Source: a virus (lineage: Duplodnaviria > Caudoviricetes). From it: a DNA stretch of 61,052 bases. How positions within the stretch are numbered: the stretch's first letter is position 1; every line of letters begins with the position of its first letter. The stretch is taken from positions 1-61,052 of IMG/VR virus record IMGVR_UViG_3300046780_000585. One strand, 5' to 3'. Of the stretch, positions 1-61,052 are shown in pieces. The position numbers and the translations under genes were made by a program. Below the pieces are notes generated by a model, which worked only from the letters and a program-made list of their open reading frames with translations, ran no database searches and was not told the origin of the DNA.

Positions 1-514
1 CAGAGCCTCCATTCATCGTCACCCATGATACGATAACGCTCACGTTTGGTCGACCATGGCTCTCCCCATTGCATTTCACAACTCCCATCCGCAACTTGTT
101 GAACGCCCCCTTAAGCGCCGCTCGCAGCCGTTTGATCTCAGCTTCTTGCTGCTCAATGAGGCTGGCGTAGCTCATGAGCACCGCCCGCAGCCGCTCGATT
201 TCGGCCGCCAGCGCAGCAATATCGCGTTCGTAGGTGGCATTGCGCTCCTGCGAGCGGATCACGTCCTTGTCGGCGCGCAGCCGCTCGATCTCAGCCCGCG
301 CGTCGTCACGCTCATTGTGAAGTTGATCGTGGCCCCGGCAAATGCGTTGGTAATCGGCGCGCAGCCGCTCGATCTCGGCCTCGCGGTTGCCGATCAGCGC
401 GTGCAACAGCGCGTTGGCCTTCATCAGGTCATCGCGTTCGGCCGCCAAGCAGATTGGGCACATTCCATCTGCGACCGCGGCCTCGGATTCCCAATGCGCG
501 TGCCTGCATGGCAT
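1..514 (-). CDS. Coiled-coil protein with repeated AEIERLRA motifs (runs off the window start)
   Basis: My translation from ATG 514 (or TTG 526): MPCRHAHWESEAAVADGMCPICLAAERDDLMKAN...AEIERLRA (x3 plus one EIKRLRA); no stop before base 1, so it is absent from the ORF track. Confidence 0.65.
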   Translation of the reverse strand, partial: MPCRHAHWESEAAVADGMCPICLAAERDDLMKANALLHALIGNREAEIERLRADYQRICRGHDQLHNERDDARAEIERLRADKDVIRSQERNATYERDIAALAAEIERLRAVLMSYASLIEQQEAEIKRLRAALKGAFNKLRMGVVKCNGESHGRPNVSVIVSWVTMNGGS

Positions 515-522
515 TTTGGAAT

Positions 523-732
523 TCAACCCAAATGAACTCTGGCGCGCGGCGCCCAGCACCGATCGACGATCTTTCCGGTCGGGTCGAGCAACCTCACTTC
601 GCCCTGTCGCAAGTCGCGCTTGATCTTATCGAAGACGGGCCGGACTGACGATTCGTCCGGTCCTGTGGCGCGGACCTTGCGGGTATCGGAATAGCGCCCG
701 CCGTGACGATCAACGATCCATGGATTAGACAT
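523..732 (-). CDS. Hypothetical protein
   Basis: 69-aa ORF, GAGG upstream, fits the leftward gene run. Confidence 0.6.
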   Translation of the reverse strand: MSNPWIVDRHGGRYSDTRKVRATGPDESSVRPVFDKIKRDLRQGEVRLLDPTGKIVDRCWAPRARVHLG

Positions 733-744
733 TCACCGTTACCC

Positions 745-945
745 TCAAGCAAACATCTTGAACAGGATTGCGCTTGTCATCGCCATATTGGTGCCGACCA
801 TCCATTTCAAGACCGTCAAATCGGTTTCGATCTTGCCGGCCCGGTTTTCATAGCCGGCGGCCTCTTCGGCAGCGGCGCGTGCTATCTCGTCCGGCACGTC
901 GCCGGCCCGCAATGCAGCGTAGAGTTTTGCCATCATGACGGTCAT
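745..945 (-). CDS. Small coiled-coil protein with hydrophobic C-terminus
   Basis: AAGGAG upstream of ATG 945; ends LKWMVGTNMAMTSAILFKMFA. Confidence 0.65.
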   Translation of the reverse strand: MTVMMAKLYAALRAGDVPDEIARAAAEEAAGYENRAGKIETDLTVLKWMVGTNMAMTSAILFKMFA

Positions 946-1011
946 TCGAGGTGGTGCTCCTTGGCGCTTCGTGCTGCGCGCCCCGAAGGACGCGCAGAGG
1001 CGAAACGTCAA

Positions 1012-1131
1012 TCAGCGGCAGATTTGCTGCCAGCCATTGCCGTTCCATTCCCAGCGGCAATCGGCGTGCGCCGGGGCCGTAGCCACGGCAAGACCAGCAA
1101 TGATTGACAGCACGGTAAGGATAGTTTTCAT
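1012..1131 (-). CDS. 39-aa secreted peptide precursor (signal peptide plus 16-aa Cys-bracketed peptide)
   Basis: GAGGAC SD, then MKTILTVLSIIAGLAVATAPAHA|DCRWEWNGNGWQQICR*; below the ORF-track cutoff. Confidence 0.8.
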   Translation of the reverse strand: MKTILTVLSIIAGLAVATAPAHADCRWEWNGNGWQQICR

Positions 1132-1185
1132 GGTTTAGTCCTCGCTTGTGCGCCGCGCCATGCGGCGTTCGTTAGAGTCGAAACT

Positions 1186-1247
1186 GGACTCATCAGGCAC
1201 CGCGTCACGGTGCGACCGGCAAGGCCTAGTAGCCGCCGGTTTCGTCC
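1186..1247 (-). ncRNA. Hammerhead ribozyme 1 (type II)
   Basis: GGAC-GAA-ACCGGC..GCCGGU-C-GCACCG UGACG CGGUGC-CUGAUGA-GUCC: full core and three stems; predicted cut after GUC (1214/1213). Confidence 0.92.
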
Positions 1248-1248
1248 T

Positions 1249-1485
1249 TCAAGGCGCCGTCGCCGTCTCCAAGCGCGCGAGCCGGTTGTCCAGGCGGCCC
1301 AGTATGTCCTTCACCTGCACCATGTCGCGGGCGAGCCGCAACACCATCTCGGTCAGCACCGTCTGTCCATAGGAAAGCTCGCGCACATTGTGTTCGATGC
1401 TGTCCATCCGTTTTTCAATGTCGTCGAATCGCCTATCCACACGCGCAAATCGTTCACGCAAGAAGTCCAGGACATCATCAGTCAT
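1249..1485 (-). CDS. Coiled-coil hypothetical protein
   Basis: GCGAGGAC SD before MTDDVLDFLRERF; heptad pattern. Confidence 0.7.
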   Translation of the reverse strand: MTDDVLDFLRERFARVDRRFDDIEKRMDSIEHNVRELSYGQTVLTEMVLRLARDMVQVKDILGRLDNRLARLETATAP

Positions 1486-1721
1486 TGTTTTATCGTCCTC
1501 GCTTTGTGGGCGCCCGCCAAGGCCGCCCGGTTCCGGTAATATTGCCCAGAGCGCCATATGGCGCAAGAGCGGCGGCCTCTGTTAAAGTTTAATCATTCCG
1601 TCCGCCGGGCCGGCTGCTTCGGTCCTCGCGGCAGCCAAGGGACCTTTAGTCCCGGATGCCCGGCGGAAGGATAGGGCCGGCCGGGACGCCAATCCCGCCG
1701 GCCCGCCTTGTGTCGCGTCAA

Positions 1722-1892
1722 TTAGTCATCAGTTGCGGCTGGCAGACGTTCTGCTCGCTGGATCAGCCAGATCAGCAAGACAATATAGGCCAGCACGAAT
1801 GGACCTCCGATAGCGGCTGTTAAAAACAAGCCGGCCATTGCCGCGATCGTATACGTCACAATGCGTGCGCTCTTGCCTGAATCATCCGACAT
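1722..1892 (-). CDS. Small membrane protein
   Basis: GCGAGGAA SD; two hydrophobic segments. Confidence 0.65.
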   Translation of the reverse strand: MSDDSGKSARIVTYTIAAMAGLFLTAAIGGPFVLAYIVLLIWLIQRAERLPAATDD

Positions 1893-1941
1893 TTTGGTTG
1901 GTTCCTCGCTATATGCCGCGCCATGCGGCGTTGGGTTTACT

Positions 1942-1996
1942 GGACTCATCAGGCGCCGCGTCACGGCGCGACGGGGGTTAGTTCCCCGTTTCGTCC
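1942..1996 (-). ncRNA. Hammerhead ribozyme 2 (type II)
   Basis: GGAC-GAA-ACGGGG AACUAAC CCCCGU-C-GCGCCG UGACG CGGCGC-CUGAUGA-GUCC; cut 1970/1969. Confidence 0.92.
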
Positions 1997-2178
1997 TTGT
2001 GGCTGCGGGCCTCCAGCCACGCCCGCTCGAGTCGCGCGATCATGACGGCGGCACGCTGCAACAGGTCACGCCGCTCGCCCGCCATCGCCGCGCATTGCGT
2101 CTCGATCAGCTCGCGCGATAGCGCCTCAATCTCGGCCTGCGTCGGGGGCGGCGGCATGTTATCGTCGTCCGGTGACAT
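1978..2178 (-). CDS. Hypothetical protein
   Basis: AAGGA SD; its stop codon lies in the stem III loop of hammerhead 2. Confidence 0.6.
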   Translation of the reverse strand: MSPDDDNMPPPPTQAEIEALSRELIETQCAAMAGERRDLLQRAAVMIARLERAWLEARSHKDETGN

Positions 2179-2248
2179 GGCATGGTCCTTCCGTTGGTCT
2201 TGCTGCAGCCAGTCCGGCTCGGTGGTTTTCTAGTGATCGTAGAGCACA

Positions 2249-2449
2249 TCATGCGATCTCGTCCTCGCGAATTAAAAAATTAAGGCTAACGTGCGCACCG
2301 GCCGCGCGGCGTTCCTTCGCCCATTTGATCGCTTGCGCGCGGTCCACAATCTTTGTGAGACCGAAAATGCGGACCTTGAGCTTTTGGCCGTGGCGCCCCA
2401 GCACGATAAACGGGGACGGCGGCGGCGGTGTCGATACATCCCACATCAT
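2249..2449 (-). CDS. Hypothetical protein
   Basis: GGAGGT SD; start overlaps the upstream stop. Confidence 0.6.
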   Translation of the reverse strand: MMWDVSTPPPPSPFIVLGRHGQKLKVRIFGLTKIVDRAQAIKWAKERRAAGAHVSLNFLIREDEIA

Positions 2450-2673
2450 GCCACACCTCCCGGCGTCACGATGCGCACAAGCTCGCGGCTGTTGGCGCCG
2501 GCAACCGTGAAATTGCGGATGACATAGAGTGGCGAGCAGGGATTGAGATTGAATATCAGTAGCGTATTGCCGGTGCGGTCCGCGTCCTGCTGCGCCAGGG
2601 CGATGATTCGATCGAGCTTGGTTACTTTGTCGTGCGCGCGGTCTATGTGCTTCAATTCAGATTTGCTAGGCAT
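2446..2673 (-). CDS. Hypothetical protein
   Basis: GAGGAC SD before MPSKSELK. Confidence 0.6.
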   Translation of the reverse strand: MPSKSELKHIDRAHDKVTKLDRIIALAQQDADRTGNTLLIFNLNPCSPLYVIRNFTVAGANSRELVRIVTPGGVA

Positions 2674-2766
2674 TGTCTTGGTCCTCACTGTTTGCTGCCC
2701 GGCCATCGGGCATGGGTTGATAGTTGCAGAGAACGGAATGCGCGGATACCGGAAAGATCAGCAAAT

Positions 2767-2784
2767 ATCCGCACATTTCCGCAC
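2767..2784. promoter_or_regulatory. 18-bp repeat ATCCGCACATTTCCGCAC, copy 1
   Basis: Identical copy at 4669-4686; both are intergenic, upstream of leftward gene runs. Confidence 0.55.
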
Positions 2785-2793
2785 ACGAGGGCG

Positions 2794-3711
2794 TCAGGCC
2801 GCAAGCGATACCGGGGCATTGCCGGCAAGCGCCAGGCCGCGCAGATGATCCGCCGCTGCTTGTGCCTTGCTGCACGCGGTAAAAAACGCGCGGCTGTCGG
2901 ACTTCAGGAGCGCGATCCAGTGCGCGATATAGCCGGCATGGCGTAGATCGCCGTCGAGATCGAATTCAGCGCAGAGGAAAGCCGCGCAGAGTTCCGCCAC
3001 CAGTTCTTCCGCCGCATAGGCCTGGTCACCAAAGCGCTTACCCCATGCCGATTGGCGATCAAGCCGGGACTTGTGCCCGGTCCAATGGCCAAGCTCATGG
3101 AACGCCGTCGAATAGAAGTTATGCGCGTCCTTGAAGGCACCGAATGCCGGCAGTGATATGTAGTCCGTTGACGGCGAGAAGAAAGCTTCGCCAGCACCTT
3201 CCCGGATATCGGCCTGCGTACATGCCATGAACTCGTCGATCGTCGCGTCCCGTTCGTCGCGGTTGCGCGGCGGCTTGCCCGTCGCCGGTGCAATGATCTT
3301 GTCCGGAAGATTCTCGCATTGCGCGACGTTGAAGACCGTATATTCTCGCATCATCGGGATAAGGCGCGGGCCCGCAGGCTCGCCATTGCCTTCGGCTGGT
3401 GTCGGTGCAGTCTTGTCCGTTACCGCCAATTGCTTGACGAAATAGACTTTCGTGCCATGCTCGCCCTTGCGCACGTTGCCGCCAGCGTCCAGTGCTTGTT
3501 TGAATGTCAGGTAGCGCGGGCTCGCATAGCCACGATTGGCCGCCAGCCAAAGCAGGATGACGTTGCAGCCGCTATAGGGGCGGTTTGTTGTGGCGTTGCA
3601 CGGTACGTTATGGCCTGCCGTCGCCGACCACGGCTTGATCCAAGGCGCCGCGCCACGCTCCAACTCTTGGACTATGCGTGCAGAGACTTCCGAATAGAGG
3701 TCGCGTTTCAT
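2794..3711 (-). CDS. ardC: ArdC-like antirestriction/ssDNA-binding protein with zincin-like domain
   Basis: PWIKPW, RPYSGCN, YLTFKQA, VRKGEHG, VFNVAQ, HELGHWTGH, YAAEELVAE motifs. Confidence 0.9.
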   Translation of the reverse strand: MKRDLYSEVSARIVQELERGAAPWIKPWSATAGHNVPCNATTNRPYSGCNVILLWLAANRGYASPRYLTFKQALDAGGNVRKGEHGTKVYFVKQLAVTDKTAPTPAEGNGEPAGPRLIPMMREYTVFNVAQCENLPDKIIAPATGKPPRNRDERDATIDEFMACTQADIREGAGEAFFSPSTDYISLPAFGAFKDAHNFYSTAFHELGHWTGHKSRLDRQSAWGKRFGDQAYAAEELVAELCAAFLCAEFDLDGDLRHAGYIAHWIALLKSDSRAFFTACSKAQAAADHLRGLALAGNAPVSLAA

Positions 3712-3801
3712 TTTGATTGTCCTCGCTGTGTTGCCTCCCGCCAAGGAGGCCGGCTGGATCGCCGATCATGGGCACCGCAAAGGATGCCCATGGGCTGCAA
3801 T

Positions 3802-4026
3802 TCAGCTCACTAGTTCCTTGCATTCCCAGATATGCATTCCAGCATCATTCAGCCGTCGCGCATGATCGGCGCAGCACCAAAACCATGGCGACTCGTTAAA
3901 CTCAATCGCGCGGCCATGGAGCTGCTCAACTCGAGCTTTAGTGCGAATGATGCAAGTCGCTTCATTGGCGTCTGGTGTCGGATTGCCTTGCGCATCAATC
4001 CATTTGATCTGGCAAATCGCTTTCAT
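3802..4026 (-). CDS. Hypothetical Cys-containing protein
   Basis: GCGAGGAC SD before MKAICQ. Confidence 0.6.
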   Translation of the reverse strand: MKAICQIKWIDAQGNPTPDANEATCIIRTKARVEQLHGRAIEFNESPWFWCCADHARRLNDAGMHIWECKELVS

Positions 4027-4080
4027 TTCGTCCTCGCTGTGTTGTCGGACACTCGCCAAAGCGCCCGGGTTGTTGTGTCT

Positions 4081-4133
4081 GGTCTCGTCAGTGGCGGCAT
4101 CACCGCCAGACGGGGCAAAGCCCCGTTTCGACC
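4081..4133 (-). ncRNA. Hammerhead ribozyme 3 (type II)
   Basis: GGUC-GAA-ACGGGGC UUU GCCCCGU-C-UGGCGG UGAUG CCGCCA-CUGACGA-GACC; cut 4109/4108. Confidence 0.92.
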
Positions 4134-4135
4134 TG

Positions 4136-4309
4136 TCACGCGCGATAATCAATCGCACGCGTATAGACGCTGTGTTGCTGCGACGCCCATTTGTCGAGAA
4201 TGATCACTTCGCGATCATATTCAGCCTGCGACAATCGGCCGGACATAAGCCGCGCGTCCAGCCTATCCATCGCACGCTCAACTTGCCGCTCAATCTGGTC
4301 CTCGGTCAT
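4136..4309 (-). CDS. Hypothetical protein (57 aa)
   Basis: My translation MTEDQIERQVERAMDRLDARLMSGRLSQAEYDREV...; AAGGA SD. Confidence 0.7.
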   Translation of the reverse strand: MTEDQIERQVERAMDRLDARLMSGRLSQAEYDREVIILDKWASQQHSVYTRAIDYRA

Positions 4310-4321
4310 TTGTTCGTTCCT

Positions 4322-4573
4322 TCACGCCAAGCAATGAATGAGCTGCGAACCACGCGTTTGATTGGTCCCAGCCGGATCAAAGATCATCCCGCAACGGCCG
4401 TAACGATCCAGGACCTCAATCGAGAACCCAATCGCCATCACCTGCAGCAGAGTGTGGCGTGTGATCGTCTTGGTTCCCGCGATGGCGGCAAAAGCTTTTG
4501 CCTTGGCGCAAACGGGATAAGCCGTCTCCGTCCCGTACACCGACTTGATCTGTATCTGGATGCTCTCTGTCAT
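4322..4573 (-). CDS. Hypothetical protein
   Basis: GAGGAC SD; MTESIQIQIKSVYGTETAYPVCAKAKAFAAIAGTKT. Confidence 0.7.
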   Translation of the reverse strand: MTESIQIQIKSVYGTETAYPVCAKAKAFAAIAGTKTITRHTLLQVMAIGFSIEVLDRYGRCGMIFDPAGTNQTRGSQLIHCLA

Positions 4574-4668
4574 TTGTTTGGTCCTCGTTTGTTGCCAGGC
4601 GCCAACCCGGCTTGCAATCAACAATCTATCAAACAAATACAAATGCACAACCGTAAAGATTGGCACAA

Positions 4669-4686
4669 ATCCGCACATTTCCGCAC
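4669..4686. promoter_or_regulatory. 18-bp repeat ATCCGCACATTTCCGCAC, copy 2
   Basis: Identical to 2767-2784. Confidence 0.55.
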
Positions 4687-5185
4687 CAAGCAAACAAGAG
4701 CAGGAAAGATTGTTGCTGGGGGAGACAACCTCAATTCAAGCCAGATTAAAGTTAGCAGAGTCGCTCGCCGAGCCGGGAAAAGTTCATAGCATCTGGCAGT
4801 TTTAGTGCCATACGGCCTATTTAGTGCCACGATGGAGCGTTTCCAAAACGGCACAGCCGGCAGGACACTATTGGAATTGGAGCCCTGTTTTGCCGGTGCC
4901 CACAGCACGCGAGTGGGCCGTGAACTGCTAAGCCTCTGATTTTATTGAATTGAGGTAGTCAGGTAGGTTGCGAAGCTGCGGAAATGGCCTCGCAGACGGA
5001 GCAATGGATGTGGTGCGGTCGCCAATAGGATGGCCGCAGGACGCCCTAGGAAGGCCAAGGGTGCGTTTGAATGGACCGGCCGCTACCCTACCCTAGGTCA
5101 TACCGCAAGAACGCGCCCCGCAAGCCATCCCATCGATTTCCGCGAGCTGCGAGCTGCAGCTTTCCTCTAGCCTTGCCATGACGCC

Positions 5186-5223
5186 ACCCCACCCCACCCC
5201 ACCCCAGGCCCCCCCCGGGGGGG
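5186..5223. repeat. (ACCCC)4 tract followed by a C8/G7 palindrome
   Basis: Read directly; the minus strand is (GGGGT)4. Confidence 0.8.
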
Positions 5224-5382
5224 ACGCTGGCCAGGCCACCCCCATCGATCTTCTATCTCAGTGCCCCCCGCATATCTGTCCGCTGTTTTCCCATTACAAC
5301 CGTTAGTATAGAATTCGACCATGGTTCGCCTTGTTGGTTTTAGAATTTCGATTTTGGGTTTCCCCTATATAGGACTAGACCT

Positions 5383-5579
5383 TGTCCCGTCCCGAAACCG
5401 CTCCCCTGCCGGGTATGGATTCCGGCGTGGGCGTCGGGACAGAAGTTGTCCCGGCTTTTTTTGTTGTGTTTGTGATGGTTAGTTTATTTTGGGACAATCG
5501 GGACAAAACGGCTGTCCCGATATAAAAAAAACGTAAAAAACCTGAAAAGTTTGCTTGGTATCGGGACACAACCTGTCCC
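5383..5579. repeat. GGGACA iteron-like cluster, putative replication origin
   Basis: Eight GGGACA/TGTCCC copies with A/T tracts, just downstream of the helicase gene. Confidence 0.55.
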
Positions 5580-5855
5580 GATTTGTGACAGCCAAGAAGG
5601 AGGTTGATTTTGAGGGTTTGGCGGGCCCGAGGCGAGGCGCCGGCGCTGCCGGGAGGTTAGGCATCTCCCGGCGCGAAAGCGGCCGTGCCGTGTCCGCCGA
5701 ATGGGGAGAAACCGCGATGGTATGGATCGCGATTTCTATAACCATCAGAAAGCACCGCGCACGACTGACCATCAAAGTGCGGTGGTTCTGACGCGAAGCC
5801 GGGGGGGCGGGTTAGGGCTCGCCCCTCCACCCCGAAATCTAGGGCGATCCGGGCC

Positions 5856-7286
5856 TTAGAACAAGTTCTTTTGGCCACCGGTATTCTGCTGCCGGTTGAA
5901 GCGGAGGACGGCTTGGCGGGCGGCGTCTTTGCCTTCGTCGGTGAGGTGCCACTTATTACGGAGCTTGGTTGTTAATTTAGGCTTCTTCTTTTCGAGGTCG
6001 GCGACGAGACGCTCGACCTTTTTCTTGTAGGCTTCGCCGCTTTCGGAGACCCAGCCGAGATCGCTTGCCCAGTTGGCGAAGGAGCCACCGTGGTCGGCGG
6101 GCATGTTGAGCATGGCGGTGAGGACGCGGTCTTCGTCCTCCTCGGCCTTGTCGGAGTGCTGTTCTTCCTCGCGTTGGGAGATGGGGACGGCGCGCACGGT
6201 GGTGATTTGGCGGCCTTTTTGGTCGACGAGGGCTGGTGACTTGATGGGCTCGAGCTTGAAGGACATGGCCTGGAAGCCGGGGCCGCGGATTTTGTTGTAG
6301 TGGAGTTCGACGATGTCGTCGGTGGTTCTGGCGAGGGTGAGGTTGCCGTCCATTTCGGCGAGGTATGCGCCGCCGCCGCGGGGGAGGAGTTGGGAAGGGT
6401 CGGTGACGTATTTGATGGGGTGGCACAGCACGAGGACGCAGGGTTGGCCCGGCAACGTTGTGAGCCTTCGGAGCGTCCTGGCGTAGGCGCCCATCTGGGT
6501 ATTACTGAGTTCCTCATTGCCCAAAAAATACGCCGCGCTGGTATCGACGATGATGAGGCTGAATTCGCCCACGACCTTGCCGTCGGCCTCGATTGTGGGC
6601 CACATCTGCTCGATGTCGAAGACGCCGGGGAGGAAGTAGATGGTGTCCTTGTCGGGGTTGTCGTTTCGGAAGCTGTTGGCGCCGATGACGCGCATGCGGA
6701 TATCGTCGGGGTTTTCGCCGACGAAGTAGAGCACGCGGCCTTTTTCGAGACGGTGGGAACCGAACATGGCGTTGCGGTCGAGGCAGGCGACGCGCTCGGC
6801 GAGGTGGAGGGCGACGGCGGTCTTGGCGTGGCCGGTCTGGCCGGTCAGGGCGTAGATGAAGCGGCGCTGCAGGATGCCTTCGACCAGGTAGTCGGGCGGG
6901 ATGAAGCCCAGGATGAATTCGGCCTGGCTGAGGACTTTGCGGGGCGCGGTGGCGGGCGCGGTCTTGGGGCCGGAGGGTTTGTGGCCCCCCTTGGCGGGTC
7001 CGTTGCTGCCTGGTGGGGGCGGCCGCTGGACCCCGGCGAAGGCGGCTGCGATGCGGGTCTGCAGCCCGTCCTCGCCCAACGCCGCGACCAGCCCGTGGGC
7101 CTGCGCCATCTCGTAGAGGGCATCGATTGCCGTGGCCATGGGGAGGCCGCCCGCGACGTAGCCGGCGGCGTCCTTGGCGGCCTCGTCGAAGGCCGTGGTG
7201 CGGGCCTCGAGGTCGCCCTCGCCCAGGCTGGCCAGCACCGCCCGCCAGTTCGCCAAACCCTCCCGGAAGCGGTCCTCGATGGTCAT
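5856..7286 (-). CDS. RepA/AAA_25-type replicative helicase
   Basis: Walker A variant GQTGHAKT, VLYFVGEN, Walker B LIIVDT, VLVLCHP, RGGGA. Confidence 0.85.
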   Translation of the reverse strand: MTIEDRFREGLANWRAVLASLGEGDLEARTTAFDEAAKDAAGYVAGGLPMATAIDALYEMAQAHGLVAALGEDGLQTRIAAAFAGVQRPPPPGSNGPAKGGHKPSGPKTAPATAPRKVLSQAEFILGFIPPDYLVEGILQRRFIYALTGQTGHAKTAVALHLAERVACLDRNAMFGSHRLEKGRVLYFVGENPDDIRMRVIGANSFRNDNPDKDTIYFLPGVFDIEQMWPTIEADGKVVGEFSLIIVDTSAAYFLGNEELSNTQMGAYARTLRRLTTLPGQPCVLVLCHPIKYVTDPSQLLPRGGGAYLAEMDGNLTLARTTDDIVELHYNKIRGPGFQAMSFKLEPIKSPALVDQKGRQITTVRAVPISQREEEQHSDKAEEDEDRVLTAMLNMPADHGGSFANWASDLGWVSESGEAYKKKVERLVADLEKKKPKLTTKLRNKWHLTDEGKDAARQAVLRFNRQQNTGGQKNLF

Positions 7287-7495
7287 GCGGTGAAATACCT
7301 GGCGAACGGATTGCAGATGATGGCCTCGCAGGCCGAGATGCCCAGTAGGTCGATGAGCCCGGCCCGCCAGGCGTAGTGCAGCAGCGGATCGGTCGCCGCG
7401 CCGTAGTCGAATTCATTGCAGCCGTAGAGCAAGGCCCGCGCCTCGGCGCGCGCGCGCAGGACCAGGATCGGTGCAATAAGAGTGGTATCCGACAT
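7283..7495 (-). CDS. Hypothetical protein
   Basis: ATGA-coupled to the helicase gene. Confidence 0.65.
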   Translation of the reverse strand: MSDTTLIAPILVLRARAEARALLYGCNEFDYGAATDPLLHYAWRAGLIDLLGISACEAIICNPFARYFTA

Positions 7496-7581
7496 TGCAT
7501 TTCCGATAAAAAAAATCAGGCGTCGCCGTCGAGCGCGGCGTTGATCAGGCTATGGCCGGTCACCAAGCGAACGGACCACGG

Positions 7582-7875
7582 TCAGTTGGCCTCGATCAGG
7601 GCAACCGCGCGATCCAGAACCTCGATCTGCGCATCGAGCGCGTTGACGACGTGCTGCACCTGCGCCCGCCGCTCGGTCAGGATGCCACGCTGCACCCGCA
7701 GCTTCTCCCCAAGCGACCGCAGTTCCTCGCCGCTCTGGTCCGCAATGATGTCGATGGCGTCGGGCGTGGCCCTTTGATCGAAGGCGATGTGGACCGCCTC
7801 ATTGACCGCGCTCGCCGCGGGACTTGTCCCCACATCCTTCCGGGTCGGTTTCTCGAGATTGGGTCTCTTCGACAC
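7582..7875 (-). CDS. Hypothetical coiled-coil protein
   Basis: Strong GAGGAG SD before GTG. Confidence 0.65.
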   Translation of the reverse strand: MSKRPNLEKPTRKDVGTSPAASAVNEAVHIAFDQRATPDAIDIIADQSGEELRSLGEKLRVQRGILTERRAQVQHVVNALDAQIEVLDRAVALIEAN

Positions 7876-7905
7876 TGGTTGCTCCTCCTCTTTCTGCTCC
7901 GGGGC

Positions 7906-8124
7906 TCAAGTCCCTCTCGGCGGGAACAGCTTTTTCAACGCATCCACAGCTCGCTCGTCGTCCTCATCGACGGCGCGCGTCATCAGCGCGTAGACGAACG
8001 GCTTCATCGTGTCGCTCGGCTCCGGGTAGTCGTGGTCGAATATCCACCCGAGGCGGGCTTGGGCGCGGCGCCAATAGGCCAGCGCCTTTGCCTTGGCTTG
8101 CTCCAGCTCGAGGTCGTCGGTCAC
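7906..8124 (-). CDS. Hypothetical protein
   Basis: GGAGG SD before GTG. Confidence 0.55.
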   Translation of the reverse strand: MTDDLELEQAKAKALAYWRRAQARLGWIFDHDYPEPSDTMKPFVYALMTRAVDEDDERAVDALKKLFPPRGT

Positions 8125-8161
8125 GCGCCCTCCACCTCGTCCGACAATGGAACAACGTGCT

Positions 8162-8398
8162 TCATATTAAGTCCCTCCCGGCGCGAAACAGCTTTTTCAA
8201 CGTTTCCAAAGCTCGCTCATCGGACAATGGAACAACAACAAAACCCTGGTCCCACAACCACGCCAACAGGTGCGTCACAGCATCATCGGTGTCTTCGGCC
8301 GTGTCAAAATGCGAGGCAAAATAGCGATGCAAGGCTTCCTTGGCGCCGTTGCCGTCCTGGGTGGCTTCTGGAGCCATCCGACCAGTGGCTTTCGTCAT
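8162..8398 (-). CDS. Hypothetical protein
   Basis: ATGA-coupled to the VRR-NUC gene. Confidence 0.6.
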   Translation of the reverse strand: MTKATGRMAPEATQDGNGAKEALHRYFASHFDTAEDTDDAVTHLLAWLWDQGFVVVPLSDERALETLKKLFRAGRDLI

Positions 8399-8841
8399 TG
8401 TGCTTTAATCCCCGTTCTAACCGCGCCCCATTGCTGCAGTGTCGCAAGCGCAAGCTCGTAGGTGTCGGCAATTTGAAACGGATAGTGGTTGGCACGCGCC
8501 CAAAACTCGAACTCGACCTGCGCGTCCGACAAGCGGCCACCACGCCGTTTCAGCTCGAGGAAATGCGTCCGCAACTCAGGCCAATCCTGCGGCGGGAACA
8601 GCAGGAAATCGGGAATGCCGGCCCGCAGCCCCATCCGCTTGAGCCTCCCGCCCGCCGCCGCAGGCCGTTCCTCACCCGCTGGAAAATGCGTCGACACCCA
8701 GTTCGCCGATCGCCAACGCTCCAGCGTGTCCGCCACCTGGCAATGCAATTGAAATTCAGACGGGCCAACGTCGACGCGCTGGCCGCGCTGACGCTTGCCT
8801 TTGAACAGATGCAACTGGCGGGCAGCCCTGGCGTCGGTCAT
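8395..8841 (-). CDS. VRR-NUC (PD-(D/E)xK) nuclease
   Basis: GLRAGIPDF..FLELKRRGGRLSDAQ. Confidence 0.88.
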   Translation of the reverse strand: MTDARAARQLHLFKGKRQRGQRVDVGPSEFQLHCQVADTLERWRSANWVSTHFPAGEERPAAAGGRLKRMGLRAGIPDFLLFPPQDWPELRTHFLELKRRGGRLSDAQVEFEFWARANHYPFQIADTYELALATLQQWGAVRTGIKAQ

Positions 8842-9140
8842 GCCGCTGCCCTCTTGCTACGCGTGATGCAGTAATGCCCCGGCTGGTACCGGCAGCCCTC
8901 ACGGCGGATTCGCACGCCGCTGTCGGCGAGCAGTTCGTTCAGTTGCTGGATATGCGACTTGACGGTGTTGCGGTTGCTGCCGCCGGTGCCCCAGACGGTC
9001 GCGATCAGGTCGTCGACGCCGATCCCGATGTCGCCGGCCGCCGCAATCGCGTCGACGATGCGGCCCTTGAGCTCAGGCAGATAGACGCCGAACCGCTCAC
9101 GGCGGATCGGTTGGCGGCACCGCGGGCAGCGCATTTCCAT
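8838..9140 (-). CDS. Zn-ribbon plus winged-helix DNA-binding protein
   Basis: CPRC; NTVKSHIQQLNELL resembles an OmpR-type wHTH. Confidence 0.65.
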   Translation of the reverse strand: MEMRCPRCRQPIRRERFGVYLPELKGRIVDAIAAAGDIGIGVDDLIATVWGTGGSNRNTVKSHIQQLNELLADSGVRIRREGCRYQPGHYCITRSKRAAA

Positions 9141-9168
9141 GGCGCGTCCTCATCGTCGATGCAGGCTG

Positions 9169-9612
9169 TCATCGTTTCCGAGCCAGGGGGCGATCACTAC
9201 GGCCCATGTCGCGCAGCGCCTCCCGAGTTTGATCAATAGTCGGGCGATGAAAGTCCGGGTCCGTCTGAATGAGTAGGGACTCGAGCCGGAGGAGCCGCGT
9301 GCGGAGTTCATGAAGTTCATTGCGGGCGTGCTCATCGGATTTGCGCTGGAGCGCGGCTGCGATGCGGGCGGCTTCGGCTGGCTCGATCCGGCGGGCCTTG
9401 CCGTACCAGATGTCGAACGCGCGCCAGTACGAGAGGCCGGCGGCGCGGGCGGCTCTGGCGATGGCAGCCTTGATCTTGTCGCCACGTTCCCATGGCCCCG
9501 ATAACTCGCGCAGAGATGCGGAAACGTCCGTCAATTGAGCCTCCCAAGCAAAATGGGATCGCCCAACGATTTTGGGCAACCGCTCCCAAGGTCGCGCTGC
9601 AATGCTCGGCAC
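9169..9612 (-). CDS. Phage regulatory protein (CII position); start uncertain
   Basis: KAAIARAARAAGLSYWRAFDIWYGKARRI HTH-like segment, directly downstream of the cro-like gene. Confidence 0.65.
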   Translation of the reverse strand: MPSIAARPWERLPKIVGRSHFAWEAQLTDVSASLRELSGPWERGDKIKAAIARAARAAGLSYWRAFDIWYGKARRIEPAEAARIAAALQRKSDEHARNELHELRTRLLRLESLLIQTDPDFHRPTIDQTREALRDMGRSDRPLARKR

Positions 9613-9650
9613 ATGGAAAATCAGTGCCTCTTGTCTAAGAGTTTGTCGGC

Positions 9651-9887
9651 TCAGTTGATCGCTGCAGGGATGCGCAGCAATTCAGCCAAATCCGGTCGAA
9701 GCACGCTCGCCGGAATGCCTGTCTTTTTCACAATTCGCAGCAGAACTTCCTCGTCCGGCTTCCGCTCGCCTGCTTCCCATCTGGATACGGATGCAGTCGA
9801 TACGCCCAACAAGTCCGCAAGCTGACGGCGATTCAGCGGAGGGTCTTGCCGTTCCCGGTAAGCCCGAAGGGGATGTACTTGTTTCAT
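9651..9887 (-). CDS. Cro-like XRE HTH regulator, probably leaderless
   Basis: LNRRQLADLLGVSTASVSRWEAGERKP; ATG about 8 nt after a -10 element. Confidence 0.85.
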   Translation of the reverse strand: MKQVHPLRAYRERQDPPLNRRQLADLLGVSTASVSRWEAGERKPDEEVLLRIVKKTGIPASVLRPDLAELLRIPAAIN

Positions 9888-9894
9888 CGACACA

Positions 9895-9946
9895 AAATTA
9901 CCGAGTTGGTAATTGGCCGTCAAGCGTTTTCTTACCGAGTTGGTGA
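9895..9946 (-). promoter_or_regulatory. Leftward sigma70 promoter with two operators
   Basis: TTGACG-17-TAATTT on the minus strand; TTACC-N5-GGT(A/G)A at 9898-9912 and 9932-9946. Confidence 0.8.
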
Positions 9947-9982
9947 AAGCCGGCGATGGTCGTGGGAGGCATAATTGCCGGC

Positions 9983-10276
9983 ATGGCAAAGAAACGAAAA
10001 ACCCAATCGGCAGCTCGCTCTACGGGCCCACTATTTCTGGCCGAGTGGATGAAAGAACTAGACGTCGACGGCAATGAATTGGCTAGGCGGCTCGGGGTTT
10101 CATACACAACTGTGTGGCGATGGCAGGAATCACCGACCCGCCTCAATCCATTGAAACAAGCCCAGGTCGCTAAGGCGTTAGGAATATGGCCAGGATGCCT
10201 ATGGATGCATCCGGCAGACAAGGCTATGCGAATGATTCGATTGTTTCTTGAGGAAGAGACTACGCCTGAAAAATAA
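9983..10276 (+). CDS. XRE HTH repressor (CI position)
   Basis: NELARRLGVSYTTVWRWQ; divergent from the cro-like gene and flanked by operators. Confidence 0.8.
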   Translation: MAKKRKTQSAARSTGPLFLAEWMKELDVDGNELARRLGVSYTTVWRWQESPTRLNPLKQAQVAKALGIWPGCLWMHPADKAMRMIRLFLEEETTPEK

Positions 10277-10279
10277 TCT

Positions 10280-10330
10280 TTACCGCATTGGTAAGATAAC
10301 AGTTGACGGCAATTACCGATTTGGTAATGT
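10280..10330 (+). promoter_or_regulatory. Rightward sigma70 promoter with two operators
   Basis: TTGACG-16-TAATGT; TTACC-N5-GGTAA at 10280-10294 and 10313-10327. Confidence 0.8.
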
Positions 10331-10353
10331 GATCCCCGAACAACGGGGATACA

Positions 10354-10773
10354 GTGCCAATGCCGATCCTGACCTGTCAGCGCTGCGGCAAGCCGTTCGA
10401 GGCTCGCACTCGCCGCGCCAAGATCTGCCCCGGCCGCTGCTACAGAGCGCACGAGGCTGAATCTTCCAAGCGTGCGAGAGCACTGTATAGCGAGGAGCGC
10501 CGTCGGGCTTCTGTGCTCACAGGATGCGCAATCGCGTCTGGCCTTCTCGTCCGCCAGCCTTGCGAAGTCTGCGGATGTGGGCGCCGAAAGGCAGACGCTC
10601 ATCACGATGATTATTCCCGCCCGCTTGAAGTCAGATGGTTGTGCCGCAGCCACCACCGGCAACATCACGTGCGCCTCAACCGCGAGCAGTGCTCCCCTGC
10701 CACACGGGGATCCCCGAACAACCGGGAGCACGCCGTGCCCATGCGCACTTTCCTTCATTCCGAAAACAGCTGA
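10354..10773 (+). CDS. HNH-like endonuclease with Zn fingers
   Basis: CQRC..C..C; PCEVCG..AHHDDYSRPLEVRWLCRSHH. Confidence 0.75.
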   Translation: MPMPILTCQRCGKPFEARTRRAKICPGRCYRAHEAESSKRARALYSEERRRASVLTGCAIASGLLVRQPCEVCGCGRRKADAHHDDYSRPLEVRWLCRSHHRQHHVRLNREQCSPATRGSPNNREHAVPMRTFLHSENS

Positions 10774-10879
10774 ATGCCGCGCCGCCTGTCCCGCGTGCGG
10801 GGCAGACGGGGCGACATGCCCGTAACGCGCACCGGACGCTGATCCGGCTTTTGAAAGCGGCCAAGGAGGGCCGCACTGC

Positions 10880-11911
10880 ATGACGACGATTGAAACGACA
10901 AGCGCTGAAGCCGCACCCATCTCGGTTGCCCGCCGCAACCGCATCGACGAGGTTCGGACCAAGATCGCGGCGGTTGCAGCCGCCGCGACCTTGAACGACC
11001 GATCCACGGTGAACGCCATCCTCGCCGATGCTGCCGTTGGTGAATACGGCTATGGCTCCAAGCTCTATGATATCACGCCCGGCGTCGGAGCCGTGATCTT
11101 TATCGAGCACAATCCTCATAACCGGGACTGGGATCCGGCATGGTCCCTGGAGCTTGCCCGCCGCCAGCGTATGCAAATCTGGCGCAAGAATAACGAAGTT
11201 CCGGGATTCTACCGGGACGGCAAACTCGCTGACGCACAGCATCGCTTTGCTGCCTGTGCCCTTTCGGGCATGACGTGGACGACGGTTATCGTCTTCGGCA
11301 TGGACCGCAACTCGATCACCACTGTCGACGCAGGTCGACGGCGTGATGCGGCATCCGCCCTGAAGATGGACGGCATCCGCGAAACCAAGCTCAAGCAGAC
11401 CGTCATCAAGACTGCGGCGAGCTATCTGGTCAAGCTCGGCAACGAGACTGCCGCCCTGCGTTCGGAGGTCGAAATTGCAGACTCGATCCAGAGCAATAAT
11501 GGCGTGCTGGAAATTGCAATCTCGATCGCGGAGGCCAGCGAGCAGAACCTCGTCAACCCGGTGCTCAAGACCACGATCGCGGCGACGGTGGGATATCTCG
11601 GCTTGACGCATGGTTGGCCGGAACAGCGGGTGCGTGAAAAACTCGCACTGTTCCAGACCGGCCAGTCCAGCGCCGGCGAGTCCGAGCCTTTCTTCCTGGC
11701 CGGCCAGATCATCGAGAAGGCCCGCGCCAAGTCGAACGCCCAGGACAAACTCTCAACCATCAAGGAGGTCGGGCTGGTGGTTCATGCCCTGCGTCTTACG
11801 ACGCAAGGTGTGCGCGCCACCACCAAGGCCAAAATGATGAGCGCGATCAAGTCCGAGCTGCCGAAGGTCGATTATCCGGGCGAGACCCCGGTGTCGGAGG
11901 CGGCGGAGTAG
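10880..11911 (+). CDS. Protein with ParB/DGQHR-like N-terminal motif
   Basis: HNPHNR..GKLADAQHRFAA..TVDAGRRR; AAGGAGG SD. Confidence 0.65.
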   Translation: MTTIETTSAEAAPISVARRNRIDEVRTKIAAVAAAATLNDRSTVNAILADAAVGEYGYGSKLYDITPGVGAVIFIEHNPHNRDWDPAWSLELARRQRMQIWRKNNEVPGFYRDGKLADAQHRFAACALSGMTWTTVIVFGMDRNSITTVDAGRRRDAASALKMDGIRETKLKQTVIKTAASYLVKLGNETAALRSEVEIADSIQSNNGVLEIAISIAEASEQNLVNPVLKTTIAATVGYLGLTHGWPEQRVREKLALFQTGQSSAGESEPFFLAGQIIEKARAKSNAQDKLSTIKEVGLVVHALRLTTQGVRATTKAKMMSAIKSELPKVDYPGETPVSEAAE

Positions 11912-11962
11912 GTGCAATTTGCCGGGGCGCAAATGCCCCGGCCTTTTCGGAAATGGTGAATT

Positions 11963-13201
11963 ATGACTGAAGCCGCAGTAACCATTCTTGATGACGAGCG
12001 CTTGATCCGCGATGGCGAGGCTGCCGTTGATCTCTACAACAAAGACCTCAAGAACGCCCGGGCCCGCATCATGCCGATGGCGCGAGGGTTGCTTGCGGCC
12101 AAGCGCAAATATCCTGCGACACAGGACTTCGGTGACTGGCTGCACACGTCGAGCTATCGAGAGATCGGCGACACGGATCGCGCCGCGCTGATCAAGATCG
12201 GTGAGCAAGATGAATTCGCTAGCAAGTTCGTAAGAACTACCAATTTAATATCTCCCAGAGCGATCTGGGATGCCATTACTGAACTGCAATCGACTTCCCG
12301 ACTCGGGAACTCGACCGCTGCGGTTACCAGCATTGTCGAACAGCCGGAAATTGCCATCGATTCGACGGAGAAACCGCAATCGCCCCTGCACGCCGAGACA
12401 CCAGAGTTAGGTATAGCTCGCGTCGAGGTCAGCCACCGGAGCCCACTGCATGACGTGCCTCGCGTTAAGGAGGTTTATGCAATCTTCTCGCAGGCGAATA
12501 CCCGCGGCACGCTAAACGCGCTCAAAGGCAAACGCGCCTTTGCTCCAATTTGGCAACTTATTCTGACGGCGCTCGACGCCGGCATGTTGCAACCGACGCA
12601 TACAAAAATAACTGAACCAAATCTGCGATTCCTGTTCCCCTTGGGCAGCGGTCGCTATTGCGGAAAATTCGACCTGACTGACACGAAGACGCGTGAGCAC
12701 GTCCGAGACATCATGTTGCCGGCAATGATTGCTTGCCGAGACAACCTGCTGGCCGCGCCCGAACGCATGCGCGAAATTCTCAATGAGTACGAGAGGGGTC
12801 GCAGCACCCAGCAACAACAGGCCGTTATCGCCGAAAAGCGTTCCGTCGCAGTAAAGTCTCTTCCGGTAACGGAGCAAGAGTTGATGATGTTCGGGCAGAC
12901 CGTCTGGCCCAGGCTTGGCATCAATCAGGGTGAATACACCTACGACCAAGTGCGCGCCGCGATATGGACCTTCCGTGATTACGAATCATGGAACCAGATG
13001 GCGAAGGAAGACACCGGATCACATGCGCTCCGGATTCGGAACTCGCTGCGCTATCTCGGAGAGTATCTCCAGCGCACCGACCGTAACAACCCGATGGCCA
13101 AAATCTTCTCGCTCATCCTTTGGTTCTCTCATCTCATGGAGAAGAGCCCGAACGGCGAATGCAAGTGGCCGATGTATCCGCACGTCGAAGGGCAGTGGTG
13201 A
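11963..13201 (+). CDS. Hypothetical protein
   Basis: 412-aa ORF; GLLAAKRKY..FGDWL resembles the DUF3102-like N-terminus. Confidence 0.7.
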   Translation: MTEAAVTILDDERLIRDGEAAVDLYNKDLKNARARIMPMARGLLAAKRKYPATQDFGDWLHTSSYREIGDTDRAALIKIGEQDEFASKFVRTTNLISPRAIWDAITELQSTSRLGNSTAAVTSIVEQPEIAIDSTEKPQSPLHAETPELGIARVEVSHRSPLHDVPRVKEVYAIFSQANTRGTLNALKGKRAFAPIWQLILTALDAGMLQPTHTKITEPNLRFLFPLGSGRYCGKFDLTDTKTREHVRDIMLPAMIACRDNLLAAPERMREILNEYERGRSTQQQQAVIAEKRSVAVKSLPVTEQELMMFGQTVWPRLGINQGEYTYDQVRAAIWTFRDYESWNQMAKEDTGSHALRIRNSLRYLGEYLQRTDRNNPMAKIFSLILWFSHLMEKSPNGECKWPMYPHVEGQW

Positions 13202-13204
13202 TCT

Positions 13205-14125
13205 ATGAAGATCGAGCGCATCGAGATCACGGGCCGCGATCAATGGCTGAATCTGCGCAAGCCCGACGTGACCGCCAGCGTCGTTGCGGCCCTTTTCGGC
13301 GCTCACCCGTACACATCTGCACTCAAACTGTATCTCGCTCACTCGGGGGTCGAATTCGACCAGGCCGACGATCGCGTCTTGCGGCGTGGTCGTTTGATGG
13401 AACCGGCTGTCGCGCTGGCGGTGAGCGAGGAGCGGGCGGAATGGCAGATCGAGAAATGCGATTCTTACTATCGCGACCCCGACTTGCGGCTCGGCGCCAC
13501 TCCCGATTTCTTCATTCACGGCGATCCGCGCGGCCTCGGCGTTTTGCAAACCAAGACCGCCGCGCCACACATCTTTGAGCGCGACTGGGAAGGCGGCGCC
13601 ACGGTGCCGTTTTGGGTTCAACTGCAAGTGCTCACCGAAGCGATGCTGACCGAGGCCGCCTTCGGAGCCGTCGCCGTCCTGCGGGTCGATGCCTTCGATC
13701 TCGCATTGGCCATCGTCGAGGTGCCGCGCCACCCTGCCGCCGAGCAGCGCATCAAAGCGGCGGTCGCCCAATTCTGGGAAGACGTTGCCGCCGGCCGGGA
13801 GCCAGATCCCGATTACGGCAAGGATGCCGAATTGCTCAAGGTGATCGCGCCGCACGAGGTTGTCGGCACGACGGTCGACCTGAGCGGCGACAACGAACTG
13901 CCCGCGCTGCTCGAGCAGCGGGAGGAAATCATGACGGGGATCAAAGGCTTCGAGGCCCGCAAAGACGAGATCGAAACGATGCTGAAATTCAAAATGCGAG
14001 ACGCCGAGAGTGTCGTCGGCCTGCCCGAATGGGGCATCAGTTGGAAAAGCCAGCATCGCAAAGAGTTTGTCGTGCCGGCCAAAGACGTTCGCACGCTCCG
14101 CATTCACCACAAAGGACAACGCTGA
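13205..14125 (+). CDS. YqaJ/lambda-exonuclease family protein
   Basis: WLNLRK..TAS, GRLMEP, LGATPD, LQTKT, VQLQ. Confidence 0.9.
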   Translation: MKIERIEITGRDQWLNLRKPDVTASVVAALFGAHPYTSALKLYLAHSGVEFDQADDRVLRRGRLMEPAVALAVSEERAEWQIEKCDSYYRDPDLRLGATPDFFIHGDPRGLGVLQTKTAAPHIFERDWEGGATVPFWVQLQVLTEAMLTEAAFGAVAVLRVDAFDLALAIVEVPRHPAAEQRIKAAVAQFWEDVAAGREPDPDYGKDAELLKVIAPHEVVGTTVDLSGDNELPALLEQREEIMTGIKGFEARKDEIETMLKFKMRDAESVVGLPEWGISWKSQHRKEFVVPAKDVRTLRIHHKGQR

Positions 14126-15153
14126 TGGCCGAAGCCGCGACAAAACAGAACCATCCGCTGGTCGTGCTCAATACCTATCTGCAGGAGCGCGTCGATTCCC
14201 TGCGCACGGCGTTGCCGCCGCATATGAAGCCCGAGCGGTTCATCTCGTCGGTGATGACCGCGGTGCAGCTCAACCCCGACTTGCTCGCATGCGAACGGCG
14301 CTCGTTGTGGCTCGCCTGTATGCGCGCGGCGCAGGATGGGCTGTTGCCGGACGGCAAGGACGCGGCGATCGTCGCCTACAAGCAGAAGGCCCAATACCTT
14401 CCCATGTATCAGGGATTGCTGCGCAAGTTCCGCAACAGCGGGCAATTCAAATGGATCACCGCCGGCGTCGTCTATGACGGTGAAGTGTTCGAACACTGGA
14501 TCGATGAAAACGGCGAGCACTTTAAGCACGTGCCGAGCAACGACAATCCAGATCGCAAGGTGCGGCGCGTCTATTCGCTGGCAACCACCAAGGACGGCGG
14601 GGTTTTCATTGCCGACCTGTCGCTGGCCGACATCAACAAGCGCCGCAACATGAGCCGCGCTGCGAGAGACGACGCGCCCTGGAAACAGTGGCCAGATGAG
14701 ATGATGAAGAAGACGGCGCTGCGCGTGCTCTCGAAGTTGCTGCCGCAATCGAGCGACATCGACGTGTTCTTGCAGCGCGACGAGGCGGAATCGCTCGGCG
14801 TTGAACCCGTCGAGACGATCAGCGATCAACGCGGCGCGGCCTTCGGCAACGTGCTTGATCATTTTGCCGGGACCGGCGAGCCCGAGACGCCGCCGCCCGC
14901 GGAGTCAGGACCGGAGGCGGCCGGCGAGGCGCAGGGCGAGGCCACACCCAATCCACCTCGCCCTGCGCCGACCTCCCGCGGTGACGTTGTCGAGGTTGCC
15001 TATAAGCGCGGCGTGACCTGGCGCGAGCTCGCCCGCCCGCGCAAAGGCATGCCGCCCGAATACCGCGACCCGGGGCATTCGCGCGAGGCAAGCGCTTGGG
15101 AAGCCGGTTTCGACGGCGCGCCAATGCCGACGTTCCCGGAGGAATCGAAATGA
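14125..15153 (+). CDS. recT: RecT family recombinase
   Basis: ALPPHMKPERF, AAQDGLLPDG, PMYQGL, PWKQWPDEMMKKTALR; coupled to YqaJ. Confidence 0.9.
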   Translation: MAEAATKQNHPLVVLNTYLQERVDSLRTALPPHMKPERFISSVMTAVQLNPDLLACERRSLWLACMRAAQDGLLPDGKDAAIVAYKQKAQYLPMYQGLLRKFRNSGQFKWITAGVVYDGEVFEHWIDENGEHFKHVPSNDNPDRKVRRVYSLATTKDGGVFIADLSLADINKRRNMSRAARDDAPWKQWPDEMMKKTALRVLSKLLPQSSDIDVFLQRDEAESLGVEPVETISDQRGAAFGNVLDHFAGTGEPETPPPAESGPEAAGEAQGEATPNPPRPAPTSRGDVVEVAYKRGVTWRELARPRKGMPPEYRDPGHSREASAWEAGFDGAPMPTFPEESK

Positions 15154-15479
15154 CTGCGTTCAAGGACGCATTTGCGAAAGCCGGAATGGACACGAACCAG
15201 CTCGATCTACGCATGACGAACTACGATCATTGGAAGACGACCGAGCCAGAGCCACAGGGTGAGCCCATGCCGCGGAAAAAATCTGATGCTGACGATGAAC
15301 CGCGTTTCACCGACGAGGAAAAGGCCAAGTGCGCGCTGCGCGAGGCGGCCTGGCGGCGAAGGGTATACGGCAACGCCGTCGCCAAGGGCCGTATGACGCA
15401 GGAGCAGGCCGATCACGAGATCGCCATGATGGATGAGATAGCGGATGACTATTCGACTGCGGCGAGGTTGCCGCTATGA
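15150..15479 (+). CDS. Hypothetical protein
   Basis: KAKCALREAAWRRRVY..GRMTQEQADHEIAMM; ATGA coupling. Confidence 0.65.
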   Translation: MTAFKDAFAKAGMDTNQLDLRMTNYDHWKTTEPEPQGEPMPRKKSDADDEPRFTDEEKAKCALREAAWRRRVYGNAVAKGRMTQEQADHEIAMMDEIADDYSTAARLPL

Positions 15480-15820
15480 GGGCGATCTATTCCGTGACGG
15501 TCGCCGCCATCGCGGTGTTGTTGGTGACGGTGTCGCTGCGCGGATATGCGGCAAAGCCATCCGCTGCCAAGCCGGCGTCGGTGTCGTTGCTCGTCGAGCC
15601 GCCGCCGGCGAAGGCGGATCGGCTATCGGTCCCGAAGCCGCCACCGCCTCCGCCGAAGCCGGTGCCCCCGCCGCCTCCGGTCGCCGAGCTGATCGAGCCG
15701 CCGGCCGTGGTTGCTGAGGCGCCGCCGCCCAAGCCACACGCCGATCCGGTCTGCGGGGCGCGCGGGCGGACTTGGTACACGCGCGAGAACGGATGGCGGT
15801 ACTGGAGATGTAATCGATGA
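15476..15820 (+). CDS. Exported Pro-rich protein with C-terminal Cys-bracketed Trp-rich motif
   Basis: Hydrophobic N-terminus, poly-Pro linker, ends CGARGRTWYTRENGWRYWRCNR. Confidence 0.7.
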   Translation: MRAIYSVTVAAIAVLLVTVSLRGYAAKPSAAKPASVSLLVEPPPAKADRLSVPKPPPPPPKPVPPPPPVAELIEPPAVVAEAPPPKPHADPVCGARGRTWYTRENGWRYWRCNR

Positions 15821-16140
15821 GGACGATCTCGGCGGCGCGGATGAAGGGCAACGGCATGGGGCATACGAATCGCATTCCGCGTGAGGGCACCCATCTGCGC
15901 AAGATATGGGACCTGTTCCAGTCCACGCCAGGCGTCGTCATACCCATGGTCATTCTAGGCAAGAACAAGAACGCCTTGTTTCAGCTCCGCGATTTCTACG
16001 GATTGGACATCCGCTGCATCAGGTACGGCAAATGGTGCCTGTGCGGTGAATGGATTGCTGGCGGCGGCTACATCGATTACGTGGCCGCTCGGCATGGGAT
16101 GGATGGAGTAAAGGAGGGCGATGCAATCAACAAAAGCTGA
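15817..16140 (+). CDS. Hypothetical protein
   Basis: ATGA-coupled ORF. Confidence 0.6.
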   Translation: MRTISAARMKGNGMGHTNRIPREGTHLRKIWDLFQSTPGVVIPMVILGKNKNALFQLRDFYGLDIRCIRYGKWCLCGEWIAGGGYIDYVAARHGMDGVKEGDAINKS

Positions 16141-16176
16141 TCTGGGAATCAAACACTTTCACATGAGGTAACAGAA

Positions 16177-16836
16177 ATGAAGAAGCTTCTAGCTACGACC
16201 GCCATCCTGGCGGCGCTCACTCTACCGGCTTCGGCCACCATCCTCGACTGGAACTTCCAGGACCATCTCGGCGTGCTGCCCAACACGCAGACCTTCACGG
16301 CCGGCGGGTTTGGCCTCAGTGCTCGTGGCTTCACGGCCAGTGATGCTGGCACCGCCCTGTTCGGCAAGAACGGAGGCGGTGACGAGAACGGTCTCGGCCT
16401 CAACAATGACGCATCCGGCGATCACGAAATCACCGGGGGCAACTTCGTCCAGTTGAACCTGGACGGCCTATTGGGCCTCTTGGACATCAACTCCTTCACC
16501 TTCCAGATGGGCTCGACCACCCAGGGCGAGGGCTGGAAAGTGTTCGGTTCGAACGACGCCCATCCGTTCCAGTTCACGCTACTCGCCCAGAGCAGCGGCA
16601 CCGGCGACGAGGGCTTCCACACCCTCGCCGGTGGTTGGGACAACTACAACTTTTTCTACTTCGGTTCCGGCGTTGGCGCTTGCGGTTCCGGCTGCAACGC
16701 CAACGTGCTGCTGACCAACTTCGACGCCACCTTGGCGGCCACCCCGCTGCCTGGCGCTCTTGGCTTCTTTGCGGCCGGATTGCTTGGTTTGGGTGGCTTG
16801 GTGCGCAGCCTCCGCAAACAGTGTGGCGTTGCGTAG
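16177..16836 (+). CDS. PEP-CTERM/VPLPA-CTERM-like surface protein
   Basis: Signal peptide MKKLLATTAILAALTLPASA; C-terminal TPLPGA + TM helix + RSLRK. Confidence 0.82.
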   Translation: MKKLLATTAILAALTLPASATILDWNFQDHLGVLPNTQTFTAGGFGLSARGFTASDAGTALFGKNGGGDENGLGLNNDASGDHEITGGNFVQLNLDGLLGLLDINSFTFQMGSTTQGEGWKVFGSNDAHPFQFTLLAQSSGTGDEGFHTLAGGWDNYNFFYFGSGVGACGSGCNANVLLTNFDATLAATPLPGALGFFAAGLLGLGGLVRSLRKQCGVA

Positions 16837-16933
16837 TGCAAGAGTAGGCTGACGTTGCTTCCCGCTCCGTCAGCGTACAGGCCCGCCGGGATGATACCGC
16901 CATCCATCGGCATCCCGCCCGGCGGGCCACTTT

Positions 16934-17059
16934 GTGACTAGGCATAGACCCAACCGAAAACGACGCCACAAGGTGGCCGCCCATTGGCGAGTCATCCGCC
17001 TCAAGAACGGTCGTAAGAAGCGTATCCAGGTCAAGAGCAGCGAACGTGGAGGAAAATGA
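16934..17059 (+). CDS. Small very basic protein (41 aa)
   Basis: GTG start, MTRHRPNRKRRHKVAAHWRV...; stop overlaps the next ATG; weak SD. Confidence 0.4.
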   Translation: MTRHRPNRKRRHKVAAHWRVIRLKNGRKKRIQVKSSERGGK

Positions 17060-17298
17060 CCATGCAAATCCCGATACCGCTCGGGCTCGTGCGCCTGGTG
17101 GACCACATTCAGGACTGGGGCAGCCAGACGCTCTATGGCCCGTTCCGCCGTATGGACCCGGTCATCGCCGTGACGGCCGTTGCCGTAACCGGCTGGTCCT
17201 GGATCACTGGCGGCTGGTTTCCAGCCCTGCAGACCGCCGCCAGCTTCCTGTTCGGGGTCATGGCAGTCGTGCTGCTGATGCCGCCAGAAGAAAATTAA
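17056..17298 (+). CDS. Small membrane protein
   Basis: GGAGG SD; two hydrophobic segments. Confidence 0.65.
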   Translation: MTMQIPIPLGLVRLVDHIQDWGSQTLYGPFRRMDPVIAVTAVAVTGWSWITGGWFPALQTAASFLFGVMAVVLLMPPEEN

Positions 17299-17302
17299 CG
17301 CC

Positions 17303-17515
17303 ATGAGCCGTACCCAAATATCCGCCGACGAGATCGCTGCCACCGTGCCACTGCGGCGCATCGAGCGCCTGCGCGACGAGATGGACGTCATGGACCTCGC
17401 CGCGATGCTGGTCACCGTATTCGCCGTCGATCAGATCGAGATCGCCGACGCCCTAAAGCAGCGGCGCTTGGAACTGAAACTCAGAACGTGGAACCTCGAC
17501 GGAGAAGAGGCATGA
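17303..17515 (+). CDS. Hypothetical protein
   Basis: Tightly packed ORF. Confidence 0.6.
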   Translation: MSRTQISADEIAATVPLRRIERLRDEMDVMDLAAMLVTVFAVDQIEIADALKQRRLELKLRTWNLDGEEA

Positions 17516-17922
17516 ACTCAGACGACATCGTGAAGCTGGGCGAGGATCTGGCCAAGGCCATCGTGCAGGCCGCGCAGGATCAGTTGACCAAGGCGCAGGC
17601 CGAGCTCGACCGAGCCAAGTCGGTGGCCGACATCGTCCTGGGCCAGGCCAACGACGAGGCCCGCCGGATCGACGACGGTATCGCCAGCCGCAAGGCCGCT
17701 ACCGAGAAGATTCTGGAGGGTTACACCATTCTCGAAAGGCGGACGGCCGACGATCCCCGGCAGCCGGGGCCACCTCCCGGCGTCTACAACGACAGGGACG
17801 ACGACGCGACCGGCCAGGCCTATCGAGATGAACTGAAGCACAAGACCGAGGGCCAATTCTTTAGCGACGAACTCAGCAAGCTTAATTCCCGCTACCCGTC
17901 TTTGGTCGATGGCAAGCGGTGA
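17512..17922 (+). CDS. Hypothetical coiled-coil protein
   Basis: ATGA coupling with SD. Confidence 0.65.
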   Translation: MNSDDIVKLGEDLAKAIVQAAQDQLTKAQAELDRAKSVADIVLGQANDEARRIDDGIASRKAATEKILEGYTILERRTADDPRQPGPPPGVYNDRDDDATGQAYRDELKHKTEGQFFSDELSKLNSRYPSLVDGKR

Positions 17923-17954
17923 TCCGTTACACCGGCACCAGAGGGGATGAAGGA

Positions 17955-18236
17955 ATGACAATACCTTTCACGCAGTACCTACGCCCCGATGGCCGGCCGC
18001 GGGATGTGGAAATTGATCGCCCGTCCGACATCGAAGCCTTGGCGCGTCAATTCATCGAAAGCGGCGGCCGTTATGAATGCGAGCACCTAACTACCGAGGA
18101 GGCGAGCCTGACGGCGGTCAAAGAGATCGATGGCGAGGAGCAAGATATCGCCATTGAGATTGTTCCAAACGGCCCGGAAGTTCCGGCCGCTGTTGACCGC
18201 TTGGTGCGGGCATCCGCCGCCCGGTGTGCAACATGA
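17955..18236 (+). CDS. Hypothetical protein
   Basis: MTIPFTQYLRPDGRPR; start could be GTG 17919. Confidence 0.65.
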   Translation: MTIPFTQYLRPDGRPRDVEIDRPSDIEALARQFIESGGRYECEHLTTEEASLTAVKEIDGEEQDIAIEIVPNGPEVPAAVDRLVRASAARCAT

Positions 18237-18252
18237 CAGATGAGCTAACCGG

Positions 18253-18489
18253 ATGACGGACGAGACCGGCGAGCGCGATACCCTGTACGTCACGGACGCG
18301 GAGCTGATCCGGCGCATGGGCGTGCCTGAGAAGATCGCGCGGGAGGCCATCCGGGCGCTCGACGCGAACCGGGCCAGCGGTTTTCCCCAGAAGCAAAAGC
18401 TATTCGGGGACCGGAGATATTGGCCGGCCTGCGTGGCTTGGTTCGACAAGACGAGCGGACTTATCCCCCATGAGCGCAAATCGGCTTGA
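18253..18489 (+). CDS. Putative excisionase-like DNA-binding protein
   Basis: Small wHTH-like ORF (GFPQKQKLFGDRRYWPACVAWFD) near the integrase. Confidence 0.6.
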   Translation: MTDETGERDTLYVTDAELIRRMGVPEKIAREAIRALDANRASGFPQKQKLFGDRRYWPACVAWFDKTSGLIPHERKSA

Positions 18490-18514
18490 CGTAAGCGTAT
18501 GCGCTGATTATATT
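18486..18514 (+). promoter_or_regulatory. sigma70 promoter
   Basis: TTGACG-17-TATATT with an imperfect palindrome AGCGTATGCGCT in the spacer; 7 nt from ATG 18522. Confidence 0.6.
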
Positions 18515-18521
18515 CGGCGGC

Positions 18522-18731
18522 ATGGCAATTTATATATCCGATGAAGAAATTGTTGCGGTCGTAAAGAAGCAGATCGGCCATAGCTCCCAAAAGGCGTGGG
18601 CTGAAAAGGCCGGGATATCGGCCGCCTACCTCTCTGACTTTCTGCTCGGCAGGCGCCGCCCCGGTCCGGCCATTCTTCGCGGCGCCGGGTTCTCGGTGAC
18701 CCCCTATTATCGGAAGCTTTCCCATGACTGA
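18522..18731 (+). CDS. XRE HTH protein
   Basis: SQKAWAEKAGISAAYLSDFLLGRRRPG. Confidence 0.8.
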   Translation: MAIYISDEEIVAVVKKQIGHSSQKAWAEKAGISAAYLSDFLLGRRRPGPAILRGAGFSVTPYYRKLSHD

Positions 18732-18758
18732 TCACGCCAAAGGACATCGAGGCCACCC

Positions 18759-19085
18759 ATGAGCGATGACGATTTTCGCACCATCCTGCGGGCCATAGAC
18801 GGGCTGCAGGCCGAGCTCGCGCCCGTACGCGAGCAACTTAAGATAATCGAGATAAAAGTCAGCGGTATTCCGCTGATAGCTGAGTCAACCCACGACTTGC
18901 GTCGCGACCTGCGAATGGTGAAGGCCGCCATCAACGACATGGCGCGCGTTAACATCACCGCCGGAGAGGTTGAGGCGCTCCACGAAGAGATCGACAAGAT
19001 ACAGGCTGAGAATGCAGAGCTTGCGACGCGCCTCGCCACCGTCGAACGGCTTCTCGCCGATACCGGAGCTTCCGATGAGCGATAG
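18759..19085 (+). CDS. Coiled-coil hypothetical protein
   Basis: GAGG SD; heptad pattern. Confidence 0.65.
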   Translation: MSDDDFRTILRAIDGLQAELAPVREQLKIIEIKVSGIPLIAESTHDLRRDLRMVKAAINDMARVNITAGEVEALHEEIDKIQAENAELATRLATVERLLADTGASDER

Positions 19086-20304
19086 ACCCAAAGTCGCAGA
19101 CTCTCCGGGGCTCGTTTGGGCACCCCGTAAATCCGGCTGGGTGGCCGAATGGCACGCCCGCACCGATCTGATCAAGCGCGGGTTCCTGCCCCAGCGCGCC
19201 CGCGTCTGGGCCGGGGAATGGCCCTCCGAGACGGACTGCGCCCTGATCTCCGACCAATGCACCCGCCTCCAGGCCGAGATGCTGGTCTGGGGCCGCGGCG
19301 GCATCCCGGTGATCGCAGACGCCTTCGACGGCACGCTGGGCAGCCTGATCCGGCTCTACCAGACCGACAAGGATTCCTCGTATCAGGAGCTTCGCTACGC
19401 GAGCCGGATGAACGACGACAGCCGGTGCAAGCTGATCGCCAGGGACTACGGCGACACGCTGCTTTCTGACATCGACGCCCGCATGATCAAGGATTGGTGG
19501 CGGGCGTGGACCTCGGACGGCCGGACCCCGTCAGCCCATGGCAAGGTCGGGCAGCTCCGCACACTCTTCGCGTTCGGCTCCACCTTGGTCGGAAAGCGCG
19601 GAGATCCCGAATGCCGGCGGTTGCGCGAGGATGCCGGACTGCTGCGCTTCAAGATGGGCAAGCCCCGGAAGGAATACATCACGGCGACCCAGGCACTCGC
19701 CATCATCGCCAAGGCCCACGAGCTCGGCCGCCACTCGATCGCGCTGGCCCAGGCGTTCCAGTTCGAATGCACCCTGCGGCAAAAGGATGTGATCGGGGAA
19801 TGGGTCCCGATGGGCGAGCCGGAACTGTCGGATGTCCACGACGGTCAATGGAAGTGGCTTCGGGGTCTCCGGGGCGAAGAGATCGACGCCAATTTGATCC
19901 TGCGCCACATGACCAGCAAACGGCAGAAGCCGGTCGAGGTCGATCTGCGCCTGGCCCCGATGGTCATGGCGGAACTGGATCTGGCCGGCAAGTTCCCCGA
20001 GAAGGGGCCGCTGATCATTTGCGAGGCAACCGGGGTGGCGTGGCAAGCCAAGAACTTCCGCGAGAAGTGGCGCAAGGTCGCGACTGCGGCCGGAGTCCCA
20101 AACCACGTTTGGAACATGGACAGCCGGGCCGGCGCGATCACGGAAGGGACGGACGTTGCCGCCATGGATGACGTTAGGCGCACCGCGACCCACAGCAACG
20201 TCAGCCAGACCCAAGCCTACTCGCGGGACGACACCAAGGCGATCGCCAGGGTCATGAAAGGCCGCGCCGCGAGCCGGAACAAGGCGGGAACGGATGCGTC
20301 GTAA
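19075..20304 (+). CDS. int: Tyrosine integrase
   Basis: LRQKD (R), TSK (K), MDSRAGAIT, ATHSN..TQAY; GGAG SD. Confidence 0.85.
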   Translation: MSDRPKVADSPGLVWAPRKSGWVAEWHARTDLIKRGFLPQRARVWAGEWPSETDCALISDQCTRLQAEMLVWGRGGIPVIADAFDGTLGSLIRLYQTDKDSSYQELRYASRMNDDSRCKLIARDYGDTLLSDIDARMIKDWWRAWTSDGRTPSAHGKVGQLRTLFAFGSTLVGKRGDPECRRLREDAGLLRFKMGKPRKEYITATQALAIIAKAHELGRHSIALAQAFQFECTLRQKDVIGEWVPMGEPELSDVHDGQWKWLRGLRGEEIDANLILRHMTSKRQKPVEVDLRLAPMVMAELDLAGKFPEKGPLIICEATGVAWQAKNFREKWRKVATAAGVPNHVWNMDSRAGAITEGTDVAAMDDVRRTATHSNVSQTQAYSRDDTKAIARVMKGRAASRNKAGTDAS

Positions 20305-20486
20305 ACCACCGTAAACGCAACGCGAACATCGATGACTAGCATACACTACCAGGATCTTGTGAAATCAAAGGCTTAGGAGGCATATCCGCTCAGCGCCCAA
20401 AAGCGCGGGGCCATTGAAATCATTGAATGTCAGTAGCGACCGGGAAGGCAATAAGCCGCCACGTGGCGCAAGGAGAGGATTGTTGA

Positions 20487-20500
20487 GTTTCACGTGAAAC
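20487..20500. promoter_or_regulatory. parS: parS site
   Basis: Perfect palindrome GTTTCACGTGAAAC, the core of the chromosomal parS consensus. Confidence 0.75.
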
Positions 20501-20631
20501 GCTTCCGAGTGCCACACTCCGCAGATCGGTCTGATGTCAACCAACGAGAGAGTTTGACCGTCATTGGCTTTCCCGGGCTATGTGATTCGGGACAGGAACC
20601 ATTCATCGTCCGTCGGCACTCGGAACTGGAT

Positions 20632-20931
20632 TCAGGCGCGCGGTTTAATCGCGGGCAATGACTTATCCTTGGTGGTGTTCGACATCTCGCCAGTTTTGCC
20701 AGACTTAGGATAGCTTTGGCGTTCGATGTTTTCTCGGAATTGGTCGGGCGCCTTGAAGAAGCGGCTGCGCGATTGCTGGATCACCGGCCCCCCAGTGGCA
20801 TAGCTGGCGGGCATCGGGCCGGTGCCTTTGGTGAACTCGCGCCCGACCGATCGCGGGATACCGAGCGTGCTCTTGCCCTTGGCGGCCGCGAACATGGCCT
20901 TGCGCTGGGGGTCGCTGACTATTGGCGCCAT
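20632..20931 (-). CDS. Small basic hypothetical protein
   Basis: GGAG SD; last gene of the virion operon. Confidence 0.7.
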
Positions 20932-20935
20932 AGCT

Positions 20936-21115
20936 CTATCTCCTCTTTGCTTCCCAATAAGTGCAAGTGTCCTGTGCCCGGATTGGGCCCTCGACCAGCG
21001 TGCAGCTCGGCGAGGTGCCGGTCCGGTACATGCTACAGGTCGCGCAGCGGCGCGGCGCCCCCGGCTTGGCAGGGCGATAGTTCGCGTCCTTGTGCGACAT
21101 CTTGGCGGGTGTCAT
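20936..21115 (-). CDS. HiPIP-like 4-Cys protein (59 aa)
   Basis: [59 protein letters not shown]; ATGA-coupled; below the ORF-track cutoff. Confidence 0.7.
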
Positions 21116-24100
21116 CGTGTCAGTTGCCCCAGCCCATATTCTATCAGCCCACGCGGATGCTGGGCGCGTGTCTTGGCTTCTTTCAGGCTCAGCTTCTGCC
21201 CATAACGCTGTCCCGCAACTTCTTTTTGCGTCGGGACCTTGGTGTCAGTGATCTGCGACAGAAATTCATGCAAAGTTGAACCGCGCGCAGAGCCTGGCTG
21301 AATCGTGGGCCCAAACGTGCTGTACGGCGACACGAGCGTCCCGGTGGCGAATTCGGCAGCTTGCCCGAATTTATCGTACCACGGCGAGCCCGGATCAACG
21401 ATCCGGCGCCCCGCAAAGTCGCGGTTGGACAACCCGGCTCTTATGGCATTGATAGCAGGCGAGAGCGTAAAGACGTTGCTCAGCACCATGCCAAGGTCTT
21501 TCTTGCCCGTCGCGACACCGTAAGCACCGGTCAACGGCGCCAACGGTCCGCGCGGTTTCACCTCGGCGTCCTTGTTGCCGGTGATGCTCTGGACGGCTTT
21601 GTCCAGCGCCGGTTTGACCACGAACGCAAGCGCCGCCAAGGCGAACACGTTGCCCAATGCTTCCTTGCGCTCGGCCATAGTAGCGTTCGGACCGAGTGTG
21701 TGGGTCATCATGGTGCTGAGCGAATTGAGCATGCCCATATGATAGCGGCCGAATACCGAGACATTCGGATCGGACATGAAGCGAACCATCTGACGGCGGC
21801 CAAAAATCTTGATCGGCAGCCGATAGTCCGGCATGTGGACACGGGCGCTGGCAATCGCATCCTCGCGCGACATGCCGTTCATCTCCAGCTCCCTGATCCG
21901 GGAAGCCATGAGCGCATCGCTGAAAGTCCACAGGGCTTTACCGGCATGCTCGTACCACAGCTTGACAGCGTCGATACCGTGGCCAAGTCCGTAGGTTCGC
22001 GCATACTGCTCCCATTTGCCGGGATTGTTCCGAAGGTCGGCATCGAACGCTTTGCCAAGATTGCGAACTATGTTCTGACTATCGATCTTGGACTGGATCA
22101 ACGATCCGCCGGCACGATTGATGTCCTGCAGCAGCTGGTCCTGGGTATAGGCGGACTTGAATCCCTCGATGACCGACTTGGCGAGCGTGCCGTATTTGCG
22201 CGGGTCGATCCAATCCGTACCGCGTCCTACCAAATAGTGCATGAATGCGTTCATGGCATGCGGCACCGGATTCCAGAAGATCGATCGGATGCCCAGCTGG
22301 TTGGCCACCCGCAGCCAGTTGATGTCCGGCAGCCCCATGCCGGGCTTGTAATTGTTGTGGAGGACCTGCTCTAGGTCAGGGTGCATGTAGAGCCCTTTGA
22401 GATCGGGCACATCGCTTTGCGGCCACCCGCGCTTCTTGGCGGTATCGGCATCGCGCGTCATCAACGACTTGAACGGCGATTTCTCCGGGTCCTTGAACCG
22501 ATCCAGCCAGTCATTGTAATCCTTCATCATCCTCAGTTCGCGGTTCTCGACGAACTTGGATACGAAAGCGTTCTTGTGATACTCGACCGGGGTGCCGCCC
22601 TCATGCACGGCATGCTGCTCGATCTCGTTCTCTCGGCCGCGATCGACCGTGTATTCCTTGCCGTTGTAGGTGAGCTTGTCGCCGGTCTGCGGCGATGTTT
22701 CTTTAGGGTTGGTGATGAACCCTTCCGGCTCGCGGTTCTTCATAACCGCAATCCTGTCGCCCTTGCCGGCAAGCACCAGCCGGTTGCCGTCCTTGTCCTG
22801 GGCACCGTAAAACGCCAGCTCCTTGGTGGAGCTTGGATCGTGCATGCCGGGCAGACGGCCGATGTGACCCTCGGTGATCGGGTCGTCGACCCGGACCGGG
22901 GCGCTCTTCATGACGCGCTTCATGTAGCGCGGATCGTCCGCCTCATTGTCTATGAGCCCACGGTCGACAAGCTCCTTGCGCAACGCGGCGTTCTCCTTGC
23001 TTATGTCGCCCGTCGCATGCTCGAAGCCAGCGCGCAGGTTGGCAGGGAGCTTGTCGTAGGTGCCGTTGACGATGGCGTTATAGATCGTCTCGCCGCCCTT
23101 CCCTTTGACCTCGGGGTGCATCTTGGAGGCTTCCTCGCCCAGACCCTTGTAGCGCAGCATGTCGGCAGCGGGGATCGTGGATAATTTATTCAGTTCGTCG
23201 TCGGCCTTGTTGGCAAGATTGAACGCCTTCTCATCGCCCAGCTTGCCTTGTTCGATCAGTTGCTCCTTGGGCACGCGAGGCGGCTCGGGCGGCGTCCCAG
23301 GTGGCCGGCCGCCAGGCGGTTGCCGCGGCGGCTGTTGCCGTTGTTGCTGCTGTTGCTGCTGCTGCTGACTGCGTTCGAAAGCGTCGGCCGCCTGTTCGAA
23401 CTGCCGGGCACGCCCTTCCTGGCCTTGCTCTCGGTACATGGCCGCGGTCTCGCGCAAGTGCGCGGCTGGGCTGGGCGCGGCTTCGGCTGCATCGAGCCGT
23501 TGCCGCATGAGTTCGTCGCGCCCGCCGGTAAACAGGTTTTCCTGCAGATGCGTGTCGCTGAAGAGTCCCTCGTCCGCCGGCCGTTGCGGGGCCGTTGGTC
23601 TCAGACGTTCGTCGGCCCGTCGTTGGGCGAGCTCGCCTTCGCCGATGCGCTCGGTCCCGGGGATAACGCCTTGAGGTTTTCCCTCAGCGCCCATTTCGAA
23701 AGCGCCGCGTGGTACCTCGCCAGCATCTGGCGGCGCTGGAGGTCCTGCGGGCTCAGGTCCGGCCCCGGCTTCGCGTACACCTCGGCCATCGCCGCGTGCT
23801 GCCGCGGCGTCATCAACATCCCACCCTTCAATGTGTCCAACGGTGACGTGCTGGTCTTGGGTGTCTTTTTCATACTGGTTGGCATGCTCCATTATGGCTC
23901 GTTCAAGAGCCATATCTGGGCTGGAAACGCCCTCCTTCTCCATGATCTCGACAGTACGATCATATAATTTTGGGTCTAGCGCGCCAAGTCCGGCATCATG
24001 AGAAAAACCGTCGACGGCACGTTGGATCGCAACGCGGTTAAGCTCGGCTGCGCGCCCACGCTCGCCTGCGGTCGTCGTGCCTTCGCTGCCTACCCGATAC

Positions 24101-25740
24101 TGCCTGGTTCCACGCGCTTCTTTGTCGATCAAATCCAGCAGATCAGAGGTGGTCGTCTTGGCCACTCGGCCTTCGAAGTCGCTGGCGTCGTTGAGGTATC
24201 TGCCTTCGCGTGTAGCCTTGAGCCACGCTTGATCGAGCGACATGCCGTCCTTACGCAGCAAGTTGCCAAATCCGGGGATCAGACGGTTTTTGCCCCCGAA
24301 TATGTCCTTCAGCTCCGGAATATCTTTTTGCAGACCGCCATTGTGCGCCAGATACTCGAGCAGGCTGTAGAGCTGCTCGTCCTTAGCGCGTGGCCCCCGG
24401 CCTATTTTCACGGAGGCGGATGGCGGCTGGGCCGGCGGCGCAGGCTCTTGTGTTGCAACAGGGGCTGGCGGCGGTTCTGGTGCAGCCATTGGGGATTTCA
24501 GAACATCCTGCGCCTGTGCCTTGAGCGCTTCTGGCGTCATGCCGCGCTTGGCGGCTTCCGTGTTGAGCACGCGCGGCTGGTTGAGCATCCGATTGGCGAG
24601 CGCGCGATCGATGGTGGCCGCGGTTGGCGTCGGCTCGGCGGGAGCCGTTGGCTGCGGTTCCTCCGGTTGCAATGGTCGCGCCTGCTCTTCGGCATCCGGC
24701 ACCCGAGGGAATTGTGCTTCCAGCTTCGCGCTGGTGGCCGGGGCTGCAGCCTCACCCCCGGGCTCCATCTTGGCGCGGATCGCTGCGTCCTGCGCCGGGT
24801 CGGTCTCGCCGACGTTCACACCCTGTCGCTCGGCAGGAGGCGGCGCCTCCTTGCCAAGATCCTCCGGACCGGTTCTGTCGCCGACCGGGGCCGTGGTCTC
24901 TGGCGTAGCTGCAGCGGCGCCACCCTCTCCCGGCGTTCCACCTGCAGGCGGCGGCTGCTCCTTGGCGGTGCCGGCGGCAGCGTCCGATCCCGGTGTGCCG
25001 TGCCACAGTTCAGGTCGGCCGATAGCAGCCGCCGCTCGCGTGCCCAGCGCCTCGCCAGCCCGGGTTGGCGTGGTCAAGAAGGCGCCACCAGCGCCCGCTA
25101 TGGCAAGTCGTGCTGGGTCGAAATCCTCGCCTGACTTCCACTGATTGAACGCCTCCATGCCCGCCCCGAACAGTGCGCCGCCCGCCCGCACGGCAGCGGG
25201 TGCAGCACCCGGACCAAGGAACGGCGCTGCACTCAGGATGTCGCCCACTACCGCCGACTTGGGGTTGGCGGCATCGTCGGCCGCCATTTGCAGGTCGTCA
25301 CCGAAACCCAGCAGCTTGGCGCCAGTGTCCTGAGCGGCGCGCGCCCCCATGTAAGCCAAGCTACCACCGATGAAGGCGCCCGGAATGGCACCTATACCCG
25401 CCTCTGGTAGGCCGATGGCGGCGCCCGCTGCGATGCCGCCGGGAATTGCCGCCAGACCGGCGGCAGACGGCAGCAGCCCGTGTGCGACATGGCGCAGCGT
25501 CGTCCAGAACGGGCTCTCGGCTTTCGGTTGCTGTTGCTGTTGCTGCGCCCCAGTTCGAAAAGCTGCCCAGTCATCGGCAGGCTGAGCGGTTTGCGAAGTA
25601 CGGAAGGCCGCCCAGTCATCGGTTGCGGTGGGAGCTTGCGGGGCACGAAAAGCCGCCCAGTCATCAGCTACAGCAGGTTGTCCGGCAACGTCAGGCTGTT
25701 GCTGTTCGTCAACATCCTCGTCATCATCGTCATCGGCCAT
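21112..25740 (-). CDS. Large internal virion/DNA ejection protein
   Basis: About 1540 aa at the end of the structural operon; DDWAAFR x3, Gly/Ala hydrophobic segments, polyQ. Confidence 0.7.
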   Translation of the reverse strand: MADDDDDEDVDEQQQPDVAGQPAVADDWAAFRAPQAPTATDDWAAFRTSQTAQPADDWAAFRTGAQQQQQQPKAESPFWTTLRHVAHGLLPSAAGLAAIPGGIAAGAAIGLPEAGIGAIPGAFIGGSLAYMGARAAQDTGAKLLGFGDDLQMAADDAANPKSAVVGDILSAAPFLGPGAAPAAVRAGGALFGAGMEAFNQWKSGEDFDPARLAIAGAGGAFLTTPTRAGEALGTRAAAAIGRPELWHGTPGSDAAAGTAKEQPPPAGGTPGEGGAAAATPETTAPVGDRTGPEDLGKEAPPPAERQGVNVGETDPAQDAAIRAKMEPGGEAAAPATSAKLEAQFPRVPDAEEQARPLQPEEPQPTAPAEPTPTAATIDRALANRMLNQPRVLNTEAAKRGMTPEALKAQAQDVLKSPMAAPEPPPAPVATQEPAPPAQPPSASVKIGRGPRAKDEQLYSLLEYLAHNGGLQKDIPELKDIFGGKNRLIPGFGNLLRKDGMSLDQAWLKATREGRYLNDASDFEGRVAKTTTSDLLDLIDKEARGTRQYRVGSEGTTTAGERGRAAELNRVAIQRAVDGFSHDAGLGALDPKLYDRTVEIMEKEGVSSPDMALERAIMEHANQYEKDTQDQHVTVGHIEGWDVDDAAAARGDGRGVREAGAGPEPAGPPAPPDAGEVPRGAFEMGAEGKPQGVIPGTERIGEGELAQRRADERLRPTAPQRPADEGLFSDTHLQENLFTGGRDELMRQRLDAAEAAPSPAAHLRETAAMYREQGQEGRARQFEQAADAFERSQQQQQQQQQRQQPPRQPPGGRPPGTPPEPPRVPKEQLIEQGKLGDEKAFNLANKADDELNKLSTIPAADMLRYKGLGEEASKMHPEVKGKGGETIYNAIVNGTYDKLPANLRAGFEHATGDISKENAALRKELVDRGLIDNEADDPRYMKRVMKSAPVRVDDPITEGHIGRLPGMHDPSSTKELAFYGAQDKDGNRLVLAGKGDRIAVMKNREPEGFITNPKETSPQTGDKLTYNGKEYTVDRGRENEIEQHAVHEGGTPVEYHKNAFVSKFVENRELRMMKDYNDWLDRFKDPEKSPFKSLMTRDADTAKKRGWPQSDVPDLKGLYMHPDLEQVLHNNYKPGMGLPDINWLRVANQLGIRSIFWNPVPHAMNAFMHYLVGRGTDWIDPRKYGTLAKSVIEGFKSAYTQDQLLQDINRAGGSLIQSKIDSQNIVRNLGKAFDADLRNNPGKWEQYARTYGLGHGIDAVKLWYEHAGKALWTFSDALMASRIRELEMNGMSREDAIASARVHMPDYRLPIKIFGRRQMVRFMSDPNVSVFGRYHMGMLNSLSTMMTHTLGPNATMAERKEALGNVFALAALAFVVKPALDKAVQSITGNKDAEVKPRGPLAPLTGAYGVATGKKDLGMVLSNVFTLSPAINAIRAGLSNRDFAGRRIVDPGSPWYDKFGQAAEFATGTLVSPYSTFGPTIQPGSARGSTLHEFLSQITDTKVPTQKEVAGQRYGQKLSLKEAKTRAQHPRGLIEYGLGQLTR

Positions 25741-27938
25741 CAAGGTACAATCCCTGGAGACCCATCCGGTAGGATAATCCGTGTGCCTGATGGCAAGCTA
25801 CGAGCCTGCGCTGGCGAGCTTACTCTGACCGGCGCTCCAGTTGATTGAGCGGTTGGCGCTCGTGCTGCTGCTTGGCCACCGCCCTGCTGGCTACGCGAGT
25901 GCTGTTGGATGCGGGTGACGTAGTCATCCTTGAGCGCCTGCTCGGCTGGCGTCAGTGTGTTCCCGCCGTTCTCCTTGGTGTAGATGCTCTTAATTAAGTT
26001 TTGCTCCCCGGTGCTGAAGGTCTTCAAGGCGGCGTCAGCGGATTTCTGCTGGTTGACCCTTCGCGTTTCTTGAATTTTGTAGGCTTCGTTGGTGAACATC
26101 CTCTGCGCGTTGACGTCGCTGGTCTGGGCCGCCCGCCGCAGAAGGTCTTGGACCGGATCGTTGCTCTGCTGCCCCCCAGGTGCCGACCGGCCGCCGGCCG
26201 CTCTGGCCGCCAACTCGGCCTGCGCCGCCGCCTGCGATGCCGGGGTCGGCGCCTGCTCGGGCGGCAGTGGCTTGGACAGGTCCAGGCCGCCCTGGCCGGT
26301 TGCCCTGGCCTGCACGGCGGCCACGGCCACCGGATCACCTCGTTTCATGCGGGCGTCCAGCTCGCCGAGATTGTTGTTGAACAACGTGCCTGCCAGATCC
26401 TGCGTACTCGGCGGGGCGTCGCCCTTGCGTACGTAGCTGACGACCTTGCCGTCCGGTCCTACGACCGCGCGGTCGTAGGTGGTGTCGGACGTTGGCGCGA
26501 GCGTGTATCCTTGCGGATAGGCGGGAGCAGCGGCTGCAGGGGTGGCGGCTGCGGGAGCGCCCTGCCGGACCGGGATGGTGGTCACATTGTTGCCGGCAGT
26601 GCCGGAGAAGCCGCCGGCCGACGGGGCCTGGTTGGCGTACCCGGTGGCTTGCGGTGCTTGCGTTGCAGCAGCAACTGATCCTGCGGGCAAAGTGGACCTG
26701 ACGTCATTCGAGGCGTCCGACATCATCCCCGTGTCCGCTACCGCGTACTGCGGACCAGGCACGCTGGTATCGTCGCCGGCATCGCTCCTGCGGCCACGCG
26801 CTCCACCACGGCTACGGCTATTGGTGTTTTTGTTATTGCTGCTGCTGCCGCCGGCAGTTGCCGCAGTCCCACCACCTGACGGTATATCGTATTGCGGAAT
26901 TACGGTCCCTTCCCGGGACGGCGGGTTCTGCGAATCGTAACCGACTTGTGGGTTGTAATAAGGGTTGATACGAGGCGCTTGTCGTGCTTGCTCTTTTGCG
27001 ACAGCAGCACGATTATCGGCGCGGTTTATGAGTTTGGTGGCCAGACTTTCATAGATGCCGTCGTTGCCGCCAGGCATGAGGTAATCGTCTCGGCCTAATA
27101 CCGGGGCGTCGTCACGACCGCTCATAGGGGCGCCACGTTGCGTGGTAAATCGTGCCAAATTAGCTCTGTTGTAAGGGTCATCCAAAAACCCAGGCGGCAG
27201 GAAACGGCTTACTTTAGGGCCAATCGCAGCAACCATGGCGCCATTGTCTTCCAGCACTCTGGCTGCCTCTCCAGGCGACATTCCCGCGTTAATAAGGTCT
27301 TGCCGTGTCAATTCACGGGGAACTGCAGGAGCACCTGCGCCCAAGGCTTGCGCACGTCCTTCGCTCGTTGTCGGTTGAGTTGTTTGGTCGTAACCCGTTT
27401 TGGCAGGAGCCTGTCCTGCAGTCGATGATCTGCCAAGACCACCGAGAGCGTCCTGCCCGGCCTGGTCCATGTAGTTGGGCGACAGCGGATCGGCGGTGCC
27501 GGCGATCGTCTTCTGCACGACTTCGGCGGTGCTGGCGGTCGGATCGGCAGCTTGTGTAGCAGCCAGTGCAGCGTCTACCTCTTGTGGAGGCGCTGCGTTA
27601 TCACCACCGAGATAGCTCTTGATCGCGTCTGTGACTGTCCTGAGCAGCGGAGTACGCTTGCTTGAACTGTCTGCAGGTGGTGCCGCAGCAGGATCAGCAG
27701 CAGTGCCGAGATATTTATCCGACCACTGCTGGTACAACGGACGACTATCTGGAGGCAGCGGCTCGGTACCGGGATCAGGGGGTGGAGCGCCATAACCCAG
27801 CTGCTCGCGCGCAAACCGCTTCCACAGAGGCTCCGGGCCGGTATCCTCTTCAGGCGGTGGCGGTGGCGCCGGCGGGTTGTCGCGTTCGTCTTGAGCAGTC
27901 CAAGACTGGTCGTCGTCGGCGCTGTCGGTGTAAGTCAT
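25740..27938 (-). CDS. Putative ejection protein
   Basis: GGAGG SD before MTYTDS; low complexity; ends QARSLPSGTRIILPDGS. Confidence 0.65.
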   Translation of the reverse strand: MTYTDSADDDQSWTAQDERDNPPAPPPPPEEDTGPEPLWKRFAREQLGYGAPPPDPGTEPLPPDSRPLYQQWSDKYLGTAADPAAAPPADSSSKRTPLLRTVTDAIKSYLGGDNAAPPQEVDAALAATQAADPTASTAEVVQKTIAGTADPLSPNYMDQAGQDALGGLGRSSTAGQAPAKTGYDQTTQPTTSEGRAQALGAGAPAVPRELTRQDLINAGMSPGEAARVLEDNGAMVAAIGPKVSRFLPPGFLDDPYNRANLARFTTQRGAPMSGRDDAPVLGRDDYLMPGGNDGIYESLATKLINRADNRAAVAKEQARQAPRINPYYNPQVGYDSQNPPSREGTVIPQYDIPSGGGTAATAGGSSSNNKNTNSRSRGGARGRRSDAGDDTSVPGPQYAVADTGMMSDASNDVRSTLPAGSVAAATQAPQATGYANQAPSAGGFSGTAGNNVTTIPVRQGAPAAATPAAAAPAYPQGYTLAPTSDTTYDRAVVGPDGKVVSYVRKGDAPPSTQDLAGTLFNNNLGELDARMKRGDPVAVAAVQARATGQGGLDLSKPLPPEQAPTPASQAAAQAELAARAAGGRSAPGGQQSNDPVQDLLRRAAQTSDVNAQRMFTNEAYKIQETRRVNQQKSADAALKTFSTGEQNLIKSIYTKENGGNTLTPAEQALKDDYVTRIQQHSRSQQGGGQAAARAPTAQSTGAPVRVSSPAQARSLPSGTRIILPDGSPGIVP

Positions 27939-27939
27939 G

Positions 27940-28500
27940 TCAACCTCCTGCGCCGTAGCCGGTAGGTGGCGCCTGCTGTTGGCCGATCCGATGCAACCCG
28001 TGCATCTGCCGCGTATGCTGCAGCACCTGCCGAACCCGGTGGATCGGGTCGTTGGGATGCTCCTGCACGCGCGGCTGCTGCCGGCCGGAAGCGATGTGGA
28101 GATTATGCCCCACGCCGTTGTCGATGACGTGGTCAAAGCTGGTCGCTGGCCCCACCAGGTAGTGATGGAACTGCTGCGAGGTCATCGGATGCGTGGATTC
28201 CACACCGCCGCGCCCATGCACGACCGACAGGATGTGGCCGTCGGGCGTCACGTTGTGCGTCAGGTTCTTGCCGTCTGGCACCATGTCATGGGCCTTGCTG
28301 GCAAGGTGCGCGGCGGTCTTGATGTCGCCGTGGGCGTGAGCACCCTGCGCCATGCCGATCATGGCGTCGTAACGCTTGCGCAAGCCAGCCAGGAGTGCGG
28401 CACGATGGTTCATGTCGTTGCCAGGCTGCGGCGGTGCCGCTGACGGCCCTGCATCGCCGCCGTTCGCATAGCCTACGCGCTGTGCTGCTGCCTGGGCCAT
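27940..28500 (-). CDS. His-rich hypothetical virion-operon protein
   Basis: Packed between coupled genes; ends PTGYGAGG, like the PQTGYGAN of the upstream gene. Confidence 0.65.
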   Translation of the reverse strand: MAQAAAQRVGYANGGDAGPSAAPPQPGNDMNHRAALLAGLRKRYDAMIGMAQGAHAHGDIKTAAHLASKAHDMVPDGKNLTHNVTPDGHILSVVHGRGGVESTHPMTSQQFHHYLVGPATSFDHVIDNGVGHNLHIASGRQQPRVQEHPNDPIHRVRQVLQHTRQMHGLHRIGQQQAPPTGYGAGG

Positions 28501-29429
28501 CAGTTTGCTCCATAACCGGTTTGCGGGGCACCGCCGCTTCCCATCGTAGCGCGGTCCTTACGAGCTTTAGCCATTAATTTGTAGAAGTGTTCCTGGCCCT
28601 TAAAGGCCGCTACGTCGCGCGGAATCACGAACTCACCGACATTCAAATTGGCGTTCACGTCATCAACTTGTTGACCGCCCGACGGGCTATCGTCGGCGGG
28701 AACGTAGCCGCCGGGCTGATACCCGACGGGACCACCTGCCGCCATCATCGATCCAGGACCGACCGGCCCCTGCTGCCACATCGCAAGCCCGCCAGGACCA
28801 CCACTGCCGCCGCCGCTGCCGCCATCGCTAAAACTATGGCTCGATCCCGACGACTGCGACGTACCTTGTGACTGCTGCCCCAGCGGCGAGTATTTCAAAC
28901 TCATACCGGTGCCTAGAAGTTGGTTCGCCGCATTGGCGGCACCGTAGCCCGTTTGGACGTTTTGCAACCCAGCCGAGGTGGCCTGCTGCTGCATGGCGTT
29001 GCCGGTGGCAACGTCGGCCATGCGCTGCTGATTGCCCGCGCCCGCTACGCTCGCCGCCGACTGCACCCGATCAGCCCGATCTAACCCGGCATAACGTCCG
29101 GCTGATGGGTCGATGCCGTAGCTCTGCAGATCGGATATCGCCGACTGCCGCGCTGCTTCAGCACCTTGCGCCACGCCTGCCTCGGCCTGCCCCATGTCGA
29201 CCGCCTGGCGCTGCGGACTGGCGTAGGACAAGGCATTGCGCATCATGCTGTCGATGTTGCCCTGGTTGTTGGCGAATTGCTGCATGCCCCACTGGTAGAC
29301 CTGCGGGGCCATGTTCTCCGAATATTGGGCGATGCTCTCGAGGATCGGCGTTTCCGAGTAATTCGGAATGAACGACGTGCCCGATTGCTGGCTGCTAGAC
29401 TCTTGTGAGCTGCTGGATGTCGAAGCCAT
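28500..29429 (-). CDS. Putative ejection/pilot protein
   Basis: Gln/Ala/Gly-rich; YGIDPSAGRY; DDVNANLNVGEFVIPRDV. Confidence 0.7.
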   Translation of the reverse strand: MASTSSSSQESSSQQSGTSFIPNYSETPILESIAQYSENMAPQVYQWGMQQFANNQGNIDSMMRNALSYASPQRQAVDMGQAEAGVAQGAEAARQSAISDLQSYGIDPSAGRYAGLDRADRVQSAASVAGAGNQQRMADVATGNAMQQQATSAGLQNVQTGYGAANAANQLLGTGMSLKYSPLGQQSQGTSQSSGSSHSFSDGGSGGGSGGPGGLAMWQQGPVGPGSMMAAGGPVGYQPGGYVPADDSPSGGQQVDDVNANLNVGEFVIPRDVAAFKGQEHFYKLMAKARKDRATMGSGGAPQTGYGAN

Positions 29430-29458
29430 AACCGTGCCTCCAAGCTATTTTCGCCCGC

Positions 29459-30448
29459 CTACTGCAACGGAGCAGCGATCATAGTCGTTACGCCCGTCGA
29501 CGTACCGGCAAAAAATGACCAAGTGGCGCCGCCGTCTACAGACAATGCCACAGCACCGGGGCCTTCTCCGCTGTCGTTCGTATAGCCGCCAGCCATGAAA
29601 ATCCCGTTATATCCCGCTACGCAAGTGACCCGTCCGATGCCTGGCATAGACACGGTCGATGAAAATCCCACGGTTATCTGTCCTCCTGGAGGATGTTTTG
29701 TAACGATAACATCACCCGATCCAGGATCGTAGCTGACTGCACCACTGTCATAAAATATCGTCGGTGGTAAATCTGGTTTTGCCGTAGTCTGCGTTTTCAG
29801 ATCATATTGCATGACGCCATCCGGCACATGCTGGCCGAGTGAGTCAAAACAATCGTTATTGACACATTGGTCGACAAAGCCAGCGCCGCTGCGCCCCCAG
29901 CCTGTACCGTCCGATGAACTGAACACTTCTTCTCCGCTCCCACCTACGCCACCGGAAAATTGGTCGTAATAAAACGACGACTTGTCCGGATTCCAGACAA
30001 GAGCAAGAGACTCAATGGATTTTTCATCATGAAAGCTTGTCACTATCGCTGCTTCTTCGTGAACTATGCCCCAGTTGAGCCCATCATTGGACGCATAAAT
30101 CACCGTGTGCCGGTCAATGGCTCCAGTCGTATTTCCAACATCGTCCGTTATCTCGTGAAAATTAGACGCCGTACCGCAAACCAGAAGCACGTCCACACCC
30201 TTTATTTTGGCGTAAGAGCTTCCAATAACGCCAAACAAAGCCTTAGCTCCATAATCAATGATGGTTGCTGGTTCCGGCAAGACGATGCTATGCCGTTTCG
30301 AACTGCCGTCCTTCCCGGTTAGTTTTACGTAATGCAATTCATTCCCGAGCTGCGTGCCGTAAATGAAAACCGGACCGACACTCCAGTTCACGTTGACGAT
30401 GCGCTGGAAAAAATCCTCGTGATAGGGCGGCGCATCCGTCAAGACCAT
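29459..30448 (-). CDS. Tail-associated protein with BNR/Asp-box-like repeats
   Basis: SNDGLNW, SSDGTGW, SVDGGATW. Confidence 0.65.
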   Translation of the reverse strand: MVLTDAPPYHEDFFQRIVNVNWSVGPVFIYGTQLGNELHYVKLTGKDGSSKRHSIVLPEPATIIDYGAKALFGVIGSSYAKIKGVDVLLVCGTASNFHEITDDVGNTTGAIDRHTVIYASNDGLNWGIVHEEAAIVTSFHDEKSIESLALVWNPDKSSFYYDQFSGGVGGSGEEVFSSSDGTGWGRSGAGFVDQCVNNDCFDSLGQHVPDGVMQYDLKTQTTAKPDLPPTIFYDSGAVSYDPGSGDVIVTKHPPGGQITVGFSSTVSMPGIGRVTCVAGYNGIFMAGGYTNDSGEGPGAVALSVDGGATWSFFAGTSTGVTTMIAAPLQ

Positions 30449-30451
30449 CTC

Positions 30452-30835
30452 CTAACGTTTATATTGCCAATCAAATGTTTCGCCGTAAGGATCGTCATAC
30501 AGATACTGAAACACGATCTTGTCGATACGCACGACATCGATATACATACTCTTGTCTTGCTTGCCGTCGGCATCTTTATGATAAACACGCAGGTTTCTTG
30601 TATCGCGATCAGTTTCGAACCAGTTTGGTCTATCCGCGACGATCGGCGGTCCCATGTTTGGCGACGTAAATCCTCCAGCCAACCCCGGACCAATCGTGTC
30701 CTGCAACACCCGCTTGAGTGAGTTGACCGCCTGCAGCAGCGAAGGCAGATCCATGGCTCGTGGGACCGCCGGCTGCTTGGCACCAGGCATCCACACGACT
30801 TGATTGCGAGTGACGGGACAGACAGGTGCGGTCAT
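30452..30835 (-). CDS. Virion protein, paralog 3
   Basis: TAPVCPVTRN..AMDLPS. Confidence 0.7.
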   Translation of the reverse strand: MTAPVCPVTRNQVVWMPGAKQPAVPRAMDLPSLLQAVNSLKRVLQDTIGPGLAGGFTSPNMGPPIVADRPNWFETDRDTRNLRVYHKDADGKQDKSMYIDVVRIDKIVFQYLYDDPYGETFDWQYKR

Positions 30836-31344
30836 TGTACTTCAATCCCTGGTACACCAGTGAACGTGCGCGGATCAGTCGGGTTGACGTCTCCCCCATC
30901 GATCTTCATTAGCTTTTTCCCTGGCTCTGGCCGAAAAACCCACTCAGCGATAAGATCTATCTTCTGAACTTTGTCATGCCACTTGATGTAAACAATACGA
31001 TCAACCTCTAGCCATTGGGCAAAATCGTAGTCGCCTGTAGTGGCATTCTTGGCGTAATATCTTATCGTCGCCGTGTGCCGCTCCTTCTCTCTCCAGCGCA
31101 CCGTCTGCGGTCTTACGCCGTAATAACCGCCAGCCGGATTGCCGCCTCCACCCCCTATGTTGTTGCCCACCGGTCCAGCGAGCGTTTGCAGCAGTTGGGC
31201 AGCTTGGTTGGCTGCGGCTATAGCCGAAGGAAGATCGACCGCCTTGGGCACATACGGCAACATGATGCCAGGCATACCCGGCAACACTTCGTTGCGGCTG
31301 ACCGGACAAACCGGAGCTGTATTGCCGTTAGCTCGGGGTGCCAT
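30832..31344 (-). CDS. Virion protein, paralog 2
   Basis: TAPVCPVSRN..AVDLPS. Confidence 0.7.
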   Translation of the reverse strand: MAPRANGNTAPVCPVSRNEVLPGMPGIMLPYVPKAVDLPSAIAAANQAAQLLQTLAGPVGNNIGGGGGNPAGGYYGVRPQTVRWREKERHTATIRYYAKNATTGDYDFAQWLEVDRIVYIKWHDKVQKIDLIAEWVFRPEPGKKLMKIDGGDVNPTDPRTFTGVPGIEVQ

Positions 31345-31720
31345 AGGCCAGGTTCCACTCCAGTGTTACTTGTGTTTTCTGCTCGCGATAAAGCAAATAG
31401 GTTATGCGTTCCATCTCGACATAGACCTGATCGTCACCAGGATTGTATATTCTGACAGTGTCTATGACCTGACGCTCGCGTACCCAAAGCGGAAAGCGCC
31501 GCCCGACAGCACTTGCGGGCGACGAACCGGCCCCCGGCATACCATTGCCGCCGGGGAGCGCCTTGAGTTGCTGCGCAACGAGATTAATCTGGTTAAGCGC
31601 TGCGATAGCTGACGGAAGATCGGTCGCCGGCACGATCGCCTGCTGCGCAGGCGGCGTGCTGATGACGCCTTCGCTGCGGCTGACCGGGCAGATTGGTGCG
31701 GTGCCGTTCCCGTTGCTCAT
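31328..31720 (-). CDS. Virion protein, paralog 1
   Basis: TAPICPVSRS..ATDLPS. Confidence 0.7.
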   Translation of the reverse strand: MSNGNGTAPICPVSRSEGVISTPPAQQAIVPATDLPSAIAALNQINLVAQQLKALPGGNGMPGAGSSPASAVGRRFPLWVRERQVIDTVRIYNPGDDQVYVEMERITYLLYREQKTQVTLEWNLAYGTPS

Positions 31721-34017
31721 ATGAGCCCGAGCTCCTTGACGCTTGTCGCCACCTGGACGTTTGACACCACGACCCTGCCTTCCACTTCGAACTGCCACGA
31801 CTCATATTTACTCCTGGAATAAATTCGCAACAGTTCACCAGAATATCGTAGCTCTCTAGTCTGATAGAGCTGGTCATCAGCATAGACACGTAAAATACCA
31901 TACTGCTGTGGACCTAGCACTGGCTGCGGATCATCCGTATCTCGATCAACTTGCGCCGGCGTCGTGCCCGGCACCGTGAACCACAGCTTCATAGCCGCGA
32001 AGTTCTTACGCGACAGCTGCTGGTAGATTTTAGACCGCCATTTGTATGGCACAATCACCGGATTGGCGTCGGTGAAGTCGTAATAGTAAATCGATCCATT
32101 TTGAACCAACATCGCAATGCCGGTCCACGGATCAAGCTGTATGTTGTCGATGTCGAAATCATTCGGGCTGGATAGTTGCCCAAACCCCAGCCTGTGGCCA
32201 CCTGGCTGTGGCCAGACTGTGAAGCTGGTCTGGTCCTGCGGCGACAGTTCGACCGTGAACCCCTGCCGGATGATGTTAGGACTGTCTTGGATAGAGCCGA
32301 AGGCAAAATAACTCGTCGCGTGTTTGATTGCCCGCACGTGTTTCTGCGGTGTCAACGCCTGCCATCGCTCGCGCGTGATCCAGCCCTCGGTGACGTTGGA
32401 ACCGGCACCTGACTGGCTGATCTGGATAAGACCATTCTGCGAGACGTATAAAACAGTAGTGTCCGTGCTGATTATGCTCCCTCTGTGCAGACACGGTTCC
32501 GGCAGGTTGATCTTGGTGAGCGCCATGGCGGACGGGTTCACGCCGCTGGCCACGTAGGGCGAACCTTGCGTGCATATGACGATGGATTGCCCGCACACGC
32601 CAATACCGACGATCGGAAACTCGGTCGTGAGCACGTAGCCAGACGGCCAAGCATGCGGCCGATAGGCTTCCGAGAACCACAGCTCGTTCGACCGCCAGCC
32701 CACCGCGATCCCGTTGGGGAACGATACGATGCCCTGCATGTCCGTCGGCGGACCGAACCAGTAATACGACAGCAGCTGACTGTTCAACGCCACGACATCG
32801 TCGCCGATCGTGTCGACATAGACCGCCTGCGTGACCGGGATTTCGGCTACGAAGAAATACGTCCCCTGTCCGGATTGATTGGTAATGGACCGGTAGATGC
32901 GCGTGGTCTTGATGTTGCGATCCGGCGGCCACACAGTCCCGCTACCGTCAGTGCCGCCGCCCATGTTGTTGAGCGTCGGCATGAACAATTCGATCCGCCA
33001 GGTTCCGTTCGACCAACCGTTGACCACCGTCGGCAAGGACGGTGGACCCTCCTCGCCGTACTCCGTCACCCATGTGTAGACGTAGGCCCGTGCCACGAAC
33101 ACCGAAGCACCGAACAAATCAGCCCACACCTGGAACGTCGCTGTAGTAGCCACGCTAGGGATATTGAGAAAATCCGGAGCGCCGTTGCTGAACACAGCAG
33201 TGTATGCCGCACCACTGTTGGTGTTATCGGCAGTCAACAAGTAGTACGGAGCGTCGGTCTGGATACCGACCCAATATGTGAGATTGGCAACAACGGATAC
33301 GCTGTTGGAGAATGAGCCAACCTGTGTTCCACCTGACAAATTCGCAATCGTGTCGTTGCCGACACCTAGAAGCTGATACGGCTTGCCGTTGAGATCGTCA
33401 TATACGACAGCCCGAAACATTAGCTGGTTGCCGCTTCCATCCGGGATCAACGCAAAACTGACGTCGTTTATGAGCATGGTGCCGCCAGGGACGATCGGCA
33501 CCAGCACGATCTCGTTGCCGGGGATGTAAGTCTGCGCTCCGCCGGTGGGCCCGATGTTCTGGAAGCCCAGCTGGGACGTATCGCCGCCGCCTGTGATGGT
33601 CACACCCGGAGCGCAGCCCGACGCCGGCACGCCCAGCATCCACCAGGATTGGTCTTGCATGATCCGGTCGTAAGTATTGTACCTCGGCACGTCCGACGGA
33701 GATGCTGCGTAGTACCTTTGAAAACTGTCATCAACAACCGGCGTGCGAATGACATTCGTATCGGGATCCGGGAATTCGAGCCACTTGGAGTCGCTGGCCG
33801 TGATCAATGTGTCGTTGGTGCGCCTATCTGGAATTCTATATACATACTTTGCTGCAGTATTATTTAGTTGGCGTAGCAGCTTGGGCTGCCGCCAGCCGAT
33901 GAGTGCGCCGCTGAACAGGTAGCAATTAAGAGAGTAGTCCGACTGACCATCCGGAAGTAATCTTGAATCCCACGAGGGAAGCATCCCGCCAAAACGGTCT
34001 AGTTTTATCGCTGTCAT
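31717..34017 (-). CDS. Podovirus tail/stabilization (nozzle-like) protein
   Basis: FGGMLP, RAYVYTWVTEYGEEGPPS, FSEAYRPHAWP, YKWRSK. Confidence 0.75.
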   Translation of the reverse strand: MTAIKLDRFGGMLPSWDSRLLPDGQSDYSLNCYLFSGALIGWRQPKLLRQLNNTAAKYVYRIPDRRTNDTLITASDSKWLEFPDPDTNVIRTPVVDDSFQRYYAASPSDVPRYNTYDRIMQDQSWWMLGVPASGCAPGVTITGGGDTSQLGFQNIGPTGGAQTYIPGNEIVLVPIVPGGTMLINDVSFALIPDGSGNQLMFRAVVYDDLNGKPYQLLGVGNDTIANLSGGTQVGSFSNSVSVVANLTYWVGIQTDAPYYLLTADNTNSGAAYTAVFSNGAPDFLNIPSVATTATFQVWADLFGASVFVARAYVYTWVTEYGEEGPPSLPTVVNGWSNGTWRIELFMPTLNNMGGGTDGSGTVWPPDRNIKTTRIYRSITNQSGQGTYFFVAEIPVTQAVYVDTIGDDVVALNSQLLSYYWFGPPTDMQGIVSFPNGIAVGWRSNELWFSEAYRPHAWPSGYVLTTEFPIVGIGVCGQSIVICTQGSPYVASGVNPSAMALTKINLPEPCLHRGSIISTDTTVLYVSQNGLIQISQSGAGSNVTEGWITRERWQALTPQKHVRAIKHATSYFAFGSIQDSPNIIRQGFTVELSPQDQTSFTVWPQPGGHRLGFGQLSSPNDFDIDNIQLDPWTGIAMLVQNGSIYYYDFTDANPVIVPYKWRSKIYQQLSRKNFAAMKLWFTVPGTTPAQVDRDTDDPQPVLGPQQYGILRVYADDQLYQTRELRYSGELLRIYSRSKYESWQFEVEGRVVVSNVQVATSVKELGLI

Positions 34018-34447
34018 GATGTGCCTCAAGATATTCTATCAGTTGCTGCAACCGCTCGACACTGTCTTTGACATGACCCAAAGCTAAATTGCAGCCGTTA
34101 CAAACAATCTCGCGCACCTTCTTTGTGCCGTGACAGTGATCAAGACTCCATTGTCCGTTCTTCCGCCCCGGATTAGTGCTCCCACATGCCGCGCACTTCA
34201 TCCCTTGAGCGGCCCACATAGCTTCGTACTGTTCAGGTGTAAGACCATAGTGGCGCTTAAGATCGTGCTTCTTCATAGAAGCAAGCCATTTCTCCCGGTT
34301 TTCTTTCCGCCAACGAATCCCTTGAGCACGATTCTTAACCTTCCCTTTTTCAGACTGGTTGTATTTGCGGACGGATGCTTTGCGTTTTTCCGTCCGCGCA
34401 TACTCACGTTGATACGTGCGCTTTCTTTCGGGATCGCTATAAGTCAT
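33926..34447 (-). CDS. Endonuclease VII-family homing endonuclease
   Basis: YGLTPEQY..QGMKCAAC..LDHCHGTKKVREIVCNGCNLALG; overlaps the start of the next gene by about 90 nt. Confidence 0.88.
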   Translation of the reverse strand: MTYSDPERKRTYQREYARTEKRKASVRKYNQSEKGKVKNRAQGIRWRKENREKWLASMKKHDLKRHYGLTPEQYEAMWAAQGMKCAACGSTNPGRKNGQWSLDHCHGTKKVREIVCNGCNLALGHVKDSVERLQQLIEYLEAHHDSDKTRPFWRDASLVGFKITSGWSVGLLS

Positions 34448-34944
34448 TTCGGCTTGCCGAATGTTGCGCCACTGGCCGGAAACACCTCCTGTTGCGTCGG
34501 GTTTGGGTGATAGACTGGCGTCATGGTTCCTTCCCTGGCCGCCTCATCCGCCTTGATCTTCCGCTGGACTTCGCGGTTGCGCTCGATTTCCGCCTCGGCC
34601 TTTGCCACCATGGCTCGCCCCATCGCGACCTCGGCCTCGTATTCCGCCTGCTGCCGCGGCGTGCGATGCGGCACCGGGGCGATCTCGACCGGCTTCTCCT
34701 CGCGCATTTGCCGGATACGCTCGAGCAACTGATCGCGCGTTGCAGGCTCGAGGTTCACGTTCGAGCTCGCCTGCTTGAGATCGTCCTCCTCGATCCGGCG
34801 AGCCTCGGCATCCTGCGAGGCGCGATGGGCCGTTTGCCTTGCTTCGGCTTCGGCGCGCTCGAGCGCGATGCGCGCGGATTCGTCGCGAATTTTGGCGACC
34901 CGTTCTTCCGCCTTGATGATCGAGTCGGTTTTTTGCTGAGCCAT
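34444..34944 (-). CDS. Hypothetical coiled-coil protein
   Basis: GGAG SD; packed in the operon. Confidence 0.65.
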   Translation of the reverse strand: MAQQKTDSIIKAEERVAKIRDESARIALERAEAEARQTAHRASQDAEARRIEEDDLKQASSNVNLEPATRDQLLERIRQMREEKPVEIAPVPHRTPRQQAEYEAEVAMGRAMVAKAEAEIERNREVQRKIKADEAAREGTMTPVYHPNPTQQEVFPASGATFGKPK

Positions 34945-34945
34945 C

Positions 34946-35152
34946 TTATGCAGCTCCGGTAGCTAGCGCAGCGCAAACCCCGCCAGCCGCACGTTGATCG
35001 AGTGTCGGAGAGCCACAGACGACGCGCAGCTGCTCCCACGCACCGCCATTGGCATACTGATTGTACGTAGTGCCGGGGCCCTGCGCATCAGCATCCGATA
35101 TTTGCTTGAAAACGCCACCTGCATTGTACTGGTTGAACACGATACTAGCCAT
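34946..35152 (-). CDS. Hypothetical protein
   Basis: GGAGG SD; internal NQY..GG repeat. Confidence 0.65.
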   Translation of the reverse strand: MASIVFNQYNAGGVFKQISDADAQGPGTTYNQYANGGAWEQLRVVCGSPTLDQRAAGGVCAALATGAA

Positions 35153-35161
35153 GTTGTCCTC

Positions 35162-35440
35162 CTATGGTGCCACCACAACGAAAGAAACCGTATCATTTTT
35201 GACGTTCTCGAGACTGTCAGTCATCGTCAGCGACAACGTTACCTGCTCATTGACGACGCCGCCGGACAAGAAAAACACGATCTCGCGCCCCAAGATAGAA
35301 ATATTGCCGACAGTGCAAGTCGCGGAATTGGACTCGACATCGATCTGTTCAATCGTAGCGGCGTTGTCCAGCCAGTCGTCGTAATCCACACGCCATCGTA
35401 TGACATCCCCTGCTGTATGTGTCCTACTGTCCAAAATCAT
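35162..35440 (-). CDS. Putative fibre-tail adaptor protein
   Basis: VDYDDWL..FFLSGG; beta-rich, adjacent to the fibre genes. Confidence 0.6.
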   Translation of the reverse strand: MILDSRTHTAGDVIRWRVDYDDWLDNAATIEQIDVESNSATCTVGNISILGREIVFFLSGGVVNEQVTLSLTMTDSLENVKNDTVSFVVVAP

Positions 35441-35552
35441 CGCCGTATGCCTCTATGACCCTATGCTCTCCCGGCACCACGATCACACGTTCTTCCGCAG
35501 GAACAACGCTGATCCTGATCTGCTCCGGCACGATGATCGTATCCTCGCTCAT
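35424..35552 (-). CDS. Small protein (42 aa) with repeated IVVP.E.R motif
   Basis: ATGA-coupled; [32 protein letters not shown]. Confidence 0.55.
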
Positions 35553-36850
35553 AGCAACGCCCCATAGAACGTCGTGACGAAATTGACCGCAGCCACCGTC
35601 GTCGTGGTGGCGGAAGGTGAGAAGCAATAGCACTCGTAGTAGTCGGTACCGTTGGCCTGGTCGACGGTATCCACCTGAGTATACGCCGAATTCGACGTAG
35701 ACTGCGCGCCATTTTGCACGATGCAGGCGCCGTTCTTGAATATCATGACCTGCGGAAACACGTTGTTGCGGACGCCTGCCGAAAAAAACAGCCCGGCCCC
35801 GAGATGCACGATCCCGGCCGACGGCGTCCAACGAAAATTGGTGGCGTCGTACTTGTTATTGACGTCGAATACCTTGGTGGCGAACTTGAGTTTGGTGTTC
35901 GTGCTGTCGACAATGCCGGTCTGGTTGGTTGCCAGCTTGGCCCGGAATGCATCCTTGATGCCGGGTGGCGATCCCGTGGGGCCTGTCGTACCGGTCGAGC
36001 CGGTCAAGCCGAGTGGCCCGGTCAATCCGGTGGGTCCCGTAGGGCCGATCGCGCCCGCAGGACCCGTGTTGCCGGCTGGGCCCGTAACGCCGATGCCCGT
36101 GGGGCCGACACCAAACGGACCCGTATTGCCGGTTGGCCCGGTCAAGCCTAGAGGGCCAGTCGGACCCGTCAACCCGCGCGGGCCGGTATATCCGGTCGGC
36201 CCGTCGACGCCGTTGTAGCCGTCGACACCGCGAGGGCCGGTGGCGCCGACGCCAGGACCTGTGGGCCCCGTGGCGCCTGTAGTCGAAGCAAACCCCGCCG
36301 GACCTGTTGCGCCAAGTCCCGTCGGCCCGGTGGCCCCTGTCGATCCCAACGCACCCGTTAGTCCAGTCGGTCCTGTAAAACCCGCGACACCCTGTGGTCC
36401 CGCAAATCCTATGACGCCCTGCGGCCCCTGCGGGCCCACCACGCCCTGCACCCCGGCCACCCCCGACGAGCCAGTTGGTCCCGTAAAACTCGACCCGGTA
36501 GCCCCAGGGGGACCGTTGGCGCCCACGAACCCCACCGGACCCTGCGGTCCCGTCGATCCGGTGGCACCCTGAAGAGCCGCCTGACCAGGCGCGCCCGTCG
36601 GCCCGGTCTGTCCGATACCAGCCGGGCCCGTAGCCCCGGTCGACGATGCTGCACCAGGAGAACCGGTCGGCCCGATTGGCCCAACATTACCCAAGGCGCC
36701 GGGTGCCCCAGTAGCGCCAGGCGCACCCGTCGGACCGCCAGCAGGACCGGTCGGGCCAGGACCACCCGCAGGACCGGACGGGCCCGCAGGCCCCGACACC
36801 ACCACAACCGGGCGGGTCGCGATCGGTGCTGCGGGCGCCGGGTTGGCCAT
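35549..36850 (-). CDS. Collagen-like fibre with C1q-like head
   Basis: Long G-P-T/G-A-T repeats; [22 protein letters not shown]. Confidence 0.85.
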
Positions 36851-36851
36851 A

Positions 36852-37319
36852 TCAGCCTATTCTCCAAGCCGTTCCATCGGCAAACACCGGCACCTTGTTG
36901 CTGCCACCTCCAGCTACGACACTGTTGAACGTCGCAACAGTCGCATCCGTGACGAAATTGCGGCCACCCACCGTACTCGCTGCTGGCAAACTAGACACCG
37001 TATTAGGTCCACCTATCGTTCCGGTCGGACCAGTCGCTCCGATGGCTCCAGTCGGCCCAGCGACAACCGACGGCGAGCCGATCCCCGGCGGCCCCGTGTT
37101 TCCCGTCGGTCCCGTGAACGCGCCGGCACCGGGCGAGCCTGTCGGACCCGTGTAGCCGACAACGCCGGTAGCGCCCTGCGGACCAGTGGCGCCGGTGACG
37201 GAAGCAGACCCCTGCGCGCCCGTCGGGCCAGTCGGGCCGCCGCTTGGACCCGTTGGACCACCAACAACCGCGACTGGGCGCGCCATGATGGGAGCAGGAA
37301 CGGAAGGTTGCGTTGCCAT
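36852..37319 (-). CDS. Short collagen-like fibre protein
   Basis: GXT repeats; ends [13 protein letters not shown]. Confidence 0.8.
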
Positions 37320-37323
37320 GGAG

Positions 37324-39132
37324 CTAACTCAGTGTGATTTGAGGATCGATGTAGTACGTGACGCTCGGCTTGGCGGCGCGGACACGGGCGTGCAGGTAGC
37401 CGACCATACCGGGCTGCGGCGAGGACAGCGTGGCGGTCAGCTTGAAGGGCGACCAACCCGCTCCTGATCCACCGCCGTTCCACGTCGAACCGTCCGACGC
37501 CACCGCAGCATTGGCCGCCAGCACATTGGCCTTGGTCGTGGTGACGATGGTGCCTTGGGGGGTTAAGGCGGAGCCGAGATACTCGACCTCCAGCCAGATG
37601 TCGTCGTTATTCGGCAGGGACGCAGAGTTGATCGTGCCGCACACCGTCACCGTGACGTTAGCGCCAGTCGTTGGGTTCCATTGTGCATAGGGCTCGGCCT
37701 TGAACGGCCGCAGCCATTGCGAGTTCGCGGTGGTGACTATCTTGCGGGACTGCGCTTGCCCGGTCGGGTCGGCTGCGCCGCCGACGCGCGTGACCGAGGT
37801 CTCGGTCGTCTCGGTACCTTCGTACTGATAACGCGCAGACTTGTAAGAGGTAGCGCCACTATCGGAACGCACCGCCTGAACCACCGAAGCCGTTGTCAAC
37901 GGTGTGCCAAATGTTGCCGCTGCATTCAACTTGCAGTCCTTGAACGTGAACGCGCCTGCCATCGCCTGAGAATAACTGATCAGAGTCCCCGCAATCGCGC
38001 TTAGATCGACCGCCTCGACCACAAGTTGCGGAGAGGCAGCAGCCGTATTCAAAGCGAAAAGAGTACTGGGGATAGATGAACCCGATGCCAGCGCAGACGC
38101 AGTATTTTGCCAGACAAACACACCAAAAAAGAGATTGATGGTTTGTCCAGTAGCCGAGAATTTGAGCGTAGTATTGTTGAGAATTATGGAAGTGTAAGCA
38201 CCTGCAGCCCCCCATTGTATGGTAGAAGCCGCACCTGTACTCAATAATTGCAAGGAGCAATTATCTAAATTAATTCCGCCGACACCGGTACCGACAACGA
38301 CATTAACCGTAGCGCTGCTCCCGCTCCCAGACTGAAACGTCACGCCATAAAAATACAGAGTTGAAGTGCTGCCAGAGAGCACCAAACCTGACGTACCGGT
38401 GGCCGCAACCGTCGCACCTGTCGTCAGATTGCCAGATGTCGGTGGATAACTGCCTGAATGATTATGACACAATATTTTGTTAAGCAACCCAGCGGAAGCT
38501 GGCGGAGAAATAGTAATCGCCGTCGCCTGCGACTCGGCGTGGTTGTCGCCGACATAGATCGTATTACCGGCAGCGAACCAGTTTAAGGTGGCGGCGTTGG
38601 GGATGCGCGCGTGCGGCGCTTGACCACCAGTGAAGTTACCAACCACACCCAGGCAGGTCCATGTGACCGTGCTGTCCACCTGTGTTGTGCCAGCGGTGTT
38701 GTTGGCCCATGCCGGCTCGGATGCACCTGTGCTCCCGGCCGTCGAGCATATCCAGTAGCTCGCGCCGTTGTTGCGCTGAATAATCGCACCGAGCGTGACG
38801 GCCGACGAAATCGCCTTTGCGGCTGCCCAGGTCGGCGTATTGGTCAGGTCGCCGTTGACAGCAGACGCGCCGGTGCATTCCTGCCACGTCGCGGTGCCGT
38901 CCGTCGTTCGCGCGCCTCTGGTGGTGACCCACGTCGCGTCGGTTACGTTCGCGGTCGTACCTGCAATGATGCAGACAAACACCCGCTCGCTACCGACCGC
39001 AGGAGCAGTAAATTGCCGAACCAATTGCCCAGCCGTGACCGCCGTGTTCTGGGGCCTTTTAGCAACTGCATAGTGACCGGTGGTGCTTTGATCCCCCGCG
39101 TTGCAGTACCAGGTCGTATCAAATAGAGCCAT
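37324..39132 (-). CDS. Tail fibre/spike-like protein
   Basis: Thr/Ser/Ala-rich; repeated [17 protein letters not shown] modules. Confidence 0.7.
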
Positions 39133-39714
39133 CTAGAACAGCCCTCCCGCAATCAACATCGTCGAGTAAGGGCCGGTCATGCCGGTTGAACCGGTAGGGC
39201 CGGTCGCTCCGGCCGTGCCTGCGCCACCAGCAGCACCTGTCATGCCGGTTGGCCCCGTCGTTCCAGGCGCTCCAGCACCGCCAGCCGAACCAGCTTGACC
39301 TGTAGCACCAGTCGGCCCGGTCGCCCCCGCCGATCCGACGCCGCCGCCTGCACCTACAGCACCTGTCGAACCCGATGGGCCGGTCGCTCCCGTCGATCCA
39401 ACACCAGTCGGACCCGTCGGTCCCGAACCACCGCCACCCGCGCCTGTTCCAGTTGGCCCAATGGCTCCCGTCGGACCCGTCGCACCAAGTCCGGTCGGCC
39501 CGGTTGATCCTGTATTGCCAACCGGGCCCAATCCGCTCGGCCCGGTCGGTCCGATCGATCCCGTGAGCCCGGTTGCTCCTGTCGGTCCAGACGGTCCTGC
39601 CGGTCCTGTCGTAACTCCAACAACCCACACACCCCGCGACGTGTAGGTGTAGGTCACGCCGCCATACGTGTAAGTCTGTCCTACCGACGGAGAACTGGGG
39701 AAATCGATCGGCAT
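39133..39714 (-). CDS. Collagen-like fibre protein
   Basis: [13 protein letters not shown] followed by GXT repeats. Confidence 0.8.
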
Positions 39715-40523
39715 CAGACCACCCACCCCGGAAGCAGCAGCGTCACCGCTCCACCACTACCACCTCCGCCAGGCCCGGTCGGTCCCGCCAGCGGCGGTGC
39801 CACCTGCACCCACTGCGTGGAATTGCCGTCGTCGATCCAGATCGACAGGATGCCGGTCGTCAGATCGTACCAGAGATATCCCGGTGTCGGAGAAGCCGGC
39901 GGCGTGCTCGAGCCCGTGTAACCACCGCCACCGCTCCCACCCCCGCTTCCCGCGGCTCCCGTCGGCCCGGTCGCACCCGTATTGGCAGCCGACCCGCCAG
40001 GGCCTGCAGGACCCACCACCCCCTGTGGACCAGGCGCTCCAGTAGGCCCAGCGGCTCCAGCTGCACCGGCACCCCCGGCTGTACCCGACGGACCGGTGGC
40101 GCCCGTGTTGACTGCGGTGCCCGGTGTTCCAGTCGGTCCGGTCTGCCCGACGCGCCCGGTCGGACCCGTGGCACCAGTCGCACCAGTCGCGGACGCCACG
40201 CCAGGGATGCCCGTAGGACCCGTAGAGCCCGTCGGCCCGAGCCCGCTGGCTCCCGTCGCGCCCGTTGGTCCAAGCGTCCCGACACCCACCGGGCCAGTCT
40301 GCCCGATCGATCCCGTCGGACCCGTGATTGCCAGGCCGGTTGGCCCGATTGATCCCGTCGGTCCAGTGAACGCGCCAAGTCCGGTTGGACCGGTAGCCGC
40401 CGCTCCGGTAGGACCCGTAGGACCGGTGCCACCCGTCGGACCGCCAGCCGGACCCGTATGCCCGCCGACAACCACGACCGGTCGCGTCGACACGATGGCA
40501 GGTTCGTTCTTTATGACCGCCAC
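39714..40523 (-). CDS. Collagen-like fibre protein
   Basis: GXT repeats; [18 protein letters not shown]. Confidence 0.8.
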
Positions 40524-40535
40524 CGTGTCACCTCG

Positions 40536-40910
40536 TCAGGGGTAAGTTATTCCTTGTACGATTTTTACGGTTCCGTGCATGAACGGCCAACGGACCCCAT
40601 AAGAATCAATCATCACGAGATCGTAGACGTACGTACCAGGATCGAGACTAGCCTGGATGTCGGCAGCGGTTACGTTGAAGTGAATGACCCGCTGCACGAC
40701 GTCATCGGTGATTATGCGCCCGTTGGCGGTCGTGAGCGACAACAACGGTGTCTTGTCGTAGGCATTGAGCTGCACGTCCATCTCAAATGTGCAGCCAGTA
40801 AGTGTCCATGTCAGATCGGTGGGATCGTCGAACTGGTAGGCGTCGCTCCAGCTGCCGTTGTTGTCGACGACCATGGGCTCATATGCCGAAGTAACGCTAT
40901 GCTTGTTCAT
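40536..40910 (-). CDS. Virion structural protein (BppU N-terminal-like)
   Basis: LTGCTFEM..LSLTTANGRI..GTYVYDLVM..GTVKIVQGIT. Confidence 0.65.
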   Translation of the reverse strand: MNKHSVTSAYEPMVVDNNGSWSDAYQFDDPTDLTWTLTGCTFEMDVQLNAYDKTPLLSLTTANGRIITDDVVQRVIHFNVTAADIQASLDPGTYVYDLVMIDSYGVRWPFMHGTVKIVQGITYP

Positions 40911-40914
40911 GGCG

Positions 40915-41568
40915 CTATCTCAACGGCGTTGGTGTCGGATTGACGTTGTACGTGCTCATGCCGCGCTTTTGGCCCGTCACCCGGAACTGCTGCGGATAAG
41001 CCCACGCCTGCGAGCCGACGGTATTCGCCCGCATCATCGCCACCCGAGCACGCGCGATCTTATCGCGGAACCTGGTCAGATGGAATTGCGCCAACGTAGG
41101 GTTGGAATAGCTCTGCCCCGGCTGCAGCATCATGTTGCCGAGAATGCCGCTGAGAATCGCCTGGCCGTGCGCCGGCAGCACCCAATCCGGAATATGCGGC
41201 GGCACGCATTCCAGCGGATCGGTCACGTTCTTAACGACGATGGCCGTCATCGGCTGCGTGTTCGTATAGGGATAGAGAAAATGCACCGTCCCGATCACCG
41301 GCATGACCGCCGCCTGCGGCACGTTGTTCTGATCCAGTACACCGTACAGCCGCAATATCCGGCCAGTCGACGGATGCAGCGGATAGTCCAGCAACTCCGG
41401 TATCACCGTTATGCCGATGCTCTCCTGCCAGCAATTCGAGTCATTGAAAAATTCATCCAGCACATCAAACAGCTGTGCCTGCATGGCGGCCTGCGAGGCC
41501 CCCATCAACGCAGTGTCCGCCTGTCCGAGAATTTTAACCCAGTAGCCCGCAAGGTTGGATTTGCTCAT
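40915..41568 (-). CDS. Tail adaptor protein
   Basis: EFFNDSNCWQE, MMLQPGQSYSNP; position after the capsid gene. Confidence 0.65.
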   Translation of the reverse strand: MSKSNLAGYWVKILGQADTALMGASQAAMQAQLFDVLDEFFNDSNCWQESIGITVIPELLDYPLHPSTGRILRLYGVLDQNNVPQAAVMPVIGTVHFLYPYTNTQPMTAIVVKNVTDPLECVPPHIPDWVLPAHGQAILSGILGNMMLQPGQSYSNPTLAQFHLTRFRDKIARARVAMMRANTVGSQAWAYPQQFRVTGQKRGMSTYNVNPTPTPLR

Positions 41569-42017
41569 TGTCCTTGTTGTCCTCTGCCTGGCCCTGAACC
41601 ACCGGCCACGCCAGGCAACGCACGGCCGACCAGTCCGGCGCTGAACAGCGCGAAATACGAAGTCGCCCGGCTGTCCTGGACGTCCTCTTGATCGCGCTCC
41701 AGCGCGTGCGCGCATATCCCGTGCAGGATCGCCAACCGGAACTGCGGCTCCATGTCGACGTAGGTGTCATCCACCTCAGTGAACGCCTGCGTCTGCCCGC
41801 GCGTCCGCATGTTAAAGATGAACAGATCAGTGCGCAGCCGCCGTGCTTCCAGCAGAGTGACATTTAGAGACGTCAGCAAGGAAGCGTCGTCATACCGATA
41901 AGGCGGAACGACATCCTGCAACAGCGTGCGCGCGTCGGCAACGTAATCGGCGACAGTGGCAAGCGTAGGCTGATCGCGGTCGCTGAAATTCCCAAAAAAA
42001 CTTGCGCTAGTCGACAT
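41565..42017 (-). CDS. Head-tail adaptor/completion protein
   Basis: ARTLLQD..YRYDDASLL..LN..RLRTDLF; GGAG SD. Confidence 0.7.
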   Translation of the reverse strand: MSTSASFFGNFSDRDQPTLATVADYVADARTLLQDVVPPYRYDDASLLTSLNVTLLEARRLRTDLFIFNMRTRGQTQAFTEVDDTYVDMEPQFRLAILHGICAHALERDQEDVQDSRATSYFALFSAGLVGRALPGVAGGSGPGRGQQGQ

Positions 42018-42062
42018 GGGGCTTCTCCAGAGACGGCCACACACATGGAACTAACATTTATA

Positions 42063-42086
42063 CAAAGGGGGCTGTAAACCCCCTCT
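42063..42086 (-). terminator. Hairpin after the capsid stop (possible terminator/attenuator)
   Basis: CAGAGGGGG-TTTACAG-CCCCCTTTG. Confidence 0.5.
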
Positions 42087-42104
42087 GTTAACAATGGGCG
42101 TACC

Positions 42105-44805
42105 TTATCCGCCCGAGATGACCTGCGCCTGACAGAGCGCAGTTCCGTCGATTACCTGATCCTTTATCTTCATAACGAGACGCTACTCTCGCTACCGCCT
42201 TTCGGCTGCTGCATGTTCCCATGCAGAGGAGACTATATCATCACCCACTTGGGGTGCCGGGCGCTTCGGACCGCTTGGTCCTACGAGCTTGCGCTCTAGT
42301 CGTTGCACCTTCCGCTCACGCGGCTTGGCTCAGGATTGGCCGGTCTGGCGTTCCCCTGAATTCACCCGGTTGTTCGATGCCGATTACTCGGCAAAGGGAC
42401 TTCAAGATTGTTAATCCGTACACCTGCAGGCCGCGAAGGATCTGACCAAACGTTAGCTCAGAGCGCAGAGTCTCGAGTTTCGAAATTTGCGATGCGAACG
42501 TAATCCCGTGGGCGTGGCCAGCAAAGATCGGAAACTCGCCCGCTGAGAAGTTGGCTGAATCGCTCGCGTTGGTCGGCAGCAGGTTCGAGATATACAACGT
42601 GAATCGATCAATCATTCCGAGCCGGCCATTGCGCAGCATCGAGACCGGATCGCCCGACAGATAGGCCTGCCTGAGTTCCGACTGCTTGATCTGTCGTCCG
42701 GCCCACGCCGGCATCACCACCCAGCGGCCGACCTCCGGGATGTTCTGCTCGTCGAGGCACTCCCCCATGCGCAGAAGCAGATCAATCAGATTGGACTGAC
42801 CGGCCGTCGCACCCTGCCCGACCACCGTGATCGGCGTGCCCTTGATGCCGAGGTTGAGATTGGCGTACTTCCCGGCCGTCGCGCCGCGGTTGGTCGCCGC
42901 GCATTGCCCGACGATGCCGTCGAGCACTTCCGTGTCGACCGCGATCTTTAGCTGCTGTGCCGCATCCCTTATCTTCATAACGAGACGCTACTCTCGTTAC
43001 CGCCTTTTGGGCTGCTGCATGTTCCCATGCAGAGGAGACTATATCATCACCCCTTTCGGGGGCCGGGCGCTTCGGACCGCTTGGCCCTACGAGCTTTCGC
43101 TCTAGTCGTTGCACCTTCCGCTTGCGCGGCTTGGCTCAGGATTGGCCGGTCTGGCGTTCCCCTGAATTCACCCGGTTGTTCGATGCTAATTGCTCAAGCA
43201 AAGGGACTCTGACGAATCCGACCAAATAGACAGGACATTCAGATCGCTCTGCACCTCCATCACGTCGTCGAGGATCAGAGAGAAGTAAAAGCCGTTGCCG
43301 ATGTAGAGTTCGACCGAGCCTCCAGTCGGTCGATCAAGACCGAGCAAACCGTCCGCCTGATACTTGCGGATCGTGATCGTAGGCTTCGTCCGGATTTTCA
43401 CCCGGTCGCCTTGGTTCGCGATTTCGCCTTCGTAGTCGGTCGCTAGCGTCTCAGGCGCTTACCTGATCTGCTTCCCACTGTCGCTTACGCTGTTGCGCAC
43501 CAGGTCCCATGAACGACGGAATATCACGTACCGTCGCCAGAAGCCTGGCCACTTCAGCGCCCGGACCACTCAGTCTGTGCGGCTGGACTTGGAGTTGTTT
43601 CATCGCCAATTGGATACGCTCCGCGTCGCGGAAATGTCCCATCCTGGCGCAACCAATAAGAAAATACGCCTGATCGTTCTTGAGCACCATGTGCTTGGCC
43701 AATGCAGTTTTACCGCTCTCGAACATCGAGCGGACTTTGGCCGCGTCCATAGACAGCACCCAATTAACCATCGACGTACCATTCTCGGTTACAAACTCCT
43801 GAACGGATCCTCCGTAAGCCTTCTGCAACAGATCGATACCAACCCGTTCGAAGGCTTCATCGCATACCGAAAGCACCGGCTGTGCCGACATGCCCTTTGG
43901 AATGCGAATTGCAAACGATCCGTTCCCGTCGATATATCCGGCTGCCCATTTTCGTGTCGGATGTTTCGGCATTGGAGATGCGCCTCGCGCTGCATCAAAC
44001 CGCTGCTTCCCCACCTGCACGTCCATAACCTCGCCGTTCATATCGATGGCGCAGTCGGCAAGTGCTCTTTTCAAGACCAGGAACTTGCGAAGCCGCATCA
44101 GAACGCTGACAGCCTTGGTGCCCGCTGTATTCCAGTGAAAAGCACCACTCTTTTCATACATTCCAATATGCCCCCACACTTTATCGAGTGAAGGCGGCGT
44201 CAGACTGGACGCAATCAACTCCATGAAACTACGACCCGGTGCTTTCTGACAAAACGAAACTACAGCGTAAGCACGCTGCGGCCCTGTTCCGTCCCAGTTT
44301 TCGCGCCGCATCGGTGGATTCCACATCAACTGAATGCTTCCATCGCTATCCAACAGTCCTGCAAGGTACTTGTCGCTGAGCCGGTCCTTGCCTCTGGTTC
44401 CCTTCGGTTCCAGTTTTTCAGGTCCGGTATTGCTCGAACTACCGTTTAATTCGAGATCGCGCTCAACACGGTTGAGGCGTAGCTTTCCGACAAAAGCCGG
44501 ACCGACTATCGCTTCAGGGGCAACCCCTGCTGGATCACTTAGTCTGTGCGGGTGCGTGCTCATGCTTCCCTCGGGTTCCAGCCAACTATGAAGGTTCCCG
44601 TTTTTCAGATCCAGTTTAAAGAAGTCCTAGCGAACTTCTCGACCAGCTTAGCTGCATTCAGAACTGATCAAATTTGGCCAGCTTGGAACCAAATTTCCGG
44701 AATAAAGCCCGTTGATTGGAGTAGGTTTCCGGTAGACCCTACGGGGGTCAGGGGCGGGACTGAGCCTGACGTTGCGCCAGGAAAACCCGCACTCGGGATA
44801 GGCAT
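42105..44805 (-). CDS. Major capsid protein, six exons: 44805-44688, 44654-44633, 44482-44449, 43440-43216, 42966-42414, 42160-42105 (335 aa spliced)
   Basis: Joined exons total 1008 nt with no internal stop: ..GFIPEIWSAKLVEKFYASTVLSAISNTDYEGEIANQGDRVKIR..WSDDAAQQLK..RGLQVYGYQVIDG..*; follows the scaffold gene. Confidence 0.92.
42161..42413 (-). mobile_element. Group I intron 5 (253 nt, no ORF, IA-like)
   Basis: Exon GGAU pairs with IGS GUCC; P3 CCGGGU/GCCCGG; P7 GACUA/UAGUC; two extra hairpins after P7; terminal G. Confidence 0.92.
42967..43215 (-). mobile_element. Group I intron 4 (249 nt, no ORF, IA-like)
   Basis: Exon GGAU/IGS GUCC; P10 CGUC/GAUG; CAACGACUA..GAUAUAGUC; near-identical to intron 5. 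Confidence 0.92.
43441..44448 (-). mobile_element. Group I intron 3 (1008 nt) carrying a LAGLIDADG ORF
   Basis: P1 CUCGAAU/GUUCGAG; P10 CGGU/ACCG; P3 CCGGACC/GGUCCGG; P4 CUGG/CCAG; P7 5' CAGACUG; terminal G. Confidence 0.88.
43451..44563 (-). CDS. Double-motif LAGLIDADG homing endonuclease/maturase
   Basis: YLAGLLDSDGSI and WAAGYIDGNGSF; the ATG lies in intron 2. Confidence 0.88.
   Translation of the reverse strand: MSTHPHRLSDPAGVAPEAIVGPAFVGKLRLNRVERDLELNGSSSNTGPEKLEPKGTRGKDRLSDKYLAGLLDSDGSIQLMWNPPMRRENWDGTGPQRAYAVVSFCQKAPGRSFMELIASSLTPPSLDKVWGHIGMYEKSGAFHWNTAGTKAVSVLMRLRKFLVLKRALADCAIDMNGEVMDVQVGKQRFDAARGASPMPKHPTRKWAAGYIDGNGSFAIRIPKGMSAQPVLSVCDEAFERVGIDLLQKAYGGSVQEFVTENGTSMVNWVLSMDAAKVRSMFESGKTALAKHMVLKNDQAYFLIGCARMGHFRDAERIQLAMKQLQVQPHRLSGPGAEVARLLATVRDIPSFMGPGAQQRKRQWEADQVSA
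44483..44632 (-). mobile_element. Group I intron 2 (150 nt, minimal)
   Basis: P1 AGAAGUU/GACUUCU; P3 CUGGAUC/GAUCCAG; P4 CGGG/CCCG; P7 CAGACUA/UAGUCG; P8 CAGGGG/CCCCUG; P9 CCGGC/GUCGG; terminal G. Confidence 0.9.
44655..44687 (-). mobile_element. 33-nt core-less group I-type mini-intron (intron 1)
   Basis: UCCAAGCUGGCCAAAUUUGAUCAGUUCUGAAUG; 9-bp P1 with U.G at the splice site; 5-bp P10; terminal G; contains an in-frame UGA. Confidence 0.8.
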
Positions 44806-44808
44806 GAG

Positions 44809-44834
44809 GGTAGCTCCATCGCTTGGGAGCTACC
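44809..44834 (-). promoter_or_regulatory. Hairpin sequestering the capsid SD
   Basis: GGTAGCTCC-CAAGCGAT-GGAGCTACC ends 3 nt before the ATG. Confidence 0.65.
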
Positions 44835-44864
44835 GGTCCTTATAGGATACGGGCGGCCCCCGGT

Positions 44865-45923
44865 TTATCGGTAGCGCCCCTCGCGCTGGGCTGCGAACAT
44901 ATCGGCCTCCAGCCGAGCCCACTCGGCTTCGCGACCGACATACGCACCTTTACGGTGCTGTTCGTACAGCTGCTTGACTTGGGCGCGTGAGTAGATGGGT
45001 TTGTCGGGCGGCACCGAGGCATCGCCTCCGGTTGCCGGCCTGGCCCTGCCAGGGGCTGCCAAGGAGCCTAGATCGACGGCCGGGGTTCGAGGAGGCGGGG
45101 CCTGCTGAACGGCGGGCGAAGGCTCGATGTGACCCGTGGCTTGCTCTTCCTGTAGGAATCCTCTGAAGAACGAGATGACTCTAGGGGCGTCGGCCGCTGA
45201 AATCGCTTCGTTCAACAATTGCTGTCTAACACGGCCCGAAAGCATGTCAAGCGAGAGCAGCCACCTGTGCCAGCGGGGATCGCGGTCGACGTCGCGGAAG
45301 TTCGGCACCGCGAGCTCGAGGCGCTGGTCCAGGTTCCGCCGCGCCTCGACCGCGAGGCGCCGCTGCATCTCGGCGTTCTGCTGCTTGATCTCCTGCAGCT
45401 CGGGGCTTAGCGCCTGCGCGGCGGCGCGCTGGGTGAAGTTGATCAGGTCGCTGCCGTAGTTCTGGACGTCCTGCTCCGTCACGTAAGCCGGTGGCGGCGG
45501 CAGCGAAGACGGTGCGGTGCGCCCATTGTGATAAACCGTCTGCTGGGTCTGTAACAGTTCGTTACCGAGCTGGGTCATCTGCTCCTGCATCTCGGCGAGC
45601 GTCTTCTGCGACGCGTCATAGCGCCCCTTCATCGCCAGATAGCGATGCTCCCAATTCTCAGGCTTGGGCTCGGAGGAAGGAGCGGGTTCCGCAGGCGCTG
45701 GCTCAGCCGGTGGTGTGGCTTGGGCGGCGGGAGCCGGCGCCTGCGGAGCCGGAGCTTCCGGCGGCGGGGCAGAGGGTTGCTCCGGCGCGGGCTCAGCAAG
45801 CTGGCCTTTCTTGTTGTAAAGCGCATCGACCGCCGCGGCACGCTTTTTCACGGCGTCGGGGATCGAGTCCGGATCGATCGGCAGTTTCGCCATCGGCTTT
45901 TCGTCGACGGTCACGTCAGCCAT
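44865..45923 (-). CDS. Capsid scaffolding protein
   Basis: Pro-rich linker, WEHRYLAMKGRYD coiled coil, ends AAQREGR; directly upstream of the capsid gene. Confidence 0.78.
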   Translation of the reverse strand: MADVTVDEKPMAKLPIDPDSIPDAVKKRAAAVDALYNKKGQLAEPAPEQPSAPPPEAPAPQAPAPAAQATPPAEPAPAEPAPSSEPKPENWEHRYLAMKGRYDASQKTLAEMQEQMTQLGNELLQTQQTVYHNGRTAPSSLPPPPAYVTEQDVQNYGSDLINFTQRAAAQALSPELQEIKQQNAEMQRRLAVEARRNLDQRLELAVPNFRDVDRDPRWHRWLLSLDMLSGRVRQQLLNEAISAADAPRVISFFRGFLQEEQATGHIEPSPAVQQAPPPRTPAVDLGSLAAPGRARPATGGDASVPPDKPIYSRAQVKQLYEQHRKGAYVGREAEWARLEADMFAAQREGRYR

Positions 45924-46131
45924 GTCTTATCTCCTCCAGGATGCGCAGCAATTTCTTGCATTGCTGGGCGTGGCCCTGCATGACCGGCAGATCGCCAGTC
46001 GCTTGCACCATCAGGTCGGTGGTTTGGGCCGAATAATTAGCAAAAGCAGCGACGAATTTCTCGTACTGCTGCGGGGCCGCGTTCCGCAGGAACCGGGTCG
46101 CTTCAGAAATTTCCTTGGTCGATACGCTCAT
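45916..46131 (-). CDS. Hypothetical protein
   Basis: QGHAQ motif; coupled to the scaffold gene. Confidence 0.65.
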   Translation of the reverse strand: MSVSTKEISEATRFLRNAAPQQYEKFVAAFANYSAQTTDLMVQATGDLPVMQGHAQQCKKLLRILEEIRHG

Positions 46132-46349
46132 CTCGACAATGTGCGAGCCATCACCCGCTTCACCTCGATGTCGAGGAATTCCGGCAGCACACCAGAATCG
46201 TCGCGCAAACGACGGCGTATTTCGTCATGAAGAAACACGAGGTACCTGTAGAATGCAATGTCGTACCACTCTACCAGACAATCGATCGTCTGCGGTGACA
46301 CTGTCGTTGTCACCCCGGCGGAAAGAGTTTTTGCGCGTTTCGTGCTCAT
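46128..46349 (-). CDS. Hypothetical protein
   Basis: ATGA-coupled at both ends. Confidence 0.55.
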   Translation of the reverse strand: MSTKRAKTLSAGVTTTVSPQTIDCLVEWYDIAFYRYLVFLHDEIRRRLRDDSGVLPEFLDIEVKRVMARTLSR

Positions 46350-46600
46350 TGCCCTGGGTCGGTAGGGTCAGGCACCCCGGGCGGGGTCCCGGCCATGGGC
46401 GGGCTCGAGCCGAGCGGTGGCCCGCCCAACGGCGGGGCCGGCATCTGCGACTGATCGCTGGTCGGCTGCGGATCCGCAGGAAAGCTACTCTGCGGCGGCG
46501 CCATCGGGTTCATAGGCCGCTGAGACGAACCCTTGCCGACATGCTTGACCACGCGGCCGTGCTTCGAAAGGGGGGTAAGATGCTTCTTAAATGGTGCCAT
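46346..46600 (-). CDS. Basic/Pro-rich hypothetical protein
   Basis: GGAGG SD before MAPFKKHLTPL. Confidence 0.6.
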   Translation of the reverse strand: MAPFKKHLTPLSKHGRVVKHVGKGSSQRPMNPMAPPQSSFPADPQPTSDQSQMPAPPLGGPPLGSSPPMAGTPPGVPDPTDPGQ

Positions 46601-46805
46601 AGGGTTTTGGCCCTCCGTAGCCGATGCCGGCGCCCTGGACGCCGAAGTTCGGCGCTCCCGAAAGCGGCGTGCCGCCCTTGCCGTAGTCACGGGTGGAGAT
46701 GGGCTTGAGCCGCGGGGGCACCGATACGGCCTTGGTGGGGTCGATCGGCTTGGGCGCCTTCGGCATCGGCACCTTGGGCATGCGCGGTCCCATTCCTCGT
46801 GCCAT
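46587..46805 (-). CDS. Basic hypothetical protein
   Basis: TGATG coupling. Confidence 0.6.
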   Translation of the reverse strand: MARGMGPRMPKVPMPKAPKPIDPTKAVSVPPRLKPISTRDYGKGGTPLSGAPNFGVQGAGIGYGGPKPYGTI

Positions 46806-47032
46806 CAGCGGGCACCTGTTTGCCCGGCCGTCGCCGGCACTGACGGATTGAATCCGAACATCTTGCCTGATCCGCCGCTGGCGAACTTGGCACCAGGAGC
46901 GCTGCTCTGATCCTTGCCGGTGTCGCCCGGCTTGTCCGGGCCCGCCGCCTGCGGTCCGAACATGTGATTGTCCGAACCCCCTTTAGCAAACTCGACATTC
47001 TTTTCGGATTCCACTTTCGACTTCTCGGCCAT
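46805..47032 (-). CDS. Hypothetical protein
   Basis: GGAGG SD; two FAxGG...MFG repeats. Confidence 0.65.
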   Translation of the reverse strand: MAEKSKVESEKNVEFAKGGSDNHMFGPQAAGPDKPGDTGKDQSSAPGAKFASGGSGKMFGFNPSVPATAGQTGAR

Positions 47033-47074
47033 GTTTGCCTCCTGCTGGTTTCCACGCATTCTACCGTAACCCCA

Positions 47075-47356
47075 TCAATCGAACAACAGATCGAGGATGA
47101 CCTCGTGTCTCGATCCGGCCGGCTGTACCGGCACGTTAACCGTGACAACCGGACTGTCGAGGGTCGCTGAATCAGCTCCAGCGATCGCCACGACACCTGT
47201 CGGAGGCGGAAACTTGCTACTGGAAGACGCCCCGCCGAACCAATTGACGATAGCACCTGCTACGCTAGTAGGACCGCTGGTCCCGACCCAATAAGGGCTG
47301 ATGTTCAAATTAAACGAAAACGACGTCGAGACCCCATCCGCCACTGCCCACGTCAT
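47075..47356 (-). CDS. Hypothetical protein; start uncertain
   Basis: Fills the gap in the operon. Confidence 0.5.
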   Translation of the reverse strand: MTWAVADGVSTSFSFNLNISPYWVGTSGPTSVAGAIVNWFGGASSSSKFPPPTGVVAIAGADSATLDSPVVTVNVPVQPAGSRHEVILDLLFD

Positions 47357-47394
47357 GACCCGAACAGCTTTTTGAATCGCCACCGCAACCCCCC

Positions 47395-48132
47395 TCAAGC
47401 CACGAACGTCATCATGCAGTCGCCCACCCCGGAGCCGAAGGCGTTCGTCGCTTGGCATCTGACGACCGCGTAATCGTCCGGATTGAGCCTGCCCGGCGTC
47501 GTCGAAGCCGGAATCAGGTTGCCGTACTGGTCGATAGTCCACCAACCGGATGTCGACGTGCCATTCAGCGTCTCGGAAAAGATCGTCCAAGTCGGGGGAG
47601 GCACCATCGTGGTGTAGTTACCGTTGCCTGCCTGCATCTGGACCACGGCACTGCCGGGAGGATTAGAAACCATATCGGCGATCGATGGGTTCATGACCGC
47701 CCCGGTGACGATCGGGGCGAACATCGCGCCCAAAGCAGCCATCAGATCCGACCCGCCGCCCGATGCCGCAGCATCCGCTACATCCACAATGATCTGAAAC
47801 ACCCGGTCAGCAGCCTGCACCACAGGCGCCGCGTGATTGCCGGATCGAAGCTTGACCCAGTTGAAGCTGTCGCCCGAACCAGTCGGCATGACCACCGCCG
47901 AATTCGGCGTCACGGCCGGTATGATGACTTCATTGGTCGCGTAAGTTTCGGCTATCGTATGATACAAGTCGTGAAAAGTCGTATTGTCCGGCGACGTGCA
48001 AAACGACAACGATGCCGCCCCGGTCCAACTCGGTGGCATGATGATGCGAACGACCCTGCCAGACGAACAATCAACCGCATTCGATACCGACTGCCCAGCC
48101 GGAATGGTCGCCAATAAGGACGTCAATGCCAT
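47395..48132 (-). CDS. Putative virion decoration protein
   Basis: GGAGG SD; TIPAGQSVSNAVD..MPPSWTGA; beta-rich C-terminal domain. Confidence 0.65.
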   Translation of the reverse strand: MALTSLLATIPAGQSVSNAVDCSSGRVVRIIMPPSWTGAASLSFCTSPDNTTFHDLYHTIAETYATNEVIIPAVTPNSAVVMPTGSGDSFNWVKLRSGNHAAPVVQAADRVFQIIVDVADAAASGGGSDLMAALGAMFAPIVTGAVMNPSIADMVSNPPGSAVVQMQAGNGNYTTMVPPPTWTIFSETLNGTSTSGWWTIDQYGNLIPASTTPGRLNPDDYAVVRCQATNAFGSGVGDCMMTFVA

Positions 48133-48141
48133 AATCCCCTC

Positions 48142-48342
48142 CTATTGCAGCCTAGGTATGTGCAAAGCACCATTACCAGTAAACTGCAACAACAAACCGA
48201 TCAACACGATCACACCGATCGCCACCATCACGATCATCGCAATTTTCCGCAACGGCTCCGGCAAGGCGACTTGCTGCAACAGCCACCACAGGAAGATGCA
48301 GACGATGACGATGATGACGAGATAGACCAGCAATGCGACCAT
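48142..48342 (-). CDS. Two-TM membrane protein (holin candidate)
   Basis: Two hydrophobic helices around LPEP; in the lysis cluster. Confidence 0.7.
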   Translation of the reverse strand: MVALLVYLVIIVIVCIFLWWLLQQVALPEPLRKIAMIVMVAIGVIVLIGLLLQFTGNGALHIPRLQ

Positions 48343-48351
48343 ATCAGCCTC

Positions 48352-48462
48352 CTATTCGCCTATTGGCGGGGGCACGTCGCTGAAAAAATACAGCGCAAGC
48401 ACCACGATCACGAGGGCCACGAATATCGCAGCGGCACCGTACATCGAACGATCATACCGCAT
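48352..48462 (-). CDS. 36-aa single-TM protein
   Basis: MRYDRSMYGAAAIFVALVIVVLALYFFSDVPPPIGE. Confidence 0.55.
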   Translation of the reverse strand: MRYDRSMYGAAAIFVALVIVVLALYFFSDVPPPIGE

Positions 48463-48464
48463 GG

Positions 48465-49022
48465 CTAACCCTCTGGATCATCGACCGCCTGCGGCATCGG
48501 CTCCGGGATCGGCCGAATGACCTTGTCCGGCTTGCCGTCGTAATCGTCATCGGTGATGTTCTGAAACAGCAGGGCCTCGCTGGCCCGCCGACGGGTCAAG
48601 CCAGACAGGACCTTCCCGCCGCCCTTGTTCCACTTCTGGAATTCCAGCGCAGCGCCTTCGAAATCCCCGGCGTTTACTTTTTTGAGGAGAGTGCTTTTGG
48701 CGAGATTTCCTTCTCCGCAGTTGTAGCAGAAGGAGACGAGGGCGTCGAACTGCCATGGCTCGAGAGGCACTTTGACAAGTTTACGTACAGCTCGCTCAAA
48801 CGTCCCCATGTCTTCCAGAAACGCTTGATTGCACTCTTCCATCGTCCATCGAGAGTCGGCATTGAACTCTCTCCCGTGATGATGAGTGTGGCCCCAACAA
48901 ATCGTGAGAACTCCAGCAGGGCAATGGTACGGTTGATAATAACCGCCAACTTTCTTCAAACAGCCTTCGTAGTGCTTGATTAGATTGGCACCAGCAACCG
49001 TAAGCACCCTGTCTTCGTTCAT
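48465..49022 (-). CDS. Endolysin, GH24 lysozyme
   Basis: IKHYEG..CPAGVLTICWGHT, QFDALVSFCYNCG, GLTRRRASE. Confidence 0.93.
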   Translation of the reverse strand: MNEDRVLTVAGANLIKHYEGCLKKVGGYYQPYHCPAGVLTICWGHTHHHGREFNADSRWTMEECNQAFLEDMGTFERAVRKLVKVPLEPWQFDALVSFCYNCGEGNLAKSTLLKKVNAGDFEGAALEFQKWNKGGGKVLSGLTRRRASEALLFQNITDDDYDGKPDKVIRPIPEPMPQAVDDPEG

Positions 49023-49309
49023 GGCTTTGCCGACGGGTTGATGGATAATTGCCTGGTCATGATCTCAGTCACCCGATTGAGCGTGTCCTTGTTATCCCGC
49101 GTCGTGCTCTCCAACACCGTCAACCGGTTGTTGATCTCCTGGAGGTGCGGTGAACCACGCACCTCCAATGTATTCACCCGCGTTTCCAGTCGAACCATGT
49201 ACGCTACCGTGGAAATCGACACGGCGCCAATGGCAATCGCCTGCGCTATGAGGAAAACGACTAGCGCCTGATTGTCCTGAAACCACGATCTTACCTTGTC
49301 GATCACCAT
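49019..49309 (-). CDS. Single-TM plus coiled-coil protein (lysis cluster)
   Basis: MVIDKVRSWFQDNQALVVFLIA..; ATGA-coupled to the lysozyme gene. Confidence 0.7.
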   Translation of the reverse strand: MVIDKVRSWFQDNQALVVFLIAQAIAIGAVSISTVAYMVRLETRVNTLEVRGSPHLQEINNRLTVLESTTRDNKDTLNRVTEIMTRQLSINPSAKP

Positions 49310-49387
49310 CCACCCCACTAGGATGCGCAGCGGGTCGGTGCTTCCACACCGCCCGCTACTTGACCTCGAACCGTGTGGAGCGGATCG

Positions 49388-49945
49388 ATGCCCGACCACC
49401 ATATTACTAAAGTGCTGCCTCCTGTCGACTACTTACGTTCTCGCCTAGACTACGATCCGGAAACCGGAAAACTGTATTGGAAACATTGGCATCGAGAACA
49501 TTTTTCAACGAAAAATGCATGGGCAATATGGAACAGCAGATTTGCTACAAAACGAGCCGGTACAGCATTAGGCACCAAAGGTTACCATGTCATCACTATC
49601 GATAGAATTCCGCAATTAGTTCACAGAGTAATCTGGAAACTAACCACGGGTAATGACCCCTCTGTCAGCATCGACCACATCAACAACAAACGAACCGATA
49701 ACAGAATTACAAATTTACGACTCGCCACTCCTACAGAGCAACAATGGAACCGCCGTTTAGGTAAAAATAACACATCAGGATTAAAGGGCGCATTTTTTGT
49801 AAAGCGAACCGACAAATGGGAAGGACAAATAAAGATACGTAGAAAGCAGCATTATCTTGGCACATTCAATACTCGCGAGGAAGCAGCAGCGGCTTATGAA
49901 GCCGCCGCCCGCAAATTACACGGCAGATTTTATCGGCCCACCTAA
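49388..49945 (+). CDS. HNH-AP2 homing endonuclease, antisense to the operon
   Basis: YDPETG, IDHINNKRTDNRITNLR, NTSGLKG, YLGTFNTREEAAAAY; AT-rich. Confidence 0.92.
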   Translation: MPDHHITKVLPPVDYLRSRLDYDPETGKLYWKHWHREHFSTKNAWAIWNSRFATKRAGTALGTKGYHVITIDRIPQLVHRVIWKLTTGNDPSVSIDHINNKRTDNRITNLRLATPTEQQWNRRLGKNNTSGLKGAFFVKRTDKWEGQIKIRRKQHYLGTFNTREEAAAAYEAAARKLHGRFYRPT

Positions 49946-49983
49946 CGGTTGTCCGCGAACCAAGAGCGGACGCTCGTCATCAT
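49942..49983 (-). pseudogene. Orphaned N-terminal copy of the gene at 49019-49309
   Basis: MMTSVRSWFADNR* versus MVIDKVRSWFQDNQ. Confidence 0.7.
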
Positions 49984-49986
49984 GGC

Positions 49987-50151
49987 TCACTTCTTGCGGC
50001 CCAGCTTGGCCTGGCCCTTGCGGTCCTCGGCCTTGTCCTGTGCGGAAGTCTCGTAGTCCTTGAGCGAGACGCCCTTGCGCTTGGCGCCTTTCTTGTCTTC
50101 GGCCAAATCAGCTTTAGACCCTTCGTACTTGCGCTTGAATACCATCGGCAT
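49987..50151 (-). CDS. Small charged protein (54 aa)
   Basis: GGAG SD; MPMVFKRKYEGSKADLAEDKKGAKRKG. Confidence 0.7.
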   Translation of the reverse strand: MPMVFKRKYEGSKADLAEDKKGAKRKGVSLKDYETSAQDKAEDRKGQAKLGRKK

Positions 50152-50815
50152 GCTCCGTTGCCTGATAGTTTAAAAACATGGACGCATCATGATTGCAGGG
50201 ACCATACCACCGAATCGGCAACTGCGGGTAGCGTTCTTCGACACGGCAAAGGGTGTTGACCTCCCAACTCAGGTTACCGGTCTCCCGCAGATGGCGCTTG
50301 CACTCGTCCCTCATCACAGCGGCGAGCGCGGCGGCGTGCTCGTGCGGCACGACCATGAGGCCCCCGCAGAACCGCCAGCACGGGTAGCGATCGTCGTATT
50401 GGTAGTTCCTCTCCCAGCAGCCCGGGATGGCGATGGCTTCTTCGGCCGCAGCGCCGGCCATGAAGCCCTCGATCACGCCGGCGGTCATGCCCGGCAGGTG
50501 GAAGATGCCGAGATCGATCCAGACGATGACGTCGGCGCCGGGAACCAGATCGGCGGCGTCCGCGATGAGCTCGGACTTCTCCGCCTGTACGATGTGGTAG
50601 GCGAGCGAGTTCTTGGCCGGGTTGTCGGCGGTCGAGTGGGTCACCGGCCCGTGCCATTGCAGATGCCGGTAGAGCCAGCACGCCTCGAGCGCGGTGTCGA
50701 GGCGCAGCAACTTGATGTCGGCTGCGGCCAGTTGCGCGCCGAGCCTTTCGTAGTCCTGCGCCGGGCGGGGATGACCGGGGATTGGGATAAAGCCGGTGAC
50801 GGCCAGCACGCTCAT
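50114..50815 (-). CDS. Putative glycosyltransferase (HtrL/WlaTC-like)
   Basis: IVWIDLGIFH, WRFCGG, SWEVN, NHDASM. Confidence 0.65.
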   Translation of the reverse strand: MSVLAVTGFIPIPGHPRPAQDYERLGAQLAAADIKLLRLDTALEACWLYRHLQWHGPVTHSTADNPAKNSLAYHIVQAEKSELIADAADLVPGADVIVWIDLGIFHLPGMTAGVIEGFMAGAAAEEAIAIPGCWERNYQYDDRYPCWRFCGGLMVVPHEHAAALAAVMRDECKRHLRETGNLSWEVNTLCRVEERYPQLPIRWYGPCNHDASMFLNYQATEHADGIQAQVRRV

Positions 50816-52812
50816 CGCGGCTCCTCGATGAACCGTAAAACCTCCTGTAGATCTAACACACAAACCCAGGCCTCGCGGTCCATGACGCCGAAACTTGCCA
50901 TCAACAATCCCTCCCCATCGGGTTCGTGATCGACGTACTCATCGGGGAAGTAGGCCAGGCCGGCTGCGAACTCGATCTGCTTGTCGTGGAACACGAACGG
51001 CGGCGAGAGCCGGATGCCTGCACCATGCACCATAAGGGCGAACCGGTGCTGGTAATAGCGGTTGGACCGGCCTGGGATCGTCCTCGCCTCATGCACCAGG
51101 CACAGGAGCCCTCCAGGAACTTCGATGACCTGTGACCCTCCGCTTATGTGGCTGACATCGAAGCCAGGATCATAGCTGTTGAACACGCTGCCATCGACCT
51201 TGAGCGCCGTCCCAAGCCGATAAATGAAATACAAATTGTCCCCGTCGACCAACGGCATCCAATTCTTTTCGTGTTTGCGTTCCTTGGGCAAAATCCGCGT
51301 CCAAGGCTGGCCGCGCGCGTTGAGCGGGACCATGACCTGCTCGCACCAGCCCTCGGGGTTCAGTTCGCGCACGTTCGAGATCGTCCACAAGCCGCCCTGC
51401 CATTCGAACAGCCGGCAATCCTCCAGGCCGCGCACCGGATGAAACTTCGGTTCCGGCCAATTCTCCGGCAATGGCAGTTCATTTACTGCGGTCAACTCCA
51501 GATCATCGGATAGATGCACCAGATAATTGCGGGTATTGATAGGATTGACAAACCAATCAGGACTGCAAGTGCCATCCTTACCCCGGATCGCATACACCCC
51601 CTCCGGCGTGATCGTGTAGTTGACGGCGCGCACGATCGCCATCGGCTTGCCTTGGTGGTTGATGATCGATGGATTGGTCGCGGCGTAGCCCTCGGCGATC
51701 TGGGGTTGAAGTCGGACGGATCGAGCGGAAGGAACATGGTCCACCAGCGGTTTGAGGTACCAATACAGATTGCTCATGGCCTGCTCGCTGCCCTCGAGTG
51801 CCAGATCGTTGCAGACCTGCGCGCCGCGGTCGCGGATTTTACCGCCTGCGTAGTAGGCGCAGATCGAGAACTCCTCCCGACAGCCCGATTTGTAGACGAA
51901 GTTGTTGACGAACAGCTGGTCGTCGGGCCGCTTTATCTGCATGCCGGCTTCCGAGAACAGCAGGCTCGAGTGGTTCTCGCCGCGCTCCCTGAAGAACCTA
52001 GCTGCGTCATACAGCACTTCGGCCCGCGACGGACGCATCTGATAGGCGTGCAGCATCTCCCAAAGGAACTCCGCATGCCGTCCTAAATTGCCAAGCGCGT
52101 GAGCGTAATGCAGCTGCGCGTTCCAGCGTTCTTCGGCGAAGCCACCGAGAGAGGCGCGGATCTTGTAGTGCTCCGCAGCCTTCGACCAATTTTTAGCGTC
52201 GAAATATGATTGGCCTAAATAAAAATGGGCGCGCTGTATGAGACCTTCATTCGTCTCGGTCTTCAGCATATCTTCGAGCAGCTTGATGTCCCGCTCGAAT
52301 TTCCCCGGCCTGTTGTGCCCGTCGGCGTGGTCCTTGAACCAGATGCCGTCGATATTGCCCGCCGTGGGCACGTCTAAAAATTCGTGCGTGGGGCACTTAT
52401 AGTCACCGGTAGCCTTGCGGCTCAGTATGCGCCGGTTCCAGTAGTTCAGTGTTCCGGCAACCTGCCGCACGTCGTAAGCGAGACCGCCGTTGAGCTGCCG
52501 CTTCCAGTCGGGATCGTCGACAACCAGGGCCATGTCGGCGTCCGATAAGACCAAGTAGTCCCACGGCAGATGGCTCGCACGCGCAAAGGCAAGCGCCTCG
52601 TTGCGCGCCTGGGCGAAGTCGTGAAACACCGTATGTTCGATCTCGACCGTTTTGCCGGCGTCGGCGAACGCTTTCTTGACGATATCAGGCGTGCCGTCGG
52701 TCGAACCGGTGTCGACCACGAGCCCGTAGTCGACATGCGGCAGAATGCCGTCGAGGCAGCGCGATATGATCGCTGCCTCGTTCTTGAGGATCGCGGACCA
52801 CCCCAGCTTCAC
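50812..52812 (-). CDS. GT2 glycosyltransferase + TPR + C-terminal beta-propeller-like domain
   Basis: ILKNEA, VDTGSTDGT, FAQARNEAL, DAD, FYLGQSY; NPSI, GLEDCRLF, EKNWMP. Confidence 0.85.
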   Translation of the reverse strand: MKLGWSAILKNEAAIISRCLDGILPHVDYGLVVDTGSTDGTPDIVKKAFADAGKTVEIEHTVFHDFAQARNEALAFARASHLPWDYLVLSDADMALVVDDPDWKRQLNGGLAYDVRQVAGTLNYWNRRILSRKATGDYKCPTHEFLDVPTAGNIDGIWFKDHADGHNRPGKFERDIKLLEDMLKTETNEGLIQRAHFYLGQSYFDAKNWSKAAEHYKIRASLGGFAEERWNAQLHYAHALGNLGRHAEFLWEMLHAYQMRPSRAEVLYDAARFFRERGENHSSLLFSEAGMQIKRPDDQLFVNNFVYKSGCREEFSICAYYAGGKIRDRGAQVCNDLALEGSEQAMSNLYWYLKPLVDHVPSARSVRLQPQIAEGYAATNPSIINHQGKPMAIVRAVNYTITPEGVYAIRGKDGTCSPDWFVNPINTRNYLVHLSDDLELTAVNELPLPENWPEPKFHPVRGLEDCRLFEWQGGLWTISNVRELNPEGWCEQVMVPLNARGQPWTRILPKERKHEKNWMPLVDGDNLYFIYRLGTALKVDGSVFNSYDPGFDVSHISGGSQVIEVPGGLLCLVHEARTIPGRSNRYYQHRFALMVHGAGIRLSPPFVFHDKQIEFAAGLAYFPDEYVDHEPDGEGLLMASFGVMDREAWVCVLDLQEVLRFIEEPR

Positions 52813-53171
52813 GCGTGCTTGCGATGCTTGACGATCGCGTCGATGATGTCGCCCTTGTTCCAATGCTCACTGACCTCGGCACCCTCGCTGGCAGCCACGC
52901 TCAGCAGTTCGTCCTTGGTCATGTCGTTGAGTTGCGCCTTGGTCGACCTGGTTTCACCCACACCGAACACGCCGCCGGTGGCGCCGGTGACGCCCTCGCC
53001 GCCGCCGGCGGTGCCGGGAAGCTCGGTGACGGTCAAAACGTCGATCTCGTCGCCCGGAGTAGCGGTGGCGTTGGCCACGACCTGATGAACCGCATCCTCG
53101 CGGTGCAGCGCCTCGATGGTCTCGACGGTGGCAGCGTGGGTAACGCGGGATTTAACCTCATAGGACGGCAT
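52809..53171 (-). CDS. Protein with C-terminal HeH/Rho-N-like motif
   Basis: LNDMTKDELLSVA..NKGDIIDAI. Confidence 0.65.
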   Translation of the reverse strand: MPSYEVKSRVTHAATVETIEALHREDAVHQVVANATATPGDEIDVLTVTELPGTAGGGEGVTGATGGVFGVGETRSTKAQLNDMTKDELLSVAASEGAEVSEHWNKGDIIDAIVKHRKHA

Positions 53172-53219
53172 GGGACGTACTCCTCTCTGGTTAAGATCGA
53201 ATGGTTGCTTACGAGTTCT

Positions 53220-55532
53220 CTACCCTGGCGGCCCCCCTACAGGCACCGGCGGTCGCGCTCCTGGGCCCGGAGGCGCGGGCTGATTCCCAACCAGACTAGT
53301 CGGCATGGTATTGCCTTGCGACAATGGTGATGGCTGGTTGCCCTGCGTTTGGCGCGCCATCTGGTCCATGCCGCCGCCCGGAGCGCCAGACCCGGAAGCG
53401 CCGAGAGGACCCAACGGCGCCCCACCGGTCAGGGCTGGAAGGATGCCGCGCTGGCCGGACGGGACGCCGGCCTGGCTGGCCAGGAGTCCGGCGGTCAAGT
53501 CGCTTGTTATTTTTTGCGTTGCCAGCATCACTCCACTTTGGATCCCCTGTTCCACTTTTTGGCTGAGCGCCTGCTGCTCGCCGCCGCCTTGCTGCTGTTG
53601 CTGGAGTTTTTCGAGATCGTCGTCGGACGGTACGATTTCGTCGCCGTCGAGCCCGATGGTCTGAGCGACGCTGCGAAGCACCGCGCCACGGCCCTTGATT
53701 CCGATGATCCCCATGTCGATTGGATTCGCCGTGCTTTGAAGAAACTCTACCTGACGCTGTCGCTGGGTTTCACGCTGAATAGCGACGCTCACTCCTTGCA
53801 CCGAAACATTTTCCTCGCCAGTCAAAAGCCCGGTCGTATCACTGAGCAACACCAGATCGACGAGCTGCTGCAGTGCTCCTTCAAATATCTCGCGGTCTAC
53901 GTTAGAAGCAACGGTCTGGAGAATCTTTGCCGCGTTGTTCATCAGCATGGCCAAACCGGATGCGGTGCGTCCTGCGCCGCCACCGGGCTGGCCGCCGATG
54001 TATTTGGGGATTGCCGAGATGTCGTCCGCTAGATCGACAAAGGCCTTGAAGACGGTCAGCAGGTCTTGCGCGTTCGACTGCGGCTGGAAGAATTCAACCG
54101 GAGGTTTACTATTATTTCCAACCGGGTCGGAGGACGCGTGAAATCTCTTCCAAGGATACAGTTCCTCAACATTGTCCTCGGGCCGGACGCGATCGTCATT
54201 TATGACCACCATCGGGCCTGAGGAAATGGAGAGATTGTTGACCAGCGAGCGGAGCGTTGCGTTAGCAACGTCTTGTAGATCGGCGATCATGTCGACGAGG
54301 CCGTTGCCGACGGGGGTGCCGGGGACTTTCTCGAAGCTGGTCATGTAATAGGGGTGTCTCGCCCGCGGCGAGGGGGAGAGGTTGGCCTTGATGATGTGGC
54401 TGCCGATGACGTAGGCGTCGATGTGGTAGTCGCGCAATTCGTCGGCGATGCCGGGCATGCCGTAGTCCTGCAGGAGGCGGCCCTGGACGTTGCCGTGGAA
54501 CTCCATTTGGTTGATGAGGCCGGAGCGGTTCCAGGCGGGGTTCTCGCGGCTTTCCAGCACCGAGCGTTCGGCGTCGGTGGTGTCCCAGTTGTCGTAGAGG
54601 CCGCCGCGGCCGTATTCGTCGAGGACGGCGCGGACCTCGGCCTGGTCGAAGCCGGGCAGGTCGAGGAGGTCGTTGAGTTCGGCGCGGGTCAGGCGCGATT
54701 TCTCGATGACGTTGGCGTTGGCGATGTCCGCCACGCCCGGCGTAAACCAGATATCGAAGGGGGATATCCGGCTCCACACCATCTTCGGGATCTGGCGCAC
54801 CAGCGGCTGGCCGTTGTTCCACTTGACCTCGGGCGCGATGCGCACGGTGGGGCCCTTGATGCAGGCGAACGGGAAGATCGGAAGATCCACGATGAATTCG
54901 GCCAGGGCGTGATAAAATCCACCCTCGCGCAGGATCTCCTCGATCCTGTCCTCGGCGGTCTGGGCCTGGTCGGCGGCCTTCTTCTTGGCGGCGTCGGAGG
55001 CCGACGCCATGAGGGCGGCGCGACGCATCTGGACGTCCTGCGGGGACGGGGCCTGGCCGGTCGTCTGCATGATCATCTGCTGCTCGTGGGCCATGAGCGC
55101 ATCGATCTTCTGGACGATATCGGGCGGGACGTCGGGATCGGCCGGCGGGCGAATCGACCAAGGGCGGTCGGAGCCGAGATAGATATCGCGCAGGAGCGAG
55201 GAGGCGGCGCGGCACTTCTGGGCGGACAATCTTGCGAAAACCTCGGACCCCCCAAACTTCTTCACTTCCTGGAACTTGGTTGGCGAATACTGGCCGTTGA
55301 AGGTGCGCAGGGCCTCGAGCAAGCGATTTGACCAGCCGGCGGCGGTATTGCGGTGGTTACGGAATATTTCGAACTGTGAACGCACCCAACCAGCTAAAGC
55401 CGGTGGCGCTGGTTCTGGCGGTGCAGCGGCCTGAGAGCGAGCGAGTTGCTGAGCTTGCAGGTGAGCCTCTAAAGCGGCGGGCGGGACGACCTGAAGCACG
55501 CCTTGTTGTTGGCCTAGAGGATTAACCGCCAT
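53220..55532 (-). CDS. Portal protein
   Basis: About 770 aa; SPFDIW, FEKVPGTPVGNG, RSLVNNLSISSGP, GAGRTASGLAMLM. Confidence 0.88.
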   Translation of the reverse strand: MAVNPLGQQQGVLQVVPPAALEAHLQAQQLARSQAAAPPEPAPPALAGWVRSQFEIFRNHRNTAAGWSNRLLEALRTFNGQYSPTKFQEVKKFGGSEVFARLSAQKCRAASSLLRDIYLGSDRPWSIRPPADPDVPPDIVQKIDALMAHEQQMIMQTTGQAPSPQDVQMRRAALMASASDAAKKKAADQAQTAEDRIEEILREGGFYHALAEFIVDLPIFPFACIKGPTVRIAPEVKWNNGQPLVRQIPKMVWSRISPFDIWFTPGVADIANANVIEKSRLTRAELNDLLDLPGFDQAEVRAVLDEYGRGGLYDNWDTTDAERSVLESRENPAWNRSGLINQMEFHGNVQGRLLQDYGMPGIADELRDYHIDAYVIGSHIIKANLSPSPRARHPYYMTSFEKVPGTPVGNGLVDMIADLQDVANATLRSLVNNLSISSGPMVVINDDRVRPEDNVEELYPWKRFHASSDPVGNNSKPPVEFFQPQSNAQDLLTVFKAFVDLADDISAIPKYIGGQPGGGAGRTASGLAMLMNNAAKILQTVASNVDREIFEGALQQLVDLVLLSDTTGLLTGEENVSVQGVSVAIQRETQRQRQVEFLQSTANPIDMGIIGIKGRGAVLRSVAQTIGLDGDEIVPSDDDLEKLQQQQQGGGEQQALSQKVEQGIQSGVMLATQKITSDLTAGLLASQAGVPSGQRGILPALTGGAPLGPLGASGSGAPGGGMDQMARQTQGNQPSPLSQGNTMPTSLVGNQPAPPGPGARPPVPVGGPPG

Positions 55533-56301
55533 GGACATGGACCTGAGTACGGCGCGTTATACCGGCACAGGCGCGGCTACAAAATTTTGCCCGGCCGACC
55601 ATCGCTTGGTTGACATAACGTAGCTTACCACAAACGATGCACGCAATATCCACCCCAGATCGCGGCAGCCCTCGGGTGTGATCCGCTCGGCGGGACACGC
55701 CCGAGCATTCCAGGCTACAATATTTTGCCTTGGAAAAATGGACCGGCGGCACATACCGCAGTTTACCACATACAAGACAGGCAATTTCTTTACCGGAAGG
55801 TTCAATATGACGACCTTTGTTAGTGCATGCACGGCTGCAATATTTAGCTGCGGCCAATTCGAAAGGTTGCTTGTAGCGTATCTTGCCGCATACGGCACAG
55901 GGGATTGCCCGCCCGGACCGAAGTTGCGGTCTGGATACCAACCCTTTGATCTCCGGATGCTCAAGCGCATGACATGACGCGCAGAGAACCTCGATGTTGG
56001 AAGGATCTGTACGCCGTTCCGGCGCTTTGGCGTAATGCTCGATATGATGTCCGCACAAATTCTCCGTAGAACCGCACCGTTGACACCGTGCGATCTCCCG
56101 CACCTTCCTGCGCACGACGGCATTCTCAGCAGCGCTACGTTCGGCAATGCCACCTTTCCAACCAGGATGCTTAGAGCCGCCGCCTCGAAGGCGACCGGCC
56201 GTATAGCAATCCTGCGAGCAAAAAAGCATCTTATCATCGCGCCGCTTCCGGCGCTGAAACGTTTGTCCGCAATGCTCACAGGTGCCGGTTAAATCGACCA
56301 T
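55522..56301 (-). CDS. HNH endonuclease with CxxC..CSxxC Zn-finger repeats
   Basis: WKGG, CQRCG..HHI..NIEVLCASCHALEH; overlaps the portal start. Confidence 0.88.
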   Translation of the reverse strand: MVDLTGTCEHCGQTFQRRKRRDDKMLFCSQDCYTAGRLRGGGSKHPGWKGGIAERSAAENAVVRRKVREIARCQRCGSTENLCGHHIEHYAKAPERRTDPSNIEVLCASCHALEHPEIKGLVSRPQLRSGRAIPCAVCGKIRYKQPFELAAAKYCSRACTNKGRHIEPSGKEIACLVCGKLRYVPPVHFSKAKYCSLECSGVSRRADHTRGLPRSGVDIACIVCGKLRYVNQAMVGRAKFCSRACAGITRRTQVHVHGG

Positions 56302-56422
56302 ACTGGCATCCTTAGCCGATAAATCTTGCTGACGCTTGTCATTTCAAGCCATAGAATGCTCTCCCATGGCCCCCGATAGCAAACCACCAGACGCCGACAC
56401 TAGGACCTGCGCCCTGGATTCC

Positions 56423-56959
56423 ATGGACGAAGTTGCCGTAGCGAAGCTCGCCCGCGAGATGGCGATGGCGATCCGCAGTTATAGGGTTATTTTCGCGGAT
56501 TTTGGCATCAGCGAGCAGGACTTCTACGAGATATCCAAGCTGCCGTTCTACAAGCGCGCGTTCGAGCAGTTCACGCTGGAATGGAATTCGGCGCTGTTGA
56601 CCAACGAGCGGATCAAGCTGACAAGCGCGGCTTATCTGGAGCAGGCGCTGCCGCGGCTGGGCGCGCGGATGATGAGCGACGAGTCGCTGTCGGCGGCGAC
56701 CGAGGTTGCCAAGCTGTTTTCGCGCAATGCGGGGCTGGGGGGCGACCCCAAGGAGGCCAAGAGCAACGAAAGATTCGTGATCACCATAAACCTGGGCGAG
56801 GACGGCGAGGGCAAGCCGGTGGTCGAGAAGTACGACAAGCCGATCGAGAGGATGGGCCCCAAGGACATCGACCTGATTGCCGCCGAGCCTGCCGCCGAGG
56901 TGGTGGTGAAGCGCGGGCCGGGGCGGCCGCGGAAAACCCCGAGGCAGGAGGAGGACTGA
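56423..56959 (+). CDS. Putative terminase small subunit; start uncertain
   Basis: Upstream of TerL; FVITINLG; C-terminal AT-hook KRGPGRPRK. Confidence 0.6.
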   Translation: MDEVAVAKLAREMAMAIRSYRVIFADFGISEQDFYEISKLPFYKRAFEQFTLEWNSALLTNERIKLTSAAYLEQALPRLGARMMSDESLSAATEVAKLFSRNAGLGGDPKEAKSNERFVITINLGEDGEGKPVVEKYDKPIERMGPKDIDLIAAEPAAEVVVKRGPGRPRKTPRQEED

Positions 56960-56962
56960 GCC

Positions 56963-57148
56963 ATGGCCAAGAAGTGGATACAGGGCGCGCGGGAGAAGAT
57001 GGAGAAGAAAGGCACGGTCGGCAGCTTGCACCGGGCGCTCGGGGTACCGGAGGGCGAGAAGATTCCGCAGGCAAAGCTGGCCGCGGCCAAGAAGAACCGA
57101 CCGGGGCTGCGCAAGAAGATCCAATTCGCTGAAAATGTAAGGAAATGA
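56963..57148 (+). CDS. Small basic protein
   Basis: GGAGG SD; KKWIQGA..GSLHRALGVPEGEKIP. Confidence 0.75.
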   Translation: MAKKWIQGAREKMEKKGTVGSLHRALGVPEGEKIPQAKLAAAKKNRPGLRKKIQFAENVRK

Positions 57149-57468
57149 GCCTCACCTACACGGCGCCGCCGCTGCCGCTACCTCGTGAGTTGATGCTTGA
57201 GGCGATAAGAGTGCTCGATCAAGCCCGGCTCGAAGTAAGACAGCATGGAAGGCTCAGCCGAGCAACTCGAACCAACTTCGACGAAATGCTGACGTGCTTG
57301 ACCTGCGTCCGGCGATCAATGGGAGGGAATGCCTTCGGCATGGCTGTGTTGGTCGAAACAAAGGCTATAGCGGAGCCCTACCGGACTTCCGAGATCGCCG
57401 TCAACAACATCGTCAGAATGGTGCTCGAACTCGTCGAACACTGCATCGGCGAAGAAAACACGCCATGA
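57145..57468 (+). CDS. Hypothetical protein starting with the TerL N-terminal peptide
   Basis: Starts MSLTYTAPP; ATGA-coupled at both ends. Confidence 0.6.
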   Translation: MSLTYTAPPLPLPRELMLEAIRVLDQARLEVRQHGRLSRATRTNFDEMLTCLTCVRRSMGGNAFGMAVLVETKAIAEPYRTSEIAVNNIVRMVLELVEHCIGEENTP

Positions 57469-57584
57469 GCCTCACTTACACGGCGCCGCCGACGCTGTCC
57501 CGCTTCATGAAGTCGGAGGTAGACGCTCGCCAGCATTTCTGGCTGCAAAACTTTGCTTCTCCAACAAGGGAGGGCCGAACATAG
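57465..57584 (+). pseudogene. Orphaned TerL N-terminal fragment
   Basis: MSLTYTAPPTLSRFMKS versus TerL MSIEYTAPPTLSKFMRS. Confidence 0.75.
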
Positions 57585-58273
57585 CGCAACTGGCCGCAAA
57601 AAGCGCAGGAAATCTCCTTGCCGGCTCGTGGAACAGGAGCGCGCGTGATACCCTGCCGCCGTGCTGTATCCCGGCACGCAAGGCTGCAAAATTTTGCAGT
57701 ATTAGCGGCATGTGGAGACACATATCGTGCAACACCGCAAATAATGCACGTAATGTTCTTGCCGGAGCGAACGTATGGCCTAAGCAGCACGTTCCGATAG
57801 TTCGGATGCTCGTTTCCATGACAGGTCATGCAAAGAACTTCGAGATTAGAAGGATCTGCTCTACGCTCCGGTGCAACGGCATAATGTTCGACATGATGTG
57901 CATGTAAATTTTCAAGCGCACCGCACCGTTCACACTTGCCAACTTCACGTACTTTGCGGCGCGCCACACTTTTCACAGCAGAGCTACGCTTGGAAATTCC
58001 ACCTTTCCAACGAAAATGGTTTTCGCCTCTTGGCGGCGCGCTTGCCCTCGTGCATTCAACCGAACAATAGCGCACGTTGTCTCTACTCTTTCTCCCCCGT
58101 TGAAATGACTGTCCGCAATGTCGGCAAACATGATTTATTTTTGGCCACCTGATATCGGCAGCACATCGTTTGGAGCAATAATGCGTCTTTGCTTGCCTGA
58201 TGTTACTATTCTGCCGAACGAACGGCTTATGACAACCAGGGCAAACCAATGTCGTTCGTTTCAGAATGCGCAT
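57476..58273 (-). CDS. HNH endonuclease with Zn-finger repeats, antisense to terL
   Basis: WKGG, CERCG..HAHH..NLEVLCMTCHGNEH; paralog of 55522-56301. Confidence 0.88.
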   Translation of the reverse strand: MRILKRTTLVCPGCHKPFVRQNSNIRQAKTHYCSKRCAADIRWPKINHVCRHCGQSFQRGRKSRDNVRYCSVECTRASAPPRGENHFRWKGGISKRSSAVKSVARRKVREVGKCERCGALENLHAHHVEHYAVAPERRADPSNLEVLCMTCHGNEHPNYRNVLLRPYVRSGKNITCIICGVARYVSPHAANTAKFCSLACRDTARRQGITRAPVPRAGKEISCAFCGQLRYVRPSLVGEAKFCSQKCWRASTSDFMKRDSVGGAV

Positions 58274-58302
58274 ACTCACTCTAATGTCAAATGCAGCATA
58301 GC

Positions 58303-59760
58303 ATGTCAATAGAATATACGGCTCCTCCAACACTATCTAAGTTTATGAGGTCAAACGCCTTTTTCCGACTTGCGGCTGGGCCGGTCGGCAGTGGAAAGAC
58401 GACCGCATGCATCATTGAACTCCTACGCCGGTGCATGACACAGGCGAAAGCGCCAGACGGCATCCGCTATACACGGGTCGCCATAGTGAGACAGACGCTC
58501 CGTCAGTTGCGGGACACAGTCTTACGCGACGCGCAAATGTGGCTCGCTGGCCTTGGGGAATGGAAGGTCAGTGAAAATACGTTTTATCTTGATTTCAGCG
58601 ACGTGCGAAGCGAGTGGGTCTTCATCCCGCTAGAAGACGCCGCAGATCAAGCACGGCTGCTCAGCATGCAACTCTCCATGTGTTGGATCAGCGAGGCTAT
58701 CGAGTGCAATTTTGATATCGTAGCCCCCATTTCCGGGCGCATCGGGCGCTATCCTTCCGGCAATCGCGGCACTCCGAGCTTCTATGGAATAATCGCGGAC
58801 ACCAACATGCCGCAGCTTCTGACTGATTGGCACAAGCTGATGGTTGATCCGCCGGCAGACTTCCAGATTTTCCAGCAGCCGTCGGGGATGGCGGACAATG
58901 CGGAAAACCTCAACTACTTGGTGCAAAACGTCACGACCAGCAAACTGCCGATCAATCATCCCGATCGCATTGCGGAGGGGCGCAAATACTACGAAAGGTT
59001 CGTGCAGTTATATGGCAGCTCGCATGCTTGGGTTAAGCGGTATGTTTTTGCAGAGTTCGGAGATGACCCCAGCGGGGAGGCGGTCTTCAAGGAAACATTC
59101 AAGCCCTCGTTCCACGTGGTGGACGATACATTTTGCATACCAGGTTACAGCCTCCTCGTAGGAATCGACTTCGGACGCAATCCTTGGAGCCTGGTCTGCC
59201 AGGTCGATCATCAGGGGCGGCTGCTGGTTCACGAGGAGATTCCGGCAGTCAACATCGGCCTGGAAAAACAGGTCGAGGAAAGAATACGGCCACGACTGTT
59301 CAGCAACAAGTTCGCCGGCGCGAAGGTGATGATTGTTGGCGATCCGGCGGGTGTGGCCAAGGGAACCATTGCGGAAGAAACCAGCTTTGATGCCTTGAAG
59401 CGCATGGGTTTGCCGGCTTTTCCGGCTCCCACCAATGACATTGACGCCCGGTTGCGCGCTGTGGAGACCATGCTTGGGCGGCAAACCAATGGCGGCCCAT
59501 CGCTGGTGATCAACGGGCGCGGATGCCCTATGCTGGTCCGCGCCATGAGCGGCGGCTATCGTTTCAAGCGCCACAAGGAAGGGAGCCTGCGGGCAATCCC
59601 GGAGAAGTTCGACGCCGAGGGCTACTCGCACGTGGTCGATTGCTTGCAATATGTGTGTTTGGTGGCCCAGAATAGAAACCTTGTGCAAGAATATGCCCGC
59701 CGATTGGTGCCGCGGAAGCGGCCAGTTGAGCGGCACGTCACGGCGGCGGGATGGACCTGA
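58303..59760 (+). CDS. terL: Terminase large subunit
   Basis: GPVGSGKT, WISE, DTN, GIDFG, GDPAG, SHVVDCLQY. Confidence 0.93.
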   Translation: MSIEYTAPPTLSKFMRSNAFFRLAAGPVGSGKTTACIIELLRRCMTQAKAPDGIRYTRVAIVRQTLRQLRDTVLRDAQMWLAGLGEWKVSENTFYLDFSDVRSEWVFIPLEDAADQARLLSMQLSMCWISEAIECNFDIVAPISGRIGRYPSGNRGTPSFYGIIADTNMPQLLTDWHKLMVDPPADFQIFQQPSGMADNAENLNYLVQNVTTSKLPINHPDRIAEGRKYYERFVQLYGSSHAWVKRYVFAEFGDDPSGEAVFKETFKPSFHVVDDTFCIPGYSLLVGIDFGRNPWSLVCQVDHQGRLLVHEEIPAVNIGLEKQVEERIRPRLFSNKFAGAKVMIVGDPAGVAKGTIAEETSFDALKRMGLPAFPAPTNDIDARLRAVETMLGRQTNGGPSLVINGRGCPMLVRAMSGGYRFKRHKEGSLRAIPEKFDAEGYSHVVDCLQYVCLVAQNRNLVQEYARRLVPRKRPVERHVTAAGWT

Positions 59761-59763
59761 GCC

Positions 59764-60534
59764 ATGAGCGATGCGCAGCAAGGCGACGACCTGGTCCCGA
59801 ACTTTCCGCTGTCCTGGCTGGAGCGGCTCGATTCCGAGAAGGTGCGGCTGGAGAACCGCAACGCCGACGTTTGGGTGCCGATCCTCGAGCGGGCCAAGGG
59901 CGTGGTCGATCATGACGGGATCGAGCGGGTCGCGGCGCAGTCGCTGCTCGACATCCTCAAGGTGCCGATGGGCAAGCGCAAGAACGAGCACTACCAGCGG
60001 CTGACCAAGGTCATGATCGATCTCGGGTGGTCGTCGCACCGCATCCACGGCATAACGGCGGGCGGCTACCGCGAGCAGGTGCATGGCTTCTGCCGCGACG
60101 CCCGGCACAAGAAGCCGCCGACCGCCGACGAGAAAAGACGGGCCGAGCTGGGGGTGCGGCAAGTGCGGCGGCCTAAAATCGGCTGGCCGGCATTCAAGCG
60201 GCAAGTCGTGGAACTGGTGCGCTGCGGGAAGCATCCGGCCGAGCTTGCGGATCAATTCGGGATACCGAAACAGACGATCCGCAATTGGGTCGACCGGCAT
60301 AACGAGCTCAACCCCGAGGCGCCGGTGGTCATGCCGCAACACAAGCGAGGCCTGCCGCCGCGTAATCCCAATCCGCTCGACATCCCGGTCACCCCGGCAT
60401 CCCCGGCAGCCATAGCGCCAGCCGAGAAGCCGAGGCCGCAACCGCCACCCGAGCCAGCCGCGAAGCCATCCAAGGCGGCTGCTGCGCCGTTCGAGCTGCC
60501 GGACATTCCGGCATTCCTGCGCCGGGAGAAGTAA
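59764..60534 (+). CDS. DNA-binding protein with IS3-OrfA-like HTH
   Basis: FKRQVVELVRCGKHPAELADQFGIPKQTIRNWV; ends DIPAFLRR. Confidence 0.65.
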   Translation: MSDAQQGDDLVPNFPLSWLERLDSEKVRLENRNADVWVPILERAKGVVDHDGIERVAAQSLLDILKVPMGKRKNEHYQRLTKVMIDLGWSSHRIHGITAGGYREQVHGFCRDARHKKPPTADEKRRAELGVRQVRRPKIGWPAFKRQVVELVRCGKHPAELADQFGIPKQTIRNWVDRHNELNPEAPVVMPQHKRGLPPRNPNPLDIPVTPASPAAIAPAEKPRPQPPPEPAAKPSKAAAAPFELPDIPAFLRREK

Positions 60535-60567
60535 GTCCAGCGCGAGCGGATCACGTCCTTGTCGGCC

Positions 60568-60650
60568 CGCAGCCGTTCGATCTCGGCCTCGCGGTTGCCG
60601 ATCAGCGCGTGCAACAGCGCGTTGGCCTTCATCAGGTCATCGCGTTCGGC
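60568..60650. repeat. 83-bp direct repeat of 360-442
   Basis: One mismatch; encodes AERDDLMKANALLHALIGNREAEIERLR on the minus strand. Confidence 0.85.
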
Positions 60651-60661
60651 ACGTAACGGCT

Positions 60662-60743
60662 CAATGAGGCTGTCGTAGTAGCTCATGGGGATTTCTGCTC
60701 AACCAATGAGGCTGTCGTAGTAGCTCATGGGGATTTCTGCTCA
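60662..60743. repeat. 42-bp tandem duplication
   Basis: CAATGAGGCTGTCGTAGTAGCTCATGGGGATTTCTGCTCAA occurs twice. Confidence 0.9.
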
Positions 60744-61052
60744 AGGGCGGCTTCTGCGTTCCGCAATACGCACTTGTCGGTATTACAGAACCCCCTATCT
60801 TCGGTGCAGGTTGGGCAATGTCCGTCAGTTACGAAGTCCTTAAGCGCCGCCCGCAGACGTTCGTTTTCCTCATAAAGACTGAACGCCCCATCCTCATTTC
60901 GTGATCTGTGGTCATCTCTCCCACTCACCTCCTGGCCGAGAGCGGCATCTATTATTTTGTCGAGAGCGTGCGGCCTGCCATATACGGACCTTCCTTCAAC
61001 ATACGGCCGCAGCCAATGGAGCGCGGCTCGCAGCCGTTCGATTTCGGCCGCC
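60725..61052 (-). CDS. EIERLR-family protein that starts at base 74 and crosses the circular junction
   Basis: ATG 74 with GGAG SD: MQWGEPW..DEWRLW|AAEIERLRAAL..CPTC..C..C..EQKSP*. Confidence 0.6.
   Translation of the reverse strand, partial: AAEIERLRAALHWLRPYVEGRSVYGRPHALDKIIDAALGQEVSGRDDHRSRNEDGAFSLYEENERLRAALKDFVTDGHCPTCTEDRGFCNTDKCVLRNAEAALEQKSP

Follow-up and report, generated by a model that had tools for sequence, protein, structure and literature searches.

Group I introns are the textbook example of self-splicing RNA. Among phage genes, orf142 of Twort reportedly carries three of them. The rDNA of lichens contains short group I derivatives which are devoid of some core parts, and we know of no link between these derivatives and a neighbouring helper intron. 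Gene nrdE of the Brochothrix phage A9 has three introns (PMC3653736), which agrees with the statement in the preliminary description of the locus reported here that phage genes usually have one to three introns. The Jug phages contain on average 18.5 introns per genome (PMC12880540); as such heavy intron loads are in print, the number of introns alone is less surprising. The introns of all these phages resemble those of the present locus: they belong to group I, a homing endonuclease is encoded in some of them, they lie in conserved parts of essential genes and their presence is variable. In contrast to these phages, a single capsid gene here contains four full introns and a mini-intron, and two of its exons measure only 22 and 34 nt, although the supplements of those papers may hold higher counts.

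Very short exons between group I introns have also been described for the mitochondrial cox1 gene of placozoans (PMC5436844). This organellar gene reportedly has full or trans-assembled introns, whereas in our case a core-less element is located beside a full intron. This element is comparable to the small, degenerate group I introns in the rDNA of lichens (bioRxiv 10.1101/2021.05.01.442275), which however reside in nuclear rRNA genes of eukaryotes. It is also similar to the coding gap of 50 nt in gene 60 of T4. This gap, too, is short, does not code and interrupts a phage gene; it is linked to a homing endonuclease, and an origin as a degenerate group I intron has been proposed for it (PMC5009743). 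The gap in gene 60 is kept in the mRNA and is bypassed via matched codons; on the contrary, the mini-introns have no matched codons and keep covarying splice-site helices. Finally, engineered trans-excision-splicing ribozymes and 'spliceozymes' use a group I core to cut a stretch out of the interior of another RNA molecule and to join the flanks (PMC2532722; PMC4094466). In those laboratory constructs the guide is located in the ribozyme, whereas here it is located in the excised segment and the reaction would be a natural one. In the literature that we searched we did not find natural splicing of a separate core-less intron by a group I core nor, supplementary material being outside the scope of the search, any account of core-less phage mini-introns.

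The window, the whole stretch of 61,052 nucleotides that was analysed (IMG/VR record IMGVR_UViG_3300046780_000585), is the nearly complete genome (97% completeness) of an uncultivated soil phage. On its minus strand, from position 44805 to 42105, six exons totalling 1008 nt join to 335 codons and a stop codon without internal stops (Table 1). The intervening sequences account for 62.7% of the 2701-nt locus, as against the approximately 63% noted earlier. When the joined protein is aligned with the uninterrupted 328-amino-acid major capsid protein of Rhizobium phage RHph_TM3_14A, 211 of 336 columns are identical and none of the five junctions is gapped. In addition, the near-identical viral contig L004 contains exons 1–4 as a single unbroken run of 399 nt, and its protein is identical to that of the joined model without any insertion or deletion. 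Thus, both comparisons bear out the exon boundaries of the preliminary description as well as its two micro-exons, which are needed for a gap-free alignment; one large intron from 44687 to 43441 is ruled out for the same reason.

The gene matches the major head protein family PHROG 267, and homologous proteins are annotated as major capsid protein in four Rhizobium phages. A profile built from 19 relatives matches the solved capsid proteins 8e16 (E 3.7e-25) and 9jwb (8.9e-6). By homology the gene product is a major capsid protein, presumably of the HK97 type. An AlphaFold2 model of an intact relative (L009) was of low confidence (mean pLDDT 46.7). Of the 24 soil or rhizosphere runs that were listed, 22 contain at least half of the sampled words of the region (lowest share 0.63), and both DNA runs examined yielded an identical contig of 1387 nt spanning introns 1–3; therefore, the locus is not an assembly artefact. 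Two metatranscriptome runs, apparently one data set filed twice, cover positions 42661–42846 and 44856–44900 only, without any joint, and are therefore silent on splicing.

Table 1. Features of the interrupted capsid gene, in the direction of transcription (positions of the window)
Feature	Position	Strand	Remarks
Exon 1, major capsid gene	44688..44805	-	118 nt; ATG at 44805; 3' end ...TGGT; protein identical to the uninterrupted L004 allele, no indel
Intron 1, core-less mini-intron	44655..44687	-	33 nt; present in L006, L007, L010 and L088; missing from L004
Exon 2, micro-exon	44633..44654	-	22 nt; gap-free alignment and L004 allele
Intron 2, predicted group I intron without ORF	44483..44632	-	150 nt; P1 and P3–P9, no P2; hand-built structure model
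Exon 3, micro-exon	44449..44482	-	34 nt; gap-free alignment and L004 allele
Intron 3	43441..44448	-	1008 nt; core family of intron 2; endonuclease ORF inside
ORF with two LAGLIDADG motifs	43451..44563	-	370 aa; open frame; conserved part 43454–44392
Exon 4	43216..43440	-	225 nt; gap-free alignment and L004 allele
Intron 4, group I	42967..43215	-	249 nt; RF00028, 77.5 bits; missing from L006, L007, L010 and L088
Exon 5	42414..42966	-	553 nt; PHROG 267 major head protein, E 2.4e-25
Intron 5, group I	42161..42413	-	253 nt; RF00028, 83.4 bits
Exon 6	42105..42160	-	56 nt; stop codon TAA, last base at 42105

At all five junctions the 5' exon ends with a U that is wobble-paired to a guide G within P1, and all five intervening sequences end with a G (omega G), so that the exon-U/intron-G rule proposed beforehand holds throughout. 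The exon and guide strands of P1 are AAAUUUGGU/GCCAAAUUU, AGAAGUU/GACUUCU, CUCGAAU/GUUCGAG, GGAU/GUCC, and GGAU/GUCC for introns 1–5, the exon side having only 4 bp in introns 4 and 5. The latter two introns exceed the cut-off of the Rfam family RF00028 (50 bits), and their core with the P3/P7 pseudoknot and the guanosine site in P7 was taken from the Rfam alignment. They are identical at 230 of 256 positions (90%) and differ mainly at the 5' guide. Introns 1, 2, and 3 do not reach the RF00028 threshold, and no match is found over 44687–43441 even at E<=10. As introns 2 and 3 have common core motifs, the division into two intron families (2 and 3, 4 and 5) plus a mini element can be maintained. 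The designation as five group I introns, however, has to be narrowed: it stands for introns 4 and 5 by Rfam and for introns 2 and 3 by a hand-built model, with covariation support in case of intron 2, but not for the 33-nt element, which has no catalytic core.

Covariation supports the assignment of intron 2 as a group I intron with P1 and a complete predicted P3–P9 core. The model was built by hand on five sequences without ORF, intron 2 among them, and within these five (alignment A3) 89% of the cells are paired and 10 pairs are changed on both sides, a value that was reached by none of 500 shuffles. Pairing is complete (100%) in P3, P6, P7, and P8, in which 3, 0, 2, and 3 pairs, respectively, show compensatory changes, and P7 of intron 2 is canonical with a bulged A beside a G-C pair. 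Introns of this compact family have a size of 146–160 nt. Intron 3 has P3, P6, and most of P7, and the endonuclease ORF is located in the P6 loop and extends through P7–P9. The 3' strand of its P7, CAGUGGG, places a G·G where the guanosine-binding pair is normally located; the same G·G is found in all five copies of the intron 3 lineage, whereas the relatives L099 and L092 have a G-C pair. Nevertheless, intron 3 is present without intron 2 in one relative (L031).

The only ATG of the 370-amino-acid ORF lies inside intron 2, and the ORF crosses exon 3 in a shifted frame. We rejected an intein, as the frame of the ORF differs from that of the flanking exons (judged by eye). When a profile was built from the endonuclease together with four relatives, nearly all of its matches in the PDB were LAGLIDADG enzymes or engineered versions of them, with matches in both halves to I-CreI variants (5.9e-5), I-SmaMI, I-MsoI, and I-OnuI; the endonuclease of the window alone had no match among the PDB sequences. 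All five members match the Pfam family LAGLIDADG_1 (best E 1.1e-6), the copy of the window with 17.5 bits below the cut-off of 23.1.

The 33-nt element consists of a guide, a loop, a tail, and the terminal G; the P3–P9 core is absent. Besides P1 with its U·G at the 5' splice site we identified a P10 helix, AGCUG/CAGCU, immediately 5' of the P1 guide, and a further helix, here called PX, in which the tail GAUCAG pairs with CUGGUC in exon 2. Within exon 2, nucleotides 1–5 are part of P10 of intron 1, nucleotides 9–14 of PX, and nucleotides 16–22 of P1 of intron 2. Judged from these features, the element is a derivative of a group I intron and not a complete member of the class, and because it has no catalytic core it would not be self-splicing by itself. 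In line with this, an autonomous, very small self-splicing ribozyme, for which one could cite the conserved helices and nothing more, is hardly conceivable: the guide, the short loop, and the exon-pairing tail use up all nucleotides and leave no room for a guanosine-binding site, and no Rfam family matches at E<=10.

Mini-introns are also found in the capsid genes of relatives, at 23 loci with 19 distinct sequences of 34–57 nt. They are inserted after the codons for Phe-Ile-Pro, 10 nt upstream of the site in the window, and at the different site of the window P1, P10, and PX are re-matched. The terminal G and the preceding exon-final U are present in 19 of the 19 distinct sequences. At position 6 of P10 ten minis have C-G, five U-A, and two U·G, whereas two are unpaired. 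PX co-varies likewise (CUGACC/GGUCAG, CCGACC/GGUCGG, CGGACC/GGUCCG, CGCUCC/GGAGCG); its energy is -12.2 kcal/mol with the own exon as compared to -8.7 with the exons of other loci and -6.5 for shuffled tails, and values of -10 or lower are reached by 11 of 13 minis. Thus, the predicted helices of the minis are maintained by compensatory changes. Two relatives (L019 and L051) have full-length introns at the site of the relatives' minis, with the same guide and tail motif.

Downstream of each mini, at a distance of 21–81 nt, lies a full group I intron of either family. The distance is 21–23 nt in 14 of the 20 distinct modules, 32 nt in one, and 72–81 nt in five; these boundaries were read by eye, and the downstream intron was not part of the search patterns. 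None of the 66 uninterrupted related genes contains a mini. All examples of mini-introns are metagenomic: a blastn search of cultured phages (50,697 records) with both module types gave no match. When contigs were scanned for the pattern, none of the matches listed, at least 120, was in a capsid context.

Taken together, we suggest that the mini-intron is an internally deleted group I intron which is spliced by the ribozyme of a neighbouring intron, and we regard this as the probable, though by no means assured, explanation of the whole. By sequence comparison the element has lost its core through an internal deletion and has kept the P1 guide, P10, the PX tail, and the terminal G. Its removal would follow the normal two-step group I chemistry, catalysed by the core of a different intron within the transcript. 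The likeliest helper would be intron 2, which lies 22 nt downstream and could act in cis or, once excised, as a free ribozyme. We infer this helper step from the co-occurrence and from the engineered precedents. The spacing of 21–81 nt and the fact that the neighbour may belong to either family argue against a single fixed composite structure. The Rfam and motif searches of the 97%-complete genome revealed no group I cores beyond introns 2–5, and hence no separate helper core at another place.

The co-occurrence of minis and full introns could also reflect linkage through co-conversion and not catalytic dependence. Among 80 related loci that were compared, the gene is uninterrupted in 66, whereas 14 show interruptions in patterns that vary; relatives carry the same gene with none, some, or all of the introns; for example, the relatives with intron 1 listed in Table 1 are without intron 4. 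The five intervening sequences are located at highly conserved codons. In comparison to L004, only 1 of 200 bases differs upstream of the gene, and in successive segments of exons 1–4 synonymous differences amount to 0/90, 32/135, and 9/174. Intron 1, exon 2, intron 2, exon 3, and intron 3 thus lie in a sharply bounded patch with purely synonymous divergence, the trace that homing leaves when the flanks are co-converted. Both the precise presence or absence relative to intron-less alleles and the co-converted flanks, by which mobile introns are recognised, are found here. Located inside the co-conversion tract, the mini would be carried along in homing as a non-autonomous passenger of the full introns. 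A DNA contig of run X2 joins 43437 to 44689, the letters between the sides not being known; it fits an allele without introns 1–3 in another sample.

Of the other explanations, excision by proteins survives best, but we consider it improbable. In this case the helices would be recognised and cut by an endonuclease, and the nick, aligned by the guide, would be closed by an RNA ligase, for instance RtcB. In fact P1 and P10 bring the ends of the two exons next to each other on an uninterrupted guide, which is an arrangement suitable for a nick-sealing ligase. However, the U·G, the terminal G, and the guide, common to full-length introns at the same site, are determinants of group I splice sites, and to our knowledge there is no protein-based excision and ligation pathway for bacterial or phage mRNA.

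It is very unlikely that the 33 nt stay unspliced in the mRNA and are bypassed by the ribosome as in T4 gene 60, even if the T4 gap may have an origin in a group I intron (PMC5009743) and the element of the window is likewise short, with a TGA in frame. At the required boundaries we see no matched take-off and landing codons, neither in the window nor in the relatives at their Pro|Glu site (inspected by eye), and the stop codon does not adjoin the take-off codon. Moreover, bypassing would leave unexplained the conserved wobble between exon U and guide G, the terminal G, and the compensatory changes in P10 and PX.

We give equally little credence to a dead capsid gene, in which the 33 nt would be an unremoved scar and the contig would derive from a defective phage or a recombination by-product. 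The metagenomic origin of every example and the sparse transcript coverage would be in accordance with such a gene. On the contrary, all exons are intact, the protein of exons 1–4 is identical to that of the uninterrupted allele, and 22 runs from soil and rhizosphere contain the allele. In addition, distinct minis recur in capsid genes that are only about 25% identical to that of the window, always with intact flanking codons, and compensatory changes maintain their helices.

Read-through of the TGA, yielding an insertion of 11 residues, merits hardly any consideration: the length of 33 nt is divisible by three and only the TGA interrupts the frame, but 12 of the 19 relatives' minis have other lengths (34, 35, 37, 38, and 40 nt), the 57-nt mini holds an in-frame stop, and the insertion would break the invariant Trp-Ser-x-Lys-Leu, at which neither the 19 intact proteins of alignment A5 nor the proteins of further relatives have an insertion.

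If splicing of the mini by a neighbouring ribozyme is true, one ribozyme core would serve in nature a second, core-less intron, which so far is known from engineered ribozymes only. With the minis, the ecology of selfish introns would gain a level of non-autonomous elements, and this would account for the persistence of crippled introns in essential genes. The idea of the preliminary description that splicing might act as a timer for head assembly is speculative. A further-reaching reading, which is possible but which we put forward only tentatively, is a consortium of three tiers with natural sharing of a ribozyme. Intron 2 would contribute the catalysis and splice intron 1, intron 3 would contribute the endonuclease while having a damaged guanosine site, and intron 1 would contribute nothing; the block would move by co-conversion, and core-less minis would be a widespread non-autonomous class in phage capsid genes, as a ribozyme counterpart of miniature transposons. 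With about 230 nt of RNA, the system is small and easily testable.

Gene callers and Rfam miss the minis as well as the compact introns, and therefore capsid marker genes are fragmented or lost in metagenome annotation. For the present locus the ORF listing contains only fragments of 45, 71, and 220 amino acids, so that the gene is indeed lost to ORF callers, as had been anticipated from the first inspection of the sequence.

By joining the six exons of the capsid gene, 1008 nt are obtained which code for 335 residues and a stop codon, and the intervening sequences of 33, 150, 1008, 249 and 253 nt make up 62.7% of the locus. The preliminary description had proposed these exons to join to a stop-free capsid protein, and this model holds: in the alignment with the uninterrupted major capsid protein (328 aa) of Rhizobium phage RHph_TM3_14A, 211 of 336 columns are identical and gaps are found at none of the five junctions. 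With its 61,052 bases, the window comprises an entire virus record of IMG/VR (CheckV completeness 97%); among cultured phages, four Rhizobium phages (~60.9 kb) are most closely related to it. Exon 5 matches PHROG 267 'major head protein' (E 2.4e-25), and among solved structures the capsid proteins 8e16 (E 3.7e-25) and 9jwb (8.9e-6) are hit by a profile built from 19 intact relatives; for the intact relative L009, the model obtained with AlphaFold2 has a mean pLDDT of 46.7 and is too poor for judging the HK97 fold. At the level of sequence comparison a capsid gene with multiple introns is established, and removal of all five elements from the RNA is strongly implied. Downstream of the head genes a frame of 269 aa (39714–40523, minus strand) consists mostly of collagen-like Gly-Pro-Thr-Gly and Gly-X-Y repeats and probably encodes a fibre or decoration protein.

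Exons of the capsid gene, rebuilt from the model of the preliminary description
Feature	Position	Strand
Exon 1	44805-44688	minus
Exon 2	44654-44633	minus
Exon 3	44482-44449	minus
Exon 4	43440-43216	minus
Exon 5	42966-42414	minus
Exon 6	42160-42105	minus

In the viral contig L004, which has a single difference to the window in the 200 bases upstream of the capsid gene, exons 1–4 form one unbroken stretch of 399 nt that encodes the identical protein and shows no indels against the joined model. All 41 differences within these exons are synonymous, and with a distribution of 0/90, 32/135 and 9/174 along exons 1–4 they are concentrated around the positions of introns 1–3. Homing of introns accompanied by co-conversion of the adjacent exon sequence is expected to leave such a pattern of clustered synonymous divergence. 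The divergent patch is sharply bounded (44712–44581 and 43440–43389, nucleotides 93–225 of the joined gene), and within it a serine codon switch, AGT versus TCA, lies at the junction of the 33-nt mini-intron (intron 1).

Out of 591 confirmed candidates 80 related loci were kept, and the capsid gene is uninterrupted in 66 of them and interrupted in varying patterns in 14. Introns 1–3 are present and introns 4 and 5 absent in L006, L007, L010 and L088; only the sites of introns 4 and 5 are occupied, by other introns, in L004 and L005; intron 3 is the sole intron in L031; L008 has all five introns and L089 has five, one of them at a new site. Eight introns pass the Rfam cut-off in six of the ten interrupted loci scanned. 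The intron-bearing allele is real DNA: at least half of the sampled words of the region are contained in 22 of the 24 listed soil and rhizosphere runs (lowest share 0.63), and an identical contig of 1387 nt spanning introns 1–3 is present in each of the two DNA runs examined. A contig of the DNA run X2 joins position 43437 to 44689 with intervening letters that are not known and at lower depth (6.9 versus 16.9), which fits a co-occurring allele lacking introns 1–3 in the same soil sample. Up to three introns per phage gene are in print (PMC3653736), and jumbo phages rich in introns are already described (PMC12880540); supplementary data may bear on the counts per gene.

The proposal of five group I introns stands for introns 4 and 5, which exceed the cut-off of the Rfam group I model (77.5 and 83.4 bits versus 50) and are identical at 230 of 256 positions, with the 5′ guide region as the main place of differences. 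It does not stand for the core-less 33-nt element, nor by Rfam for introns 2 and 3, which yield no matches even at E ≤ 10. An alignment was made of intron 2 (150 nt) and four relatives devoid of open reading frames (146–160 nt; L006, L008 and two L089 sites), and for it a structure comprising P1 and P3–P9 with the P3/P7 pseudoknot was written by hand. In these five sequences 89% of the cells are paired and both sides change at 10 pairs, values reached by none of 500 shuffles. Pairing is 100% in P3, P6, P7 and P8, and P7 is canonical (C-G, bulged A, then G-C). The lengths are well below the average of ~206 nt stated for small phage introns in PMC12880540. An extra 146-nt member without open reading frame (L089:5211–5364, minus strand) resides at a new site between Lys-Pro-Thr-Ile and Thr-Ile-Arg and carries two compensatory changes in P7.

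Intron 3 has core motifs in common with intron 2 and holds an open frame of 370 aa. When this protein and four relatives are combined into a profile, its matches in the PDB, made with both halves, are nearly exclusively LAGLIDADG homing endonucleases or engineered derivatives of these, and Pfam LAGLIDADG_1 matches all five members. On its 3′ side, P7 of intron 3 (43470–43490, minus strand) reads CAGUGGG in all five copies of the lineage (window, L006, L008, L089, L031), which places G·G where the guanosine-binding G-C pair sits; the fifth position is C in the relatives L099 and L092 and in intron 2 (CAGUCGG or UAGUCGG). The same bases of intron 3 also code for Lys-Arg-Gln-Trp of the endonuclease tail, and the G·G-bearing intron occurs in L031 without intron 2. 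Before the motif Leu-Ser-Asp/Glu-Lys-Tyr an ATG is present in L031 and L099 and CGG in the window (44563–44392, minus strand), where no stop interrupts the upstream part of the frame, which crosses exon 3 in a shifted register and reaches back to an ATG in the P6 loop of intron 2. Translation from this ATG would be possible on unspliced RNA only.

Judged by its sequence, the 33-nt element itself cannot be a ribozyme, because every base is accounted for by the guide, the P10 strand, the tail and the terminal G. In P1 the guide is paired to the nine final bases of exon 1, a helix that closes with a U·G wobble where splicing occurs; in P10 the five bases directly 5′ of the guide are paired to the opening five bases of exon 2; in helix PX, GAUCAG of the tail is paired to CUGGUC of exon 2; and the last base is G. 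The minimum-free-energy fold of 44702–44475 has three abutting hairpins (mini P1, PX and intron 2 P1) followed by the helices of intron 2.

Pattern searches with the splice-site helices as sole criterion, leaving out the downstream intron, found mini-introns at 23 loci (19 distinct sequences, 34–57 nt), some of them in capsid genes only ~25% identical to that of the window. Their insertion point follows the codons for Phe-Ile-Pro and lies 10 nt upstream of the site in the window. The terminal G is present in 19 of 19, and P10 position 6 is C-G in 10, U-A in five, U·G in two and unpaired in two. PX tracks exon changes with four different pairings, one involving a serine codon switch; its energy is −12.2 kcal/mol with the own exon versus −8.7 with exons of other loci and −6.5 (sd 2.8) with shuffled tails. 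At the same site L019 and L051 have full-length introns of roughly 630–680 nt with the same guide and tail motif, which makes the mini-introns look like internal deletions of such an intron.

Downstream of every mini-intron found there is a full group I intron, which can belong to either family. With boundaries set by eye, the distance in 20 distinct modules including the window is 21–23 nt in 14, 32 nt in one and 72–81 nt in five, and in the short modules P10, PX and P1 of the next intron use up the whole micro-exon. No mini-introns were seen in the 66 uninterrupted capsid genes, and no group I cores beyond the capsid introns were found by Rfam or motif search in the window genome (97% complete). 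We infer that the mini-intron is probably spliced by the catalytic core of the neighbouring intron, because the group I splice-site determinants are kept, the core is absent, the neighbour is invariable and there are engineered precedents, in which group I cores excise segments in trans (reported in PMC2532722 and PMC4094466). The co-occurrence could also reflect linkage by co-conversion, without catalytic dependence. Two observations argue against read-through and ribosomal bypass in place of splicing: 12 of the 19 lengths are not divisible by three, and the mini-introns lack take-off and landing codons that match. The literature searched yielded no account of core-less mini-introns of the group I type next to full introns; the gap in gene 60 of T4 has been proposed to be a group I intron in degenerate form (PMC5009743). 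At two loci, L061:2083–3157 and L230:34–351, the match of the Rfam group I model to the intron following the mini-intron starts at the P1 of the mini-intron itself, and the mini tail, the exon of 72–75 nt and the real P1 of the intron are treated as an insertion.

Follow-up and report, generated by a model that had tools for sequence, protein, structure and literature searches.

A 33-nt insert in a phage major capsid gene as a candidate helper-dependent group I intron

Group I introns are defined as self-splicing, and an intron in an essential gene that loses its catalytic core is assumed to kill its carrier, exact deletion of the entire intron being the exception. In phage T4, gene 60 contains a 50-nt coding gap with a mobA cassette, and ribosomes hop across the gap between matched codons, with a stop codon after the take-off site. 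Exon skipping reportedly occurs in Twort orf142, one of the multi-intron phage genes with cross-reacting ribozymes, in which splice sites belonging to different introns can react with each other; tandem introns have also been engineered (PMC10136302). In fungal nuclear SSU rDNA, Harris and Rogers 2011 (PMC3160393) describe degenerate group I introns of 56–81 nt in Phialophora (PaSSU, 67 nt), Porpidia and Arthonia; P1, P7, P10 and an intron-to-3'-exon pairing termed 'PM' are given for the introns of 63–75 nt, and the 67-nt PaSSU is reported to splice in vitro only with ~300 nt of exon included. Engineered 'spliceozymes' (Amini, Olson and Muller 2014, PMC4094466) are group I cores that remove a core-less intron. 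A literature search covering mostly non-subscription journals revealed no phage or helper-dependent degenerate group I intron, and no natural group I intron that processes a second substrate pair. The original prediction for the present locus named no known phage example; a claim that the system is without precedent has to be qualified by the fungal rDNA introns of 56–81 nt (PMC3160393), although the search found none in phage or with a neighbouring helper.

The locus lies on the minus strand of a window of 61,052 nt, the whole stretch of phage DNA analysed, and comprises the major capsid gene. Excision of five inserts, all with U before the 5' splice site and G before the 3' splice site, yields a full-length capsid protein of 335 aa that is 82% identical to the uninterrupted L018 protein over 335 residues. 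The features of this gene model are, in order of transcription:

44688..44805, minus strand: exon 1 (118 nt), with the ATG at 44805; it ends with the U of the U.G pair and matches homologue residues 1–39.
44688..44696, minus strand: mini-intron P1 exon strand, pairing with 44678-44670.
44655..44687, minus strand: 33-nt core-less mini-intron, with the P10 guide at 44683-44679, the P1 guide at 44678-44670 and the tether tail at 44669-44662.
44633..44654, minus strand: exon 2 (22 nt), with the P10 strand at 44654-44650, the tether strand at 44648-44641 and the helper-P1 exon strand at 44639-44633.
44483..44632, minus strand: intron 2 (150 nt), the proposed helper, with the P1 guide at 44626-44620 and the terminal G at 44483.
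P3 44614-44608/44536-44530, P7 44546-44540/44508-44503 and P8 44529-44524/44520-44515, minus strand: core of intron 2.
44449..44482, minus strand: exon 3 (34 nt), encoding YASTVLSAISN.
43441..44448, minus strand: intron 3 (1008 nt), with a homing-endonuclease-like ORF (phrog_5046) and a core related to that of intron 2.
43216..43440, minus strand: exon 4, from tblastn and the gene model.
42967..43215, minus strand: intron 4 (249 nt), Rfam RF00028 match at 43241-43015.
42414..42966, minus strand: exon 5, phrog_267, major head protein.
42161..42413, minus strand: intron 5 (253 nt), Rfam RF00028 match at 42429-42209.
42105..42160, minus strand: exon 6, with the stop TAA at 42107-42105.

Neither the intron-3 ORF nor capsid exon 5 has a Pfam match, and there is none for the 352-aa ORF upstream. 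The predicted 33-nt insert with an in-frame UGA is confirmed by homology: tblastn with the capsid protein of Rhizobium phage RHph_TM27A leaves an 11-codon gap exactly at the insert, the TGA lies in the capsid frame inside it (44670-44668), and L005, L012 and L018, relatives without the interruption, have IPEIWSAKLVEKFYAS at this point (insertion point in uninterrupted homologues, IPEIWSAKLVEKF). Exon 1 ends in ...GAAATTTGGT at 44688, the capsid frame restarts at 44654 with CAGCTAAGCTGG, and joining these two positions gives back the consensus Ser codon. Two further readings were rejected: frameshifting, as all three frames close inside the 33 nt, and deletion between the flanking AAGCTGG repeats, which would take 35 nt and shift the frame.

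The substrate signals that the original prediction had claimed (9-bp P1, U.G, P10, terminal G and no space for a core) all hold. The exon strand AAATTTGGT (44696-44688) pairs over 9 bp with the guide GCCAAATTT (44678-44670), placing a U.G pair (44688/44678) at the cut; immediately 5' of this guide, 44683-44679 pairs with 44654-44650 to form a 5-bp P10, the 14-nt guide being complementary to both flanking exons, and the insert ends in G at 44655. P1 is present in the minimum-free-energy fold of the window sequence, and its exon strand is identical in L011 even though the preceding 30 nt contain 5 synonymous changes. This signature was searched for on both strands of the window (P1 of at least 9 bp including U.G, adjoining P10 of at least 5 bp, terminal G, insert of 25–60 nt); the mini-intron site was the sole match, compared with 0.045 matches per mononucleotide-shuffled genome (9 in 200 shuffles). 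Only the full-length guide is distinctive, because at looser thresholds (7 and 4) the window has 8 matches and each of 20 shuffled genomes between 0 and 6.

The insert continues for only 15 nt beyond the guide, and the P3–P9 core with its guanosine-binding P7 is absent: the 33 nt show no residual P7, their fold has no second internal helix, and the insert folds only as P1 plus a tether to exon 2 (see below). An element of this size presumably could not catalyse its own removal. On balance we lean, by somewhat more than an even chance, towards reading the insert as a helper-dependent degenerate group I intron, which would have lost everything between the P1 hairpin and the last ~15 nt while keeping the guide and the terminal G.

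Related capsid genes were searched for covarying short inserts, as the original prediction had proposed, and these were found. The same 33-nt insert occurs in five contigs (the window, L010/84, L011/85, L013/86 and L087), the copies differing only at a single position of the P1 loop and a single position of the tether; five further contigs carry analogues of 34–40 nt in three sequence types (35 nt in L004 and L327, 34 nt in L015, 40 nt in L016 and L017) 10 nt upstream, between IP and E of the capsid sequence (the IP/E site), bringing the carriers to 10 contigs. The analogue guide GATCTT+GGGGATG pairs with the 3' and 5' exons of the IP/E site, again with U.G and a terminal G, and the P1/P10/terminal-G layout is the same in L004, L015 and L016. 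Four independent sequence versions are thereby seen at two sites, each with a guide matched to its own exons. Similar accession series are shared by most carrier contigs, which may for this reason come from one sampling campaign.

Longer introns occupy the IP/E site in other relatives: ORF-bearing ones in L028, L033, L040/41, L375-377 and L379, and an ORF-less one of ~300 nt in L368, whose P1 contains a compensatory change (TATCCCT with GGGGATA). The tail of the L004 mini-intron and the 3'-terminal hairpin of the L028 intron have GCTGACCGC in common. Since both full-length and ORF-less introns are found at this site, the mini-introns look like internal deletions, and the longer introns are the likely ancestors of the mini-introns there. 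For the 33-nt site, a search of viral contigs for a full-length intron (P1 pattern, loop of up to 30 nt) found no ancestor; among its 22 hits, the only capsid genes were those of 4 known carriers. Broader patterns were less specific: the gapped P1 pattern gave at least 118 matches in the metagenome scan and the 14-mer guide at least 118 in viral contigs, with 0 of 118 in capsid context among the matches listed in either scan, and a longer gapped pattern of the guide hit 5 viral contigs. In genome contigs there were 0 hits for the 33-nt type and 20 for the upstream type, 0 of them in capsid context.

Purifying selection acts on the carriers: in a comparison of 248 codons from exons 4–5, dN/dS between carriers was 0.085, 0.154 and 0.152 (0.067–0.211 across all 55 pairs), at divergences of up to dS 0.5. 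These values bear on whether the insert is removed at all. A gene left dead or truncated, readthrough of the TGA giving an 11-residue insertion, or an assembly artefact would each dispense with splicing; 33 is a multiple of 3, such that readthrough would keep the frame, and the data are all metagenome assemblies. We nevertheless regard non-removal as highly improbable, given ten mini-intron contigs with the divergence and the low dN/dS between carriers (0.085–0.154), a window genome with a CheckV estimate of 97% completeness, TGA as terminator of 40 of the 75 long open frames in the window, and analogues of 34, 35 and 40 nt, lengths that are not multiples of 3 and that readthrough cannot rescue. 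Contigs of 2 RNA runs (word share 0.05 each), compared with positions 42100-44810, covered 42661-42846 only, with no joints there; the mini-intron site lies outside the coverage of both runs.

The insert might also be kept in the mRNA and crossed by hopping ribosomes, as in T4 gene 60. The arrangement of matched codons with a stop after take-off was found only in L016, where, read by eye, a UGG and the UGA after it lie 37 nt ahead of the UGG of the exon, GGAG being located 3 nt upstream of it, and where hopping would yield a protein of normal length. It is lacking in the window: ATT precedes the TGA but the exon frame offers no ATT, ATC or ATA landing triplet, and the sole matched pair, GCT...GCT, is followed by GGC with no stop or rare codon after take-off (both read by eye). 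As to a take-off stem-loop, the 5' arm of the P1 hairpin contains TGG (44690-44688), for which there is no landing partner. By eye, neither L004 nor L015 has an in-frame matched pair. Moreover, hopping needs no guide to two exons, no U.G and no terminal G, all of which are present in 4 of 4 types, and we consider it very unlikely.

Removal by a borrowed group I core, our preferred reading, is further suggested by the remainder of the insert. In the window the mini-intron tail (44669-44662) pairs with exon 2 (44648-44641) in an 8-bp tether lying 1 nt from the exon strand of intron 2 P1, and each of the four types has a comparable pairing between the tail and exon sequence adjoining the P1 of the next full intron, with a 1-nt overlap in one type. 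The best tail/exon 2 helix of each type was compared with those of 20,000 tail shuffles. This helix lay 1–2 nt from the next P1 strand in the window (8 bp, p=0.007), L011 (8 bp, p=0.004), L015 (6 bp, p=0.04) and, despite an exon 2 of 81 nt, L016 (11 bp, p=0.0001); the L004 helix comprises 12 bp and shares 1 nt with the P1 strand (p=0.0014, helices at any position being counted). The sole tail substitution among the 33-nt copies converts a U.G pair of the tether into C-G. The partner position in L004 and L015 also pairs weakly in full-length relatives, so that in these two types the tether may lie close to the helper P1 through inheritance and not through selection.

Minimum-free-energy folds of 4 of 4 types contain the tether and the helper P1, as well as P3, P4-P6, P8 and P9; the mini-intron P1 appeared in two (window and L015, not L004 or L016). 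In the window, the mini-intron, exon 2 (22 nt) and intron 2 (150 nt) adopt over their 205 nt the arrangement P1-P2-P2.1-P3...P9 of a single group I intron; excision of the whole 205 nt as a single intron was rejected, the product being frameshifted. We put at even chances a scheme in which this composite core serves two introns in turn, first the core-less satellite and then itself. The core of intron 2 would remove the mini-intron from the same transcript by the usual two transesterifications, the 3' splice site of the mini-intron lying in the loop of 'P2' and being held at the active site by P10, with coding sequence embedded in 'P2' (the tether) and 'P2.1' (the helper P1 hairpin). Once the mini-intron had gone, the helper's own P1 would dock and intron 2 would splice itself out. 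The same evenly balanced estimate covers the repeated origin of such satellites, at two or more sites and in four types, by internal deletion of homing-endonuclease introns; they may persist by occupying, and so protecting, the endonuclease target site. Counting against a helper, the excised 33-mer could remain bound to the ligated exons through 14 + 8 bp, and a reaction of the mini-intron 5' splice site with the 3' splice site of intron 2 would skip exon 2 and shift the frame.

The degenerate fungal rDNA type is marked by loss of the core helices with P1, P10 and a pairing of the intron to the 3' exon kept; all three pairings are present here, the last as the tether, which resembles the 'PM' pairing of the fungal introns (PMC3160393). 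This resemblance would fit a self-sufficient minimal ribozyme formed by the mini-intron and nearby exon, as claimed for the 67-nt PaSSU; the 33 nt, however, offer no candidate P7 or guanosine pocket and a full group I intron lies downstream of the mini-intron in all 10 carrier contigs, and we rate the probability of this arrangement as very small.

As to the identity of the helper, intron 2 begins 22 nt downstream of the mini-intron, at 44632. Its P1, P3, P4-P6, P8 and P9 are present in the fold and its P7 was read by eye as CAGACTA with TAGTCG, the putative guanosine-site pair being 44544/44504; the L015 helper differs from it by compensatory changes in P3, P8 and P9. It has no Rfam match even at E≤10 and falls below the RF00028 gathering threshold, only a chance sRNA match being returned at E≤10 across 43300-44850, and this absence, together with a very small P4-P6, counts against proven catalytic competence. 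The intron-2-type core (exact 23-mer) was found only in six mini-intron carriers (five contigs and the window). The only RF00028 introns in the window, introns 4 and 5, have no counterpart in L085, L086 and L087, all with the same 33-nt insert: their capsid alignments are contiguous from residue 58 or 59 to 335, and no RF00028 match occurs in their whole records (17–70% complete). Because these carriers do without them, introns 4 and 5 appear not to be needed for the 33-nt insert. Of the originally predicted borrowed core, the part that named the neighbouring intron is thus strengthened by a tether that adjoins the next full intron's P1 in every version, and the part that named introns 4 and 5 is not supported.

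Group I removal might instead draw on a catalyst acting in trans or on a core other than intron 2, candidates being intron 3 (1008 nt), free introns already excised, or another phage or host ribozyme. Intron 3 accompanies every 33-nt copy (and is present alone at the same site in L052), the nearest full intron in L016 is 81 nt away, and engineered spliceozymes are reported to work in trans on an intron that lacks a core, both in vitro and in E. coli (PMC4094466). On the other side, each type has its tether next to the P1 of the following intron, the expected P7 guanosine-site pair of intron 3 is a G-G mismatch (read by eye), and the two RF00028 introns of the window are dispensed with by relatives; we judge another catalyst unlikely.

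If the helper reading is true, no earlier case of a non-autonomous group I intron would be known from nature, the mini-intron would at 33 nt be the smallest of its class, and a small ribozyme (150 nt, or 205 nt with its satellite) would handle two substrate pairs in a set order. A satellite stage would be added to the intron life cycle, parallel to non-autonomous transposons, and the engineered trans-acting group I ribozymes would gain a natural counterpart. Neither the 33-nt insert nor the 150-nt helper is picked up by gene callers or Rfam, and capsid genes of this kind are consequently annotated as fragments.

Compared with known systems, the window insert is like the T4 gene 60 gap in that it is short and non-coding, contains a stop codon and interrupts an essential phage gene, but in place of the codon arrangement for hopping it has P1, P10 and a terminal G. 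As in multi-intron phage genes such as Twort orf142, several group I introns lie close together in one gene; Twort-type introns, in contrast, all have their own cores, and cross-reaction is a side product and not a requirement. The fungal small introns (PMC3160393) likewise lack P3-P6 and P8-P9 while keeping P1 and P10, are thought to have arisen when a full intron at the site underwent deletion or unequal crossover, and depend for splicing on sequence outside the intron, as is proposed here; they are, however, 56–81 nt long and reside in eukaryotic rRNA genes, whereas the present elements are 33–40 nt long and lie in a phage protein-coding gene, and a P7 is proposed within them and no neighbouring catalyst invoked, whereas no P7 is visible here. 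The spliceozymes (PMC4094466) share with the proposed system a foreign core acting on a core-less intron and recognition of both splice sites by base pairing, but they are artificial and act in trans with the guides on the ribozyme, whereas here the guide is on the mini-intron and the proposed catalyst acts in cis.

The 61-kb genome of this uncultured phage is complete or nearly so (97% complete by CheckV estimate); among named phages, it is closest to the RHph_TM27A type of Rhizobium phage. Using the RHph_TM27A capsid protein and an uninterrupted metagenomic homologue as tblastn queries, the capsid gene was found to be split into pieces, and the following gene model was derived (all on the minus strand):

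44805 to 42105, major capsid gene (tblastn with the RHph_TM27A capsid protein)
44805-44688, exon 1
44654-44633, exon 2 (22 nt)
44482-44449, exon 3 (34 nt)
43440-43216, exon 4
42966-42414, exon 5
42160-42105, exon 6
Between the exons, in order: five intervening sequences of 33 nt (the mini-intron), 150 nt (intron 2), 1008 nt (intron 3), 249 nt (intron 4) and 253 nt (intron 5)

All five are preceded by U and end in G, and the joined exons encode a 335-aa protein with 82% identity over 335 residues to the uninterrupted protein of contig L018. Introns 4 and 5 are ordinary RF00028 matches in Rfam; for introns 2 and 3, which have a 20-nt core motif in common, Rfam gave nothing at a cutoff as loose as E<=10. 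Codons 36-64 of this capsid family form an intron hot spot (window 44700-43430; L004, L015, L016, L028, L047, L052 and L368), where six insertion sites (after IP, IW, LV, KF, SN and DY/EG) fall in a coding stretch of ~85 nt when relatives are compared, and where a gene may have as many as three introns, with exons of 22-34 nt.

The 33 extra nt at 44687-44655 carry an in-frame TGA and lie where the uninterrupted genes of L005, L012 and L018 have IPEIWSAKLVEKFYAS, which agrees with the coordinates and description of the original prediction. An internal guide (44683-44670) can pair with the 3'-terminal 9 nt of exon 1 (P1) and the 5'-terminal 5 nt of exon 2 (P10); its sole non-Watson-Crick position is a U.G, placed at the 5' splice site. 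Together with the terminal G, all of the substrate signals that had been proposed are present. Within the guide, the P10 segment sits directly 5' of the P1 segment, the layout of genuine group I introns. Scanning both strands of the window for the guide signature revealed the 33-nt site as the sole match, compared with 0.045 matches per shuffled genome (9 matches in 200 shuffles); looser thresholds were not distinctive (8 matches versus 0-6 per genome in 20 shuffles). The insert is a real observation, far from chance. Gly-rich, collagen-like repeats at ~39400-40000 (minus strand), seen as low-scoring tblastn matches of the capsid query, give rise to chance matches in such scanning.

An insert of identical type, followed by the 22-nt exon and the 150-nt intron, occurs in four further IMG/VR contigs with only two variable positions; capsid genes of the carriers diverge by up to dS 0.5. 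Five other contigs contain mini-introns of 35 nt (L004, L327), 34 nt (L015) and 40 nt (L016, L017), likewise ending in G, whose guides differ in sequence and fit their own site (GGGGATG with the 5' exon, including a U.G, and GATCTT with the 3' exon). The covarying short inserts sought in related capsid genes were thus recovered, although these five are located 10 nt upstream of the 33-nt site, at the Pro/Glu codon boundary of IPEIW. The comparison extends the single case to what appears to be a recurring class, and an assembly error is unlikely given ten contigs with mini-introns of varying sequence. Readthrough of the TGA could retain the 33-nt insert and, as 33 is 11 x 3, would preserve the capsid frame, but it could not rescue the 34-, 35- and 40-nt siblings, and 40 of the 75 long frames in the window end in TGA, more than in any other stop codon. 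Pairs of carriers of the 33-nt insert gave dN/dS values of 0.085-0.154 across 248 codons of exons 4-5; the full set of 55 pairs, uninterrupted genes included, spanned 0.067 to 0.211. Five synonymous differences separate the window from L011 (a variant of the 33-nt type) in the 30 nt upstream of the insert; the P1 exon strand (9 nt) is unchanged. We infer that the mini-intron is excised, probably at the RNA level through some form of group I chemistry.

The borrowed core had been proposed to be that of intron 2 or introns 4/5. Three contigs with the 33-nt insert (L085, L086 and L087) lack introns 4 and 5: their capsid alignments run unbroken between residue 58 or 59 and residue 335, and no RF00028 match was found in these whole, though incomplete, records (11, 36 and 43 kb). 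The fold of intron 2 shows P1, P3, P4-P6, P8 and P9, with P7 assigned by eye, and comparison with the L015 homologue revealed compensatory changes in P3, P8 and P9. An exact 23-mer of its core, in a search that finds close relatives only, was present in just six viral contigs including the window, all with a mini-intron 22-23 nt upstream. If active, intron 2 (44632-44483, 150 nt) would rank among the smallest group I ribozymes. In group I introns a G-C pair in P7 binds guanosine; in intron 3 the expected pair is, by eye, a G-G mismatch in the window, L015 and L052, making it a poorer core candidate than intron 2. Either this P7 assignment (window 43576-43570 with about 43477-43471) is wrong or the guanosine site is unusual; in L052, intron 3 is the sole intron of the capsid gene. 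In L004 and L016 the helper (the next full intron downstream) belongs to RF00028, so the satellite arrangement does not depend on a single ribozyme family. Action of other cores on the mini-intron in trans is a less likely alternative.

A tether and a composite fold were newly recognized in this analysis. In four of four types, the tail following the guide pairs with the exon beside the P1 exon strand of the helper.

Tethers between mini-intron tail and exon 2 (P values from 20,000 tail shuffles per test)
Window: 8 bp, 1 nt from the helper P1 strand, P=0.007
L011 variant: 8 bp, P=0.004
L015: 6 bp, 2 nt from the helper P1 strand, P=0.04
L016: 11 bp, 1 nt from the helper P1 strand, P=0.0001
L004: 12 bp including four G.U, 1-nt overlap with the helper P1 strand, P=0.0014 (any position)

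A single tail substitution in L011 turns a tether U.G into C-G, and in L016, where exon 2 is 81 nt, the tether partner lies 62 nt into it. Exon 2 of the window is fully used (nt 1-5 for P10, 7-14 for the tether, 16-22 for helper P1). Minimum-free-energy folds recovered the tether and helper P1 in all four types, as well as helper P3, P4-P6, P8 and P9; the mini-intron P1 was obtained in two, L004 and L016 showing a long-range alternative instead. Read 5' to 3', the 205 nt of mini-intron, exon 2 and intron 2 give P1, P2, P2.1 and P3 to P9, the order found in a single normal group I intron. Docking of the mini-intron P1 into the intron 2 core would therefore be topologically ordinary, and P10 would position the first 3' splice site there as well. 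Borrowing of a core is the best available interpretation, and we lean towards intron 2 acting in cis as the helper within this composite fold. Ribosome hopping as in T4 gene 60 is very unlikely: it requires matched take-off and landing codons and a stop after take-off (bioRxiv 10.1101/2022.08.31.505936). The window, L004 and L015 lack this arrangement; L016 has it (UGG UGA ... UGG), which is a point against one mechanism for all types.

At the IPEIW (Pro/Glu) site, introns of ~690-770 nt with an ORF occur in L028, L033, L040/41, L375-377 and L379, and L368 has a ~300-nt ORF-less intron in whose P1 an exon-strand change is compensated in the guide; a 9-mer is common to the L004 mini-intron tail and the 3'-terminal hairpin of the L028 intron. 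On the simplest reading of these sequences, mini-introns would be the end of a homing-intron decay series, from introns with an ORF through ORF-less to core-deleted forms. Such a series is usual for homing introns; the unusual feature is a core-deleted stage persisting in an essential gene. Within 44830-42050, identity to L087 is 98.7% over the initial 1609 nt of the gene region, which span exons 1 to 4 with the mini-intron and introns 2 and 3, but only 89.7% in exon 5, a mosaic that would fit recent intron-block transfer by homing with co-conversion. A homing-endonuclease-like ORF (44563-43451, minus strand, 370 codons) begins at an ATG within intron 2, preceded by GAGGGAAGC, and runs through exon 3 in a different frame into intron 3, so that synthesis of its protein would require unspliced RNA. 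All four carriers checked (window, L011, L087 and L015) keep this frame open, L015 despite different helper and exon lengths; in L052, with intron 3 alone, the ORF has its own ATG.

Consistent with the original statement that no phage example was known, neither a phage mini-intron nor a natural helper-dependent group I intron was found in the largely open-access literature covered. Degenerate group I introns of fungal rDNA (56-81 nt) are described as having P1, P7, P10 and intron-to-3'-exon pairing, and a 67-nt member is called the smallest with shown group I activity (Harris and Rogers, PMC3160393). That the mini-intron is a self-sufficient ribozyme, as claimed for this 67-nt intron, is highly improbable, as the P7 described for the fungal introns is not visible in it. 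Engineered group I 'spliceozymes' are reported to remove core-less introns in trans (Amini et al., PMC4094466).

Follow-up and report, generated by a model that had tools for sequence, protein, structure and literature searches.

The minus-strand segment 44632-44483 of the window, by which we mean the whole 61,052-nt stretch of phage DNA that was analysed, is with a probability of about 87% a genuine minimal group I intron in the phage major capsid gene. Its anatomy, exact junctions, covariation, and membership in a family of related introns are established here, whereas we infer its chemistry and its splicing in vivo. Termed insertion (b), the intron is exactly 150 nt long, with its 5ʹ splice site after U44633 and its omega-G at 44483, and it interrupts a Phe codon between UU and C in the major capsid gene of a soil phage. 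All coordinates of the intron, its neighbours, and the capsid gene refer to the minus strand (Table 1). The translation of exon 1 matches the major capsid protein of Rhizobium phage RHph_TM27A and an uninterrupted allele of the gene (L012). When the exons are joined at the proposed junctions without insertions (a), (b), and (c), the host reading frame is restored and the capsid N-terminus is that of L012 (133/133 aa). Retention of (a) leads to a stop at aa 46 and retention of (b) to a stop at aa 56.

Table 1. Features of the interrupted capsid gene, in window coordinates.
Feature	Position	Strand	Remarks
Capsid exon 1	44688..44805	minus	ATG at 44805; runs to ...IPEIW and one further U
Insertion (a), 33-nt core-less group I-like mini-intron	44655..44687	minus	follows U, ends in G
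Micro-exon 1, 22 nt	44633..44654	minus	encodes (S)AKLVEKF
Insertion (b), ORF-less group I intron	44483..44632	minus	P1 and P3-P9 without P2; basis: helices, family, covariation, exon joining
Internal guide sequence of (b)	44619..44626	minus	pairs with exon 44640-44633; U44633•G44626 at splice site
P3 of (b)	44614-44608 / 44536-44530	minus	
P4 of (b)	44600-44597 / 44575-44572	minus	
P5 of (b)	44594-44593 / 44579-44578	minus	flanked by AA/AA loop (J4/5)
P6 of (b)	44570-44568 / 44552-44550	minus	
P7 of (b), 5ʹ strand	44540..44546	minus	bulged A44545; G44544 of the putative guanosine-binding pair; partner 44503-44508
P8 of (b)	44529-44524 / 44520-44515	minus	
P9 of (b)	44501-44496 / 44491-44486	minus	
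370-codon ORF	43451..44563	minus	AUG in P6 loop of (b); spans 3ʹ half of (b), micro-exon 2, and (c)
Micro-exon 2, 34 nt	44449..44482	minus	encodes YASTVLSAISN
Insertion (c), 1008-nt group I intron of the (b) family	43441..44448	minus	endonuclease gene in P6 loop
Rfam-detected group I intron	43015..43241	minus	RF00028, 77.5 bits; match extends into flanking exon
Rfam-detected group I intron	42209..42429	minus	RF00028, 83.4 bits

In P1 of the intron, the exon sequence GAGAAGUU (44640-44633) pairs over 8 bp with GACUUCUU (44626-44619). All 10 full-core family members and all 4 core-less elements examined likewise end the 5ʹ exon with a U in a wobble with a guide G. P2 is absent, J1/3 being only 5 nt long, and the P3/P7 pseudoknot is present. 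P7 carries a bulged A and the pair G44544:C44504 (alignment columns 152:196), which we take to be the guanosine-binding site. P5 is poorly defined in the window copy, with only 2 clear bp and a 13-nt loop. P10 (CUA/UAG) abuts the guide sequence and is short, at 3 bp versus 6 bp in a homologue (L008). Peripheral domains are lacking altogether: there is no P2, P5abc, P9 extension, or GNRA loop, and with L9 as UUUU and L8 as UUG there are no tetraloop-receptor clamps. Single-sequence minimum-free-energy folds of five independent family members give the same P1, P3, P4-P5, P6, P8, and P9; the z-score of (b) itself is modest (-1.81), and 8 of 200 shuffled sequences fold equally well. The first-pass annotation had described a complete core in 150 nt at these coordinates, with an intact G-binding pair and neither P2 nor periphery, and the sequence and the alignment bear out each of these points.

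In an alignment of 11 related introns, standard pairs fill 97.4% of the 385 pair cells, a figure to be read with 30 of the 36 pairs built into the model behind the alignment and 6 of the 11 sequences forming that model's training set. When partners were slid by one to three columns as a control, the same alignment gave 28.0-39.7%. The remaining 6 pairs, those of P7, are 100% paired though outside the model. Both sides have changed in 29 of the 36 pairs (P3 6/7, P7 4/6, P8 5/6, P9 6/6, P6 5/5, P4 2/4), and 0 of 500 shuffles reached any of the observed covariation measures. The guanosine-binding pair is G:C in 11/11 introns, and the bulged A is present. The helices of this family are thus kept in diverged relatives by compensatory change.

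ORF-less relatives of 137-160 nt (137, 145, 145, 146, 150, and 160 nt) occupy five capsid-gene sites. The L008 homologue lies 9 nt upstream of the (b) site and has a P1 of 8 bp and a P10 of 6 bp. L096, L130, and L145 carry the same core at three further sites, with a P1 and a P10 that fit the site in each case; these members, of 137-150 nt, have no internal endonuclease ORF (L096 2010-2159, L130 4393-4257, L145 5356-5211). At the L008 site, L066 holds a homologous intron with a LAGLIDADG ORF in P6. The intron (b) looks like a derivative of such an endonuclease-bearing member from whose P6 loop the ORF body was lost. A ribosome-binding site, an AUG, and the final codons (HPHRLS...) would be what the loss left in P6, and in the (b) lineage the frame of the LAGLIDADG gene in the next intron now starts from these remnants.

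The intron belongs to a phage capsid-gene family that escapes detection by Rfam. RF00028 gave no match to (b) at E<=10, whether 6 kb or 261 nt was searched, and none of 10 other loci from the wider family attained its gathering score. RF00028 has been reported to lack some group I subgroups and, possibly, to miss phage variants (PMC11878797, in the part of that report available). Because the Rfam model misses the family, capsid genes of such phages would be annotated as broken. A scan of genome contigs for a P7-P8-P7ʹ pattern found nine stretches, of which only one (L151) has matches, weak ones, to model R1. A blastn search with the 158-nt element against 50,697 phage records returned one chance 24-nt match (E=2) and, at such sensitivity, no relative in a cultured phage. 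No description of a (b)-type family, or of any natural full-core group I intron below 200 nt, was found in the literature searched, which excluded most subscription journals.

The capsid gene carries five insertions. Insertion (a) has a P1 of 9 bp and a P10 of 5 bp, with no core and no P7. Insertion (c) is homologous to (b), with a P1 of 7 bp and its own P3-P9 and P10; model R1 matches its 5ʹ part with 23.1 bits. The frame that begins in (b) and runs into (c) encodes, from about residue 52, a two-motif LAGLIDADG endonuclease. Its AF2 model (pLDDT 82.8, pTM 0.82) shows a two-domain alpha-beta-beta-alpha-beta-beta-alpha fold with two LAGLIDADG helices, and in the PDB Foldseek matches it best to LAGLIDADG meganucleases of the monomeric kind (E 8.8e-13 at best, TM about 0.55-0.6). 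Pfam LAGLIDADG_1 matches the ORF below the Pfam cut-off (E 0.0082), and a sequence search of the PDB with the endonuclease gave nothing significant. The PHROGs label "HNH endonuclease" (phrog_5046, E 1.3e-10) is in our view wrong, given the predicted LAGLIDADG fold.

In the proposed splicing pathway, the guide sequence of (b) would pair with the last eight exon bases, placing the U•G of P1 at the cleavage site. Free guanosine, bound at G44544:C44504 of P7, would then attack after U44633, and the terminal G44483 would next occupy the guanosine site. The 3-bp P10 would hold the 3ʹ exon, so that the joined exons would read ...EKF followed by YASTV....

Two rival readings fare poorly. That (b) is a decaying relic, never removed from a non-functional capsid gene of a dead phage or an assembly artefact, is very improbable: the contig is rated 97% complete, the insertion-bearing sequence is present in 22 runs, each with 50% or more of the sampled words, and in each of two other soil/rhizosphere runs a 1387-nt DNA contig spans 43357-44743 with 0 differences. 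The exon pieces, moreover, sum exactly to an intact protein, and the compensatory changes in diverged relatives argue against decay. These points are to be set against the number of insertions in the gene, one of them (33 nt) core-less, and against the P7 of (c), which has a G·G at the guanosine-binding position. Among the 24 runs listed with sampled words, two are RNA (word share 0.05); reads of these two metatranscriptome runs cover 42661-42846 and 44856-44900 only, outside (a)-(c), and so have no bearing on splicing. Even less credible is a single large intron, 44687-43441, with a remote 3ʹ splice site and with the 22-nt and 34-nt micro-exons internal to it. Such an arrangement would delete 19 conserved residues that the two short pieces encode exactly, residues that are kept in L008 too with junctions 9-10 nt away, and every one of the insertions ends in G and carries a P1 of its own with U•G. 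Phage T4 offers a precedent for the single-intron arrangement, with group I cores that have long ORFs behind them and their 3ʹ splice sites far away. A model combining a single ~1.2-kb intron (5ʹ splice site after GAUCAGU) with a +1 frameshift in exon 1 was dropped once the gene had been compared with L008, L066, and L012 and its joined exons had matched the last of these in 133/133 aa.

A more serious alternative, to which we give appreciable weight though short of even odds, is that (b), though genuine as an intron, does not act autonomously: its core would need either the RNA of a neighbouring intron, with which it would form a larger ribozyme, or the help of a protein, whether the LAGLIDADG protein serving as maturase or a chaperone from host or phage. 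Without peripheral stabilising elements, protein-free self-splicing is uncertain, and because tetraloop-receptor clamps are missing (L9 being UUUU), (b) may well depend on the LAGLIDADG protein or a chaperone. The frame for a LAGLIDADG-fold protein extends across (b) itself, and engineered tandem group I introns have been reported to form one large ribozyme (PMC10136302, in the part available). Every element of the catalytic core is conserved, however, and the members of 137-150 nt in L096, L130, and L145 stand at sites without an internal endonuclease ORF.

With (b) taken as a genuine intron, a relation to its neighbours can be considered. The first-pass annotation had named (b) as the best candidate for serving the introns on either side. 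For the downstream intron this is not supported, as (c) has its own P1, P3-P9, and P10, and introns of the (c) type stand alone, without a 150-nt neighbour, in L009/L010 and L130. For the upstream insertion the idea is consistent with the data but unproven: with only P1 and P10 and no core, (a) plausibly borrows a neighbouring core, and another group I intron begins 21-81 nt downstream of every core-less element found, but in several relatives that neighbour is of the Rfam type and not of the (b) family. We tentatively suggest, at somewhat less than even odds, that (a), reduced to P1, P10, and a helix formed with the exon after it, docks its P1 hairpin into the core of (b) in cis, 22 nt downstream, and is thereby excised with the exon included; that such "ghost" introns survive only with a group I core within about 80 nt downstream; and that the endonuclease is translated from the start codon inside (b), across the 34-nt exon, and into (c). 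Since its frame starts inside (b) and runs into (c), expression of the endonuclease and splicing of the two introns would compete on the same RNA.

If the introns of 137-160 nt are active, they would be, among natural group I ribozymes with a full core (P1, P3-P9), the shortest that we could find; they would serve studies of folding and structure, and engineering, as minimal systems, and would test how much peripheral loss a group I core can tolerate in vivo. The five insertions, the 22-nt and 34-nt exons, the core-less mini-intron, and the bridging endonuclease frame together form a natural system for asking whether one ribozyme processes its neighbour. The Azoarcus intron has P2 and two tetraloop-receptor clamps, and Azoarcus-like IC3 introns have P2 and GNRA tetraloops in L2 and L9 that dock into helical receptors; (b), with a 5-nt J1/3 in place of P2 and UUUU as L9, is not filed as IC3. 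The Azoarcus intron measures 205 nt (PMC13168695, in the part available), and the family introns are shorter by about a quarter to a third. On these lengths, the earlier suggestion that (b) may be among the smallest natural intact cores appears reasonable, but it does not stand alone, being one of a family of 137-160 nt. Like the Azoarcus intron, (b) is compact, with no large peripheral domains, with P1, P3-P9, the P3/P7 pseudoknot, a G-binding pair, and a terminal G; unlike it, (b) is 150 nt long, lacks P2, has non-GNRA loops, lies in a phage protein-coding gene, and has no RF00028 match.

Tandem group I introns separated by short exons are described for phage Twort orf142 (a 23-nt exon) and Coxiella burnetii 23S rRNA (a 34-nt exon) (PMC10136302). 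As there, several group I introns share one gene here and the exons between them are of 22 and 34 nt, so that cross-talk between neighbours is possible; whereas those systems, as far as the available part of the source describes them, show exon skipping between complete introns, here (a) is core-less, yet the exon must be kept. Certain elements of fungal nuclear rRNA genes have P1, P10, and a pairing between intron body and 3ʹ exon, and lack most core helices, though a putative P7 is kept; unaided splicing in vitro is reported for one of them (PMC3160393). Within what that report's available part covers, insertion (a) resembles these elements in P1, P10, and the pairing of intron body with 3ʹ exon but is shorter and without P7, whereas (b) keeps the whole core. 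The capsid gene of mycobacteriophage LittleE contains a group I-type intron of about 820 nt with a LAGLIDADG-like endonuclease, its ORF on the opposite strand (PMC3706429, in the part available). The two phages are alike in having a capsid gene with a mobile group I-type intron and a LAGLIDADG-like endonuclease; unlike LittleE, as far as it is described there, the present gene holds an ORF-less derivative of 150 nt, and its endonuclease frame starts within one intron and stops within the following one.

Intron (b), an ORF-less group I intron, sits within the major capsid gene, on the minus strand of an IMG/VR record of 61,052 bases whose completeness is rated 97%. The gene was identified by its similarity to that of Rhizobium phage RHph_TM27A, whose capsid protein is annotated; nucleotide identity is 67.9% across the quarter of the query that matched. 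In the near-identical phage allele L012/L013, the sequence ...GFIPEIWSAKLVEKFYASTVLSAISNTDYEGEI... is uninterrupted; in the window, the same stretch is split by three insertions, (a), (b) and (c), that leave micro-exons of 22 nt and 34 nt between them. Joining the exon pieces at the proposed junctions yields 133/133 residues identical to L012, and if any one insertion is retained the reading frame stops, at residue 46, 56 or 59. Each insertion terminates in G, and the U before it can wobble-pair with a G in an internal guide sequence. Because 43357-44743 is matched with zero differences by a 1387-nt contig in each of two independent soil/rhizosphere DNA runs, this arrangement is not an assembly error of the window record. 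A contig from DNA run X2 (depth 6.9) joins 43437 to 44689, omitting 1251 nt, which suggests that an allele free of the three insertions co-exists with the intron-bearing allele in a soil metagenome. Downstream of the capsid module lies an ORF of 269 aa in which GPTG/collagen-like repeats abound (39714-40523, minus strand), probably a fibre protein.

Introns and related elements in the window and in related phage loci (L numbers)
Feature	Source	Position	Strand	Length	Remark
Insertion (a)	window	44687-44655	minus	33 nt	P1 of 9 bp
Insertion (b), group I intron	window	44632-44483	minus	150 nt	P1 of 8 bp
Insertion (c)	window	44448-43441	minus	1008 nt	P1 of 7 bp
Rfam group I intron	window	43241-43015	minus		77.5 bits; further down capsid gene
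Rfam group I intron	window	42429-42209	minus		83.4 bits; further down capsid gene
R1 match outside training set	L145	5211-5348			95.5 bits
R1 match outside training set	L096	691-828			86.3 bits
R1 matches outside training set	L117, L146, L098
ORF-less member	L130			137 nt
ORF-less members	L145, L096			145 nt
ORF-less member	L145, second site			146 nt
ORF-less members	window; L096, second site			150 nt
ORF-less member	L008			160 nt
Neighbour downstream of core-less element, family of (b)	L008/L107, L145, L066, L176				R1 matches
Neighbour downstream of core-less element, Rfam type	L019, L178, L181
Neighbour downstream of core-less element	L167, L170, L189				called by eye only

Within (b), the guide sequence lies between an L1 of 6 nt and a J1/3 of 5 nt, which leaves no P2. 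P3, an A-rich J3/4 of 7 nt, P4, an AA/AA loop around a short P5, and P6 come next. The 3ʹ part comprises P7 with a bulged A and a G:C pair, P8, a J8/7 of 6 nt, P9 capped by UUUU, and a closing AAG that supplies the terminal G. Elements P5abc, P7.1/7.2 and P9.1/9.2 are missing from (b), as are GNRA loops. The structural description in the first-pass annotation, covering the helices, the AA/AA loop, the guanosine-binding pair and the lack of P2 and periphery, is correct at every point. Minimum free energy folds of five members, each taken alone, contain the same helices; the z-score of the window copy alone is a modest -1.81. The Rfam group I model RF00028 gave no match at (b), even with E<=10 on a 261-nt slice.

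Relatives were gathered from IMG/VR by LAGLIDADG and capsid searches, with a further 60 stretches from a P7-P8-P7ʹ pattern search. The covariance model R1, trained on six aligned ORF-less copies (window, L005, L008, L145, L096 and L130), includes P3, P4, P5, P6, P8 and P9 and excludes P7. A search with R1 over 81 + 56 sources found new full-length members beyond the training set; alignment A3 comprises every match that reached E<=1e-10, 11 in total from 9 sources. Once P7 is included as a pseudoknot, pairing holds in 97.4% of the 385 cells of A3 and both sides have changed in 29/36 pairs; six of the 11 A3 sequences trained R1, and 30 of these 36 pairs were the ones to which the alignment was fitted. 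None of 500 shuffles attained the observed values, and slid controls were 28.0-39.7% paired. P7 itself is 100% paired, with four of six pairs compensated, and this covariation is independent of R1. Moreover, the guanosine-binding pair is G:C in all 11 sequences. The observation of (b) is confirmed as a very small new variant of the group I intron, whose autonomy awaits experiment.

Intron (b) is one of a family rather than a singleton. ORF-less members occupy five different capsid-gene sites, and the guide sequence of each fits its own exon. L008 has the same core at a site 9 nt upstream from that in the window, with a new P1, a 6-bp P10 and the same protein restored, and the homologue at this site in L066 bears a LAGLIDADG ORF in its P6 loop. 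In many endonuclease-bearing members, the final ORF codons (...HRLS...) are the P7/P3ʹ strand. Because the P6 loop of (b) retains these codons together with a Shine-Dalgarno-like GAGG and an AUG (44563), the 150-nt form looks like the outcome of in-frame loss of the ORF body. The RF00028 gathering score was reached by 0/10 further loci of the wider family, and blastn of (b) against cultured phages in INPHARED returned no match.

From AUG 44563, a 370-codon frame (44563-43451, minus strand) takes in the 3ʹ half of (b), the second micro-exon and (c), crossing the 34-nt micro-exon in a frame other than that of the capsid. By hand count on the sequences, this frame stays open across the indels that separate the window from L008 (+12 nt) and L145 (-3 nt). 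Intron (c) of L010 has its own AUG, which is lost in the window's (c). From residue 52, the protein has a predicted two-domain LAGLIDADG fold (pLDDT 82.8), and its top PDB structure matches are I-OnuI-like meganucleases (E down to 8.8e-13).

The first-pass annotation also put (b) forward as the best candidate to serve both neighbouring insertions. P1, P3 (CCGGACC/GGUCCGG), J3/4, P4-P5, P7, a large P8, P9 and a tail are all present in (c) itself, whose P6 (GGC/GCC) closes the ORF loop. In L009/L010, (c) occurs alone, without (a) or (b), so dependence of (c) on (b) is not supported; the locus sequence examined there gave no R1 or RF00028 match, and L010 has no neighbouring intron within that sequence. 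By homology, the P7 3ʹ strand of (c) (43480-43474, minus strand) reads CAGUGGG, so that two Gs face each other at the guanosine-binding position. At the nucleotide level this also holds in L005, L008 and L010, and in L145 it is inferred from the endonuclease ending ...RQW.

Insertion (a) has no core; it has a P1, its P10 lies directly against the guide, and the nearest core in the window is (b). A pattern scan for similar elements gave 26 distinct matches, 16 of which were set aside by eye for unrelated flanks; the 10 kept, all in capsid context, and the window's own element, which occupies another site, represent 11 lineages of core-less 33-57-nt mini-introns (window, L008, L019, L066, L145, L167, L170, L176, L178, L181 and L189). 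Their helices are limited to P1, P10 and one between tail and exon. In eight of the 11, the partner of the tail is exon positions 7-13, and the pairing tracks serine-codon changes (UCA, UCG, UCC, AGC); each tail helix alone is not significant against shuffles. The next group I intron starts 21-81 nt downstream in every lineage, and no allele, whether one of the 37 distinct uninterrupted ones or one bearing introns, has a core-less element alone. That such an element borrows a core in cis from the neighbouring intron is therefore plausible, if unproven, and such borrowing is not specific to the family of (b). Service of (b) to (a) is consistent with these observations but likewise unproven. Tandem group I introns whose exons measure 23 nt and 34 nt have been recorded, as has cooperation among adjacent introns (PMC10136302). 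Any role for neighbours awaits experiment.

Two paralogous Rfam-type introns of the same gene (43241-42966 and 42429-42161, minus strand) are both sited after CGGAU(U). For the first, the wobble rule places the 5ʹ splice site one base away from where the reading frame does, after U43216 or U43215. The capsid site after AAGCUGGU holds an Rfam-type intron in L178 and an intron of the (b) type in L008 and L066; one insertion site is used by two intron families.

The Azoarcus intron is usually called the smallest self-splicer. No natural full-core group I intron below 200 nt was found in the literature searched, whose coverage is incomplete, and within that limit the first-pass placement of (b) among the smallest natural intact cores holds good for the whole family. 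A fungal paper gives most nuclear group I introns as >200 nt and describes a small number, putative or degenerate, that span 56-81 nt and in which most core helices are absent (PMC3160393). The Azoarcus intron appears in PMC13168695 as a 'compact 205 nt intron', whereas the ORF-less members of the family of (b) measure 137-160 nt.
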